NCBI GenBank assembly: GCA_000708835.1
Contig: DF237021.1
Coordinates: forward strand, 62,001 to 126,000
Length of the DNA stretch: 64,000 nucleotides
DNA from: Klebsormidium nitens
Lineage: Eukaryota > Plantae > Klebsormidiophyceae
Reading direction: 5' to 3'
Part shown: in pieces, positions 1-64,000 of the stretch
Position numbering within the stretch: position 1 is the first letter of the stretch
Layout of the letters: the number at the start of each line of letters is the position of its first letter
Program-made: the position numbers and the translations under genes
Notes under the pieces: model-generated
Told to the model about the DNA's origin: nothing
What the model saw: only the letters and a program-made list of their open reading frames with translations
The model's database searches: none

Positions 1-199
1 TGTGGTGTTCGGAGTTTTCATTGCATTCTACGTTTGGTTGGCCCGCAACTCCTAAACCAGGCTTTGGAAAGCAACGCTTGTAACTCTCGTCTCTCTGAAG
101 ACGCATTTCTAACTTAGGATAAGCGCCCGGGAGACGTCCTAAATCTGAAGCGGTCTAGTGTCACTCTGTTTGAGACCCCACTGCCCTACGGACGCTCAC

Positions 200-2875
200 G
201 GTTTTGAGCAGGCTGATGAGAATGCGCTCGTGGAAGTGGAGGTACAAACGGTGCCACGGGAGGAACAGCCAGCTGGAGTGGACCTGGAGCGGGTACCGGG
301 CCCCTTGGAAACTGTACTGGTACAACTCGTTGCAGTATGCGCAGTGTACATGGGCCTGGACACACCGAACTTGGACTGGTTCATTCAACATAACCATAAA
401 CTCCAACAATATCAAGGTCTTCAGGTATTGGAAGTACTGGTTACCTCCGATTAACCAACATTGAAATCGGAATCGAAAGAAAGTTAGGCTCTGCAAACTA
501 TCTGACGGGGGCTTTGTGAAGTCTCAGCCAACCAAAGGCCGTTCCTCGTTTGAAGGAGGGTTTGCCACCCCTTTTTTGGAGCTTGTTCGACTCCTACGGT
601 TTCATCAAGTGCGCGCTTTCTTTCTAAGCTGACAATTATCGTCTCTCTCCTTTCTCGCTCTTCTCAGAGCAATTTCACACCAGACGAGAGGATATAAGGA
701 GAACGGAAATGCAAGCCAGAACAAAAGTAGAACAGAGCAATCACCACATTTCGAAGCATCACCTGTTGCAAGTACCAGCGGGGGTCGGTTGGATCTTCTC
801 TGGCCTTCTGCCTGAGCAGTTGGTACGCTCTGTTGAACATCCTCCTCTCCTGAGTTGTCAAGTTGCCAGTGGCCTTTCTCGTACGAACAGGGCCCGCCAA
901 TGGAGTGAAGGGGACCCGTGGGGGAATTCCATTGGGTCTGAAGGAAAAAGGGGAGTCACATGTCGGTTTCAGGAACGATAGGTTTTGCTGGTAGGACATG
1001 ATAGAGCACTGTCAGAGGAGCTGCATTGTTGGTCTATCAGGCTTGAGTCGTGTGATTGGACAGAGTTCAGGTTGAAGGGAGTGAGACGATCGCAGAACTG
1101 CTTATTGAGGACGAAAGAATGAGCGACACAGCATCCAAACTGGTTACTTTGATTTCAAAGGATTTTGGTGGGAAGAATGGGAGACAGGAGAGTCAAACTT
1201 GGCCGTCAACATTCTTCACATCCTCAGAAACACGATTGCAAGCACGTTACTCGACATTGAAGGGAGCAGAGGGAAATTAGGGGTGATTGCAGGTTTGTTG
1301 AAAACCGCTTTTGAAACCGCTTTGACACTCTTGGCTCTCTTCCATCATAGACCAGGGAGAGAGCAGGTTGCCCCTCTTATATGTCCTGTACAAACTCCAA
1401 AAAACAACATTGTCAATGATGCACTGTGACCAGAATGTCTGCAAGGACAGATTCAAAGGAAACCAACTCAAGGTTCTGGGACATGGCAAGTCCTTCCGAA
1501 GGCACTCAAATCATTATGATTTATGAAAACCATCTGACAACTTAAAGCTCGCACCATCAGTTACACTGAACATTCTTTCGTTAACATGAGTGAAGCCCTA
1601 GGAGTCATGGTGCCAAAATCGTGGCCTTCGTGCCAAGTGCCAAGTGCCAAGTGCCAACTCACCAACTCAGGGGAGTGTTCTGTCTGTCCTCACCTGATGT
1701 TCACACAGCAGTCGTCGGCACAGGCTGCCAAATCCGCTGGACGCAGCACAATTGGTGCGGCTTGGCCCTGGCTGGGCAGCAAGAGCCCTGCCGCTGTGGC
1801 CCCCCCTGCAGCCAACACCTGGCGTCTGGCAACTAGAAGGTCGGGGGTATTCGAAGAGACAGGTTCTTCTTCCTGGGGGGCTGTGGCTCGGACGGGTAAG
1901 GTGCGATTAGCGGACCTGCAGAGTGGGTTAACAAATGGCTGAGCATGGCTCATATCTTGCGATGATAGGGGGGTTTGGAATGGTCTTCCAAGGTCAAAAC
2001 CTGCCAGGAGTCACCTTGCATCAGGCAGTGTAAGAACAGGGGTTCAGATGTAGCTGAAGCTTAAGAAGATTCTAGAATCTGATGCTCCCTCATACTTGGA
2101 CTTGCTCATAGAAGCATGCATGCAGTTCACCTCTAGAGAATACACATGAACCTGCCATGAGCATTATGAGCGAGAATTATGTCACCATTGGGCTAAAGGT
2201 GGCACCTTTTAGGCCAAAGCTGCGGCCTTTTGATCTTTGCGTGCAGATTATGCAGAATGCTACCCCGCAAACAATGTAGCAACACAACAACATTGCTGAG
2301 CAGAGACCGTTTGCTAGAAGATTCTAAACCCTCTGCACTGCTGTAAAACAGTTCTGGGGAAAAGCACCGCTCTTGCTTTCGATGGACCTTTGAATATACC
2401 TTCAGGGAGAAAAGGGCTGCTCCTATGCACAAGTGCAGCTCAAACCAAAAGCCTTTGCAATGTACACACAGGGAATCCATTGAACAGGCTGGGGTAATCT
2501 GCATTGCAAATCAAAAAGCCGTCCAGGTCCCAATAAAGTGAGGCAAGTCAGGCACTTGAGCCTATAAGTCACATACCTTCTGGCAGCGCTCAGCTGAGCG
2601 TCATTTGTGTCTGCACCAACCCTGCGCCGATTGCAGCTCAACCCATACAAGAAGCTGGACTTGGAGTCAGTCTTCCCCTGTCTGCCTAGTACACCAGCGA
2701 ATCTGCTCCCAATTGCTGGGTTGCTGATATGCTGGAGCTGAGTTATTGATCTTCCATTGCGTGCGCCAATTGGAGTGCACTCCCTGAGCAGTGCTTGCTG
2801 CACCGAGCAGTGGAGAGGTTGCTCAGCAGGCGACAGCAGCTGTGCTCGGACGCGCACGACCGCCAGCGGTGCCAT
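200..2875 (-). CDS. PPO: Polyphenol oxidase (catechol oxidase/tyrosinase family) with bipartite plastid + Tat transit peptide; 5' part only, continues past the left edge
   Basis: Phase-consistent exons 2875-2577, 1915-1694, 937-763, 355-200. Translation gives a twin-Arg motif ([11 protein letters not shown]...GQAAPI), [18 protein letters not shown]...[11 protein letters not shown]|AHVHCAYC...[24 protein letters not shown], which is the plant PPO CuA signature. Confidence 0.93.
1630..1657. repeat. (GTGCCAA)4 short tandem repeat in a PPO intron
   Basis: Four exact copies read directly. Confidence 0.9.
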
Positions 2876-3106
2876 GTTCCACAAGAAGCTGATATTCCAA
2901 TGCAGGAATGCAGATGCTAGAAGTGAGCTTCAGCTTTTGCTTTGAAAAGGTCCAGCTAAACATGATAATGAATGCCTGAAACCGTGGGAGCTGAGAAACT
3001 TAAAAAGTCAAACCTCGCACTCAGAGGTTCTTGTCCTGGAAGACCTGTCTAGCTGCACAGCTAGGGTAAGGGCGCCACGCCCGGCGTATGATGCATTATG
3101 CACGGA

Positions 3107-3720
3107 ATGGGTACCGTACACCGGTAATGAGTATAGGGACGTGGCGCTAAATACGGTACCTTGCAATTAGGGTACCGTCACTTTGTAGTGGCACCCAGTT
3201 AGGTGTTTTGGACTCTGGCCAGGCACTTTAGCGTAAGGGTCTCAAGCCCCCCCCCCCCCCTCCCGGCCTTGCCATGACTGGCAAGGTCGATCGAAGGTCC
3301 CAGTCCGGTGGGCTGTCAACCGGGAAAATCTTAGGTAAAAAAACACAATCATATACATGAACTCAGCCCATTTTGGTGCTGTTTCGTGTTGTTCTCGGGC
3401 TGAAAAGGCGGAACGTTGTACAAAATGAGGATAAGTCTGCATGAAAACGCATGCTTCTCACATGAAACCTGGCTGGGGCTCCGCCCCAAGCAAAAGGCTT
3501 CCCCCCCCCCTCCTCCACCTTTGCTTGGCTGTTCCGAACCAACTTGAAGCCCCCCCCCCCAACAGAATATCTAAGGGGCGGTACCCTTCAATACCTAGGT
3601 ACGGTACCTGTAATCTTGGGTACAGAAGGTGCCGACCGCGACTGCCTATACCCGGACCATAAGACATCAGCCCGTATGCCGTATACCGGTATAGGTACGG
3701 TATACCTTGTACCTAGGTAC
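3107..3720. repeat. Degenerate inverted-repeat (foldback/MITE-like) element rich in GGTACC/GTAC motifs
   Basis: The left end (ggtaccgtacaccggta...gtataggg...tacggtacc...agggtaccg) shares motifs with the reverse complement of 3576-3720 (ggtataccgtacctataccggta...gtatagg...ggtaccgtac...agggtaccg). Internal poly-C tracts. No clear TSD. Confidence 0.35.
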
Positions 3721-4427
3721 TTGTGACTGAGCAGGTCGGACTCACTTGACCCGTTCGTCCTCATGTCACTCCAATGAGAGCCTGTCCTGCCAATGAATGC
3801 AGGCCATGATTCTGCATGAAGTACCATGCAAGCCTCTCATAGGATCCATCATCATCCTATACAATGTCCGGCCGCCTAAATGAATACCAACTGTCAATCC
3901 TCTGCTTATTTCTGCAACGGTTTTCGTAACGGCGCCACGACAGTAAAGCTACATAGGTAGCATGGTTCTCTACTTAAGTTGCTGGCAAAGCTTGAACTGG
4001 CTTATAACTGAATTCAATTGTCGTGCATCATGCACATCAGCCAAAGCAGTGCATGCTTCAATTTAAGTCAACAATTGAAATGCTTTGGTGAATTTTGAGC
4101 GCTAACATCCGTAGAGCAGGGCGTTTCCTCTAGTAAGTGTCTACTATTCTGATCTGACTATCTTATCCTACGGGGTTAGTCAACTAGCGCGTTTGCATGC
4201 AGCTATATCTCACAAATATACCCGACATCTACATGGAAATTAGAATGTATCTGATTGTTTGTACTCTTTCGCATGTCTCGGCAAGTTTGAGCTGGCAAGC
4301 AGTCTAAACACTCCCCGTATGTACAATTTACAACCCGATCGCAACTCCGCACTCTTTCTCGCTATCTTACTCTATCGCTCAAACCTGAAACGCATGCAGA
4401 AACCTCCCTGCAAAGACCGCCCAGTGA

Positions 4428-7400
4428 TCAGAAGCTGACCGTATGCATGATTGCATCAGCTACCTGCAATTCGAGTCAAGCACAAGTTAGTGTTCCCGGC
4501 ATACAAAGAACACTGCCTGGAGTAATGAATTCCCCATCTCTTTCGGATGCAAACCGACTCATACCAGTTGGGGCAGCGTTCCCCATTGCGAGAATCAGAA
4601 AATAAATCGCGAACACGATCAAGGTTTTCCTAACAGACTGAAGCCTAATCAAGCGACGGATCCCGACTGAAAGTAAGTGCATACGTTCAATATGAGCACC
4701 TTTACGTTTTTCGAGAAGACTACTTCACTTGCCGGTTCCTGAGCGCCTGATCCAGATATTGCAGACGCCAAGAGTCAAGAGTACATAATCTCAACATCGG
4801 AGTATGTTTCGACGAGGACCCTGGACGCGAAATGCTCTCAGCTTGTACTATCAGGGAGACTCAGATTCTTCAAAGCGTGCTCACCTTGCTTTCCGTCGGG
4901 AGGTAGAAGGGCTCAAACACAAGGGGGAAGGGAGTGTCCAACCCGCAGACTCGGGCAACGGGGGCCTCCAGCTGGTAAAGAACGATAAAGCCTTGTCAAG
5001 CGTAGAGATATGTAGATATTAACATTGCAATTACTGATGTGTTTGAAACACTCGGCCTTCAAGATCGTACAATGTCGTTCGTGTACGCAGAGCCTTCCTA
5101 AACGCTCAAAGCAATGTTCTCGGAAGCTCTCGCTGTTCGTAAAGGGTCAACCGGACCCTGAAAATTAGGGAAGGGTCCACGTGCCTGGGCTCGGGATCCA
5201 GAAGCGGTATAGCAGTCACTCAACGCAGACGCAAAAGTGGAGTGGGTACTTTCGGACCCCAGTTTTTGAGAGAATGAGGGTCGTCAGAACTGCCGTGACG
5301 GACAATGTGCTGTTGCGACGGCGGCTGACGGAATGATCCCACCTCAACGAACAGCATCCATGTAGCCTTTAGGGTCAGTCAAGCCCTTAATCGACCAACA
5401 CAGAGCCTGACGGGTGCTGCCCAACGTTGCTCTTCAGTATTCTTCACTCATCAGAAGTCGGAGATATATGCAGCTCTTCGCGTCGAACTGCCCACCCCAC
5501 TCCTCGATGCCAAGTTGTGGTCCGCAACCTCGTGATGTCAAACCACTTCCAACGTCGATTGGACGGTTCGAGATCGGAGAATATGTTCCGAGCTTCAGAA
5601 GACGATAATAAGCTTGACGCAAACAGCTGTAGTATTGAACGTTGACTTTGGCGCCGGCGAGACTCGATCCCAAGATCGATTACGACGCCGGAGAAGTGCG
5701 AAGCGACGCAACTGCTGACCTTGAGAAAGGACCGCTCCGCGATCTTTGCAGCAATCTCGGCTCCGAAGCCGCTCGTGATGGGAGCCTCGTGGCTGATGAC
5801 GAGTCGCCCCGTCTTGCTGACGGAAGCGGCCACGGTGTCAACATCCCAGGGGAGGAGGGTCTGCAGATCGATCAACTCGCACGAAACGCCCTCCTGTAGA
5901 GTGAAGGAACTGAATTCAAATGTGTGCAATGTTCTGACAGAAGTTTCAACCGTTCAAGCGACGGGCATAGTCTGCCGAAGAGGGTCACTACTCGCTGCTC
6001 AGTCTATTCAGGAATTTGATTATGGAAAGGTAAGCAGAAGCTCGGCCCTCAAATGGGCTACAATCGAAAGCGGGAGTTCGGTTTTCTCGATATTTGGGTG
6101 GCGGGATGCCCATTGGAGGCTCCCATGTCGAAAATCTCGAAAACTGGGTCTGCAGTCCGTAGTAAAACTCTCGCTGTTTCAAAGATTGTATGTTTTTCGA
6201 GTGTGTCACTCAACAGTCAACACCAGCAGTCCGTATGACCTATCCTGTCCTGGGTCAAAGCGACTACCTCGAAGTGCCTCGACTAATCACTTCACGCAGA
6301 CTCAGCCTGCTGACATCACGACTCAAGAGTTTCGGCTTGCTTGATGAAAACCTGATGGAGCCCGAGGATGAAGAACATGGACTCCCGTCATCAAAATCTC
6401 ACCCCGCCTTGGCTTTTACGGGATCACGCCGATTCATAACGGCGGTAGGTTGCATGTTAAGATGCACGTTCACCGTCGATGGAAAGGTTGATGGCCGAGG
6501 CAGGGTCCAGGAACCCACCTTCTTCGTCCTTGGGGTTTTCTAGACCAAATGAATGAGGCCGCCTACCTTCTCAACAGCGTCGCATGCTCGCTCGAGCACC
6601 AGCATCTGCGCCCCCCAGCCCACTACCGTGACGTCACTCCCCTCTCGAAGAACCTGAAATGCAAAACACTTCTTTTTTAAAAATCAAGCGAAAGTCGGAC
6701 AGGTTGTGATGTCCGCCATTGAGAGGAGCGTTGGAGGACGCGTCCACGATCTGGCCGCTTGAGAGCTGCGTCGAGAAGTCAGCACAGCGTAACGCTTGCG
6801 ATCAAAAACGACAACAGTGATCCTCAGGCCTTCTGCGATGTAATTAGAGCGCAAGGGTTGCAAGCCGAGCCGGACGAAAACGCACGGGCGGGCAGCGTTT
6901 GGTAGGATCCCGGAGAAACTTTCAAAACGATGCTACGGATAAAGCTGACTGCAAGAGTGGAGCCCGCGAGAAGAGCGTCTTGAAACAGCGTACGATTCTT
7001 GACAACCCAGCACGAACCCGGATTTGGACTTGTTGCACTGGTAGTGGCGTAATGCGTACCTCTGCTCGCCCCAGTTCCGTTTCGTAGTCCCCAATGGGCA
7101 CCTCTTCGACGGCCATTCGATAAAGACCCTGCACGCAACGCGGAATTTCAAGATTGAGACGGGCGAGACGAACAGCGAAAAGATACAGACAAAGCGTTAA
7201 CGCGCATCCACTTTAAATCCTCTACAAGACTGGGTACGTCATCCAAGGACAAAAGTCAAAGGGTTCTGATCCGCCTGCTTCTCTCGTTTGCTGCCCTCTC
7301 GGCGAACCGCTATTGAAGCAAGCTGCCGTTAAAGCAAGTCTAAAAGGAAGCTGATTCTGATTTCCGACATGCGACAAACAACAATTAAGCGGAAGAACTG

Positions 7401-10257
7401 TGATTCAGCAGACCGAGCTCGAAGGGAAAAACCAGCAGTTCTGAAGTTAAGCAAAGCACGTAGAAAGGCTCTACTTCGCCTGAGTTCGAACAAGTATTCT
7501 GCAAGCTCAAACAACATGAACCCGCGAAGACCCTGACTTGTGATACTAACAACAAAAGAATGCTGAAACAAAGTAGAGCTTCGCTTTCGCTCTGCTCTCA
7601 TTCCACGGACGCCCACTCCTACTTGGTTCAGAGTCCACTTACCTTGGGCTCAAAAAACACGGTGGGGTTCCGGTCCCGAATCGACGCCAGAAGGAGACCT
7701 TTCGCTTTTGAGGGACTTCGGGGGACGACCACCTGTTACAGAAAGGGGTGACTACGTTGACGCGGTCAGAGTGGAGTCGTCCGAAAGCAAAGTGTCCAGA
7801 ATGCTCGCGGCAGCAAATTTGATAGCACGGGTCTCCGGAAGGCTTCACTTTGAGAAGAGACGCTCACGAGGGCACCACAGAACACCTTATCGGCTTCCAT
7901 CTCGTACCCTCGACAAGCCATCTGACCCCGTCTCACAAAGTCGACAAAGAATCTGGCCAGGCTCCGAAACACTCAATCTTTGGAAACGGACACCAAAAGC
8001 CCTCAGCAATGGAAGCAGAAGCCGCCAAAAGAGGGGGGCGAAGCTGCTCGCTCTTTACACTACAGTGCTGAAGGTTTGCGGTGAATATCGGTGCCACTCT
8101 CAATCAAGGGATACGGCGAAATCAGAGGAGTCTAGACGTAACATGACACGAGGGCATGTAGGAAAGCTCACTTTGAGGCCTGGCACGTGCGTGAAGAACG
8201 CCTCGGGAGACTGCGAGTGGTAGTGGCCCCCATGCCCGACAGCACCGTACGGCGTGCGTATCGTCAAACCTAGACAAGCAACCCGAAAAGTTGGTTAGCG
8301 AAAGAAGGTATGACAAACTTGCAGAGCTTACGGCTTACGTCGTTTGACGAGAGGAAGAAGGGGGAAGTAGAACCGACAACAACCAGGAGTTTCTGAACAG
8401 TTAAGACATGGTTTGGGACGCCTAGTAGTGTCCAAGAAAGTCGCAAGACAGGGGCTGAATGTTAAAAGAGTGTATCAACATGGCTAGGGATATGTTGGAT
8501 TTTGAATTTACAGAAGACCCCAAGCCGCCAGCCCCAAAACTGCTGTAAGATTGAATGCAACGGAAAGTACTTGAGAAGTTTGATGAGCGTCCAAAGGGTC
8601 TAAGTAAACTCAAGGCTTTCAGAAGGCATTCTCGTAAAAGGTATCCGCGAGAGACCCAGCTCTACATATCGATGCCAGCTCGAGGCGCCGGTGGCGCATA
8701 TCAGTGGATAGAAAGACAACCGGAAGCTTTGTGTGGCGACAGAAGAGTTTGGACACGTCCGTTGGGCAGGCCTGCTTCGAAATCCCGACCTCAATCAGAG
8801 AAAAGAGACAGAAGCTATAGAGAGGAGTGTTGGGATCCAAAGGAGGACCAGTAACGGGTTGCCCACCACCGCAGTCGAACTGGTTCCCGCTTCGGTACCG
8901 GCATTTTGCAGCCTCGTTAACAATCTGCACAGATTGGACGGTAAGATAATTCGTGCACGAACCTCTAGGAGACGATGATCCTCCTCAACCATGCGAAGGG
9001 GATCGGCTGGTAGAGGCGTGCATACATGAAGAGAGATGCAATCAGTCCTTTGTGCAGCTTTTGAAGACTCCAAGTCTGATGCTGAAAAACCCTTGAATAT
9101 AGATGAACTGTCCAATACCTCCTACCTGGTCAAAAGCGGGGAATATGTAGTCCGCAAACTGTATCTCAGCGATTGCCCTGCTTCCCATTGCAGCCAGCCC
9201 GATCCCAAACCCAATAATCCCCTGTACAACAGAAAGCACGGGCTCTTCTGGGAAGCTTTTTGCACGGCGCACTTGACCGCAACTGTTTGACCGTTGGGCT
9301 TGCTTTCAAGGGTTTCTCTCAGACAGCTCCTCAATGTTGCCTGAAGAATGAAGCAGGATCTTGAGATATCTTTCCATTTTAATGAAGGAGCGTTGCAAAA
9401 AACCTTGAATCAAAGGAGATTATGTGGCCCAACCCGCCTTCTGAAGCACCTCACCTGTTCACATAGGGGTGTGTTGAAAACTCGGTGCCTGCCAAAGCGC
9501 TCAGCTAGGCCTGTGGTACACCGGAAAACCCCTCCAAAGCTGACGTCTTCTCCAAAGATGTACGAACTGCAAAGCACACAGAAGTGCTTTTAAATTACGA
9601 CTGTCTTGTGATTTGAGCTGTTCTTGTTGACTCAGTGCTTATAAGAGTGCGAGCTCGGCTTCTGGTGGTAAGAAGTTGAGCTGGAACGCTAGGACCCTCG
9701 AACCCCATCGGGACGGTTTCCCAGGTAAGGCTCTCTGTCTTTTGAGTGTGTCAGCTTCTCTGAGCTCCACCGACCAGTATCAACTGATATGCTGAAAACC
9801 TCAATATGGTTTTGGCAGGTCTTTCATGAACGTGTAATGAACCCACTATAACTAGATGCTTTCACATGTTGAATTTACTTCCCCTGCAATTGAGCCATTT
9901 CAAACCCTAATAGTGAGCAAAGGCCCAACAGAGTCCTCGCATTGCAAACTAAGGAGTCTGCTACAAATTGAAGTGCATAAGTGCCGAAGCTGACATAGGA
10001 GTGCATGCAGCTCAAATGGCTTCAAATTCTCACTTGGGGTCCGTGTCCAGGGCTATGTGAAGGGCGTCATTGACTGCAGTGAACAGGTTCATGCGCTTCA
10101 ACTCGGCCGTTCCATCATACCCCTCAGGTGCAGAAGGCTGTGCTTGCATTGCTGCACCCGAGAAACACCTCGCTGTCTCCAAAGAGCTGATTCGCCGTGG
10201 CTGCAGCTCGCCTAAGAACCGGGCACACCGGAGAAGGGCTGCTGTTCCCCTCTGCAT
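4428..10257 (-). CDS. BCKDHB: Branched-chain 2-oxoacid dehydrogenase E1 beta subunit, mitochondrial (multi-exon)
   Basis: Exons encode [200 protein letters not shown]-stop. Basic N-terminal presequence. Confidence 0.97.
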
Positions 10258-11070
10258 TGTGTGCGTGGCGGGGAGGCAGCTCAAAAGCGGAGAAAAGTTG
10301 CAGAATAAATAAAGAGCAAGAGGAGGGCTGGGTGAAGGGCAGAGCCTGCAAAAAGAAGCACGGCTAGAGCGCCTGCATGAGACTCATTGAGAGCTCCTTG
10401 AAAGGCTGTGCTTGAGAGCTGTTTGATCGGTGCATGCACGACTCATGATTTATGAGCACTCAGCAGATGCAAAATTAGGGTTCCGATTAGGTGTGGGTTA
10501 TAGTTACAAATACAACCCGGATGGGTTAGGGCCTGCAAGCCGGTACTCTATTGTGCTCGAGCTGGGTACGTACCGGTGTCTTTCACGAAGTCAAAGTTCC
10601 GGTTTTGACCAATCTGGACCGTCAATATAAATTAACAAACCCATCGAACGGCGACCGTGAGCTCTCAGTTTGACCGTTGCTCGACCCTTCAAAGTTGCAA
10701 AACACTGTGCCCGAGTCCGAGTCCTGAGGCTGGAGGCTCCAGTCTGGACTCTGGAGTCTGGAGAATGATGATTCTTCGTCGATCCACTCTTTCAAGTTTC
10801 AGTTCGCTCGTGAGAGCTCCTTAGTGAAACAGAGACCTGACATCAGAATCAAGGCGCTCGACAAAGATTTCTGTGTGAAAATTCCGGCGAGATTGGCGTT
10901 GCAAGAAGGCTGAATCTGATAGGGGCTTTGCTGCGTGCATTTCTGTCGAGGGCGGTCTTCAAGGGATCCATTGACCACATCATTCCCCAATAGGCAGAGA
11001 AAACGGGCAGACAGAGCAATTGGAGAGAGTGCAGAAAATTCTGACTTGCGGTTCTCTTGGTGTGGAGCAA

Positions 11071-14000
11071 ATGGCGTTCGTTTCAGGAGGGTCGGTGGAG
11101 AACTCGTGCGCTGCGCTCTTGACTGAATTGCAGGTAAGTCACGCCACCACCGTGCACCTACGCTCTAATAAGATGAATAATGACCTGAGTGGCAGACGTG
11201 TATCATAATTTATGGATTTGGAACGTCGTCGGACTCAGCTTAGAATTGTCTGATTGCTGGCATGATTCAGTTACCAGCATTTGATCAACAAAGATTGTCT
11301 GCATGTGATGGTTTTTGTCCGCCCTTCTAAAAAGTGGGCTTCAGGAAATGACGGTTCCACTGGTTTGTCCTGCAGCTCATTTGGGATGAACTGGGCGAGA
11401 TGGATGCAGACCGCGACAAGCAGCTCTTGGCCATCGAAGAGGAGTGCTTGCAGGCAAGGCTACTGTCCTCTCTGCAAAGCTTGGTATCCTTGCACACGCT
11501 TCATTGTTACAGGTGTCTCTATGATCTCCTTCATATAATAATTGCAAAGATTGCTGAGGGGCAATGGTTGGTATTCAAGATTAACAGCAAGTTGGGGCAG
11601 ACTTGGCAGATGGGCATGTGGCAGGACCATGCCCGATTCAGGCTGTTATACCGTACTGGCGTCAACTTGAGCAGCCTATCATAAGGTGCCCCTCCCAGCA
11701 CAGATTTATCTCCTAATGATTATCTCTAGCATAGGTGTAGCCCTTTCTCAGAGCATCCCCTGCGCTGGTTCCGAGCTTTGTAATCCAGCCCCTTAAATAT
11801 CCTTGCTGACAGCGACTATGCATGCTCTTGAAACCCCAAAGACAAGTGCCTGCCCATCAACTTTTCTTGCCAAACCCTTCGCTTTCGAGGTGTATAAGCT
11901 CCAGGGAAATAAGGATCCACCTGTCCTCAACATTCTGACAATTGGTGATCTCCTATGTTTGCCAGGTGTACAAGCGCAAGGTGGATGAGGCCAGCCGGTA
12001 CCGTGTGGAGTTGCAGGCAGCGGTGGCGGACTCTGAGAAAGAGGTCGTTACCATGTGCACGGAACTGGGGGAGAAGTATGAACCGGTAAGACTGTGCCGC
12101 TGATTATAGCAGATGCTCTTACATACGTGCCTCTAAATCGTGTAAGCACATCCTATGTTGATGCTAAAAAGATGGCTTCTGGAGGTATCAAGGTAGCGTG
12201 ATCTAGAAGGATGGGATTTGTGGGAAGGCAAAAAGGAAGGGAGTCCAATGACAGGTGGCAAGATCTGCAGAACTTGACATATAAGCATGCAAGAAGTTCT
12301 TTACTGCGGCTGTTAAGATTGTCGATCTTGTGAGCAGGATAAGGTGATGTCATTCACATCTATTGTAGCACGATTGTAAATAGTTGGTCAACCTGGGGAG
12401 TGCCTCTAGGGACAAACCTCAAGGGCTCAATCTGACTGTCCTTGGGCCCCTCCTAACTTCGTCCGACAACGTCCTCAAACCCTTCTTATCACTCTCGACT
12501 TCCTTGAAATCCTTCAGGTGGAGGGCAAGTTGGGTTGCATGCTCCTGCGCCAGCCAAAGGGACTGACGTCAAGTTGCTCATAACCAAGCAATGAGTCCTT
12601 CAAACCAACCAGCCTGAACAACTCGCAGACCTTCTCAGCCCAAATCTAACCAACCTCTAACTCCTCTCAAACATTTCAGATGGAAGGCAAGTTGGGGAGC
12701 ATGCCCCTGCGCCAACAGATGGCCGCCGTTAAGCCGCGCATGGACAAGCTCCGCGCCCTCAAGTTCGCCCGCGTGAAGGAGTTTGCTGAGGTCCTGGGAG
12801 CGATCGGACGGCTGAGAGAGGAGCTGTTTGGGGCGGACGACGAGAGGTCGCCACCTGGCGCGGCACAGGACCTCACCATCAAGCGGCTGGAGGAGTTCAG
12901 GGAGAAGCTGAAGGAACTGCAAGCAGAGAAGGTGAGATTTTCGTTGTTATGGAGTACGTTTAGGGGATTGTTGTTTTGGTGGAACTTCAGAGTATTCATG
13001 TGTCGAAAGACCTAGGCAGATGATCGAGGTGGGGAGGCGGTGTGCTTCGTGCATTTGGGCTGACATATTGGCTGCAAAGTCATGCTTCAATTGGTAGAAC
13101 CCACCTGACAGCTGTACACAGGTGCCTGAATCTATGTTTGTTGTTGCAAGGGTTCAAGAAAAGGTTATGATTACAATTGGCTAAGCTGAAGTCCTTCTTG
13201 CTCATCTCCTTAACATCACAGACCGCATTGCCCAGATTAGATCGTAGTACACACACCCTCGAATTGTTGCTTTGTAGCTTCAATTTTGTCACGGGAAACT
13301 CCTCGACTCCATTCGGGCCATCAAAGAGTAGGTTCACAGCTTACACCCAGTCCTCGAAGAGGGCCTCTCAAAACAGGAACATTCGTTTCTCTTCCTTATG
13401 CATCTCCCAATCTTACCACTGCAGGCGACGCGGCTCGACACCGTCCTGGCCCATGTGAAGCGCGTCCATAGCCTATGCTCGGTCCTGGGAGAAGACTTTG
13501 CCGAGACGATCCAGGGGGTGCATCCAAGCCTTCGGGACGGGGGGGTAGTGCACAACAAGAGCGTCAGCAGCGAGACCCTGCAGCGGCTAGAAGCAAAGAT
13601 GGCTGCACTCCTGGAAGAGAAGAAGCGGCGCATGCACAGGGTAAGTTTTCACTGATTGCTTCCTCTTCCGTCCATCTTCTGCGGTGAGAATCTCAAAGAG
13701 CAGCTGCGTTTGATGGACAGGGTGATGCCCTCTGTAGTTGAGATACTTTCCTCTTTGTCAAAGAAGTGATTCGTCCATACGTCAGACATGTGGCTCCAAG
13801 ATTATTGTCCTGTATCCTTGCTGTATTCTGCAGTAGTAGATTGACATAAATGGGCACTTCGTGATTGTTCTATGCATCCATCAGAAACTCCTGATTGGAC
13901 CTCGTTGTACACATTCCTCTTGCGTTTCTGTCTCAGATGTCAAGCCATGCCTTTCCCTTAAACCGTCGCTTTTCCTGAGGCTAACGTTTGTAGTGTCAAC

Positions 14001-17000
14001 TTTTGCAGGGCTCGGAGCTGGGCGCGTTCCTGGTTGAGTTGTGGTCCCTCCTTGACACTCCCCCGGAGGAGCAGGAGCCGTTCATGGAGATTGCGCTCTC
14101 GATTGCAATGAAGGAGGAGGACATCAACCGCGAGGGAGCGCTGTCCCTGGCAACGCTGCAAGAGGTGAACTGCAGTCTTGTTCTGCAAATCCTCTTGGTT
14201 GCAGATTTTGATTGCGCCGCTCAAGCCCACGTCCGGAAAAGTCGACCAGAACCTTTTCGGGCTTTGTCTCCGCCAGGTTCACTCTGGGTGATTTTTCAAG
14301 TCGAATGACAACCAGCAAACTCCCAATCTACATTCCTGAACCTTTTCGCCGCTGGACGCCTTGAGTCAATCATAGAACGCAAACTGCAACCCACTTACCT
14401 CAAATATGACCCGATTACGCCTGTCGGACGCACAGCTGGCGCGGCAAGAATGGGGTTAAAACGGGTCGCCTAACGGACTTGTTGGGCTGATCTTGCAAGG
14501 CAAATGAAGCTTGCAAACTCCTAATCGAAATCCGTTAACCTTAACCCATCCTTGACCAGGCGGAGGCGGAGCTAGCGCGGCTGCAGGGGTTGAAGGCCGG
14601 CCGCATGAAGGAGCTGGTCGGCAAGAAGCGGCGCCAGCTGGAGGATGTCTGCGCTACCGCCCACATGCGCGCGCCATCCGATACCACGCCCGAGAAAGCT
14701 GATGCGCTCATCGAGGCGGGTGAGTCGGTTGCGCAAGTGTCTGTGAGCTGCTGGGAGCCGTTTGGTTCTGGTTTACAAACGGACCGCCTGAGTACAAGCT
14801 TTAGTGCGACAGACCGGTCAGGAAAAATGATTGAAAGGAAATTATATAAGCAGGGCTCTTGGAAAGATCCCGTGTCGAACATGCGCGCTCTGCAGGATTT
14901 GGAGGACGTCGTAGTCTGCTTTCTGCAACATTTCATTGAGTCCACCCAATGTACGAGAAGGAAGAGATGGAGCAGAGATGAAGCAACTGGAGCACATGAC
15001 AGCTGTGCTACGTTTGCTCCACTAATCCTGCTCATCATAAAAGAATATGCGTCACTTGGACCGTTCGAGGGAACAGCACGCATCTTATTTGACTAAGAAC
15101 GGAGGATATCTATGAGGGGGCTGCTAAGCCCATACTTTCATCCGCCTGCGCATGGATGATCAAGCCGATTAAAGCTGCTAGTCGGCTCTATTAAGTTCTT
15201 CTTTCAGGTCCTCGTATCCAGCCCACCGCTTCCCTTCGCGATATTCTTCACACCGTCCCACTTTGGAGCCATTTGCCGACCTATTCATACCATCGTTTTT
15301 ACCTCGCAGAGATGATCGACCCGTCGGAGCTGCTGGCGAAGCTGGAGGCGCAGATCAAGGACGCGGAGCGTGACAAGGAGACGCGCGCGCCCGTCATGGC
15401 GCAGGTCGAAAAGTTCCTGCACGCGGTCGAGCAGGAGCGCTGGCTGGACGAGTACAACAAGGTAAACTTCCGCCTCACGACCTGTGTATGTGGTTTGATT
15501 ATGTTTACTTCAAAATAGGTCAACAGGAGCCATCGGACGCAGATGACGAGGTCTAACGCCAAGTTCGTGGTCTATGCTGTATTTGTGACTCGCCTAGTGG
15601 TCGGACAGAAGCACTAAGAGGACAAGTACAATCAGGTGACAAATCATCATTCATGCTATATTTCCAATCCGAAAACGACATATCTTACCGTTCACTTGAG
15701 GGGAAAGGAATTGGACGGATGCGTTGGTCGAGACAATGAGGCGGGTACGCGCAAAGTCCTGAGGTGTTACGGGGTCCTCTGTTGAGCTGCGCACGCGATT
15801 GATCATACTTTTGGATATGTGCAAGTGCTGGTCCCTGTTTACAATTCATATTCCTCGGTAGGCGGCTATCGCCGGTGCAAGCTTCGCTTTACAATCTGCT
15901 CACCTTCCATTGCGCCTTCGCTTCGTTCTTACGTCTCAATTGGGTGATACCCTCGCTCTTCGTACCCCTCTCCCGTCATTCTTTGCAATGAGGGGCTTAC
16001 TTCCGATTCCGTCCACCCCCTTAGGACGAGAACCGCTATGCGGCGACCAAGGGCCAGCACCTGCTGCTCAAGCGCGCGGAGATCGCGCGCGCCGAAGTGC
16101 GCAAGCTGGGCCCGCTTTCGGACGCGCTTCTGCGCGCGGGGGACACGTGGGAGCGCGAGAACGGACGTCCGTTTTACTACGACGCGGAGCGGGTGCGCGA
16201 CATGGTGGAGGAGTACAAGTGGCGCGCGGAAACGGCGGAGCAGGAGCGGAAGAGGCAAAAGGTACGGACTTGGGTTATTGGGGTTTGTGTTGGTTATGTG
16301 ATCTGGGTTTTGGGTTTTGGGATTAAGAATCGAAGAGGCGGTATTCTGCTTGCATAAGGGAGGGTTACGGGAGTTCGGGAGATTGCAGAGCCGGAGACGG
16401 CGGACCAGGAGCGGAAGAGGGAAAAGGTGCCAGCATTGGATTACGGACTTTGGGTTTGGTTCTGGGGTTGAAATAGAGGGGCCAACGAAGAGTTTGCAAG
16501 TGACGCACGGAGAATTGGGAACAGGAGCGGAAGAGGCAGACGGTACGGTATCTGGGTCGGCAAGGGATCCTCAAAACCTGAGTTGGTTTGCAAGAATTTT
16601 TCAAACTTGGGATCCGCTCCCCAAGATCGTTCCAATATACAGTTCGGCCGCTTTTTGAGGTCTGGAGGGAGCAGTCATAGAGGCGATTGAAGAGAGAATG
16701 CACGGTTCGGTTGGCGATCCTCAGACTTTGCATTTGACGTCGTCAAGTTGCAACTTCACCTAGCTAAGCAGATTAAAAAGCTGATTTTTCCGATCGATTT
16801 CTATATGTCAGGAGGAGGAGAAGCGGCAGAAGGCGATGGCCACCGAGATCGAGCTCAAGTACGGGAGCAGCCCCAAGGGGAAGAGCCCCGCGCCCAAGAA
16901 GGCCTCCACGCCCGTTCAGGTCAGCAGGCTGCTCTACCCCTCCTACCTTTCTTCTCTAGCCAGAGATCCTTCCCTTACCTAGCCAGAAATCTAGATCCAA

Positions 17001-19685
17001 TGGTATCATAGGGCATTCATACGACGGTTGTCGACAATGCAGTCCTCAGATGGCGGGGCTTTGTGTGAGCAACGCGAAAGTGGTCCTTTCTAGATTTCAC
17101 GGATGAAAAGGCTCCGCGTTGACCTTCTCTTTGCTCAATTTGCCTGTTAACATCTGGCATGGGGGAATCGAGAGTGTTTCGGAACATTGTCGTATTACCA
17201 GCTTAAGTGTCCCCCCCTTTTTCGACGCCCCCGATCACATTTTCGACCCCTTCCAACAGAGATGAAACAGCCAACGCAAACCACAACAATTGCCGCACTG
17301 TTCGCTGACGAAGAGTTCTTCCTGACGAACAATTCTTCTATTCTCTGCAGAGCCCCGGCGTCAATCGGCGTCTCTCTCTCGGCGCTTCCAACCTCTCCAC
17401 CGATCGGCCTGCCTCGGTTGCTGCCTCCTGTTCAAAGAAAAATAAAATCAGACAACGCGAACAACATTATTCGCCGCACTATTCTGACGGACAATTTTCC
17501 TTTTCTTTGCAGAGCCCCGGCGTAAACCGGCGTCTCTCCCTTGGCGCTTCCAACCTCTCCACCGACCGCCCCGCCCCGGTTGCTGCCTCCCGGTCCAACC
17601 TCAACGGCTTCGCGAGCCCTCCGGCCCACACCCCCCGCGCGACCCACAACGGAATTCCGGCCGGCGGAGCGCGGAAGAAGACCGGAAACGGAGCCCCGGT
17701 TCCGAACCCCCGGCCAGTCGCGGGGACGCCGAGCAAGATCCGGAAGGTGCCAATCGCACCGAAGCCCCGACCCAGTGCGCCGGCCAACTTTGTCGCGCTG
17801 GCTATGGCAGGGCCACCCGCTGCTGCGCCCGGTGAGTGTTCTTCGGTGTGACAAGGTTTCGTGGCTTTCTGATTAGGTACGCGACCATTTGTTTAGCCGA
17901 AGGATCATTCATTTGCGAGCGATTTCAGAATATCTTCTCCTGCTGTATATATTGTGGCAGGAGGTACATGATTCTTATCAGTTTTGTTGGACGATTGCCT
18001 GGCGCTTGACCGTTGGTCAAAGATGATAATGATGGAAATAACGATTTGAAGTGAAGGATCGACGTTGGCGCGAAGAGTTTGCGGTTCATTTCGCCCTTCC
18101 TGGAATGCTAGCCTACAAAATGTATGCCTTACAGACGGTTCAATGCGCATCCAGGTCCGTTCGTGCTTTCGATAACAACAGGCAATAGCTTTCAGCCCCG
18201 CAGAATCTCTTCTCACGAACCACCCCTGGTTTCCCTGCAGAAAGCCCCCCCTCCGCTGTCGCCCCTCCGGCTCCCGCCGTTCCGCCCGTCCTCATGGAGC
18301 GGAACTATTCCGGCCTGGCGCTCAACCAGAGCGGATCGCCGGTCAAGCAGGGCGACAAGGAGAGCCGCCCCAGCTCGCGCTTGGGCGACCGGGACATTCC
18401 CCCGACCACTTCTTCGCCCAGCGGCTTCTCCGACGATGTGGTTATCACTGGAAACAAGGCCAGGTGAGAAGCGCCCGGGCGTGGAGACATACGGTAACGA
18501 CTTTTTGAGAAATGGTTCTTCAAAGTGGCGCCGTAACGATGCACGTACCTACAATAGTTCTGCGTGTTGACGTTTGACAGGACAAGTCTACGTAGGATCG
18601 GGACTTTCTAGGGCTGTATCTTTCGTCTCTTTTGTGCGGCCGTGGGCAACGCACGTGTGCATACGCTGCTTAGCGTACATTCAGATTGTACTGGTAGCTT
18701 TGTCGATTCCACCGAAGTATCCACGTACGAGTCCGTGACATTGCACGAGAGCCACTCTAGGCCAGATTTAACCCTATGACTGCTATGTGAGCTACTGCTA
18801 TTGATGAAGCTCGGAAGTTTCGTTCAACGTTCATTTGTCCTTCCAGCTCCTTACAGTAAAGCTATCTCTTATATCAAAAGCCCTGTGTACTCGTCGATGC
18901 TCACTGTGCCAGCTTCATCTCCCTTGCTCAGGTTTGCCGACCGGTACGCTTCGGACAGCGAATCGGACGCCGCCACGTCGGACTACGACGACGAGAATGA
19001 CGACAGCCTGCCGCCGGACGGGAAGACGTCGCCGGCGCTCCGGACGTCCGCGGAGCGCGCGCCCTTCTCGCAGCTCAACGCGGCCCTGGAACACGCGCGC
19101 ATCAGCGACCCGATGGTTAAGGTGAGGGTACAAAGGGTTTTCGGAAGACTGGAGGTTTGAGGGGGGTGTCCGGCGAAGGTGCGAGGTCTGGGTGCTGAAA
19201 CGATTGGAGTTTGAAGTATTCGAGCGCTTCTGAGGGCTTTTTCGGAAGCGTTGACACCAGCCTTTGACCGCTGAAAGTGAGTCTTAGGATAGCAGGCTTT
19301 GCTGAGACAAATGAGTGGTTTCCAGCCGGATGCTTGGTATCCTGATCGCGAGAAATCAGCTGCTTTGTATTCAGAACTGGCGGTCCAGAATGAAGAGGAA
19401 GGACTTTGACTAACCTCTCTGTAGCTGGTCATCTAATGCTCGTTGTTCCGAAAACAAAAGCCTTAAACCCTGAAACCGAAAACAAAAGTGGGTTCTGCTG
19501 ATTCCCGTCCAATTCGAGAGCACGTTTACTTTGGCATAGAATGCAGTTTATTGCTTCTGAGAGTCCGCCAAATCCTTCTGCAGGCCCCCAGCCCCGTTCC
19601 AAGCGGCTCCCCCCAACTGGGCGACAACTTTGACGAGCGCCGCCTCAGCATGATCCCCGAGAGGCGGGCTAGCATGCGGTATTAG
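11071..19685 (+). CDS. MAP65: Microtubule-associated protein MAP65/Ase1/PRC1 family (multi-exon)
   Basis: Exons encode NSCAALLTELQ|LIWDELGE.D..RDK.LL.IEEECLQ|VYKRKVD, LVELWSLLDTP.EEQ.PF, AEAELARLQ.LKA.RMKELV.KKR..LE..C, ERWLDEYNK|DENRY...KG.HLLLKRAE.AR, and C-terminal NRRLSLG. These are standard MAP65 motifs. Confidence 0.95.
16385..16430 (+). repeat. Intronic degenerate copy of the 3' end of a MAP65 exon (second, shorter echo near 16520-16550)
   Basis: ccggagacggcggaccaggagcggaagagggaaaaggt vs exon gcggaaacggcggagcaggagcggaagaggcaaaaggt (16226-16262). Confidence 0.85.
17322..17437 (+). repeat. Duplicate of MAP65 branch point + acceptor + first ~29 codons of an exon
   Basis: The copy starting at 17351 matches the exon starting at 17513. 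Both are preceded by CTGAC...pyrimidine tract...TGCAG. Confidence 0.92.
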
Positions 19686-20973
19686 ACACTGCTTTCAAAA
19701 CGGCGAAACGTACGGTAGACTGGTGTAACATGATGGACGGGACAATCAGAGGCTTAGCTCAAGAGCGTGTAGCAGGGAGTGTTAGAGAAGTACGGTAGCG
19801 CACTGCCACAAGAATCGAGGTACAACTGTGGGGAATTATTGGGTGTTCATGGGAGTTGTTCGTGTAGGAGTTCGAACCGACTTTTGTTCTGGAGGACCCA
19901 AGTTATAAGTAACGAGGAAATTTTCTTGCCTTGACGTACACTCTTTTCCAAGATTTGTGTACTGATTGACCGTATTACCAGAAATGCAAAAGTTGTCAGC
20001 TCGACTTCATCTGGTTGGAATTCAATTCTCCAATCTGGAAAATTCCGTCAGTAGAACCTCAGTCGATCCAATCTCCGCTGTTCAAGCATGAACACATTCT
20101 AGGGCATGACGAGAATATTTGGACAGGCAGGCATACATGAGGCCTCGATCGGATACGTAGCCGCGGGACCAGTCACAATTCATGTGCATCATTGCTATGG
20201 CGGCGGTGAGTGTGCACCCCGCGTGCCCGTTGCGGACGTCTCAAAGGCGCTTGAAGATAGATCAGGCATGGCATTAACTGCATGCATCAATTTGGCCCAC
20301 AATAAAAGCCTATTATTATTCGGTCTCATGCACTACCTACTAAAGAGCCAGACACCGCGGGAGCGCGCGCCGTACTGACCTTCATACCAACGCCATTGAA
20401 TGATGGCGCTGGCACTGCATGACGGTGCATGATGCTTCATTCCATATGCAGGCTGATATCAGGTCGCCCCCGCGGCCATGTGGGATTCCTGATCGAATCA
20501 TGAGCCTTGGTTGTATATAGTCCGACTCACTGCAACTAAACGTGCGGCATACCGCGGGCATCCGCACAACTTACAGACGGCCAGGGGACGGGCCAGGTTG
20601 CTGCTTTCGCTAAACCAATCACGTATATGCCGTAGTATAGTTGTCGGCCCTTACACATTGACAGCTGGCGTGAACACACGCGGCCTGCAATCCGATCAGT
20701 ATCCTCCAGCTCACTAAATACCCACAAGGTCTGGCATGGACAGTGAACCAGGTTATACAAAATCAATCGCCCCTTCAAGCGGTACGATTTCAGGACCGCG
20801 CCTCGCATTACCAACTACAATCCAGCGCACAATCAGTCCATTCAGAGGGGTTCTTTGGCACTAAACAACCAACTTCGGTCTACGAAAGTGTCTTTAGTCT
20901 CAGCGAGATGCTCACACACCGTTCCCTCTTCACCCAAACTCCTGATCCAAATCAAAACCCCGATACGGGCCCG

Positions 20974-23260
20974 CTACACTACGCCAGATGCCCTCTTCTC
21001 ACCGAGAACCACGCACGAGTCGGGTAAATCTGAATCTGAGTTCTCTCCCGTCTTCCGCCGTTTGGCGACCTTGTTCAGCATTGCGAGTTGCTCATCAGTG
21101 ACGTCCGCCCAGAACTCCTCTTATTCAAAGGACCGCTTCACGACTCGCTTCACGACGCGCCTCACTTGGTTGGAAATCTTGCGGGCGATCGGACCGTGCT
21201 CCTTTGAAAGCCACGTCAGCCAGGACGCCGCGTTTCCCTCGGTCACTTGCACGTGGTCTTTGACGCTCTCACACAGGGAGGTGAAATCGGTCGACTCGGC
21301 CAAGGAGAAGAGACCCTGCAAGGCAGGCGGGGAAAGGCAGTTGATACGAGATTTCTTGTGTGCACCCAGATTTCAAGTACCGAGTTGCTGATGCGGCAAG
21401 CGGAATATACAGGTTGGCCAGGTTAGGCGCAATCTCTAGGGATTGCAGAAAGCAAAGTTTGTTCTTCGATCGCCCAGACCGGTTACATGAGCATCCTGCG
21501 CGAAAACTTGCTGGCATGAAGAAAAAACCTACTCATTTACTGCTCAGCCAACTGCAAAAGTAATCAACGGTTAGGACCACAATATGTAAGCCATATTGGC
21601 GGGGGGTCCATCTTGCATGATACACCGCACATCACCACGCGCCTTGAAGTTGTACGAGAATCCTCTCGTCGGGGATTTGCACTCAAGATTCGGACGAGGA
21701 ACGTTTCGGGCCTTAAGCTTTTGGTTACGTGCTTATCGCGCGTTGAACGCACTAATGCCGCAAAACGAAACACGAGAGACAGTCTCTGCTTCTCTTGCCA
21801 AGCCAGTCAGGCAAGCGAATCAACCACAGGTCCGGTGGGTCAGTCAAGATTCTTCTACAAGCAGCTGTTGCAGTCGGTACGATCACGACTCGACGTCTGC
21901 TGCCAGTAGGCAGCCCTTTCTGCAATCTAGGTCGTAAAAAAAAAAAAAGCCCAAAACCAGATTCGCTCTTCTCCAGGGTCTCTCGGCGTACTTTTGGTAT
22001 CTCTCCAAATCTTTTTAGCGTACTCCATCTCACCACTGGACTCAAAAAGGCGACCAGCCCAGTTTCAGCCTAAAATAGTCGGTAGTAGGCCAGCTATTAA
22101 CTTTTCAAAATCCCGTTTTTCCTGCTAACACACCTGCATAAGCGGCGCTTCGGAAGGCTCAAGTTGGTTCAGACTCGACGCAGCGTCTCCGTAAGCGAAC
22201 TTGAGGAACGCCCCGACCACTTTTTCGTCCACCGGGCACGGCAGGTGGACGTCCAGCCTTTTGTGCATGTTCCAATCAGCGCCAGACCAGTCGTTCTTCA
22301 GCTTCGACTGGAAGTAAGGGATGCCAGCCAGAACGGCAGCGTGCGCCGGCACTTTCGAACCGTCCTGCACGCAAGATGGCGTCAACAGGTTACGCTTAAC
22401 CCGAAATTAGACCTCCTGAAGTTGCATCGCAACAACTTAACCCTTGCGTCTCCTTGTGTTGGTCAAGACACTTCGAGATTGAAAACTTGATGCACTCTGG
22501 ACCATGAATATACTCTGCACTCGTTTCCTGCTTTCACGGTAAGAAGGTCAGTCCGATTACTGTGGTACGAAGTATCGTTAGCTTTAATGGTAAAGAATGA
22601 AAACCACCGCGTTTTGGTGCCCAGTTGTTCACAAGCCCAGAAAGCGACCAAAAGTTCCCCCCAAGCGATTTTATTCGCTTTCCTTACCTTGCAGATGAGA
22701 TTCAGGTCGCCGGTTGCTGGGGCCTCTTCAAGAAGCGAAACTTTGGAGAGAGCTTCCACTTTCTCCTCTGCACACATGAATACCCGCTGCGCCGACGGTC
22801 TGAGGAGGTTTGATGCCACCGTGACCTTGACTTTCATACTCAGCGGATGTCGGGGGCCCCTTGTCACGGTCCAAGAAAGCTGGCCCCCCCGGTTGTATTT
22901 GGTAACAGGAACTTCCGGCGAGCGTGGCGAGGACTGCAGCACACTTAGCACGTCGAACATGACACCCGGTTCGTTTCCGCGGTCCCTTATCCACAGGGTC
23001 TCCTGTGATAATCTGAACAAGATTTCGACCGACAACGTCCGCAAAAGTGGGTTTTCTTCCGGAGGCGTCACAGCGTGCGGGATCAGGAAGCGGTACAGAA
23101 TTTCTTCTCCGGCTTCTGGGCTTTTGTGCATGCTGACGTTGTAGAGATACTCGAGCTCTCCTTGTGCTGCGCCCGTGTCTTTTTTCTTAGAGCTGCCCGA
23201 TGTTTCCCACTCAGGAAGACCGAGCTCGATCCTGTAAGGCCTCACAGTCAGCGCACCCAT
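20974..23260 (-). pseudogene. BTB/POZ-domain paralogue 1 (3 coding exons) with a premature TAA in the last exon; truncated allele or young pseudogene
   Basis: GDLNLICK|DGSKVPAHAAVLAGIPYFQSKL...FLKFAYG is a BTB start. The last exon reads RSFE-TAA(21123-21121)-EEFWADVTDEQLAMLNKVAKRRK; the paralogues read through this position. Confidence 0.75.
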
Positions 23261-23578
23261 TTTCTGAAGGCGAGAGCAACACACACGGAAGCTTAGCGGG
23301 TGACAGAGACCCTCCGCTCCTCACAGAACAGCGCAGAAAAAGAGCAGCCGCCGTGCAGTTTGCGCCGACAGACGCCGCTTGCGCCAAATGGGCGTGCGCG
23401 CACTGAGTGGCCGCGCGAGAGCGAACCCCGGAGAGAAAGAGCGCAGCCTGAGTAAAAGCCAAAGATCAAAGGCGCCCAAGGAGCCGCTGAGCAAGAAAGG
23501 AGAACGACTCAAGGGGAAAGAGTAGCCGTTTCCTACTCAAAAGAGGGTCTGAGCTTCTGCAGTCTCTGGCGAGTGGGG

Positions 23579-23613
23579 GAGGACGGGAAGGTCAGCTCAA
23601 GGAACTCAAGGGG
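23579..23613 (-). promoter_or_regulatory. Conserved non-coding block ~320 bp upstream of the BTB1 ATG
   Basis: gaggacgggaaggtcagctcaaggaactcaagggg, homologous to 29020-29057 and to the reverse complement of 51362-51399. Confidence 0.55.
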
Positions 23614-25046
23614 CTCGGAGATGCTTACTCAAGAACGCGCCGCTTATACGATGGAAATTGCTCGTGCGAAGCGTTTGACGTTCCAAGTCGGCGCATCATG
23701 GAGAATCTCTGCCAAGACGCAGCGAATCGAAAGGCCCCTGATTTGAACGCACGCAGGTGAGTGACATGGGTAATTGCAAGCGTAAGTTCAAATCCAATGC
23801 CCGGAAGGCATTCAGAGTGATTCAGTATATTGGCTTGCCTCTCTTTTACGAAGTAAAATAGCAAGCTATTGCATTCGGGGCAACCGCGTGTCGGGCGACA
23901 CTGTACGACGTGGCTCTGCGGAAAATAAGCATGTCCAGACTGGTGGTATTTCAACATGCGTGGTGTTCGATACGAAAACGTACGCAGACTCCCCCTAATA
24001 GTCCAGACCATGTTTACGTCCAAGCCTAGACTGCCCCGCGCGGCTGCGCAGATTTAATGCTACGAATCGTTCGCGGACGCGAAGTTGCCGCCGCAAAAAA
24101 CCGTAACGATGTAACGTTTGGCCTCGATTTCTCCGAACAGGCCTGCTCTAAAGCTGCCACGTTGCATGGCGAGGTCAAAATAGCTGCCACGTCCTGATTC
24201 GTACCGCTGCCCAACACCTGACACTGTGAAGCACCCCGGGCTCTGAACGTCGAAATCAAGATTCAAAACACCCTTATCTGCGATGGACTCCTTCAGTACT
24301 GCTTGCCTTGGAATTTCAGAAGGTATTAAAGTGCCCGGAAGGTAGAGTAGCGAGTAGCCTGGTACGCACTGTAGAGATACCCACGGTGCGTACCAGAAGA
24401 TGGTGTACGGATTAAGTCTAACGTGTGCGCGCGCTCGCGCAAGACTTCCATGGATAGAGCCACGTACAAGATAAATGCCAAACAATGCCCTTTTAAAATT
24501 TTGCCCAGTCGCACCACAGAGAGGCAAGCCCCCCCCGCCCTTCTGGGCGGTCTAGTATATACATCTGCCGAACCGCAGTGAGCCTGAGCTCAATACGGCA
24601 ATTGTTAGAACTGAGCCTGCGCAACATGAAACCATGCCATTCCTGATTCCGAATTGCGACGATCGTTCGGACGCGCAGGTTTCTCATGCACAGGCTGTAC
24701 TTAGAACACCTGTCAGTCTTGGCAGCGGGCGGCGATCTTTGGACTGAATTCAATGATTGATGCGCAGATTTCTGTGGATCAGTGCAGGTCTGTATATGGT
24801 CTGGAAATTGTGCAGGAAACGTTCCGACTCGATCAGCAAGCACCTCAAGTGTGGCTGGCAGTACTCCAACGATTGTGGCAGCTTCCGTCACCGATGGTAT
24901 CATCGATTTTGCGCGGCCGGCTGAACTTGTGCAGGTCTATATACGGAAGAGTGACGGGAGTCAAGAAGTTGCTGAGCATTTGCCTTATGCGGCAGCCATG
25001 GAGTCTGGCATGCATGTGCGCGCACTGTACGTGTGCATGATGATTG

Positions 25047-25390
25047 AACTTTGACGAGCGCCGCCTCAGCATGATTTCGAGAGGCGGGCTAGCATGCGGT
25101 ACTAGCCACGGCTTTCGAAACGGCGAAACGCACGGTAGACTGGTGTAACATGATGGACGGGCCGGGACAATCAGACGCTTCGCCAAAAGCGTGTAAAAAG
25201 AAATGTTATGGGAGTAGCTAGCTGGGTCGGAGGGACAAGGGTGATCTGTTGGGTGTTCATGGGAGTTGCTTGTGTAGATGAAACCAAACCGACTGCGGAT
25301 ACGAGGGGTGGGCTTGTCTACGAGCTCACGAAGACGAATCTTCAATGTTACCTTTTCAGTAAAGATGTCTATCTATGGACCCAAGTGTAG
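25047..25390 (+). repeat. Duplicated copy of the MAP65 last-exon end and 3' flank
   Basis: aactttgacgagcgccgcctcagcatgat...gaggcgggctagcatgcggta...gtagactggtgtaacatgatggacggg...ttgggtgttcatgggagttg matches 19626-19900. Confidence 0.93.
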
Positions 25391-25538
25391 AAGATCCACT
25401 TCGGAATCGCTTGATCGGCAGCTCCCTCTGACTCAGATGTCAGATCATCTGCTTGTTATGTTGTCGCCATCAGATGCATACTTCGTGCATTCCATTCCAC
25501 TCGAATCATGCGCTATCGCTCGATCCGCGTGCAGTGTA

Positions 25539-25834
25539 CCCGTAGTCCAAGGTGATGATTCCGAATAAATAATTATTTTTTTGCATTCGGAAAGTCAGAA
25601 AATCAGATTCTCGATTCGGAAAGTGGAAATCCGGAAAGGTAAAATAAACCTTAAATGGCTCTCGGACTCGAAGCCGTAAAACTGCCAGAATCAGGCTAAA
25701 GTCCCCTTCTAAGTGAGAACATAGGGCATTCGGATTCTTGTCGGAATCAGCATAAATAGTTCCGCTTTCCTGGTCGGAATGTCGGAAAATAATCCGAAAT
25801 AAAACCGTTCGGAATCATCACGTTGGACTACGGG
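25539..25834. mobile_element. 296-bp MITE with 27-bp terminal inverted repeats and TA flanks (Tc1/mariner-like)
   Basis: TA|CCCGTAGTCCAAGGTGATGATTCCGAA ... TTCGGAATCATCACGTTGGACTACGGG|TA, one mismatch between arms. AT-rich non-coding interior with repeated TCGGAA/TTCCGA motifs. Confidence 0.88.
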
Positions 25835-26450
25835 TATAGGCGCACCGGCGTCACTGCCACGGATATTGCGTAGGCCCGGCCGTGCCACCGGCCAAGCATG
25901 CTGACGGAAGCGCCCATGGCCCGTCCCAGTATATGTGGTTCTCGGCCTGGCCGGTTGTGCGGTTCGCTCTCGCTGAGCTCAACATATTTCACGCCCGGTC
26001 AGTTTGCATGGCGGTCGGATTACTGATCGGCTTGCTTCCGTTGATCACGCGGTCGGATGCTTCATGCATGTGCATTAGTATGCGCTCGATCGTGCAGTAG
26101 TTCCTATGTCGCGCTAGCTGAGAACCTGATGAATCAGACAACCCGCGCAGTCGTGGTATCTATAGAAAAGTCCGAAACGGGCACCGATCAATTTGATGAC
26201 TGGACTGCCAACATCATCGATTGCGATGTCGAGGCTAATTGCCTCAGTGAAGCATGCGCAGTACGTCTCCATTCACAGCGGGTCCAATCGTACTCAACAA
26301 ACAAAGATCCGTCTCCAAAAAGCTTTAGTAGCCTGAAACACTCACAGACCGTTTCATCCAAACCAGAACCCTGGTTAAAAAGTAAACCCTTTTGCGATAC
26401 CGTTTACACCTTAAGTTCATCCCTTAAGCTTGTCTGCTAACCATGTACAG

Positions 26451-28705
26451 CTACGAACTCTTCGAGGCCTTCCCCGTTTTCCTCCGTTTTGCCGCTACCT
26501 TGTTCAGCACCGCAAGCTGCTCTTCGGTCACGTCCGCCCAAAAGTCCTTGTCTTCGAAGGGCCGCTTCACCACTCGCTTCACTTTTCTGAAGATCTTGCG
26601 GGCGATCGGACTGTGCTCCTCTGAGAGCCACTCGAGCCAGGAGTCCGCGTTCTCCTCCGTCACTTGCACGTGATTTTTGACGCTCTCACACAGGGCGGTG
26701 AAAGCGATCGACTCGGCCAAGGAGAAGAGGTCCTGCAAGGCAGGAAGGAAATCGAGGCTTTTTGAGCCTTCTCGTGTGCACTTTGCTTTCACTCGAGGCA
26801 TGAATGGTCCGCTCACAGGTCTGCCAAAAGACAGGCATATTTGAAGGCAATCACAGAAAGTCAAGGGTTCTCTTCCTCGAAAGACCGGTTTGAGCTTCCT
26901 GATATGAGGCAGACCTCACGTTTCAAAGTTTTAGCAAAGTGCAGGAAGAGGTAGCGATCAGGACCGAAGGAAGGTAAGTCCTCTCGCTTTTAAAGGATCC
27001 AACTCTTTCTGAAAGAAACGGAAGCAATGATCGTCCAAAAGCAGGGGTTTGTATGAGAATTCACTCGTCGGATATTTGCAAGCAAGGAATGGATGACGCG
27101 ATATTTTGAGCACCGGAGGCGCTAGAAGTTCGATTACGATGCCCAGATTTTGTGATACACGATCAAACAGAGAGACAGACACAAGAGACATTCCGCCGCT
27201 CTTGACAAGCCAGGCAGGCTCGTGCAACTGATAAGGTACAGATAGGAACAATGAATCTTTTGAGAGTCTTCCAATCGAGTAGCTCTTATAGAAGGAAATG
27301 TCACCTGTCGAAGTCGGCTGCTGAAATACCATCCTTTTACTCAACGAGGTAACGGGAGAAAGAAAGGAGACGACTTGAGGAGCCCAAAATGTGATCATGG
27401 TATCTAGTTTGGGAGAGTCTGGTGGAAGCGTCAATGACCCACAAGAAATATTTAGATTAGACTTGCTCAGAAAGCAATGACCATATTTGAGCCTTGCGAC
27501 TCCCGGAAATCAAACGTCACCCGAAATCCATTCAAAGCGGGTTTACGTTATCAACCCACCTGCAGAACGGGGGCCTCGGACGGTTCAAGCTGGAGCAGAG
27601 ACGCAGCGTCTCCGTACGCGAACTTTAAAAACGCCCCGACCACTTTCTGGTCCACCGGGCACGGCAGGTGAACGTCCAGCTTCTTGTGCATGTTCCATTC
27701 AGTCCCCGACCAGTCGTCCTTGAGCTTTGACTGGAAGTAGGGTATGCCAGCAAGAACCGCGGCGTGCGCCGGGGCTTTTGAACCGTCCTGTACGCAATTT
27801 GGCGTTAAATTTTTACATAAACTGATTGAAGACCTCATGTGCGAGCATTGGAAAGGATTACCCTTGCATCTGTCAGGCAGTTGTTCAAGACCTTTTGAAA
27901 TATGAAACTTTGCAGTTGTTCAAGCCCTTTGCAATCAAAAGTTTTGCAATCGAGTCCTTCAGTGCACTTTACTTTTGAGACTCTTCTTCTAGTGTAAGTT
28001 GGTCAGTTTACATAATTTCAAAGTAAATCCCCTTGCCTTCAACCACCTCCTCACAACAGTTATGATCTGTTGCCTGCTTCTCAAAACCCTCAAGTACGAC
28101 CGCAAGATTCTTCTTAGCGACCAACCGCGGCGTGCAAGCGCCGTTTTTACCTTGCAGATGAGACTCAGGTCGCCCGTTGTTGGTGCCTCCTCGAGGAGGG
28201 ACGCTTTTCCAAAGCATCCCGCTTCCTTCCTGAAACACATGAACACCTGTTGTGCCGACCGTTCCAAAAGGAACAAGGCCACTTTGACCCGGAAGAGTAT
28301 TTTCAGCGGGTAGTGGGCCCCTGCCACAGTCCAAGAAAGACCATCTTCAAGCATCTTTTCGGTGACAGGTGCAGACTGCAGCACGCATACCAAGTCGAAG
28401 TCGATTCCTCGTTCGGTTCCATGATATCTAAGCACAAGGGCGTCCTGAGACCTGGTTGCAGAGATCGGGATGTCAATTGAGAATGTCCGCGACTCTAGTT
28501 TCTCCGCTGACGGTGTCACGGCGTGCTGGATTAAGAAGCGGAACAGGACACTCGTTCCGGGTTGTGGGCGTTTTTGCACACTGGCTTTGTAGGAATACTC
28601 GACCGTTCTTTGTGCTGCGTCCGTTTCTGTTTCGTGCGAGTCCAATGCTTCCAAGTGCGGATGCTCGACCTCGAACTTGTACGGGCTCACGAGCACTGCA
28701 TCCAT
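26451..28705 (-). CDS. BTB/POZ-domain paralogue 2, apparently intact (unknown N-terminal domain + BTB + helical C-terminus)
   Basis: Three exons with canonical junctions: MDAVLVSPYKFEVE...ASLLEEAPTTGDLSLICK|DGSKAPAHAAVLAGIPYFQSKL...APVLQ|DLFSLAESIAFTALCESVK...AKRRKTGKASKSS-stop. Confidence 0.85.
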
Positions 28706-29019
28706 TCTTTCTGCGCGCTTCTTGTACGCTCGTAAGGTCAGCCGGCTGAAGGCAATTTCACCCTCCCTCACAAAGCAAAAGCACTAGAGAACGAGTTACG
28801 TATCGCAGACAGCGGGAGCTGGCAGCCTGAGGTGCATGGCCTCAATGGGCGCGCGCGCGCGCGATCGGACTCTCTGGCAGAAGGACTCGCGCAGCTAACA
28901 GGAAGTCGACGCCGGACTCAAAAACCCTAGCAAGGAAGGAGAAGGCTTGGATTTGGTCACGGAGAGGAACAGCCGCCGCTAGAGAGAGAACTGCGTATAT
29001 CTCTGCGTCTGGATTGTTC

Positions 29020-29057
29020 GAGGAAGACGGGAAGGTCAGCACAAGGATCTCAAAGCG
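29020..29057 (-). promoter_or_regulatory. Conserved non-coding block ~315 bp upstream of the BTB2 ATG
   Basis: gaggaagacgggaaggtcagcacaaggatctcaaagcg, shared with the other two BTB copies. Confidence 0.55.
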
Positions 29058-30160
29058 CCGCCAGGTGGCGAAGCCCAAGCTACGCGCGCGCTCTCATGAT
29101 CTGAGTGGATTAAGATGGCTCATGCACAGTGTTTGACATTGCCCGGACGCATGGGATCGTACAGTACGGTGCCTCCGAATAATGGGGCACTGGCACCCTA
29201 GTAAGCGTGTAATCTACTGAGGAAACCTCAAAAGAGGGAGGGAGTTTCGGTAAACAAAGCCAATTCACGTGTGTGGTTTCGCATTTTCGGCGAACCACAC
29301 TAACGCTCGACTCAGCGGGGCAAGTACGGTTGCCAGACCGCTTGACCCATCGTCCTACACTGAGTCCACGACGTGCAGGCATGGCGGGATTGTGTGACTT
29401 GGGCTGTCGCGGGGCGGCTTCTCTCGGACATGCGGCAGACGGTAGAAACTTTGCATATCTCGTTGCCAATTTCTCAAACAAGACTGTATAGAAGGTCATC
29501 ATACTATATGATATGCGGGTTTGGCTTTCTTGCGCGGCAAGGCTCGCAAAACGACGATATACTAAAACGAGATTTATGTTGCAACAGAAACATGTCATGG
29601 AGTCGAGGATTGGGCCAATGATCGTATATGTGGAGGGTCATCGGCAATCGAAGCGGCGGCTAGAAAGTGAAGGCAATGGGCCACGGACGTCCGCCCATTT
29701 TGACTGTGCACTAGCTTACATGGCTAAGCCATCTAAAAGTGCCAGCTAGACATGCCAAATTTCTGCATATAGTCTCATCATGCTAATACATGTGCACACG
29801 TGCACACGATGATAGCTATATTTATGCCAGACGGCCTGGTCGCCGCGGATCACATACGCGGAGTATAACGTGTGGATCATGCCAGGCGCCCTCCATGTGC
29901 CATGTCAAGTCACTGAGTCAGTCGATCACCACACGGACGAAATTCTTACGTCAAACAATGCATGTGTACACCACATGCGATGCAAGTGGCTAGTAACTTG
30001 GAATAAGGATCAGTACGATCGCACATAGCGGCCAGGGCCAAACGGGCTCTCCAAATGCCGTTGAGATTCAGGTCGGACTCCTGGCAACGTCAAAGAAGAT
30101 TACATGTTGCTGCTCTTGTGGAAGGCTGTCAAGCGCCGGCGAATGTACCTATACCTTATC

Positions 30161-33100
30161 TTACAACAGTTTCGTGTCACCGCCAAGTGATGGCCTCCAA
30201 AGCTTCCAGAACCGATCATGACTTGCGGTCACCAGAAAATCGACGGACGGAGACCATGCCACGTCAAACACGTGATCGGCGTGGGAACTAAGGACGTGGA
30301 GACATTCAAATGTGGACGTGTCGAAGAGGCGAGCGGTGACATCTCCGGATGTGGTTGCTAGCATGCGGCTGTAAGGAGAGAAAGCGACCCGCTTCACCTG
30401 CAAATCAACCGAGAATGGCAACATCAGATGGAATCCGGACGGCCCCTTTCCGCTTGGAAGACAAACTGGAGGTGTCAGCGTGCAAACGGTTTGTCGAAAG
30501 CGCCAAAATGATCTCAAATATCCCTCGTCGATCGGCGCTTTGACATATGTCCGGCAACATCAACGGGCGCACAAGCGACGTGATCCGAGAACGGCGTCCG
30601 TTTCTCGGGCTTTTGTGACTCGGAGCAGGTATCTAGAATGCACAGATTATTCTTGGAGCTGTTTAGATGGACCCTCGGCGAACGAGCCACTCAAGAACCA
30701 GCCCGCCAATCAGAGCACGCAAAAGAGATGCGCCCAAGAAACGGAGCCACCGAACCGAAGCCGCTAGCTACGAGGCGTCGTAGCAAGCGTTGAAAGCATC
30801 CACCATAAGTAGCGGTTGGACGTGCTGTCGTTGTTAGAGTTAAGCAGTGATAGCGACTGCTTATTTACTTCGTTAGTAAACGCGGGGTTGGGGAGTGAAT
30901 TGATGAATCTTTACGCCGAATGTGAAAGCTCCGAGCTCCACGAAGCGAGACTGCTGAAAGAGCGGGGCCGCACCTCTCCCGTGTGCTGCCGCAGAACCGC
31001 GAGCGGCTGACCCATGCGAAGGTCCCACACCATGGCGGTCGTGTCGTCACTGCCGGTCACCAGTAATCGGCCCGACTCGTCCATGTCGACACCGATGACG
31101 TCCTGCGCGGCAAGGCTTGATGAGTCTGACTTTTCGAAACGCATCGAGGCTTGTTGATTGCCAGGTGTCGGAACCCTTGGAAATTGCCGATTTACAGTGA
31201 CGTCAGCTGTGCAGTTTCAAAAAGCAAGTGGTGGGTAATCTGGATGAGTGGACGGTCCGGCTTGCCGTATCTGCCGTGGCTGATTAGGCTGGGTGACCGA
31301 TTGAGCTTCTGGGAAAACGAAAGATCCATGCGTGAACGAGCTGCAATGCAGAGGCAGAATACGTTTGCTTGGAGACACAAGACGTATCATGCATCAGTCC
31401 AGGTTATTCTCTTCGTCTCAGTATAACGGCACCTGCGCAAGCTGTCAAGGCTTGTAAAGACGGTACGTTGGGACGTAAACAACCTGCTATGAGCAAGTAC
31501 GAGAACTCAGTCGTGGGTAAAACAAACCGTTCTGAGGGGTGCTGACGAGTGCGAGGACACCCAACGGCCGTTTGCTCTGAAGGTGGTTCTGGTTTGCTAG
31601 TGCAAGTTTGCCCTGTCTGCAGCATTTCGTCTTAGGTACAGGCAAGGACGATATTCCCAAATAAAGCTCGGACCTCTGATCGTTCGTTTCCGAACGAAAT
31701 GAGAGCGTCGTCTCACCTCTTGATGTCCCTCTAGCGTTTGGACGTCCTCTCCCGTCCGAGGGTCCCACAGCTTGGCCGTCCAGTCGAACGAAGCCGTGGC
31801 TATTAGGCTGCCCCGGGGCTGGAAGCAGACCCCATACACCGTGTTTCGATGGCCCTGCAAATGTCAAATCCAAAAGCTTTGGAACGAAGTTGAAACAATC
31901 AGCTTCGTCAAAGCTACACCTGAGAATACTTCAACTTTGCGATTGGGTCAAGAGAGCTGAAGATAAACAACCGCAAGGACAGACGGAATCCATGATCTGT
32001 TCAATTCGCGAGTGCAATTGCTGGCTGACATCTTTTGGTAGCTTCGATCTCTTGTCTTGGCTAGCCTGGATGTTAGCAAATCAAGACATTGCTCCTCAGT
32101 CTTCTTATGAACTATTTCGCCGCCAGCTGTCGTGTTCCAAGTCGGGTGCTTACCTGCAGTGCCACGACGGGCTCTGCCTTTTCGGTGTCCCAGATGATCG
32201 CCGTGTGGTCGTCACTGGCAGTGGCCAAGAGACTCGAGTTGGCCTGAAACGAAAGCCCGTTCACCTGCACATGAAGAAGACGACTGTCTTGAGCAAAACT
32301 CCTGCATCAGAGCATGAACTGTTGGTTCCGAAATGCAAGAAAGGGTGACCGCAGCACCTTCCTTTCAAGGGTGAGCTACGAAGAGCTGATCCTGTAAGGC
32401 TCGCTCAACCTACCAAAAGATCACAATGAAAAACAAAGGCAGCTCAATGTGGCTCTCACACATAGCCTCGTGCGCCCGGGGAACCGTCTCGACAATGGAA
32501 CTTACTTCCAGCATGCCAACTCGAATACAAGGAAAAAGCATTTTTCTAGCATGAGGAGCGCAAACTGACCTCATCGGCATGCCCCTCCAACACCTGCAAA
32601 CACTCCCCCGACGTCGCTGACCAAAGCCGGCACGTGTGGTCCGAGCTGACCGTCGCCACCAGGTCCGGCTTTTGCTTCGAGAACGCAATCGCGTACAGGC
32701 CCAAACTGTGGCCCAAAAGCTGCGTGACCTCTGTGCCTTCCTCCACATCATACAAAACCGCTCGGTGGTCCCAGGATGCAGTCCCCACTAGAGTGCGACC
32801 ACTGGACGTCGTCCCTACGGCAATTCCATGTACCGGCTCGGAATGGGTGGCGAAGGTCTGAGCTAGCGTCCAGTATCCAGCATTCAGCCTCTCCTCTACC
32901 TCTGCGGGGGGTTGCCGCCAGCGTCGAGCAACATCTAACCGGGTTATGACTCCATCCCCCCGCTCGTTTTCTTCACACCCCGCCCCCTCGCTGTCGTAAC
33001 CCCCGTCCTGCTCCACCCTATACGGCGGCAGGACCTCCTCTTGCAGCGACCGCAGCAGCGCCGCGTTCTGCTCCTGACAGCGTGCGAGCTTTTCGGCCAG

Positions 33101-33661
33101 CTCGAGCCTTTGCTTCTCGCTGTCGGCCAGCTTGCACTTGAGCTGCGCCCGTTCGATACAGGCCATCTGCCACCGGGAGCTGACCTGAGCCAGGATGCTC
33201 TTAATCTGCACATCTTCTGAGGCGTCCTTTGCCGTGCTGCTGACAGCCTCTTCCCCTGCGCTGCTCCGTTTAACGTCACTGGCTGCGGGCTCTTGATTGA
33301 AGATGGTGATTAGTTCCGTCCGGATGTTGAGGGACTTTCGGCAGACTGGGCAGGCGGTCTCGTTCTGGAACCAGATGTCAGCGCAATCTGCAAAGCAAGA
33401 CGATATGCTCCTGCTTGGCTGTCCATCTGAGCAATCATCCCTGATGAATGTACAAAAGCAATTGCCCAGTTCACAGAAGCGCTGCTTCTTGCGTGGTTCA
33501 TCAGATTAGGGTTTCAGAAAACTGTGCTCAACAAGACGGGCCGGAGTAGAAGATTGGATCAAGTGCTTACCAGAGCAGCAAATGTGGCCACAGATTGTGA
33601 CACGGGCCTGAACCTTGTCGGACTGTGCATTCTCAAAACAAATGCAGCACAGTAGAACCAT
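30161..33661 (-). CDS. RING (C3HC4)-coiled coil-WD40 protein, putative E3 ubiquitin ligase
   Basis: Exon 1/2 junction gives CCICFENA...TICGHICCS|DCADIWFQNETACPVCRK. A heptad region follows (RAQLKCKLADSEKQRLELAEKLARCQEQ), then about 7 canonical WD repeats (GH/H...TAS.D.T..LWD). Confidence 0.9.
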
Positions 33662-34970
33662 GGTGGTTCAGCCACAGAAGAGACCCTCTTTAGATTACCC
33701 ACAAATGAGACCTCAGCAAGCTACCTACAGCTGGTTTCAGTCACCTTGTGATTCTTGGCCTCGAACTACCTAAGCCCTGAACCTACATTCTGTCAGGGCC
33801 TGCCAGGACAATATAATCCCGTGCCTTCTCTCAACTCCAGCTCAGATTGGTCAGATCATTTTGTACAGCAAAGAAGGTGGTTTATTGTTCCTAGGGTGGT
33901 GGCGTCTGTCTGCCCATTCCATTGAGTACTCACTAGTGTGCACTGTGGCTCAGCTCCAAGCTGGGGCGCCCATTGGATTCTGAGCCCTAAAAGTGAAAAG
34001 CTGTGTCAAAAATGTGCAATTTAAGCTGACAGAGTCGTTCCGTCCTCCTGCAAGCTATTCCGCCTCTTCCTTCCGCCGGAAAGAGGTTGAGCCGGCTACC
34101 GCACCGGAAAGTCAGCAATACTCACTCTCTTCCTCGGGTGAAACAAACTTCCAAAGGAGGCCAATCGGGCTGAGCGAGGGACAAGCTTGACGCATTCTGA
34201 TTGGCTGGCAAGATTCTTTCCTTTGCCCCGGGCGCTCCTGCGACAAGCCTATGTTGGAAAGTTGCCAACTGCCGAGGGTGACATCACTAAGAATCGGAAT
34301 CCCTACTTTGGAACCAATCGGCGACCAGCACCTTCCGCACTTGCCGGCACCTTGTGCAAAATCGACCGTGCATTTTGTACACTGTACAGCCGAATACCGT
34401 TAAAACACCTACCGTACCTACCTAGGTAGTGGTACAGCTTGAGTACACAGGCTGGTACAGAACGTAACAGAAGGCTGCCTGCAGCAGCTGAGAAGTCAAC
34501 ATGGAGACACATGCTGGATCCCCAGCTGCACTCTTGCACCACCTGCGCCAGAAGGGTGCCATTGGCATAGGCTTTTACTTGGAGAAAAGGGCACTGCAGA
34601 TTTCAGGCAGCTCAAGTTGAAAGTGAACGCCCAGTTCCATGCTATTCCTGGAAGCTTGTATAGGCCGTGTGTGTTGGTCAAAAGCGGGGAATTTTACAAC
34701 GGTGGCGCCCATTGGGAGCTCGAAGGAGTGAGCACATTGAGCTGAAAGGAACTTGAGTTCAATCTTAATCCTCCCAAAAGCTGCGTCCAGTATAATGATT
34801 GAAACTATAAGATCTGTTGCAACTGTTTGGGGCAGGACTTCTGAAACCTTGCAAAATTCCCCCCTTGGACCAGTGTAAGAGCAGAACTTCAGGTTGCAGG
34901 AGTTTCAGCAGACAAATCCCTGGGAGGGAGTATCTAAGAATCAATATTCGGGCGCCCCACTTTTGCAATT

Positions 34971-43162
<8,192 letters not shown>

Positions 43163-44444
43163 GCTGAGGGAAGCAGAGGCGGGTGATTACTTTGCTTTAT
43201 TCTATGCGTTTTGTAAGCTCCCTAGAGGTGCATGTGTGTGGCGGAAAAGAGAGTTTGAAGTATCAAGACAGCTAGAAACAATAATCCGGGCGGTGCAGTG
43301 TGATAGGTGTCTGCAGCACTGTGGAAGGAGACAAAGTTGGCACTGAATCTGCATTACGAGACTGGAGTTTGACAGGTCTCCGACGAAGAAGCTCAAAACT
43401 AATCGGCTACAATTGAGACTGGTGGCAAAACGCATCTTGTGTATATACATGATGTTGCGAATTAACTTTCTCCGCAACACTGTCCATCTTTTATGCTTCC
43501 AAATTGGGATCTTGCTCATTTTTTGCCATTCCGAATTGGGCCCGGGGCCTGCAAATAGTCATGTGAAACATAAACAAGACGCTTCCAAGCCATATGGAGG
43601 TCTGCCCTAGCTCGCCTTTACCCATATGATCAAAGACGAACCACACAAGCCGCAAGTGGTGAGAATGCTTCAAGCTCTGCCATTCGTAGCCAACCCATAC
43701 ATGGACTTCGCTAGCCATGCAGCAGATCACTAGCCAATGCACAAAACCATGACGATCAGACATGTCCATGATGTGAATCAGCAACGCATGGATCTACAGA
43801 AACTCGAACCTTCGATCACAACAGTTGATTGATCGAGCAATTAAAGTATAGTCTCAATCCTAAGTGATTTTGAGTAGAGGCAGCTCTACGTACTGGATAT
43901 ATTGCCATAATGAAGCTTTTTCATGAAGCACGTGCCACATGCGTTGCATGCATAAATAGCTGCAGCCATGGATCCTGATACGTTGCAACAGGCAGCCTAG
44001 GTCTCGCCAGCCTGATCTGGGTTAAGAGCAGGTTATATGTTTCAACTACAAAACTTCGGAAGCCGCACAGTAGCTGTCGACTCCCGATTCGACGTACTTT
44101 TTGGAGCCCCATCCTCCCTGGATCTCATATCTCTGAGAATTTCGACGCCGCATCGAACTTGTGTATATTTGTACATCCCGCATGTAATACGTCGATTGGG
44201 GTTTGCACTACTGACCCGAATCATCCTCCCTCATGCCAATGCCTCAGCAATGGGCTCAGCTAGACTTCAAGTTCATGCAAGCTGTTCAAAGCCCAAGGTT
44301 CTGCCACCTTATTTAGAATTGGTGGACTCGTGAGAAAGAAGGGGCCAGCTGAATGCCGCAGCACCACGTTGTATTCAGGTTTTGGTAGTTGGACCAGCTG
44401 AGACCCACCTTTTCACTTCCTTCAGCTGATCAGTGTACAATGCA

Positions 44445-47400
44445 ATGGCGCGGAAGGGGATACTTGCGGCTTGGCAGTTTGCGGTGCTCTCAATGTCATT
44501 GCTGGGGTCTGCACTTTCAGGTCAGAATGCTGCACGCTTCTCCATGCTGCAGGTTAGATACCGGCTAGGATGTCAGTGATCATTGACCCTGATGCAGTGC
44601 AGATTTCCTGGTTGAAAACTTGTTATCGTTTGGGTGGAGAAGCAGAGCTTACCAGGCCTGTGAGAATCCGCATGTGTTTTGGGCTCTCAAAGGTGAGGGT
44701 GTTTGTTCAAAGTCGTGATGCAGCACTAAGAGTCCAAAACCCCTTTAAGGGGCTGAGCTTCTCCACGGTGAGTGTGGATCGCATGGTTGATCGAAGAGTT
44801 TCAGCTGACAACAGAAGGCAGCTTGAGTTTTGGGTTAGCTGAATGCCCCATCACACTGGGATTCACAATCTCTCTCTTCAAAAGATTTCTCCTTCTATAC
44901 ACCTTAAATGGTAGAATAGAAGTCTGAACTTTTGAATTTGCACCAAACACATCCCTCCCCCCCCCGCCTTTTGCAGGCAAGATCTCAACAATAAGCCCTG
45001 TAAGGCCGCTTGTGTCTGGCCTGAAGGACTCAGACCTCCCTCTTCCCTACGAGGGGGACACAGTGACCGCTGTCAAGGTGTCCCTCGATGATTCGAGAGT
45101 GACGCAACCTGAGGGCCCCGACAAGGATAACATCATAGCAGACATTCAAGGAGCGGGGCCGACGTCCTGGTCCATTTCGAGATGGAACAAGGGGGATTTG
45201 GCCATGAGGATTGCCCCAAGGTCAGTATCACTATGGCTTGCCCTTTTATGGCAGAGTTCATCTTGGGTTCCTGTTTAAAAAGCAACCTCCAAACGGGGAT
45301 CTTTCAGATCGTTATACATCATCAGCTGCCGTTTTCCTAACCAGGGACCCCGGGATACCCTCTCCCCTACTTAGCAGCTTTCTCTTGAAGTTCACCCACA
45401 TTGCAAATTCAAAATCGAAGGAAGCTCAGCGTTCACCAACTCATATCAACCGTGTGAAAATCGAAGCACGCTGAGCGCTCTCTCAATCCTGGGCTGTTCA
45501 GAAGGGGGTCAACACAAACCTGAAAAGGGACCAGAAGTAACAAGCAGGGCACAAAAATCCTCTACAGGCACTGTTACGCCCAAAGCAACCTTGGCAATCC
45601 AGGGTCAACACAAACCTGAAAACTGACCTGGAGTAAGAAGCAGTGTAAAAATACTCTGCAGGCACAGATACGCCCAAAGCAACCTTGGCATCCCCCCCGG
45701 AGACCAAGGATTCACTACCAGCGATCCAAAGGACTTCTCAGCTCAGGCGTGGCGGCCGCATCCCGAGAGAGGGGTCACGCTGGCCAGTGTCGCTCGGAAT
45801 GGGGTGCGACGGAACCGGGAAGGGCCGGTCATGTATGGAGTGGTTTCGGCGTCAACGGACTCTAGTGGGTATGGCTACAGGTGAGCAGGGAGCGCGTGGT
45901 TTGAGTGTAGATTTGAATGACTGAGTGGAGGGTTTCCGTCTCAAGGAGTTGTTCAGTATTCTATCGACAACTTCCTCTTTTTTCTCTGGAGGATTTAGGA
46001 CTTGCAGCTTCGGTCAGGTCGAAGAACTCTCAGCTCAGACAAGCTCCGATGGCTTTCGTTTCAGACATCGTATGAATCCGTAGCTCAGTAGAAGCCAAAA
46101 ATATTGCATGCTGTCCCAAATTTTTGCACTGTAGATTGCATCTACTTTTCTCGCATGCGGTTCCGTTGATGTGCTCTCAACGACCCATAGAAACCGGCCC
46201 GATCGACACGCGTCAAACAGATCTTTCTTGGGAAACAGTGTCAACCCTTTGTATCTCGGACTTGGAAAAGTTGTGGCCCTAATAAGCGTTTCCCTGTCCG
46301 TGCAGCATGACCGACGGCACATTCGGCCACGAAGACCCGTCTCTCGACAGTAAGTGCCCTCTTGTTGTGCGCTGCCAAAAGCCATCGAAGAACCGGCAGG
46401 CTTTCTTCGAGCGCTCTCATGACGGACGGTATGGTCCGTCCGTTAGACGAGAACCCTCAGCGGCTGCTGTGATCGTTAGCCCCCTAAAAGGCGACTGGCT
46501 TTTTGACAAGCTTCTAGAATTCAGAAGACCTGATCAGATATCAGCAGATCAAGTTTCACCAGGGCATTAAGGATGCCTCTCGCTTTTCTCAAGCCCTTCT
46601 GAGCGTGGTCTCAACAATCTGCGGTTTGCTTGTGCAGTCAACGTTGGGGCGGCAGGCTCCGTGGGGGAGAGCAGCATCGACTTTGGGGTCGCCTGGTTTC
46701 CATACGCTCAAGGTAAAGCAGGACTTCAGTCGATTAGAACGGACAACTCTTTTTTTGTCGTGACATCTCCTTTCCGTGCTCTGCTGCTCTCCTTTCAAAA
46801 CGCCACGACTAATCCTACACGGATTTGCCCTTGCTGTACTCAACCATCAAACGTTCGCCCTTGACTCTCGGTACTCTACCTTGTTCAGCGTCATTGTTTT
46901 AAGCCGTGGCTACGCTCATATACACAGGCTTCAATTCGTTCTTAAACAGGCACTTTTCGTTCCGTTTCCTGGAGTGGCCAAAGCGAAGCTAATCAAGGGG
47001 ATTCAATCCTCATTGCGAGACGATTACTCATTCCGCTCCGTCAAGGGTTTCCTATTGAATCGATACTGCCGTAAAAGAAGCGTCAAAGGTCTGCCCTCTT
47101 TTGCCCTCTGTTCATCTCCACATCTCCTCTTTGACTAATAGGTTGCGGGGCACCTTGAAAAGATTGACATCTGCAATTTCGGCTTTTCTTCGATCCTCCC
47201 GCTTTCTCTGCAGGCTGGATCGGCGGCTTCCTCGCGGCTCGATCCAGCGCTTCTGCTGCTGCCACGTGGCTCACACGTGAGTCGAAAAGCCCAAGCTTGC
47301 CAAACAACGCAGGGGAGGTGGTGACGTGGTGGGCGAGGGGTGCTTACGTCAGGCTCCCGAAGGTGGATCCAAGGAACGACGGGATGCTTTTGACGATAGC

Positions 47401-50400
47401 GTGAGCCTTCTTTTTTTGTTCAGTTTCTATGATGTTTATTTCAGCGAGTACTCTCACGACTCTGCCTGACGGTCGGTCATACCTTTCGCAACAACTGCCA
47501 GGCTGGTTGGTATAAGCTTCGCAATTGTTCTGTCGCGCTTCTTTCCGTGTCTTATTATCGCAGAGTGTTGAAATTGTTAAGAGCCTGTCAAGCCAGACTC
47601 TACCCTTCTGGTATGGACCAATCTAGACATTAGTAGTCCACTCCCAAAAATCCACGCCGTGTGTGACCTTCTGATGCTGAGCTGAGGCCGCCATTAAAAC
47701 CTCGATGCAGATTGAGTACGATTTCCTCATACGTACTAGCGGTTCTCATTCCTGACCTCGAAGAAAGCGGAACGAAAGCGCAATACCAGATTCCACGGCG
47801 TTAAGCAATTTTCTTGACGCTCTTGCTTTGCGGCCGTCAAAGTTCACCTGTACCTGAGTATGTTCATTCGATGCAAAGTACGCTCTCTATGAAAAGGCCA
47901 ATCTTTTTGCGCTTTTGTCTGACAAAGCACAAACTCACACCGTTGATTCGCCTGCAGGACCGATTCCGGGCAGCAGAACAGCGATACCAACATCGTGTCC
48001 GTTTACCCCGACAAAAAGTGAGCCGCCAAAGTCCTCGCTCAACCGGTTCCGTGGGACATTTGCACTGGTTGCAACTCTGAACGAGCTCTTCGGTCTTGGC
48101 ATCTGTATTATTTCACCAATGTCTGTCAAGCAGAATTGTCTATTTGGTGCAAGGTAGAAAGACGATATTCGGACAAGGAGGCCTATCTTGTTACTTTGAT
48201 CCAGTACTCAGGTACTTCACGAGGTCAAGCCGCCTATGAGAAAAGCGCTTCGTTCATGTGCGAAGGATAGTGCGAAGGAGCCGTGTAAAAGCTTTCTCCT
48301 CCGTAAGACTAACGGGAGATTTTACAGTTTCAATCCCATCTATACCGAGGAGAAGTTGTATACTTGTCGGCCCGTATTTCTAAAACCTTCTGCTTTTGTT
48401 TTGGCAGGCATTGGGTCTTAAACGTGCGAGAAGACTCACAGGTGAACCCGGGCGTGGTTACCGTCCTAAACCAATGGGTCTTCTCCTTCCTGTACATACC
48501 GTTCTCAGCAGACGGGTAAGTCCCCATGTAACACGAGACATTTTTGCTGCAAGAGAATGGTTCCGGTCAAAGAGCGCCGTTGAAACGGAAACGCCTCCCA
48601 TCAAATACATCAGCCTGCAGATAGATTGCAAGTACAGGTTGCGTAAGATCAGTTGCTGAACGTGGGAAGTTTGGGATGTAGTACATCACTCCGATGTGGA
48701 GAGGTCATTGGCCTCCGATGACAAGAGATCATCTCCCCCTCCTCAAGAGATCCCTTGTTGCAGGGTTAGCCGTGACCAGTTGCGGTGGGAGCAATCACAA
48801 ATCATGATATGCTAATCATCCAATCTTCAACATCGAACGGCTGAGCTTCTGTCATCCGCCCATGTTTGTCCTCGTCAGGTTGCTTCTGTTAGGCGCAATT
48901 CGCCATGAGAGGCTGCTTGAATCCCCTACTGCTTCACACAATCTTTTTCGTGTTTCATAGCTTACGGGAGTTCTCTTTTTTCGCATTGTGAAAACGCGGA
49001 AAGGGTCATTGTTTCGTTTTCAGGTTAATCGGGGGTTGGGTTAGCGGAACCGACGGCAGCCTACGGCGGAGCGCTGGGGGCCCGGCCGTGAGACGGCTGG
49101 GGGTCGGACAGTACGAGATCGATCCGCGTTTAGGAAGGGCGTCCGAAAGGTTAGCTCCAGCCGCTGTGCTGACACGCGTCCGGCCGCGCTCGCAACATCT
49201 GACTGAAATGTACCTTCTTGTGGTGAATCAGCTGTATCAATCAAGTGCGGAGATTTATCGTCGAACAAACTTTCTCCAAACTTTATCGAACGAACTTTAT
49301 TAAACACTACGAGCAGGCAACCAGATTGCAGCCGCCACCTTTCCTTTGCCCTTCGAGACTTGCAAGCAGTTGCAACGACTTGCCGTCTTCTGATGCTCAA
49401 CCTCTTACTTCTCGGGCGGGCTTCTGCCACGTGTCCCCTTCTTACTCGAGCCACGTGTCTTCCCTAGGGACGGCATCCTCCTCCTCCAAGTCGCGGACAA
49501 GGAGCCTGCCGTTTTGGACGCCCTAATGGCTCGGAGCGCTTTTCTTTCGTACAACTACAGTGGGGATAATAAGATGTTTGTAGAAGCGCGGCGGGTGATG
49601 GCTCATAACCCGGGCGCGGATCTGCAGACCGATGCGGGGGGGGTGCGGCATGACGTTCCGGTGGACAGGGGCGAAGACTTTCCGCTGGTGGATACAGGTG
49701 AGCGGAACGCGGAAGTCACTGGTTTGATGTCGTCTGCCATGCAGGGTCGGCTTGTTTTTTGAAGTCTTTACCCTTTTGAAGTGGTTGTGAATCCAAGTAC
49801 AGGTTTTCCACGCAAATGTCTTCTCGACGATCGTATTTTTCCTTCTAAAGATGGCGTGGGCTAAGCTCTTTTGTCGCCACGCGTAGATGCAAACCTCATT
49901 GCAGCCCGAAATATGCGTCAGCAGATGGTTACGATGTCACAATTGAGCATGGAAAGACCATCCGTTCCGTCGATTACTTACTTTCGCACCATTCGGAGCC
50001 CATTCCAACTTTAAAGCTATCCAGATTGACAAATTTTCCGCACGCTCAACAGCCCAATGCTTTTCGATCTCCGTAAAAAACTATTTGAAACCTTCCAACC
50101 TAGCGACATTGGAACTCACTTCAGTCTTGGATAAGATCCAATCAGACGGCCCGAAGATGACTGAAGCTTGCATGTTTTGCCGCAGACTTCTACTTTGCTT
50201 GGGTCGACTTCCGGAATCCTCTCAGTCCAACCGCGGGCTCGGCGTCGTTCTCTGGGCCTCGTTCGAACAACGGGGCAGGGTTTGGGTTAGGGTTTGTTTT
50301 CGGTCTGGTGGGCACTTTGTTAGTGGGCACGGTCACGTGGATCGTTCTCAAGTACGTATATCATCGGCCACGTGGCGGCCCGTCTTTGGTCGCGATGAGC

Positions 50401-50469
50401 GAATTCGGAAGGGACGACTTGGACTCTGATCTGTTGGAGTCTGCGGAGGAGTACCGCTTCCAAGACTGA
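44445..50469 (+). CDS. Uncharacterised ~560-aa type I membrane protein (signal peptide, repeat-containing ectodomain, one TM helix, short acidic tail)
   Basis: Twelve phase-compatible GT-AG exons: 44445-44520, 44603-44692, 44977-45220, 45722-45880, 46306-46349, 46638-46712, 47214-47400, 47958-48017, 48408-48515, 49024-49149, 49468-49697, 50186-50469 (1683 nt, open throughout). N-terminus MARKGILAAWQFAVLSMSLLGSALS; TM GAGFGLGFVFGLVGTLLVGTVTWIVL followed by KYVYHRPR. Confidence 0.8.
45508..45690. repeat. ~96-bp tandem duplication in an intron of the membrane-protein gene
   Basis: gtcaacacaaacctgaaaa...acgcccaaagcaaccttggca starts at 45508 and 45604. Confidence 0.9.
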
Positions 50470-51361
50470 GTGAGACCTGGAGGAAATAGTAGCACATAAG
50501 GTTCCCAAAAAGGGGGGTCCGTAAAGGCACTGTTCCGATTGAAGCCCTCAATCTGTACATATGGTCGACAAATGAAGCGTTCCTCTGCGAGGAGCTGATA
50601 TCCATTATCTGGACAAGAGTTAGCACGCTGTTATTGTTACGCGGGGCGCAAGACAGGCATATGCCTGCAAGACTGCAGTGCATCCAAGCCGCCGGCGGCA
50701 GCAATGCTGCGGGCCCTTACCGACGACCAGTCTTCAAAAGATAGAAAGTGCACGAATGTGTAATCTTGATACACAAACGCGCGCCGCACATGTATCGTAA
50801 AGTGCTTCTTGTGTCAACTAATATCACGCGGGCCATTTCATCGACTTACACGCCCAGTCATTGGCAAGCTTTAACCGCCAGGCTGTCCACCAGCCCGCGT
50901 GCTGCTCCAGCTAGGTAGAATTCTAGCTAGGAGGTGGGGGTCCATGTAATACACAGCCGATCGTTCGCAGTCCGGTGAATCTTTCATGCAAAGACGCAGC
51001 TGGCACGCGCAAGCCCTTAGTTCGCTTTGGTCATGCATGTGACGGAAATGAGGTTAATGATTGTCACGATTCGTCATATTCCAAGCCAAGGTGCTCTATG
51101 CGCGCACTACGTAGATGTTTTGCCCTTCCTCGAATCGATCTCCGATTTCCCCTTCTGTATGCATTTCTCGTGTGCGCATTCCCAGGTACTAATTTGGTCT
51201 CCGACTCGAGTCTGCAACGGATCTTACTGTAGAAGTCCATTACCAAGCGTCTACAACGTCAAGCTACACTGTACGGTACATGCATGAGCCAATATGATTG
51301 TCTCGATTTCCAGCTAGAGATCAGTGCCAGTAAGCGGGCGCGTTTAGCTCCGACTGGGATC

Positions 51362-51399
51362 CCCCTTGAGTTCCTCGCGCTGACCTTCCTGTCTTCCTC
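51362..51399 (+). promoter_or_regulatory. Conserved non-coding block ~330 bp upstream of the BTB3 ATG
   Basis: ccccttgagttcctcgcgctgaccttcctgtcttcctc is the reverse complement of the block upstream of BTB1 and BTB2. Confidence 0.55.
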
Positions 51400-51729
51400 G
51401 ATCGTCACAAAATGCAAAAGCGCGAATCGTCTTCCTACTGGGAGCTCCGCTAACGTACTCTTCTTCCTACCGAGTTTCTCTCCTTTCTTGCTTGGCAGCT
51501 CCTGGAGCGCCTTTCGCTCCCGTCCCTGCGCGCGTCCGCTGCAGCTGCGCTTGCTCTGCCAGGGAGGTCGCTCGCGCGCGCACACTCTGCGCATCAGCGC
51601 GCGCGCCGCAGTCTGTCTGTCGCTTTCCGCACGACGTGGCCTTCTCTGTCTCTGCGCCGTTCTTTGAGAGAGGGAGGAGTTCGCTGAAACCCACTGACCT
51701 TACACGAGCGCGGCAGTTACCCTAAGAAA

Positions 51730-54241
51730 ATGGATGCGGCCACTCTGGACCCCTACCGAGTCGAGGTGGAGCTTCCGGAGCCAGAAGGGTCCGGGTCGGA
51801 CTCAGATGAAGAAATGGACGTGGCAGCAGGCAAAAAGGTTTGGTATTCCTACGGTGCCAAGCTTGGAGAACGCCCAAAAAATGGAACAGCAAAGCTGTAC
51901 CGTTTCCTGATCCCGCACGCCGTGACGGCCCCCGAAAAGCAACTAGAGTCGCGGACAATGTCGGTCGGGATCACGGACCTTGCGAAGAGGTCAAAGGAGG
52001 GCCCCCTCGTGATAAGGTACTGTGAATAGGGAGTGGGAGACGAGTTCAAAGTGACCTTCGTATATCATTCATGGAGCTCGCCCAAAATACCTGTCACCAG
52101 ATCGGGAGACGGTTTTTCTTGGACTGTGACAAAGGCCCCCTTTCCGCTGAGCATATACGTCAAGGTTGGGGTGCCTTGGACAGTTCTCCAACCTTCGGTG
52201 CAGCACGCGTTCCTGCGATCAGGGCGAGTGACTCAAAAAGCGTCTCTCCTCGACGAGACCCCAGCAACGGGCGACCTGAGTCTCATCTGCAAGGTGAGGA
52301 CGGCAAACCACAGGAGTGTTTGGCCCTCAACCAAGGACGGTTCTGGGCTGGTTCTGGGCTGGTTAGAAACCGGTTATTTTTCCAGTAACGTCCAGATTAA
52401 TTGGGCGCTGCAAAGCCTTGAACAGAGTTAAAGCCACGGTTCATTGTCCAACAACCCAAGAGTCAAAGTCTGGGTAGTCAGCAAGTTGGTTGGCAGCCAA
52501 AACTTCCTGTTAACGCATCACGCCAATTTGTCGCAGAGGCGAATTTGCATCTCGTCAAGCTGTTGTTCAACACCCTTTGATTCTGGCGAATGCTACTGTT
52601 TGGACTTTTTGATTGCAGCATTCTTTTCGATTATTACAGCAGAACTTTCCTCATCGGTTGTTTCTTTGTTGCATCAAGGAGCCACGTGCCGAGTCCTGGT
52701 CAGAATAACGTTATACTACTTTCCGTTTCGTCGTCCCGTTAGTGTTGGGCTGTGCTAGAGGCTTCAGATGCTTTTTCAGGACGTCTAACTCTGGGTTAAA
52801 GGTAACCCGTCGACGCCAACTTGCGTGCAGGACGGTTCGAGAGTACCGGCGCACGCAGCCGTCCTGGCTGGCATTCCGTACTTCCAGTCAAAGCTCAAAA
52901 ACGACTGGTCGGGGGCTGACTGGAACATGCACAAGAGGCTGGACGTACATCTGCCGTGCCCGGTGGACCAAAAAGTGGTCGGGGCGTTTCTCAGGTTCGC
53001 GTACGCAGATGCTGCGCCCCTGCGCCATATCGAGCCGTTCGAAGCCGCCGCCCTGCAAGTGAGTCGGTGAATTCATTCGTTCTGAACTTCTGATTCGACT
53101 CCAGATACCGTTTGATCATCCGCCTTTCCAGGGCTGAAACACGGTAACCGCTTCTTGGGCATATGAGGTTGAGGTGGAGAAAATTGGATTTCCTGTGGGC
53201 GATCAAGAGTCCGTCAACAGCGTTCGAAGTGTGAGACAAACAGGTCTTGGTTTTCTTTATGTCGTCATCTTTCAGGTTTCCAGGTTTCAGTAAGGGCTAC
53301 CATTTGTGCAGCCGACGTCGATTCGTGGGTCTCCTTCTTTGAAAGCTGCTCTATCAAAAGAACCTTGAATGCTTTTGTTCCTTTCTGGTCATTTCTTGGT
53401 TGCATATGCTTGCTATAATGGCAAGGTTATCGGAGACTTTGTCTATCGTCTTTTTCTGCTGTGTGACTACTTTCGGCGCAAAAAAGCTCATGTCGCCCCG
53501 GGTCGCCCAAGAGTCGCGTCATCCGATCCTCGACCGCAACTGCTTGACGATACCACCTTTCAGCGTTCTTGGTGTAATAACTTTTACCTTTACTGAGCAG
53601 ACTTTGAACCCATTAGTAGACATGGATCTGAAATTCCTTTGGTACTGACTGGTAGATTGCTACTCAAACTTGGATTTCTGGATGAACATTAATGTTCATC
53701 CAGAAATCCAAGTTTGAGTAGCAATCTGACTTGTTTCTCGGGTTAGATGAGCTTTGAGTAGGAACTCAGACCAGTCGTTCGACGTTCAGAAGCAACGTCA
53801 AATCGCCCAAGTCGCCCCTCTGGATTATTCAACCTGTGAGACGCCGAATCGCGCTTCCATTCCGCGATCAGAGCCACGTGCACGGGAGAAGAATCGGCTC
53901 GGCAGTTCCTGAATCAAGAATCACCGCCTGTGTTTTTGTTTTCCATGCAGGACCTCTTCTCCTTGGCCGAGTCCACCGACTTTACCGCTCTCTGCGGGAA
54001 CGTCAAGAATCACGTGCAAGTGACGGAAGAGAACGCGACGTCTTGGCTCGAGTGGCTCTTAAAGGAGCACGGCCCGATCGCCCGCAAGATTTCGAGGAAA
54101 GTGAAGCGAGTGGTGAAGCGAGAGGTGAAGCGGTCTTTCGAAGAGGAGCAGTTCTGGGCGGACATAAACGACGAGCAGCTCGCGATCCTTAACAAGGCCG
54201 CCAAACGGAGGAAGACCGTGAAGGCCCCGGATTGTTCGTAG
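51730..54241 (+). pseudogene. BTB/POZ-domain paralogue 3 with an in-frame TAG in exon 1
   Basis: ORFs 51730-52029 and 52033-52431 are in the same frame, separated only by TAG at 52027-52029 (PLVIRYCE*GVGDEF aligns with ALVLRYHGTERGIDF of copy 2). The BTB exon (~52831-53058) and last exon (~53951-54241) are intact. Confidence 0.8.
53654..53727. repeat. 74-bp perfect, spacer-less palindrome in BTB3 intron 2
   Basis: agattgctactcaaacttggatttctggatgaacatt|aatgttcatccagaaatccaagtttgagtagcaatct: 37-bp arms, no mismatch. Confidence 0.97.
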
Positions 54242-54860
54242 ATACGTATCGGGAAAACCGTTCGAAGTTCCAGAAGCAACAGCTTGGATGGGGCAAAACG
54301 GGCAGGAAAACGATTTGACCGATTGGGACGCATGGCATAGGATATAAGGTTTACGATTTTTGACTGAGGAGATCGAGTGGTTGAAGCGATATGAAATGGT
54401 CTGTGAGCATTTCATGTGCAGGATAAGGACATTCTGGGACATGCATGGACGACGTTGTCTCCAATTAGAATAGAGTCTGTGGATGTAGACTGTGCCTCAT
54501 GACTAGCGTGTTGCGAAAAGATGGGCGGTCCGCTTTGCCGGAAGGAGGGTTGGTTGGATCGACGTCCGTAGATTTCGTAACAGAGTGATTGCAGGTTGTC
54601 ATAGTGGCCGAGAAGCGGCATGTATGGAGCATCGCCGGTCCGGCACGTCGGGCGGACGTGAAAGAATTCATCGAACGCAGCGATCCAAGCTCGACTAGCT
54701 GCAGTGCGGATGCATGCGTGGTGTCGGTGACACGCTCAGTAATTGCATTGAGATTGTCATAACCAGGGTAGGCTGGTTGGACTCGATCGGAGTACAAGTC
54801 CAATTGCTCTGCGGCGCCGCTTCATCATGGCATGATTCTTAGCGTATGGTTAAGCATGCA

Positions 54861-54956
54861 CTTGCTTATGCAATGTTATGCTTATGCTTATGCAATGAGC
54901 TCTGCATATATGCTCTTGCTTATGCTCATGCTCATGCAATGAGCTCATGGCATAAG
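54861..54956. repeat. Low-complexity (CTTATG/CTCATG)n-like repeat
   Basis: Repeated cttatg/ctcatg/caatgagc units read directly. Confidence 0.7.
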
Positions 54957-55372
54957 TAACCATTTGGTTCTAGTACCTGGCAATTGGTTACTGTGGAGCT
55001 CTAGGAGTTGCCAACCACATATGAAAGCGGCTAAGCAGCCTACCATAGTATACACTAAGGGTCTTCCCCGCAGTCTCGGTAGCGAAGAGGGCCATGCCAA
55101 GTTGTTGCATCTTTTTGACGCCAGCCCTCGAGATTGTTAGAACGAGAATCAAGAGTCGCCCTTGCTGCCACCTCTCAACGCCCGTAAACAGCTCTTTACA
55201 CTCGAAAGCGTACTTCATCCAGGAATCGTCTGCTGAACAGGTCCAAAGAATCTTGGGAGCTCGAAAGCCTGCCGACTTGCCAAGTGCTTCCTTGGCGAAT
55301 GACAACCGCCCCGCTTTCTCACACCAGTGCTTATTGCACATTTAAACGGGCAAATCTCCGTCGCACACGCTT

Positions 55373-58300
55373 CTACGGTATCGGCTCTTGAAGCAGCTGT
55401 TGCAGCCTCGACTCCTCCCGCTCTAGTTTCTTGTGCTGGGCCTTGTAATCGTTGTACGCGGCTTTCGCCGCAGCCATTTTCTGCTCCAGGTCCGCCACCT
55501 CCGCGTCCAACAGGACCTTTTGCGCCTCCAGCTTGGCTTGCATCTCCGTGATCTCCGCCGTGTATTGTTCCCGTTCCTCTGCAAATCAGCCAGCGAGGCC
55601 AATTTAGTGGCTCTGTCGGAGGAAATTTTGCAACAAAAGCCCCTGAAAAGGGCGTGGATACACCCGAGATATCTTCCAGCTCTCTTTTCCAACCAGTGGC
55701 TGATCTTGTCGACCAGTTTTCCGACAAGATGTGAGACCAAGGGCCTACTGATTTCAGGGGGCTGGCCTTTCAAGCTTTGGCGACGAGGGAAAACGATGAA
55801 AGGCTAGTGGTCGCGGTATGAGGACCCACTACTCACTTTCGCGCGACCGTCAGTGCTGCTCGCAATCGATCTCGTCGTGCGGGAGCTCTTGCTTCTGTCG
55901 CTTTTCCTTTTCCTTTTCTTTCTACAAGCAGCTTCAACGAATCTCCGTCCGTCTTTTGACTAGAAACGACAAAAGAATTCATCTCGCACCCGTCTCCGCT
56001 TGTTCCGAACCCGAAAAGCAGCTCTGTCTTGAATCTCGCTCTTTTTTGACGTGAAGAAGCAATGGACGGAGCAAGGGGCGCTTACGATCGATCTCGGCCT
56101 GCGGAAGTGCCATCCCGAGCTGCTTATACGCGTCGACCTTCTTCCGCATCTGCTCCAAGTTGGACTTTTTCACCTCGCCGACGCCTTTTTTCACCTCCTC
56201 CCACGCCTTCTTCTTCGCCTTCTTCACCTCGTCCACCGCTGCGGTGTAAATTGGCTCCCACGCGCCCCGCTTCTCTAGTTCTTGCTCGGCGATGTCGGAA
56301 AGGCTGGCCGCCGCTGCAGAGTGAGCGTTTATGACGCGGAGTGAGAAGGCTTAATTGCGTGCCTGTGAGAACGTAGCGCGCTTCCTTGATCGTCATCGAA
56401 GGTCTTACTCATACTGGTCACCCCGCGCCTTGGGAGGCTTGATCGAATGCAAGAGAGAACTTGGACATCCTTGCAAGAACGCCCTCCAAAACTTGCCTAC
56501 ACATCGTCAAACGAGGAGCTGAGCGGGATCGTCGGAATCACTTTGAGCAGATGCCCAGGGCAAAGCGCTGTACGCTGAAGAGTATGAAGGTAACTAGCTG
56601 ATTAACTTGTGATTTTTAGTTCCTGACCTGCAGTAAAAACAAGTTGCTGCTCAAAGCCGATTTGGCCATTGCTCCCTCGCATGCCGTCTTCATATCCAGC
56701 TTAATACCGCTGTTTTTTCCTTGAAGTCACTCCCGCAAGTCAAAATAGATCTTGTAGAATCCGACGAGTCTAAAGTCCCTCGCCTTGTCAAGCTCGGAAT
56801 CAACGAAGCGCCCACCTTGCAGCGCCTTCATTTCCTGCAGCGCCGCCGCTCGCGCCTCGCGCAGCCGCTCCGTGTCCTCGACCACCTGGATCTTTTGCGC
56901 CTCCTGGTCCGCACGCCGCTTCTCTAGTTGGCCTTCCAGCTCCTCCCGCTTTTTCCTGGCAGACTTAGAGCGGAGTGTCAGAACCCCTTAGAGTTCCGGA
57001 CTTTCAGCATCTTCGTCTCTGCTTATCCGGACGAAACTCTAGCTCGAATTGTGTTTCCACCCGCTTCTCTAGTTGGCCCTCCAGCTCCTTCCTCATCGTC
57101 CTGGAAACTAAACGAGCAGAGTGGTCAAATTCGGAGCGGTTCTGACCTTCTTAAAAATTCGGCTAGGAATGGAAGAAAGTCTTACTGCGCCTCCTGATCT
57201 GCGCGCACTTCTCTGGTTGGCCCTGCGGTTCATTCCGTTTTTGGCCTGACAAGCACACAGTGAAATTTTCGAGCAAGTCTTCGACGCTCAAACGTCTAAA
57301 GAAATTTGTGTCTGCAATTCTGGTTTATCTCACAGAAGGTTCAGCTCGAAACCCGTTTCCATTTCGTCATCTCATCCGTCTCCGCTTCTCAGTCGGCCCC
57401 ACCCGCTCCTCCTGCTTTCCCCTGGCAGGTGACTGCGCAGTGTTCAGATTCAGGATGCACTCTTCTAGCGCCTTGAAAGTCGGGGTTTCTGTCTCTTCAA
57501 GTCTGCTTCGCCTATGTAAACGTTGACCTCCGGACGCCTTGCCTCCTGATTCTCGTGCCGGCTTCTGACTCTCCAGTTCCTCCTTGTCTAGAACAGACAA
57601 AGTCAGGCGTTCGACTTTCGAGCACGACCGACCCCCTCGGAATTGAACCTTCAGTATTTTTGGGTCTGGCTTGTCTGGCTTATTGCGACCTGATTAAAAG
57701 CGCCCCGTCTTCTTAACCGCACCAATGAATGCGCTGAAAACGGAAAACGGGCAAGTGGACAACAGCTTTGCGGTCTCCGCGTGCCCACTTATAAGGTGTG
57801 CAGTGAGACCTTATAAGCGGACGCTGTGCATCTGAGGAGAGGAAAGAGAACAAAGACAACGATTGTGGAAAGGAAGAAACACTGGCCAAATCAGAACAAG
57901 TGTGCAGTTTCCGTGCGCCCACCTGTACGTCGCCAGCTTCTGCTCAAACGCCTGCGCCCATCCCCTCCGTTTCCGCTCCAGCTTGACTAGCTTCTTCCGG
58001 TATATGATGATCTCGAGCTGCTCCACAGTCATTGGCGCGGACTTGACCGGGGGCGGAGCGGGCGCCGCAGGAGGGGGCTCGTGGGAAACCTGTAAAGGAC
58101 AAAGTGACAGTGAGTCAATCACGTTGTAAAAGGAAATCTATTTCTATTTCTTTTATCGGTGTTCAAGCCAAGCCAACGGGGGAATGAAAGTGGGTGAAGT
58201 GTTGTCCTGAATTTTCCGTTGCACAAGCAGTTGGAAAGTAAGCAAAGCTGGACAGGGATTCCTGTTGGACGAGTTCCGCTAGAGTTGGGCGGAAGAGCGA

Positions 58301-61300
58301 AAGTTGTGAGGGTCAGACGAATGGGAAGGGAAAAAGCCTGTACAGGCGTTGAGACTCGATGAAGCGGTATATGAGTAGACTCAAAGACTATGATTGGTCG
58401 ACCTTTGGGGATTGGAGAACTTTATCCCAGGTTTCTGTGGTCGTTCTAATTGATTTGGAGACTCTCAGTTGAGCAGATCATAACGTGGAGTTACGTGTGA
58501 CCCGGGTTGCGGAGATTCACAACCCTGCACTCATTTGACAACTTTAAATGGCCAGAAGAGGATCTTGCCCGATCAGGAGCTCTAGAGCCCAATATTTTGA
58601 AGCCCGAGCCAAAGCATACTGGTTATTTTCACGAAAAGGACTGATTCTCAGATCAAAATGCATCCTGAGAAGAGGGCTTAATTCCAGCCAATCACAAGCG
58701 AGTGCTTCGCTCACCAGCACGTCCATTGGCGCTGCGGCCTCTTGTTGCGATTGTTGCGCAGTCCCTTCGGCTTGGCACGCCTCCTCGCCCAAGCTCTGGT
58801 CGGCGAAGAAGAGTGGCGAGCCAAAGGCGGGCCCGGCTTGCTCCGCAAAAGGTTCTGGCTGGGCTCCTGTAAGAAAGCAGCACGAAATGATAAGCTTCTT
58901 TCAGTAGATTCGCACTTCCAATCCAGCAGCCACTTGTTGTCATCCACACTTGTGCTAGCTGGGCTCCTGTAAGTAAGCAACATGAAATAGTAAGCTCCTT
59001 TGAGTAGATCCGCACTTGCAAAGCAGCAGCCTTGTGTGATGTGGACTCGTTTTCAGAAGCTTTTTGATGCAGACGCCGAGCAGCAGAGAGTCGGATCGGC
59101 AAGTCACGTTGTGCTGCGGGTCAACAGAGACTTTCGTGGCTGCATGATTCGCAAAGATGGTCGAACCGTACGTGTTATAGCATAAGGGAGTTGCTCATCA
59201 ATTGTTGACAGTACAGTTGCGGGAAAAAGAACGAGCTGATCGAAGAGAGCACTGTGCCTTCAGCAGACACTTCGGCTACAGGGGATCAAAGATAGACGCA
59301 AAGTACGCTAGTTGCAAATGACAACACCTGGACAACTCAGCTGCAAATTCCAGTCAAGTTAGGAGTTGGCGCTAAACCCGCGTACCTGTCGGAGTTTCTG
59401 CCGCGGCTTCAAGAGCGGCATTCAGAGCGTCCGTCGTGGCTTCTGGGGTCAGCAGGCGCGGCATCTGCAGTGAACAAAACATGAAATAATGATCGCTGCA
59501 GAGATAGTCATCGGTTGCCTGTCCCCAAGCTAACGTCCGTAAGGTCTGTTGCCGTTTTGCAGGGCAAGTAATCCAGGTACCACTTAGTAAAGCCGAGAGA
59601 AAAGCCTCGTAGTGTTCACGTGTCAAACGAATATGGTGACACGTAAGGAATGGAGCTCCAATCTTGCAGACGCGATTGCGAAGATCAAAGACAAGGAGTG
59701 GACTCCGTCTGAAAGCGCGCATGGATGGAGACCGACGCCAGCCCTGTTCCGACACCACCAATTTAGTGTGGGTTAGTGTGATTTATTGTGACTTACCCCA
59801 AGGAACAATTTGAGAACTAGTTGTATCTTGACTAGCCAATGAATTAGAATATGCTATGTTACCAAGCTTTTACGAATTGTGCCACCACAAAACGCAAACT
59901 TGGAACCACGGCCTTACCGGTTGCTCCACTGTCTCTTCTTCCGGATCTTCGCCGTCAACTTCCACCGAGAGTCCCGAGAGGCTCGGCTTGAGCTGGATCA
60001 CCCGGTTGACCAAATGGGGCTCCCCCTTTGCGGGCTTCTCGGGTAGGTCGTTCAGGCTCTTGCGCTTGCGCTTGGAGTCCGGTTCTGAAGACGAGATACA
60101 GAGGCGATTTGGGAGTGCCAAAACAGGCAAATCGGTCGAGCTCTTGGTAGTAGAGAAACGAAGGCTTTGCGCATGTGAATTACCAGACGAAAGAGCGAGA
60201 CACGAGGCATAAGAAGGAAGAGAAAGCTTTCAATAGAGGTGGGAAGAGACGATCAACCAGGAAGGAAATAGGGACCATGCCAGGCAGGGAAATGAACAGA
60301 TGAATAGCAATCGTCTTCAAAGCTGCGGAGTTCTTGAAGGGTGGCAATACAATTGCATGGTGATACACCCACGTCCAGAATTGGAACACGGGTAGACGTG
60401 CAAAGTACGTGACATCAAGATAGAGCAAGTTGAAGGCGAGGTCTTCATGAGCTGTGCACATGTCAGCAGATTAAGAGCAAGATCTTCGTGATCGTAAACG
60501 TACTCGCAGGACGAAGCAACGTAGAAAGATGTTGTCGCGTCGAGAGTAACATCTGGGCTAAAAACCGGAATGACCAATGTTAGGAGCAGACGTGATTGCT
60601 TGGTGGACGATTGCCTACCTTCTTCCCCAGACGGCCGGTGTTTTCTTTTCTTGATGGCCACGACGTCGTCTGTCTGAACCTGTAGCAACAACGGAGAACG
60701 GTGAGACGCCTTTTGGCTTTTCGATTCAAGGTGGGAAACTCTTCTCTTCTGGGCAGTCAAGTCTTCTCCTGCTTTTATCATGATCGAAGTGAGAAAGAGC
60801 GACTTGCAACGGGCTCGAATGAGAGGTCGCGAGATAGGTGCAGTCATTACTCTTTCAACGGAGGTGTGCTTTTGTTCTAAATCAATGTGGTTGCACATGA
60901 ATGTTGGACAGAGTCCGAAGAGAAGAGCCGAGTGATCAAGCACAACCCCATAAGCGAATTGAATTAGGATCTAAGTGGCTTCTTGTATTTGACTGACAGA
61001 CAATCCATCGGTAGTGTTGCCATGAAACAGGATTGTCTGCAAGTTTTTGATTCGGACCAGGCCATCTGCCTTCCCGAATTCCATTGAACACAGTTCCGCT
61101 CACCTGGCGGTTCTCCTTTTTAACTTTCTTTTCCCGAGGCCTGATTGGCACTCCCAGTTCGTCTGCAAGAAATTGTCACTGAACAGTCAGCTATGCGCAA
61201 GACCCGAGCATCTGCGAACGACGAGCAGATCCTACAATGCAACGCAAAAATACTAAAACCGTTTGTCTGGAACAAGGCAAGGCCTTGTCTTGGAGTACTG

Positions 61301-64000
61301 CCAGCGGGAAAATAATTGCGGAACGTCCAGCTAAACAATCCGCTCCTGATCCATTCAGTCCGCTCGTCCAATATCACAGACTCCTGCTGATTCGCAACAA
61401 GATTCCATTTGCCGGGCCGATTGCCGAAGCACCAATTGTACGCAAGAGAAGCTGGAATGATCAGAAGCCTCACCCAAGCCCGCAGCTTTTTGGTGCTTCG
61501 TCAGCTGTTCCCGTACGATCAGCACCAGTTCACCATTCAGCATCTGCATGCAAAGGGGCGAGGCGTCGTGAGTTGCAATCTGGCGGTCCTTGGAACTCAG
61601 ATTCGATGATCCTCAACCTCTTTTTCGGGGCTATGCAAGCCAGGAACAAAGGGAACTCGGAAACATTAAGAGCGTGCGAGTATTTTTCGGAAAACTAGCA
61701 TCCGAGCAAGTGTGGTGCGCATAAGGAGGGCCTAATCGTGCACTGGCGGCAATGCCCTGTTCTGGGGCGAACTGACACGGCTCTCTGAAGACCTCTTCAC
61801 CTTCCAACGTTCTGAAACCTGAAAGCTTGAGTTACAAGTACGTTCTTTCATCCCAAAACTCAGAAGTTCAAGCTCATCACCGTCGCCCCCTCACCCGCCG
61901 GCTCTTCGCCTCGTAGACCACCCCTTCCGTCATCACGAGCGTCACCAATGTCAGCAGCGAGTGCGGGAGCGCCTCCAGCTCCTCGGACCGCAGAAACGCG
62001 GGGAACTTGAGCACCCGCAGTTTCAGGCGCTTCAGCGACTTTTCGGGGGACTCGTCGCGCGCGCGCGCCTCGGCGAGGAGCCGCTTCTGCTGGTTGCGCC
62101 CCTCGGGCCCGCGCAGGCGCCACCCGATGGACGCCCAGTTCTCGGGGGACTTGAGGAACTCGTCCAGCATGTACTCCACGCTCTCGTCCTCCGCTTCTGG
62201 GTTAAGGAAGCGGGTTTGGGTTAGGTTATCAAAGCGTCACGATGGTCTGGTTGAGCGTTAAGAAACTAGTCCAGCATGTACTCCACGCTCTCGTCCCTCC
62301 GTTATTGGGTTAAGGAGCGGGTTCGGGTCAGGTTATCAAAGCGTCACGATGGTCTCGTTGAGCGTTAATGTTGATGAGTTCTCCAGCATGTACTCCACGC
62401 TCTCGTCCCTCCGTTTCTGGGTTAAGGAACGGGTTCGGGTCAGGTTACCAAAGCGTTATGACCTGGTTTTTTCACTTCCTGAATTGCTTCAACGTTAGGA
62501 ACTCGTCCAGCATGTGCCCAACGCTCTGGTCTCCGTTCTGAGTTGATTGTGAGTTTGGGTTGGATTACCAAGAGCGTTGCAATTGTTGGTTGAGTTTCAG
62601 GGTTGCGCTAACATGAGAAACTCGTCCAGCATGTACTCTACGCTCTCGTCCGCCGTTTCTGGGTAAAGGCAAGAATTTGACCCACATTATCAAAGCCACC
62701 ATGAGTTGAGTACCGTTCAAGGTTTGGTTTCAGAAGACGAGTCGCTTGTTTCTGACTTTAAAGACAGGTTTAGGTCTTGATTACGATGCTCTGCACGCCA
62801 GGATCGATTATTCCTTTGAAACAAGGATGCGCATGTTGAGCAGTAGTAGGACGCTCGTCTTCCGTTTCTGGATCATGACGAAGGTTGAGGACTGAATTGT
62901 GTAGAAGATTGGGGATGTGGGGGGCTGAAACTGGCCTAAACACGGGCTTCAAAACTGACAAGGGCCCTGCAAAAGCGCCTGGCCAAGGATGTCCCAAAAG
63001 CAGAGACTAACAGTGACGGCAGGAGTCGCTTTTGAACGTCAAGCCCTTCCGAGCATCCGTTTCAAATCGATCACGCACATCCCCAGCAGACATGGAGAAT
63101 CAAAACGCATCTCATCCTTACCCTCTTCGTCCTCCTCTTCTTCATATACTACGTTTTGCGGAGTGATGACGGCTCCTGCAGAAACGGAATGGTCATTAGT
63201 CTACTCGTGTAACCAATCAGGCGATGCTGATTGCCAAAGTGGAGCTCAACAGCAATCGCCAAGACCCAACAACCACACCCGTACGTGGAGCTTGTCAAGC
63301 ACAGCTCTATTTTGCCGAGAGCAAAAGTAGAAGCCTGCATACATTCTTGGACTACCGTGCAGGTTATTTGGCTCACACCTGTTACGAAGCTTGGACTTAC
63401 TATCTGAGCAGGTTGGTTCTTTGAGGATCTTGAACAAAGTGTTGCCTCACTTCGACAAGCTTTGGGTCGTGAAAGCAGTTGTCAGTCAGCGTGATTGAGG
63501 GTTTACCTTCGTCCTCTGTCTCTTCATCGGCTTGCTCTTGCTTGGAAAGACTGGCATTGGGGGCAGACTTCGCCTTCTTCCCCGGCGTCTTGGCCCTCTC
63601 AGCCTCAATTATGTCTGCATGGGCCAAAGAGAGACGCTTCCGTCAGATGGTTGCATGACCTACAACGACAACTGGATCTCAACAAGGTCTGTGCCATGAA
63701 TTAAGCGGCAACACAGAGGAAAGAAGGCCCAGGTGACCTGCACTTCGGATCGCAGCAGCAAGTAACAATTGCTTGTAAGGGGACTTGCTATACAAAGCCG
63801 TCTGACCATGAGGAACTGTTTGCTTTTGACTGAGGACCCAAGCTTTCGAGCTGGCAGATAGATGGGGGAAACATGGGAGGGGACCATGTCGTTAGAAGAA
63901 GGTGCTTAAGAAAACCCACCTCTAGTTGCGGGGATCCGGGCCTCAAAGTCCATGCACTTCTGTACTTCCCCCTCCGACAGGCCCAGCTCTTCTCGCAGAT
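55373..64000 (-). CDS. Large multi-exon hypothetical protein, K/R-rich and acidic low-complexity with C-terminal coiled coils; 5' end lies beyond the right edge (could be more than one gene)
   Basis: Exon-like segments with splice sites: DIIEAERAKTPGKKAK, EDESVEYMLDEFLKSPENWASIGWRLRG...VLKFPAFLRSEELEALP, EPDSKRKRKSLNDLP, LEIIIYRKKLVKLERKRRGWAQAFEQKL, KKREELEGQLEKRRADQEAQK, EEREQYTAEITEMQAKLEAQK...QEPIP-stop. No family recognised. Confidence 0.6.
58858..59035. repeat. ~100-bp tandem duplication spanning a minus-strand splice acceptor
   Basis: gctgggctcctgtaag...agtagat.cgcactt..aa..cagcagcc starts at 58858 and 58958. Confidence 0.85.
62150..62670. repeat. Five-copy tandem array (107-124 bp period) of an acceptor site plus the first ~40 nt of an exon
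   Basis: Core ccagcatgtactccacgctctcgtc at 62164, 62271, 62383, 62507 and 62626. Only the first copy continues into the real exon. Confidence 0.92.

Follow-up and report, generated by a model that had tools for sequence, protein, structure and literature searches.

A membrane protein of streptophyte algae with an ectodomain related to a bacterial surface-protein module: probable origin in a single ancient transfer

How does a module of bacterial surface and secreted proteins come to stand in an intron-rich gene of the alga Klebsormidium nitens, and is there such a gene at positions 44445-50469 of the window, the whole 64,000-nucleotide stretch of contig DF237021.1 analysed here? A sequence-only reading had proposed that this locus hides a type I membrane protein whose ectodomain was acquired from bacteria, filled with introns and re-anchored by a eukaryotic signal peptide and transmembrane (TM) helix. 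Below we ask in turn whether the gene is real, what its ectodomain is related to, in which direction the module moved and what the protein might do.

A spliced gene for a type I membrane protein

The locus is a transcribed, spliced nuclear gene, KFL_000720170, under purifying selection. Carried on a 240-kb scaffold, it comprises 11 exons on the + strand and runs from the ATG at 44445 to the TGA at 50467-50469. We found its 10 GT..AG joints in transcript contigs of runs X1, X3, X7 and X11, which represent four studies and match the window at 100%; the spliced contigs are 1945-2093 nt long. The coding length is 1653 nt (550 codons plus stop), phases agree at every joint, and GC content is 59% in exons versus 48% in introns. 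The model product is identical to GAQ81148.1 (P0125, 550 aa), which carries all exon translations in order, neighbours being separated by one split-codon residue. The sequence-only reading had placed both start and stop exactly, and the RNA support that it called for now exists in the contigs from four studies. It was right that the gene is spliced from many exons, but the transcripts give 11 exons and 550 aa instead of its 12 and ~560 aa; nor is the gene hidden, as the public record already annotates it as a "hypothetical protein". A literature search for KFL_000720170, CBR_g51926 and ME000152S01285 returned no naming paper, and general searches on horizontal gene transfer gave nothing specific.

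Comparison with a congener (locus L001) showed the same 11 exons with identical lengths and all splice sites kept. Between the two species dS is 0.52 and dN 0.076 (dN/dS 0.15), while the introns are only ~55% identical. Exon 1 is the least conserved exon (15/25 residues identical, pN > pS) and exon 11 the most (87/93), with a cytosolic tail that is almost unchanged. That the TM helix and tail are the best conserved parts between the Klebsormidium species suggests that cytosolic partners matter.

The product is a type I membrane protein with a signal peptide, an ectodomain of ~455 aa, one TM helix and an acidic tail. On inspection of the sequence, the signal peptide opens with a basic n-region, continues with a hydrophobic core and closes with ALS|G, an end of cleavage type. 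The TM helix is the hydropathy maximum (Kyte-Doolittle mean 2.2 over 19 residues), and its orientation was assigned by applying the positive-inside rule to the sequence. Signal peptide, single helix and acidic tail with DSDLL had all been read from the genomic letters beforehand and recur in the transcript-backed model, as do the motifs quoted at that time. The parts of the gene are listed here; domain limits are those of partial structural matches to ectodomain model meb4813fa93b2.

44445..44520, + strand: exon 1, 25 codons and one further base, donor in phase 1; holds ATG and signal peptide
44517 to 44974 (cut +3), + strand: exon 1 joint, in transcript contigs of 4 runs
44977..45220, + strand: exon 2, linker at the N-terminus and the strands that open domain 1, WSISRWNKGDLAMRIAP; transcript joints
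45057..46705, + strand: domain 1, residues ~53-217, exons 2-5; model residues 27-191
45218 to 45660 (cut +2), + strand: exon 3 joint, in transcript contigs of 4 runs
45662..45880, + strand: exon 3, domain 1, AWRPHPERGVTLASVARNG ... SSGYGY; acceptor 45660-45661
46306..46349, + strand: exon 4, 44 nt, domain 1; matches bacterial MVDGSFGNGDLDIN; transcript joints
46638..46712, + strand: exon 5, closing strand of domain 1, IDFGVAWFPYAQ; transcript joints
46709..48510, + strand: domain 2, residues ~219-336, exons 5-8; model residues 193-310
47214..47400, + strand: exon 6, start of domain 2, WIGG ... DGMLLTI; transcript joints
47958..48017, + strand: exon 7, 60 nt, domain 2, NIVSVYP; transcript joints
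48408..48515, + strand: exon 8, end of domain 2, HWVLNVRED ... FSFLYIPFSAD; transcript joints
48511..50223, + strand: domain 3, residues ~337-469, exons 8-11; model residues 311-443
49024..49149, + strand: exon 9, start of domain 3, LIGGWV ... GQYEI; transcript joints
49468..49697, + strand: exon 10, domain 3, DGILLLQVA, AFLSYNY, KMFVEAR, and a low-confidence loop
49694 to 50183 (cut +3), + strand: exon 11 joint, in transcript contigs
50186..50469, + strand: exon 11, closing strand of domain 3 DFYFAWVDFRNPL, then linker, TM helix, cytosolic tail and TGA
50275..50349, + strand: TM helix, residues ~487-511; the basic stretch KYVYHRPR comes next, facing the cytosol
50350..50466, + strand: cytosolic tail, 39 aa, with DLDSDLL at 50416-50436 and a terminal aromatic/acidic YRFQD

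The tail follows the pattern [DE]-L-x-x-x-L-L and then [YF]-x-[FIA]-x-[DE] in most algal orthologues, Chara being without the aromatic end. The [DE]-L-x-x-x-L-L part occurs in both Klebsormidium species, Chara, Mesotaenium, Closterium and most further algal transcripts; the motif is kept across three algal classes. Canonical acidic dileucine signals have their acidic residue at -4, and a looser plant consensus reads [D/E]X3-5L[L/I]; with the acidic residue at -5, not -4, the algal tail fits only the looser one.

The ectodomain and its bacterial relatives

We observed that the ectodomain is a full-length homologue of a surface or secreted-protein module of Verrucomicrobiota and Pirellulales (Planctomycetota). 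It is collinear with the bacterial module throughout, at 26-41% identity (best 40-41%, L005 and L006), and every ectodomain exon contributes to tiling the module. A metagenome scan seeded with exon 11 returned intronless ORFs of 924-962 aa, tblastn gave 7 collinear HSPs that coincide with exons, and exon 2 matches the bacterial module at 32-50% identity. An alignment of 31 module sequences has 16 invariant and 41 near-invariant columns, and P0125 reaches E = 2.8e-171 in the profile search. Another alignment, to which the exons of the congener had been added, put exon 10 in the wrong place and was left out. The relatives of one bacterial sequence, L004, number more than 200 proteins. In the species-representative genome set the module was confirmed at at least 140 bacterial loci, and the best 80 of 140 lie nearly all in Verrucomicrobiota or Pirellulales; the genome scan also found it in the cultured Lacipirellula limnantheis I41 (L061). 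One metagenome-assembled genome (MAG) with the module is labelled Cyanophyceae, and its sequence falls within a Verrucomicrobiota clade. Bacterial module proteins come in three or more architectures, with tandem modules and varied N- and C-terminal partners, and some are encoded beside genes for a GH51-type arabinofuranosidase, a fucose isomerase or a protein with a heparinase-II C-terminal-like domain.

Most searches with single exons were empty. Nothing was returned by Pfam and NCBIfam for each exon, by PDB sequence searches with exons 2, 3, 6 and 10, by the ESM Atlas with exon 3, by a bacterial-genome scan seeded from exon 3 or by a metagenome scan seeded from exon 2. An exhaustive HMMER search with exon 10 found only the congener's exon ORF and two spurious tandem-repeat proteins, and a feature-based ESM Atlas search with the bacterial module yielded scores below 0.9, which serve as leads only. 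The module belongs to no Pfam or NCBIfam family; none of the 31 module sequences has a Pfam match, and the module profile has no sequence relative in the PDB.

A likeness to PEP-CTERM/dockerin-bearing proteins of Planctomycetota had been proposed beforehand, and it was borne out: homologues of 530-570 aa with source names Planctomycetes or Aeoliella carry PF07589 (PEP-CTERM) and PF00404 (dockerin), and Pirellulales genomes hold the module. Against a PF07589 cut-off of 20.7 bits, P0145, P0153 and P0155 score 23-31 bits and P0156 and P0171 ~19.4, just below; the PF00404 dockerin in P0153 scores 26.7 bits. P0125 itself has no Pfam match at E <= 1, hence neither of these domains, and its C-terminus is without a PEP motif. 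Planctomycetota do contain the module but are not the nearest relatives, which are Verrucomicrobiota by both identity (40-41%) and tree grouping. A descent of the algal TM helix from a PEP-CTERM helix is not supported: an anchor is missing from the closest bacterial relatives, and a PEP motif from the algal protein.

The internal repeat noted earlier is real at profile level: domain 2 aligns with domain 3 end to end over 104 columns (hhalign E = 3.2e-5), while plain BLASTP of single exons gave no significance. In a paralogue tree, the domain 2 and domain 3 halves form separate clean clades with support 100. The two domains thus appear to be an old duplication, present in all module members.

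Descent within streptophytes and direction of a probable transfer

Next to the bacterial family stands a small eukaryotic one. The search with P0125 gave 18 matches, in which the eukaryotes are Chara, Mesotaenium, Closterium and four further transcripts, all with one architecture. This search was word-seeded and covered proteins of 302-962 aa; within that single search, land plants and other eukaryotes gave no homologue, an absence that is weakly established. The gene is accordingly shared by streptophyte algae and seemingly absent from land plants. The eukaryotes form a single clade (100/100) with the branching order Klebsormidium, Chara and then the remainder, which matches the species tree, and 8/10 K. 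nitens intron positions are common to Chara and 8/8 assessable positions to Closterium. Since orthologues and intron positions are common to both sides, the event should be older than the split between Klebsormidiophyceae and the lineage of Chara and Zygnematophyceae. In the unrooted tree the eukaryotes are one branch, which groups with 5 Verrucomicrobiota sequences (98/93) and has a long stem of 0.5-0.8 changes per site. An acquisition by an alga had been proposed; the proposal is supported, but the event is not specific to this alga, given the orthologues in Chara braunii, Mesotaenium endlicherianum and Closterium. Widespread eukaryotic homologues with a vertical tree had been named as evidence against it: the best homologues are indeed eukaryotic and the tree is vertical, yet in the search with P0125 they were found only in streptophyte algae, with a large bacterial family adjoining. 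The core of the sequence-only reading stands: in an algal gene rich in introns, a signal peptide of eukaryotic type and a TM helix with cytosolic tail flank a bacterial surface-protein module.

These data suggest that the gene most likely entered streptophytes by one very old transfer from bacteria. The module would have come once, from a donor in the PVC group most like Verrucomicrobiota, before Klebsormidiophyceae parted from the lineage of Chara and Zygnematophyceae. Once in the host, it would have been filled with spliceosomal introns and fitted with a signal peptide of host type, a TM helix and a cytosolic tail that is conserved; vertical inheritance would have followed, with an apparent loss on the path to land plants. 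Verrucomicrobiota and Planctomycetota include bacteria that live on algal polysaccharides, and the literature describes the likely donors as associates of algae; should this apply here as well, the encounter of alga and bacterium that such a transfer needs is biologically plausible.

Our argument for the direction is distribution, with streptophyte algae only on one side and at least 140 bacterial species genomes on the other. On the opposite course, the module would be the invention of a streptophyte alga, and a processed copy of it would have been taken up by a PVC bacterium living with algae, to spread and diversify afterwards among Verrucomicrobiota and Planctomycetota. This seems unlikely to us, although the rooted trees do not reject it. 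When the tree was rooted by domains 2 and 3, the free tree never placed the root on the eukaryote stem (support there <=50); trees forcing bacterial monophyly, which are rooted on that stem, were not rejected (p-AU 0.61 and 0.74) and fit slightly better, with a higher likelihood. The bacterial matches listed also fall in just two phyla, which are related to each other and often live alongside algae. Against this course stand the three or more architectures in those bacterial genomes, compared with a single-copy gene in one eukaryotic lineage, and shorter proteins of the same predicted shape in Cyanobacteriota, Actinomycetota and Myxococcota, none being seen in eukaryotes; a move of an intron-rich gene from a eukaryote to a bacterium is, moreover, rare. 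For an ancient vertical or plastid-derived family that was lost from nearly all other eukaryotes one could cite the long eukaryote stem, which shows only that the split is old. We regard such a history without transfer as very unlikely: it requires many independent losses, sequence-level homologues were not found in other eukaryotes, in the search of proteins of 302-962 aa, or in cyanobacteria, and the Cyanophyceae-labelled MAG sequence sits among Verrucomicrobiota. Bacterial contamination or mis-assembly has a negligible probability, as ten spliceosomal introns are removed in RNA, the exon structure is the same in the congener, intron positions are common to Chara and Closterium, and the gene lies on a 240-kb scaffold.

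Predicted fold, possible function and known counterparts

Structure prediction gave an AlphaFold2 model of the whole ectodomain (pLDDT 87.7, pTM 0.90), in which model residues 404-420, the exon 10 loop, have pLDDT < 55. The module is predicted to consist of three beta-sandwich domains, packed like the subunits of a TNF/C1q-type trimer within one chain. The four best of 48,161 PDB chains are engineered single-chain TNF/C1q trimers (4zch, 5hzf, 4dou and 5kca), with Z 5.7-6.5, below kinship level, and 229-259 aligned residues over model residues 27-444; the fifth-best match has Z 3.8. Folded alone, domain 3 (pLDDT 87.3) has its best match in the phiAB6 tailspike, at that protein's C-terminal domain (Z 8.3, 94 aligned residues), and single TNF/C1q domains reach only Z 4.2. 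Foldseek found no match in the PDB at E <= 0.001 with either the whole-ectodomain or the domain 3 model. Because the whole-module Z is below 8 and Foldseek returned nothing, we use "C1q/TNF-like" for an architectural resemblance and not for homology. AlphaFold and Foldseek had been suggested as a check on the repeat; the former modelled three beta-sandwich domains, but the latter supplied no relative in the PDB. A similar shape is predicted for clusters of 284-381 aa that come from bacteria of other phyla (TM 0.68-0.85, normalised by match).

We infer that the protein is a ligand-binding, adaptor-sorted receptor. Its ectodomain may bind an extracellular or lumenal ligand, most likely a glycan or other surface polymer, by analogy with trimeric beta-sandwich receptor-binding heads. 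Through the acidic dileucine-type tail, adaptor complexes could move it between plasma membrane or trans-Golgi network (TGN) and endosomes or vacuole. A ligand-binding ectodomain combined with an adaptor-sorted tail would point to a recognition or cargo receptor and not an enzyme, and we put this forward as a proposal. The full account, a PVC-bacterial module acquired by streptophytes and now serving as such a receptor, is in our view probable.

With the same origin, the protein might instead act at the plasma membrane in adhesion, in cell-wall or mucilage binding or as a sensor of bacterial polymers, its tail serving only export or turnover. The surface anchoring of bacterial relatives (PEP-CTERM, dockerin-like), the polysaccharide-active genes beside some of them and the structural resemblance to receptor-binding heads favour such a surface role; we nevertheless give it a distinctly lower probability, as there is no signalling domain and the TM helix and tail are the parts best conserved between the two Klebsormidium species. 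The automatic UniRef name "Peptidase A1 domain-containing protein" (A0A1Y1HZ56) alone suggests an aspartic (A1) peptidase-like protein. Neither P0125 (E <= 1) nor the 31 module sequences have a Pfam match, and no pepsin-like chain occurs among the structural matches, so that a peptidase is extremely improbable. A bolder version of the receptor proposal, which we think rather doubtful, is that the module is a natural single-chain C1q/TNF-type head, invented by bacteria, adopted by early streptophyte algae as a trafficking receptor for glycans or microbial polymers and lost in land plants. If true, bacteria would be the source of a receptor for pattern recognition or for cell-wall cargo, which then disappeared at the rise of land plants.

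The case would be a well-documented addition to the genes that the algal ancestors of land plants obtained from bacteria. It is notable for a module that has no family description and for a product that is a receptor-like membrane protein and not an enzyme. In three algal classes the gene would also have persisted over hundreds of millions of years, and land plants seemingly dropped it. On the bacterial side, Verrucomicrobiota and Planctomycetota emerge with a large family of uncharacterised surface proteins, whose predicted three-domain pseudo-trimer fold is a starting point for a ligand search.

Among known proteins, the Pirellulales homologues of ~530-600 aa (for example P0153, P0155, P0156 [Aeoliella sp.] and L061 of L. 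limnantheis I41) combine signal peptide, module, dockerin-like repeats and PEP-CTERM anchor. They resemble the algal protein in overall size, in the ~440-residue full-length module (29-35% identity), in the N-terminal signal peptide and in a hydrophobic anchor at the C-terminus with basic residues behind it. In contrast, the alga has neither dockerin-like repeats nor a VPEP motif, a TM helix of eukaryotic style anchors its protein and leads into a putative 39-aa sorting tail, and the Pirellulales proteins are not the nearest clade to it in the tree. The hypothetical proteins of Verrucomicrobiota (Limisphaerales, Verrucomicrobiales; e.g. P0005, L005 and L006) share the same module at the highest identity to the alga, 36-41%. 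They occur either as signal peptide, module and ~500 aa, or as an N-terminal extension of 250-530 aa, module and a beta domain of ~55-65 aa; unlike the alga's protein, they carry large extra regions and have neither a TM anchor nor introns.

At the level of predicted fold, the ectodomain may share with the engineered TNF/C1q trimers an arrangement of three beta-sandwich or jelly-roll domains in one chain around a pseudo-threefold axis, but identity is 5-9%, no Pfam C1q/TNF match exists, and a natural chain is compared with a man-made fusion. Domain 3 superposes on phage and virus receptor-binding heads (phiAB6 tailspike 5js4, WSSV VP37 7dda, tombusvirus P domains; Z 8.3, 7.0), at 4-13% identity, a likeness at fold level only that is not significant by Foldseek. 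Streptophyte-algal genes of bacterial origin have also been described elsewhere, for example GRAS and PYL in Zygnematophyceae. The gene described here differs from those in having no named domain, in seemingly not occurring in land plants and in being built into a type I membrane protein; what it would have in common with them is a donor among bacteria, the gain of introns and vertical descent inside the streptophytes.

Structure and expression of KFL_000720170

Translation of the three forward frames between 44000 and 51000 revealed short open segments with GT/AG borders, and 20 listed sequencing runs contained 9-43% of the sampled words from the gene stretch, roughly as expected from exons and UTRs. 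We compared transcript contigs from four runs of four studies (X1, X3, X7 and X11) with 44380-50379. The contig pieces of all four runs were 100% identical to the window, and each run gave the same set of ten GT..AG joints.

Exons of KFL_000720170 defined by transcript joints
44445-44520, +, exon 1
44977-45220, +, exon 2
45662-45880, +, exon 3 (acceptor 45660-45661)
46306-46349, +, exon 4
46638-46712, +, exon 5
47214-47400, +, exon 6
47958-48017, +, exon 7
48408-48515, +, exon 8
49024-49149, +, exon 9
49468-49697, +, exon 10
50186-50469, +, exon 11

The exon chain comprises 1653 nt (550 codons and a TGA stop) with consistent phases throughout, and has a GC content of 59%, compared to 48% for the introns. 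Spliced contigs covering the full transcript (1945-2093 nt) were present in X3, X7 and X11, and the X1 transcript was recovered in two contigs; spliced contigs extend 89 nt or more beyond 44380 on the upstream side and, downstream, to ~50720-50755. The sequence-only reading had proposed a spliced chain of 12 exons encoding ~560 aa. Its start, stop, frame logic and features were borne out by the joints and the translation, and the ten joints in four studies confirm splicing, but the transcripts give 11 exons and 550 aa. Nor is the gene hidden, as had been thought: a profile search retrieved the 550-aa protein P0125 ("hypothetical protein KFL_000720170 [Klebsormidium nitens]"; GAQ81148.1, UniRef100_A0A1Y1HZ56). 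All exon translations are found in P0125, in order and with exactly one split-codon residue between neighbours, so the gene had already been annotated with the exact same structure. Full-length analyses were done on P0125.

The same runs contain short, wholly intronic contigs (44560-44786, 46767-47200, 47372-47770, 48523-48983 and 49154-49438) at a depth of 2-6, compared to 18-84 for the spliced transcript. These revealed no alternative exon and look like unspliced precursor RNA or DNA carry-over. At the border of intron 2 and exon 3 we observed a ~95-nt tandem duplication, the copies of which (45506-45596 and 45602-45690) are 84-91% identical. The upstream copy includes a decoy acceptor (CTCTACAG|GCAC) and also duplicates roughly the first 29 nt of exon 3; only the downstream acceptor is used in transcripts, and splicing at the decoy would cause a frameshift.

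The product begins with a typical signal peptide, encoded by exon 1. Exon 11 supplies its C-terminal end: the last beta strand, then a Gly/Ser linker, a hydrophobic helix with a hydropathy of 2.2 over 19 residues and, after the basic segment KYVYHRPR, an acidic tail of 39 aa containing DLDSDLL and a terminal YRFQD. The signal peptide, single TM helix and acidic tail with DSDLL described previously are thus all present in the translation of these two exons. P0125 has zero cysteines and one N-glycosylation sequon. Its UniRef entry (A0A1Y1HZ56) bears the name "Peptidase A1 domain-containing protein", apparently an automatic misannotation; Pfam gave no hit at E <= 1, and none of the structural matches was pepsin-like.

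An exhaustive HMMER search with exon 10 returned a single true relative, a 109-aa ORF in which exon 10 reads on into its own intron. The 31.7-kb congener contig concerned, L001, carries a complete orthologue with 11 exons of identical lengths and every GT/AG site retained. Intron identity is only ~55%, and the exons show dS = 0.52 and dN = 0.076 (dN/dS = 0.15). The best-conserved exon is that encoding the TM helix and tail (87/93), and the least conserved is the signal-peptide exon.

The bacterial module family and its predicted fold

Single exons had no match in Pfam, NCBIfam, PDB or ESM Atlas, and pattern scans seeded with exon 3 in bacterial genomes and exon 2 in metagenomes were likewise negative. 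A metagenome scan seeded from an exon 11 alignment identified three contigs, each with an intronless ORF (948, 924 and 962 aa). The ORFs contain, whole and in the same order, the motif series noticed in the ectodomain by the sequence-only reading. Tblastn of these ORFs against the window gave up to seven collinear matches, corresponding to exons 2, 3, 5, 8, 9, 10 and 11. When aligned as separate rows, exons 2-11 together cover the bacterial module over its whole length, with identities of 32-64% for individual exons. We found no Pfam or NCBIfam family for the ORFs or for any of the 31 module sequences, and the module profile had no match among PDB sequences.

Relatives of the bacterial locus L004 number more than 200, are ~950 aa long, and come from MAGs of Verrucomicrobiales or Limisphaerales, with no source name beyond "hypothetical protein". 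A second bacterial group of 530-570 aa, with source names Planctomycetes or Aeoliella, bears PF07589 (PEP-CTERM) and PF00404 (dockerin), in agreement with the likeness to PEP-CTERM/dockerin proteins of Planctomycetota noted by the sequence-only reading. Scanning one genome per bacterial species gave 140 confirmed loci; the best 80 of these are nearly all from Verrucomicrobiota or Pirellulales, and the cultured Lacipirellula limnantheis I41 is among them. Eight loci (L010, L018, L019, L044, L053, L055, L068 and L076) carry odd MAG labels (Akkermansia muciniphila, Methylomirabilota, Kapaibacterium, Bifidobacterium, Cyanophyceae), all with Verrucomicrobiota-type gene copies. Since the four included in the tree (L010, L055, L068 and L076) sit inside Verrucomicrobiota clades, these labels are probably binning or labelling errors.

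Architectures of the bacterial proteins
Signal peptide, module and ~500 aa
N-terminal extension of 250-530 aa, module and a beta domain of ~55-65 aa
Signal peptide, module, dockerin-like repeats, VPEP, helix and Arg-rich end
Two tandem modules in one protein (P0084, metagenome, 873 aa)

In P0084, HMM matches at residues 1-387 and 380-810 represent two copies of the entire module. On the Verrucomicrobiae MAG contig L005 (4805-9196), the neighbours encode a GH51-type alpha-L-arabinofuranosidase, an L-fucose isomerase and a di-haem cytochrome c peroxidase. On the Lacipirellula limnantheis contig L061 (7913-10948), the neighbouring product is an extracellular Planctomycete protein of 1012 aa that has a heparinase-II C-terminal-like domain.

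An AlphaFold2 model of the ectodomain (residues 27-482 of P0125), built from the 31-sequence alignment, is all beta (mean pLDDT 87.7, pTM 0.90). Foldseek found no match to this model in PDB at E <= 0.001. In a VIA-align comparison with 48,161 chains, the top four matches were single-chain APRIL-BAFF-BAFF, a single-chain C1q head, a single-chain adiponectin trimer and the Cbln1 C1q trimer, each with 229-259 aligned residues across model residues 27-444; their Z of 5.7-6.5 (next match, 3.8) suggests a common arrangement, not kinship. Partial structural matches delimit three domains (model residues 27-191, 193-310 and 311-443), and we read the model as three beta-sandwich domains placed like a TNF/C1q-type trimer within one chain. 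Profile comparison showed domains 2 and 3 to be homologous over their full length (E 3.2e-5), confirming the internal repeat noted from sequence, and detected no sequence relationship of domain 1 to either. The introns at the domain 1/2 (46712/47214) and 2/3 (48515/49024) junctions split an equivalent Gly codon (AQ-G-WIGG, AD-G-LIGG) in phases 1 and 2, respectively. Because of this difference, they look like independent insertions or a one-base slide rather than copies made by duplication.

Folded alone (pLDDT 87.3), domain 3 best matched the phiAB6 tailspike C-terminal domain (Z 8.3, 94 aligned residues), followed by WSSV VP37 (Z 7.0), and also tombusvirus P domains and phage fibre tips; H-type lectins, TNF and C1q scored Z 4.2-4.7. 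Foldseek with the domain 3 model gave nothing significant. A shape search of ESM Atlas returned a Verrucomicrobiota cluster (TM 0.70) and unnamed bacterial clusters of 284-381 aa (TM 0.68-0.85, normalised by match).

Algal orthologues and the direction of the probable transfer

A word-seeded search of 5.8 billion proteins with P0125, limited to lengths of 302-962 aa, gave only 18 hits. The closest, at 38-48% identity, are from Chara braunii (CBR_g51926), Mesotaenium endlicherianum (ME000152S01285) and several Closterium strains, with one EukProt and three Logan transcripts; neither land plants nor any further eukaryotes were among the hits. In the models that are complete, a signal peptide is followed by the module, a TM helix and a short tail, and most tails contain [DE]-L-x-x-x-L-L followed by an aromatic/acidic end, which Chara lacks. 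The Mesotaenium model (P0209) diverges from the family pattern in its C-terminal third.

The orthologous genes span 43.8 kb in Chara (L085 = BFEA01000874.1, 2001-45844) and 8.4 kb in Closterium. Of ten K. nitens intron positions, eight are common to Chara and the other two are not assessable (unalignable N-terminus; exon absent from the Chara model); in Closterium, eight positions can be assessed and every one is shared. The introns, and hence the gene, were thus present before the classes of Klebsormidium, Chara and Closterium diverged. Chara and Closterium have three further introns in common (K. nitens protein positions ~135, 168 and 477), either lost in Klebsormidium or gained in the lineage of Chara plus Zygnematophyceae. 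The public Chara model has no counterpart of K. nitens exon 8, seen as an alignment gap; this is probably a missed exon.

In two maximum-likelihood trees (LG+C20+F+G4), the eukaryotes form one clade at 100/100, branching as Klebsormidium, Chara, then Zygnematophyceae with the EukProt/Logan transcripts, the same order as in the species tree. With genome-derived bacterial sequences added, the unrooted tree groups the eukaryotes with five Verrucomicrobiota sequences at 98/93, separate from the Planctomycete PEP-CTERM clade. As the eukaryotes are a single branch, the unrooted tree cannot give the direction of transfer, and rooting was attempted via the internal duplication. The domain 2 and domain 3 halves separated cleanly (support 100), and in the free paralogue tree neither root fell on the eukaryote stem, but support was at most 50. 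Trees forcing all bacterial sequences together were not rejected (p-AU 0.61 and 0.74) and had a higher likelihood, so this rooting does not fix the direction. Transfer from bacteria to the alga is favoured by the breadth of the bacterial family (at least 140 species with several architectures, compared to one single-copy gene in one eukaryotic lineage) and by the smaller proteins with this predicted shape in bacteria of other phyla; alga-to-bacteria transfer is also generally rare. On these grounds we consider the alga-to-bacteria route improbable, and transfer from bacteria to the alga quite likely, with the remaining probability assigned to other histories.

Proposed function and comparison with known systems

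Ligand binding is the usual role of trimeric beta-sandwich heads. The bacterial proteins are anchored at the surface, some are encoded next to polysaccharide-active genes, and the dileucine-type tail motif is conserved across three algal classes. Together with the conserved TM-plus-tail exon, these features lead us to favour a ligand-binding receptor moved by adaptor complexes over the main rival, a static surface role in adhesion or sensing. In the favoured reading, the ectodomain would bind ligand and adaptor complexes would shuttle the receptor, with the plasma membrane or TGN at one end of the route and endosomes or the vacuole at the other.

Public databases carry the gene model as a hypothetical protein only, no family entry exists for the module, and our literature search found no paper naming the gene identifiers or describing this transfer. 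Bacterium-to-streptophyte transfers are already known, and KFL_000720170 would be a further case; its domain family is undescribed and its predicted fold is unusual. Compared to the bacterial forms, the algal protein has an added TM helix and tail, and its tail motif fits the loose plant dileucine consensus [D/E]X3-5L[L/I] rather than the strict -4 form.
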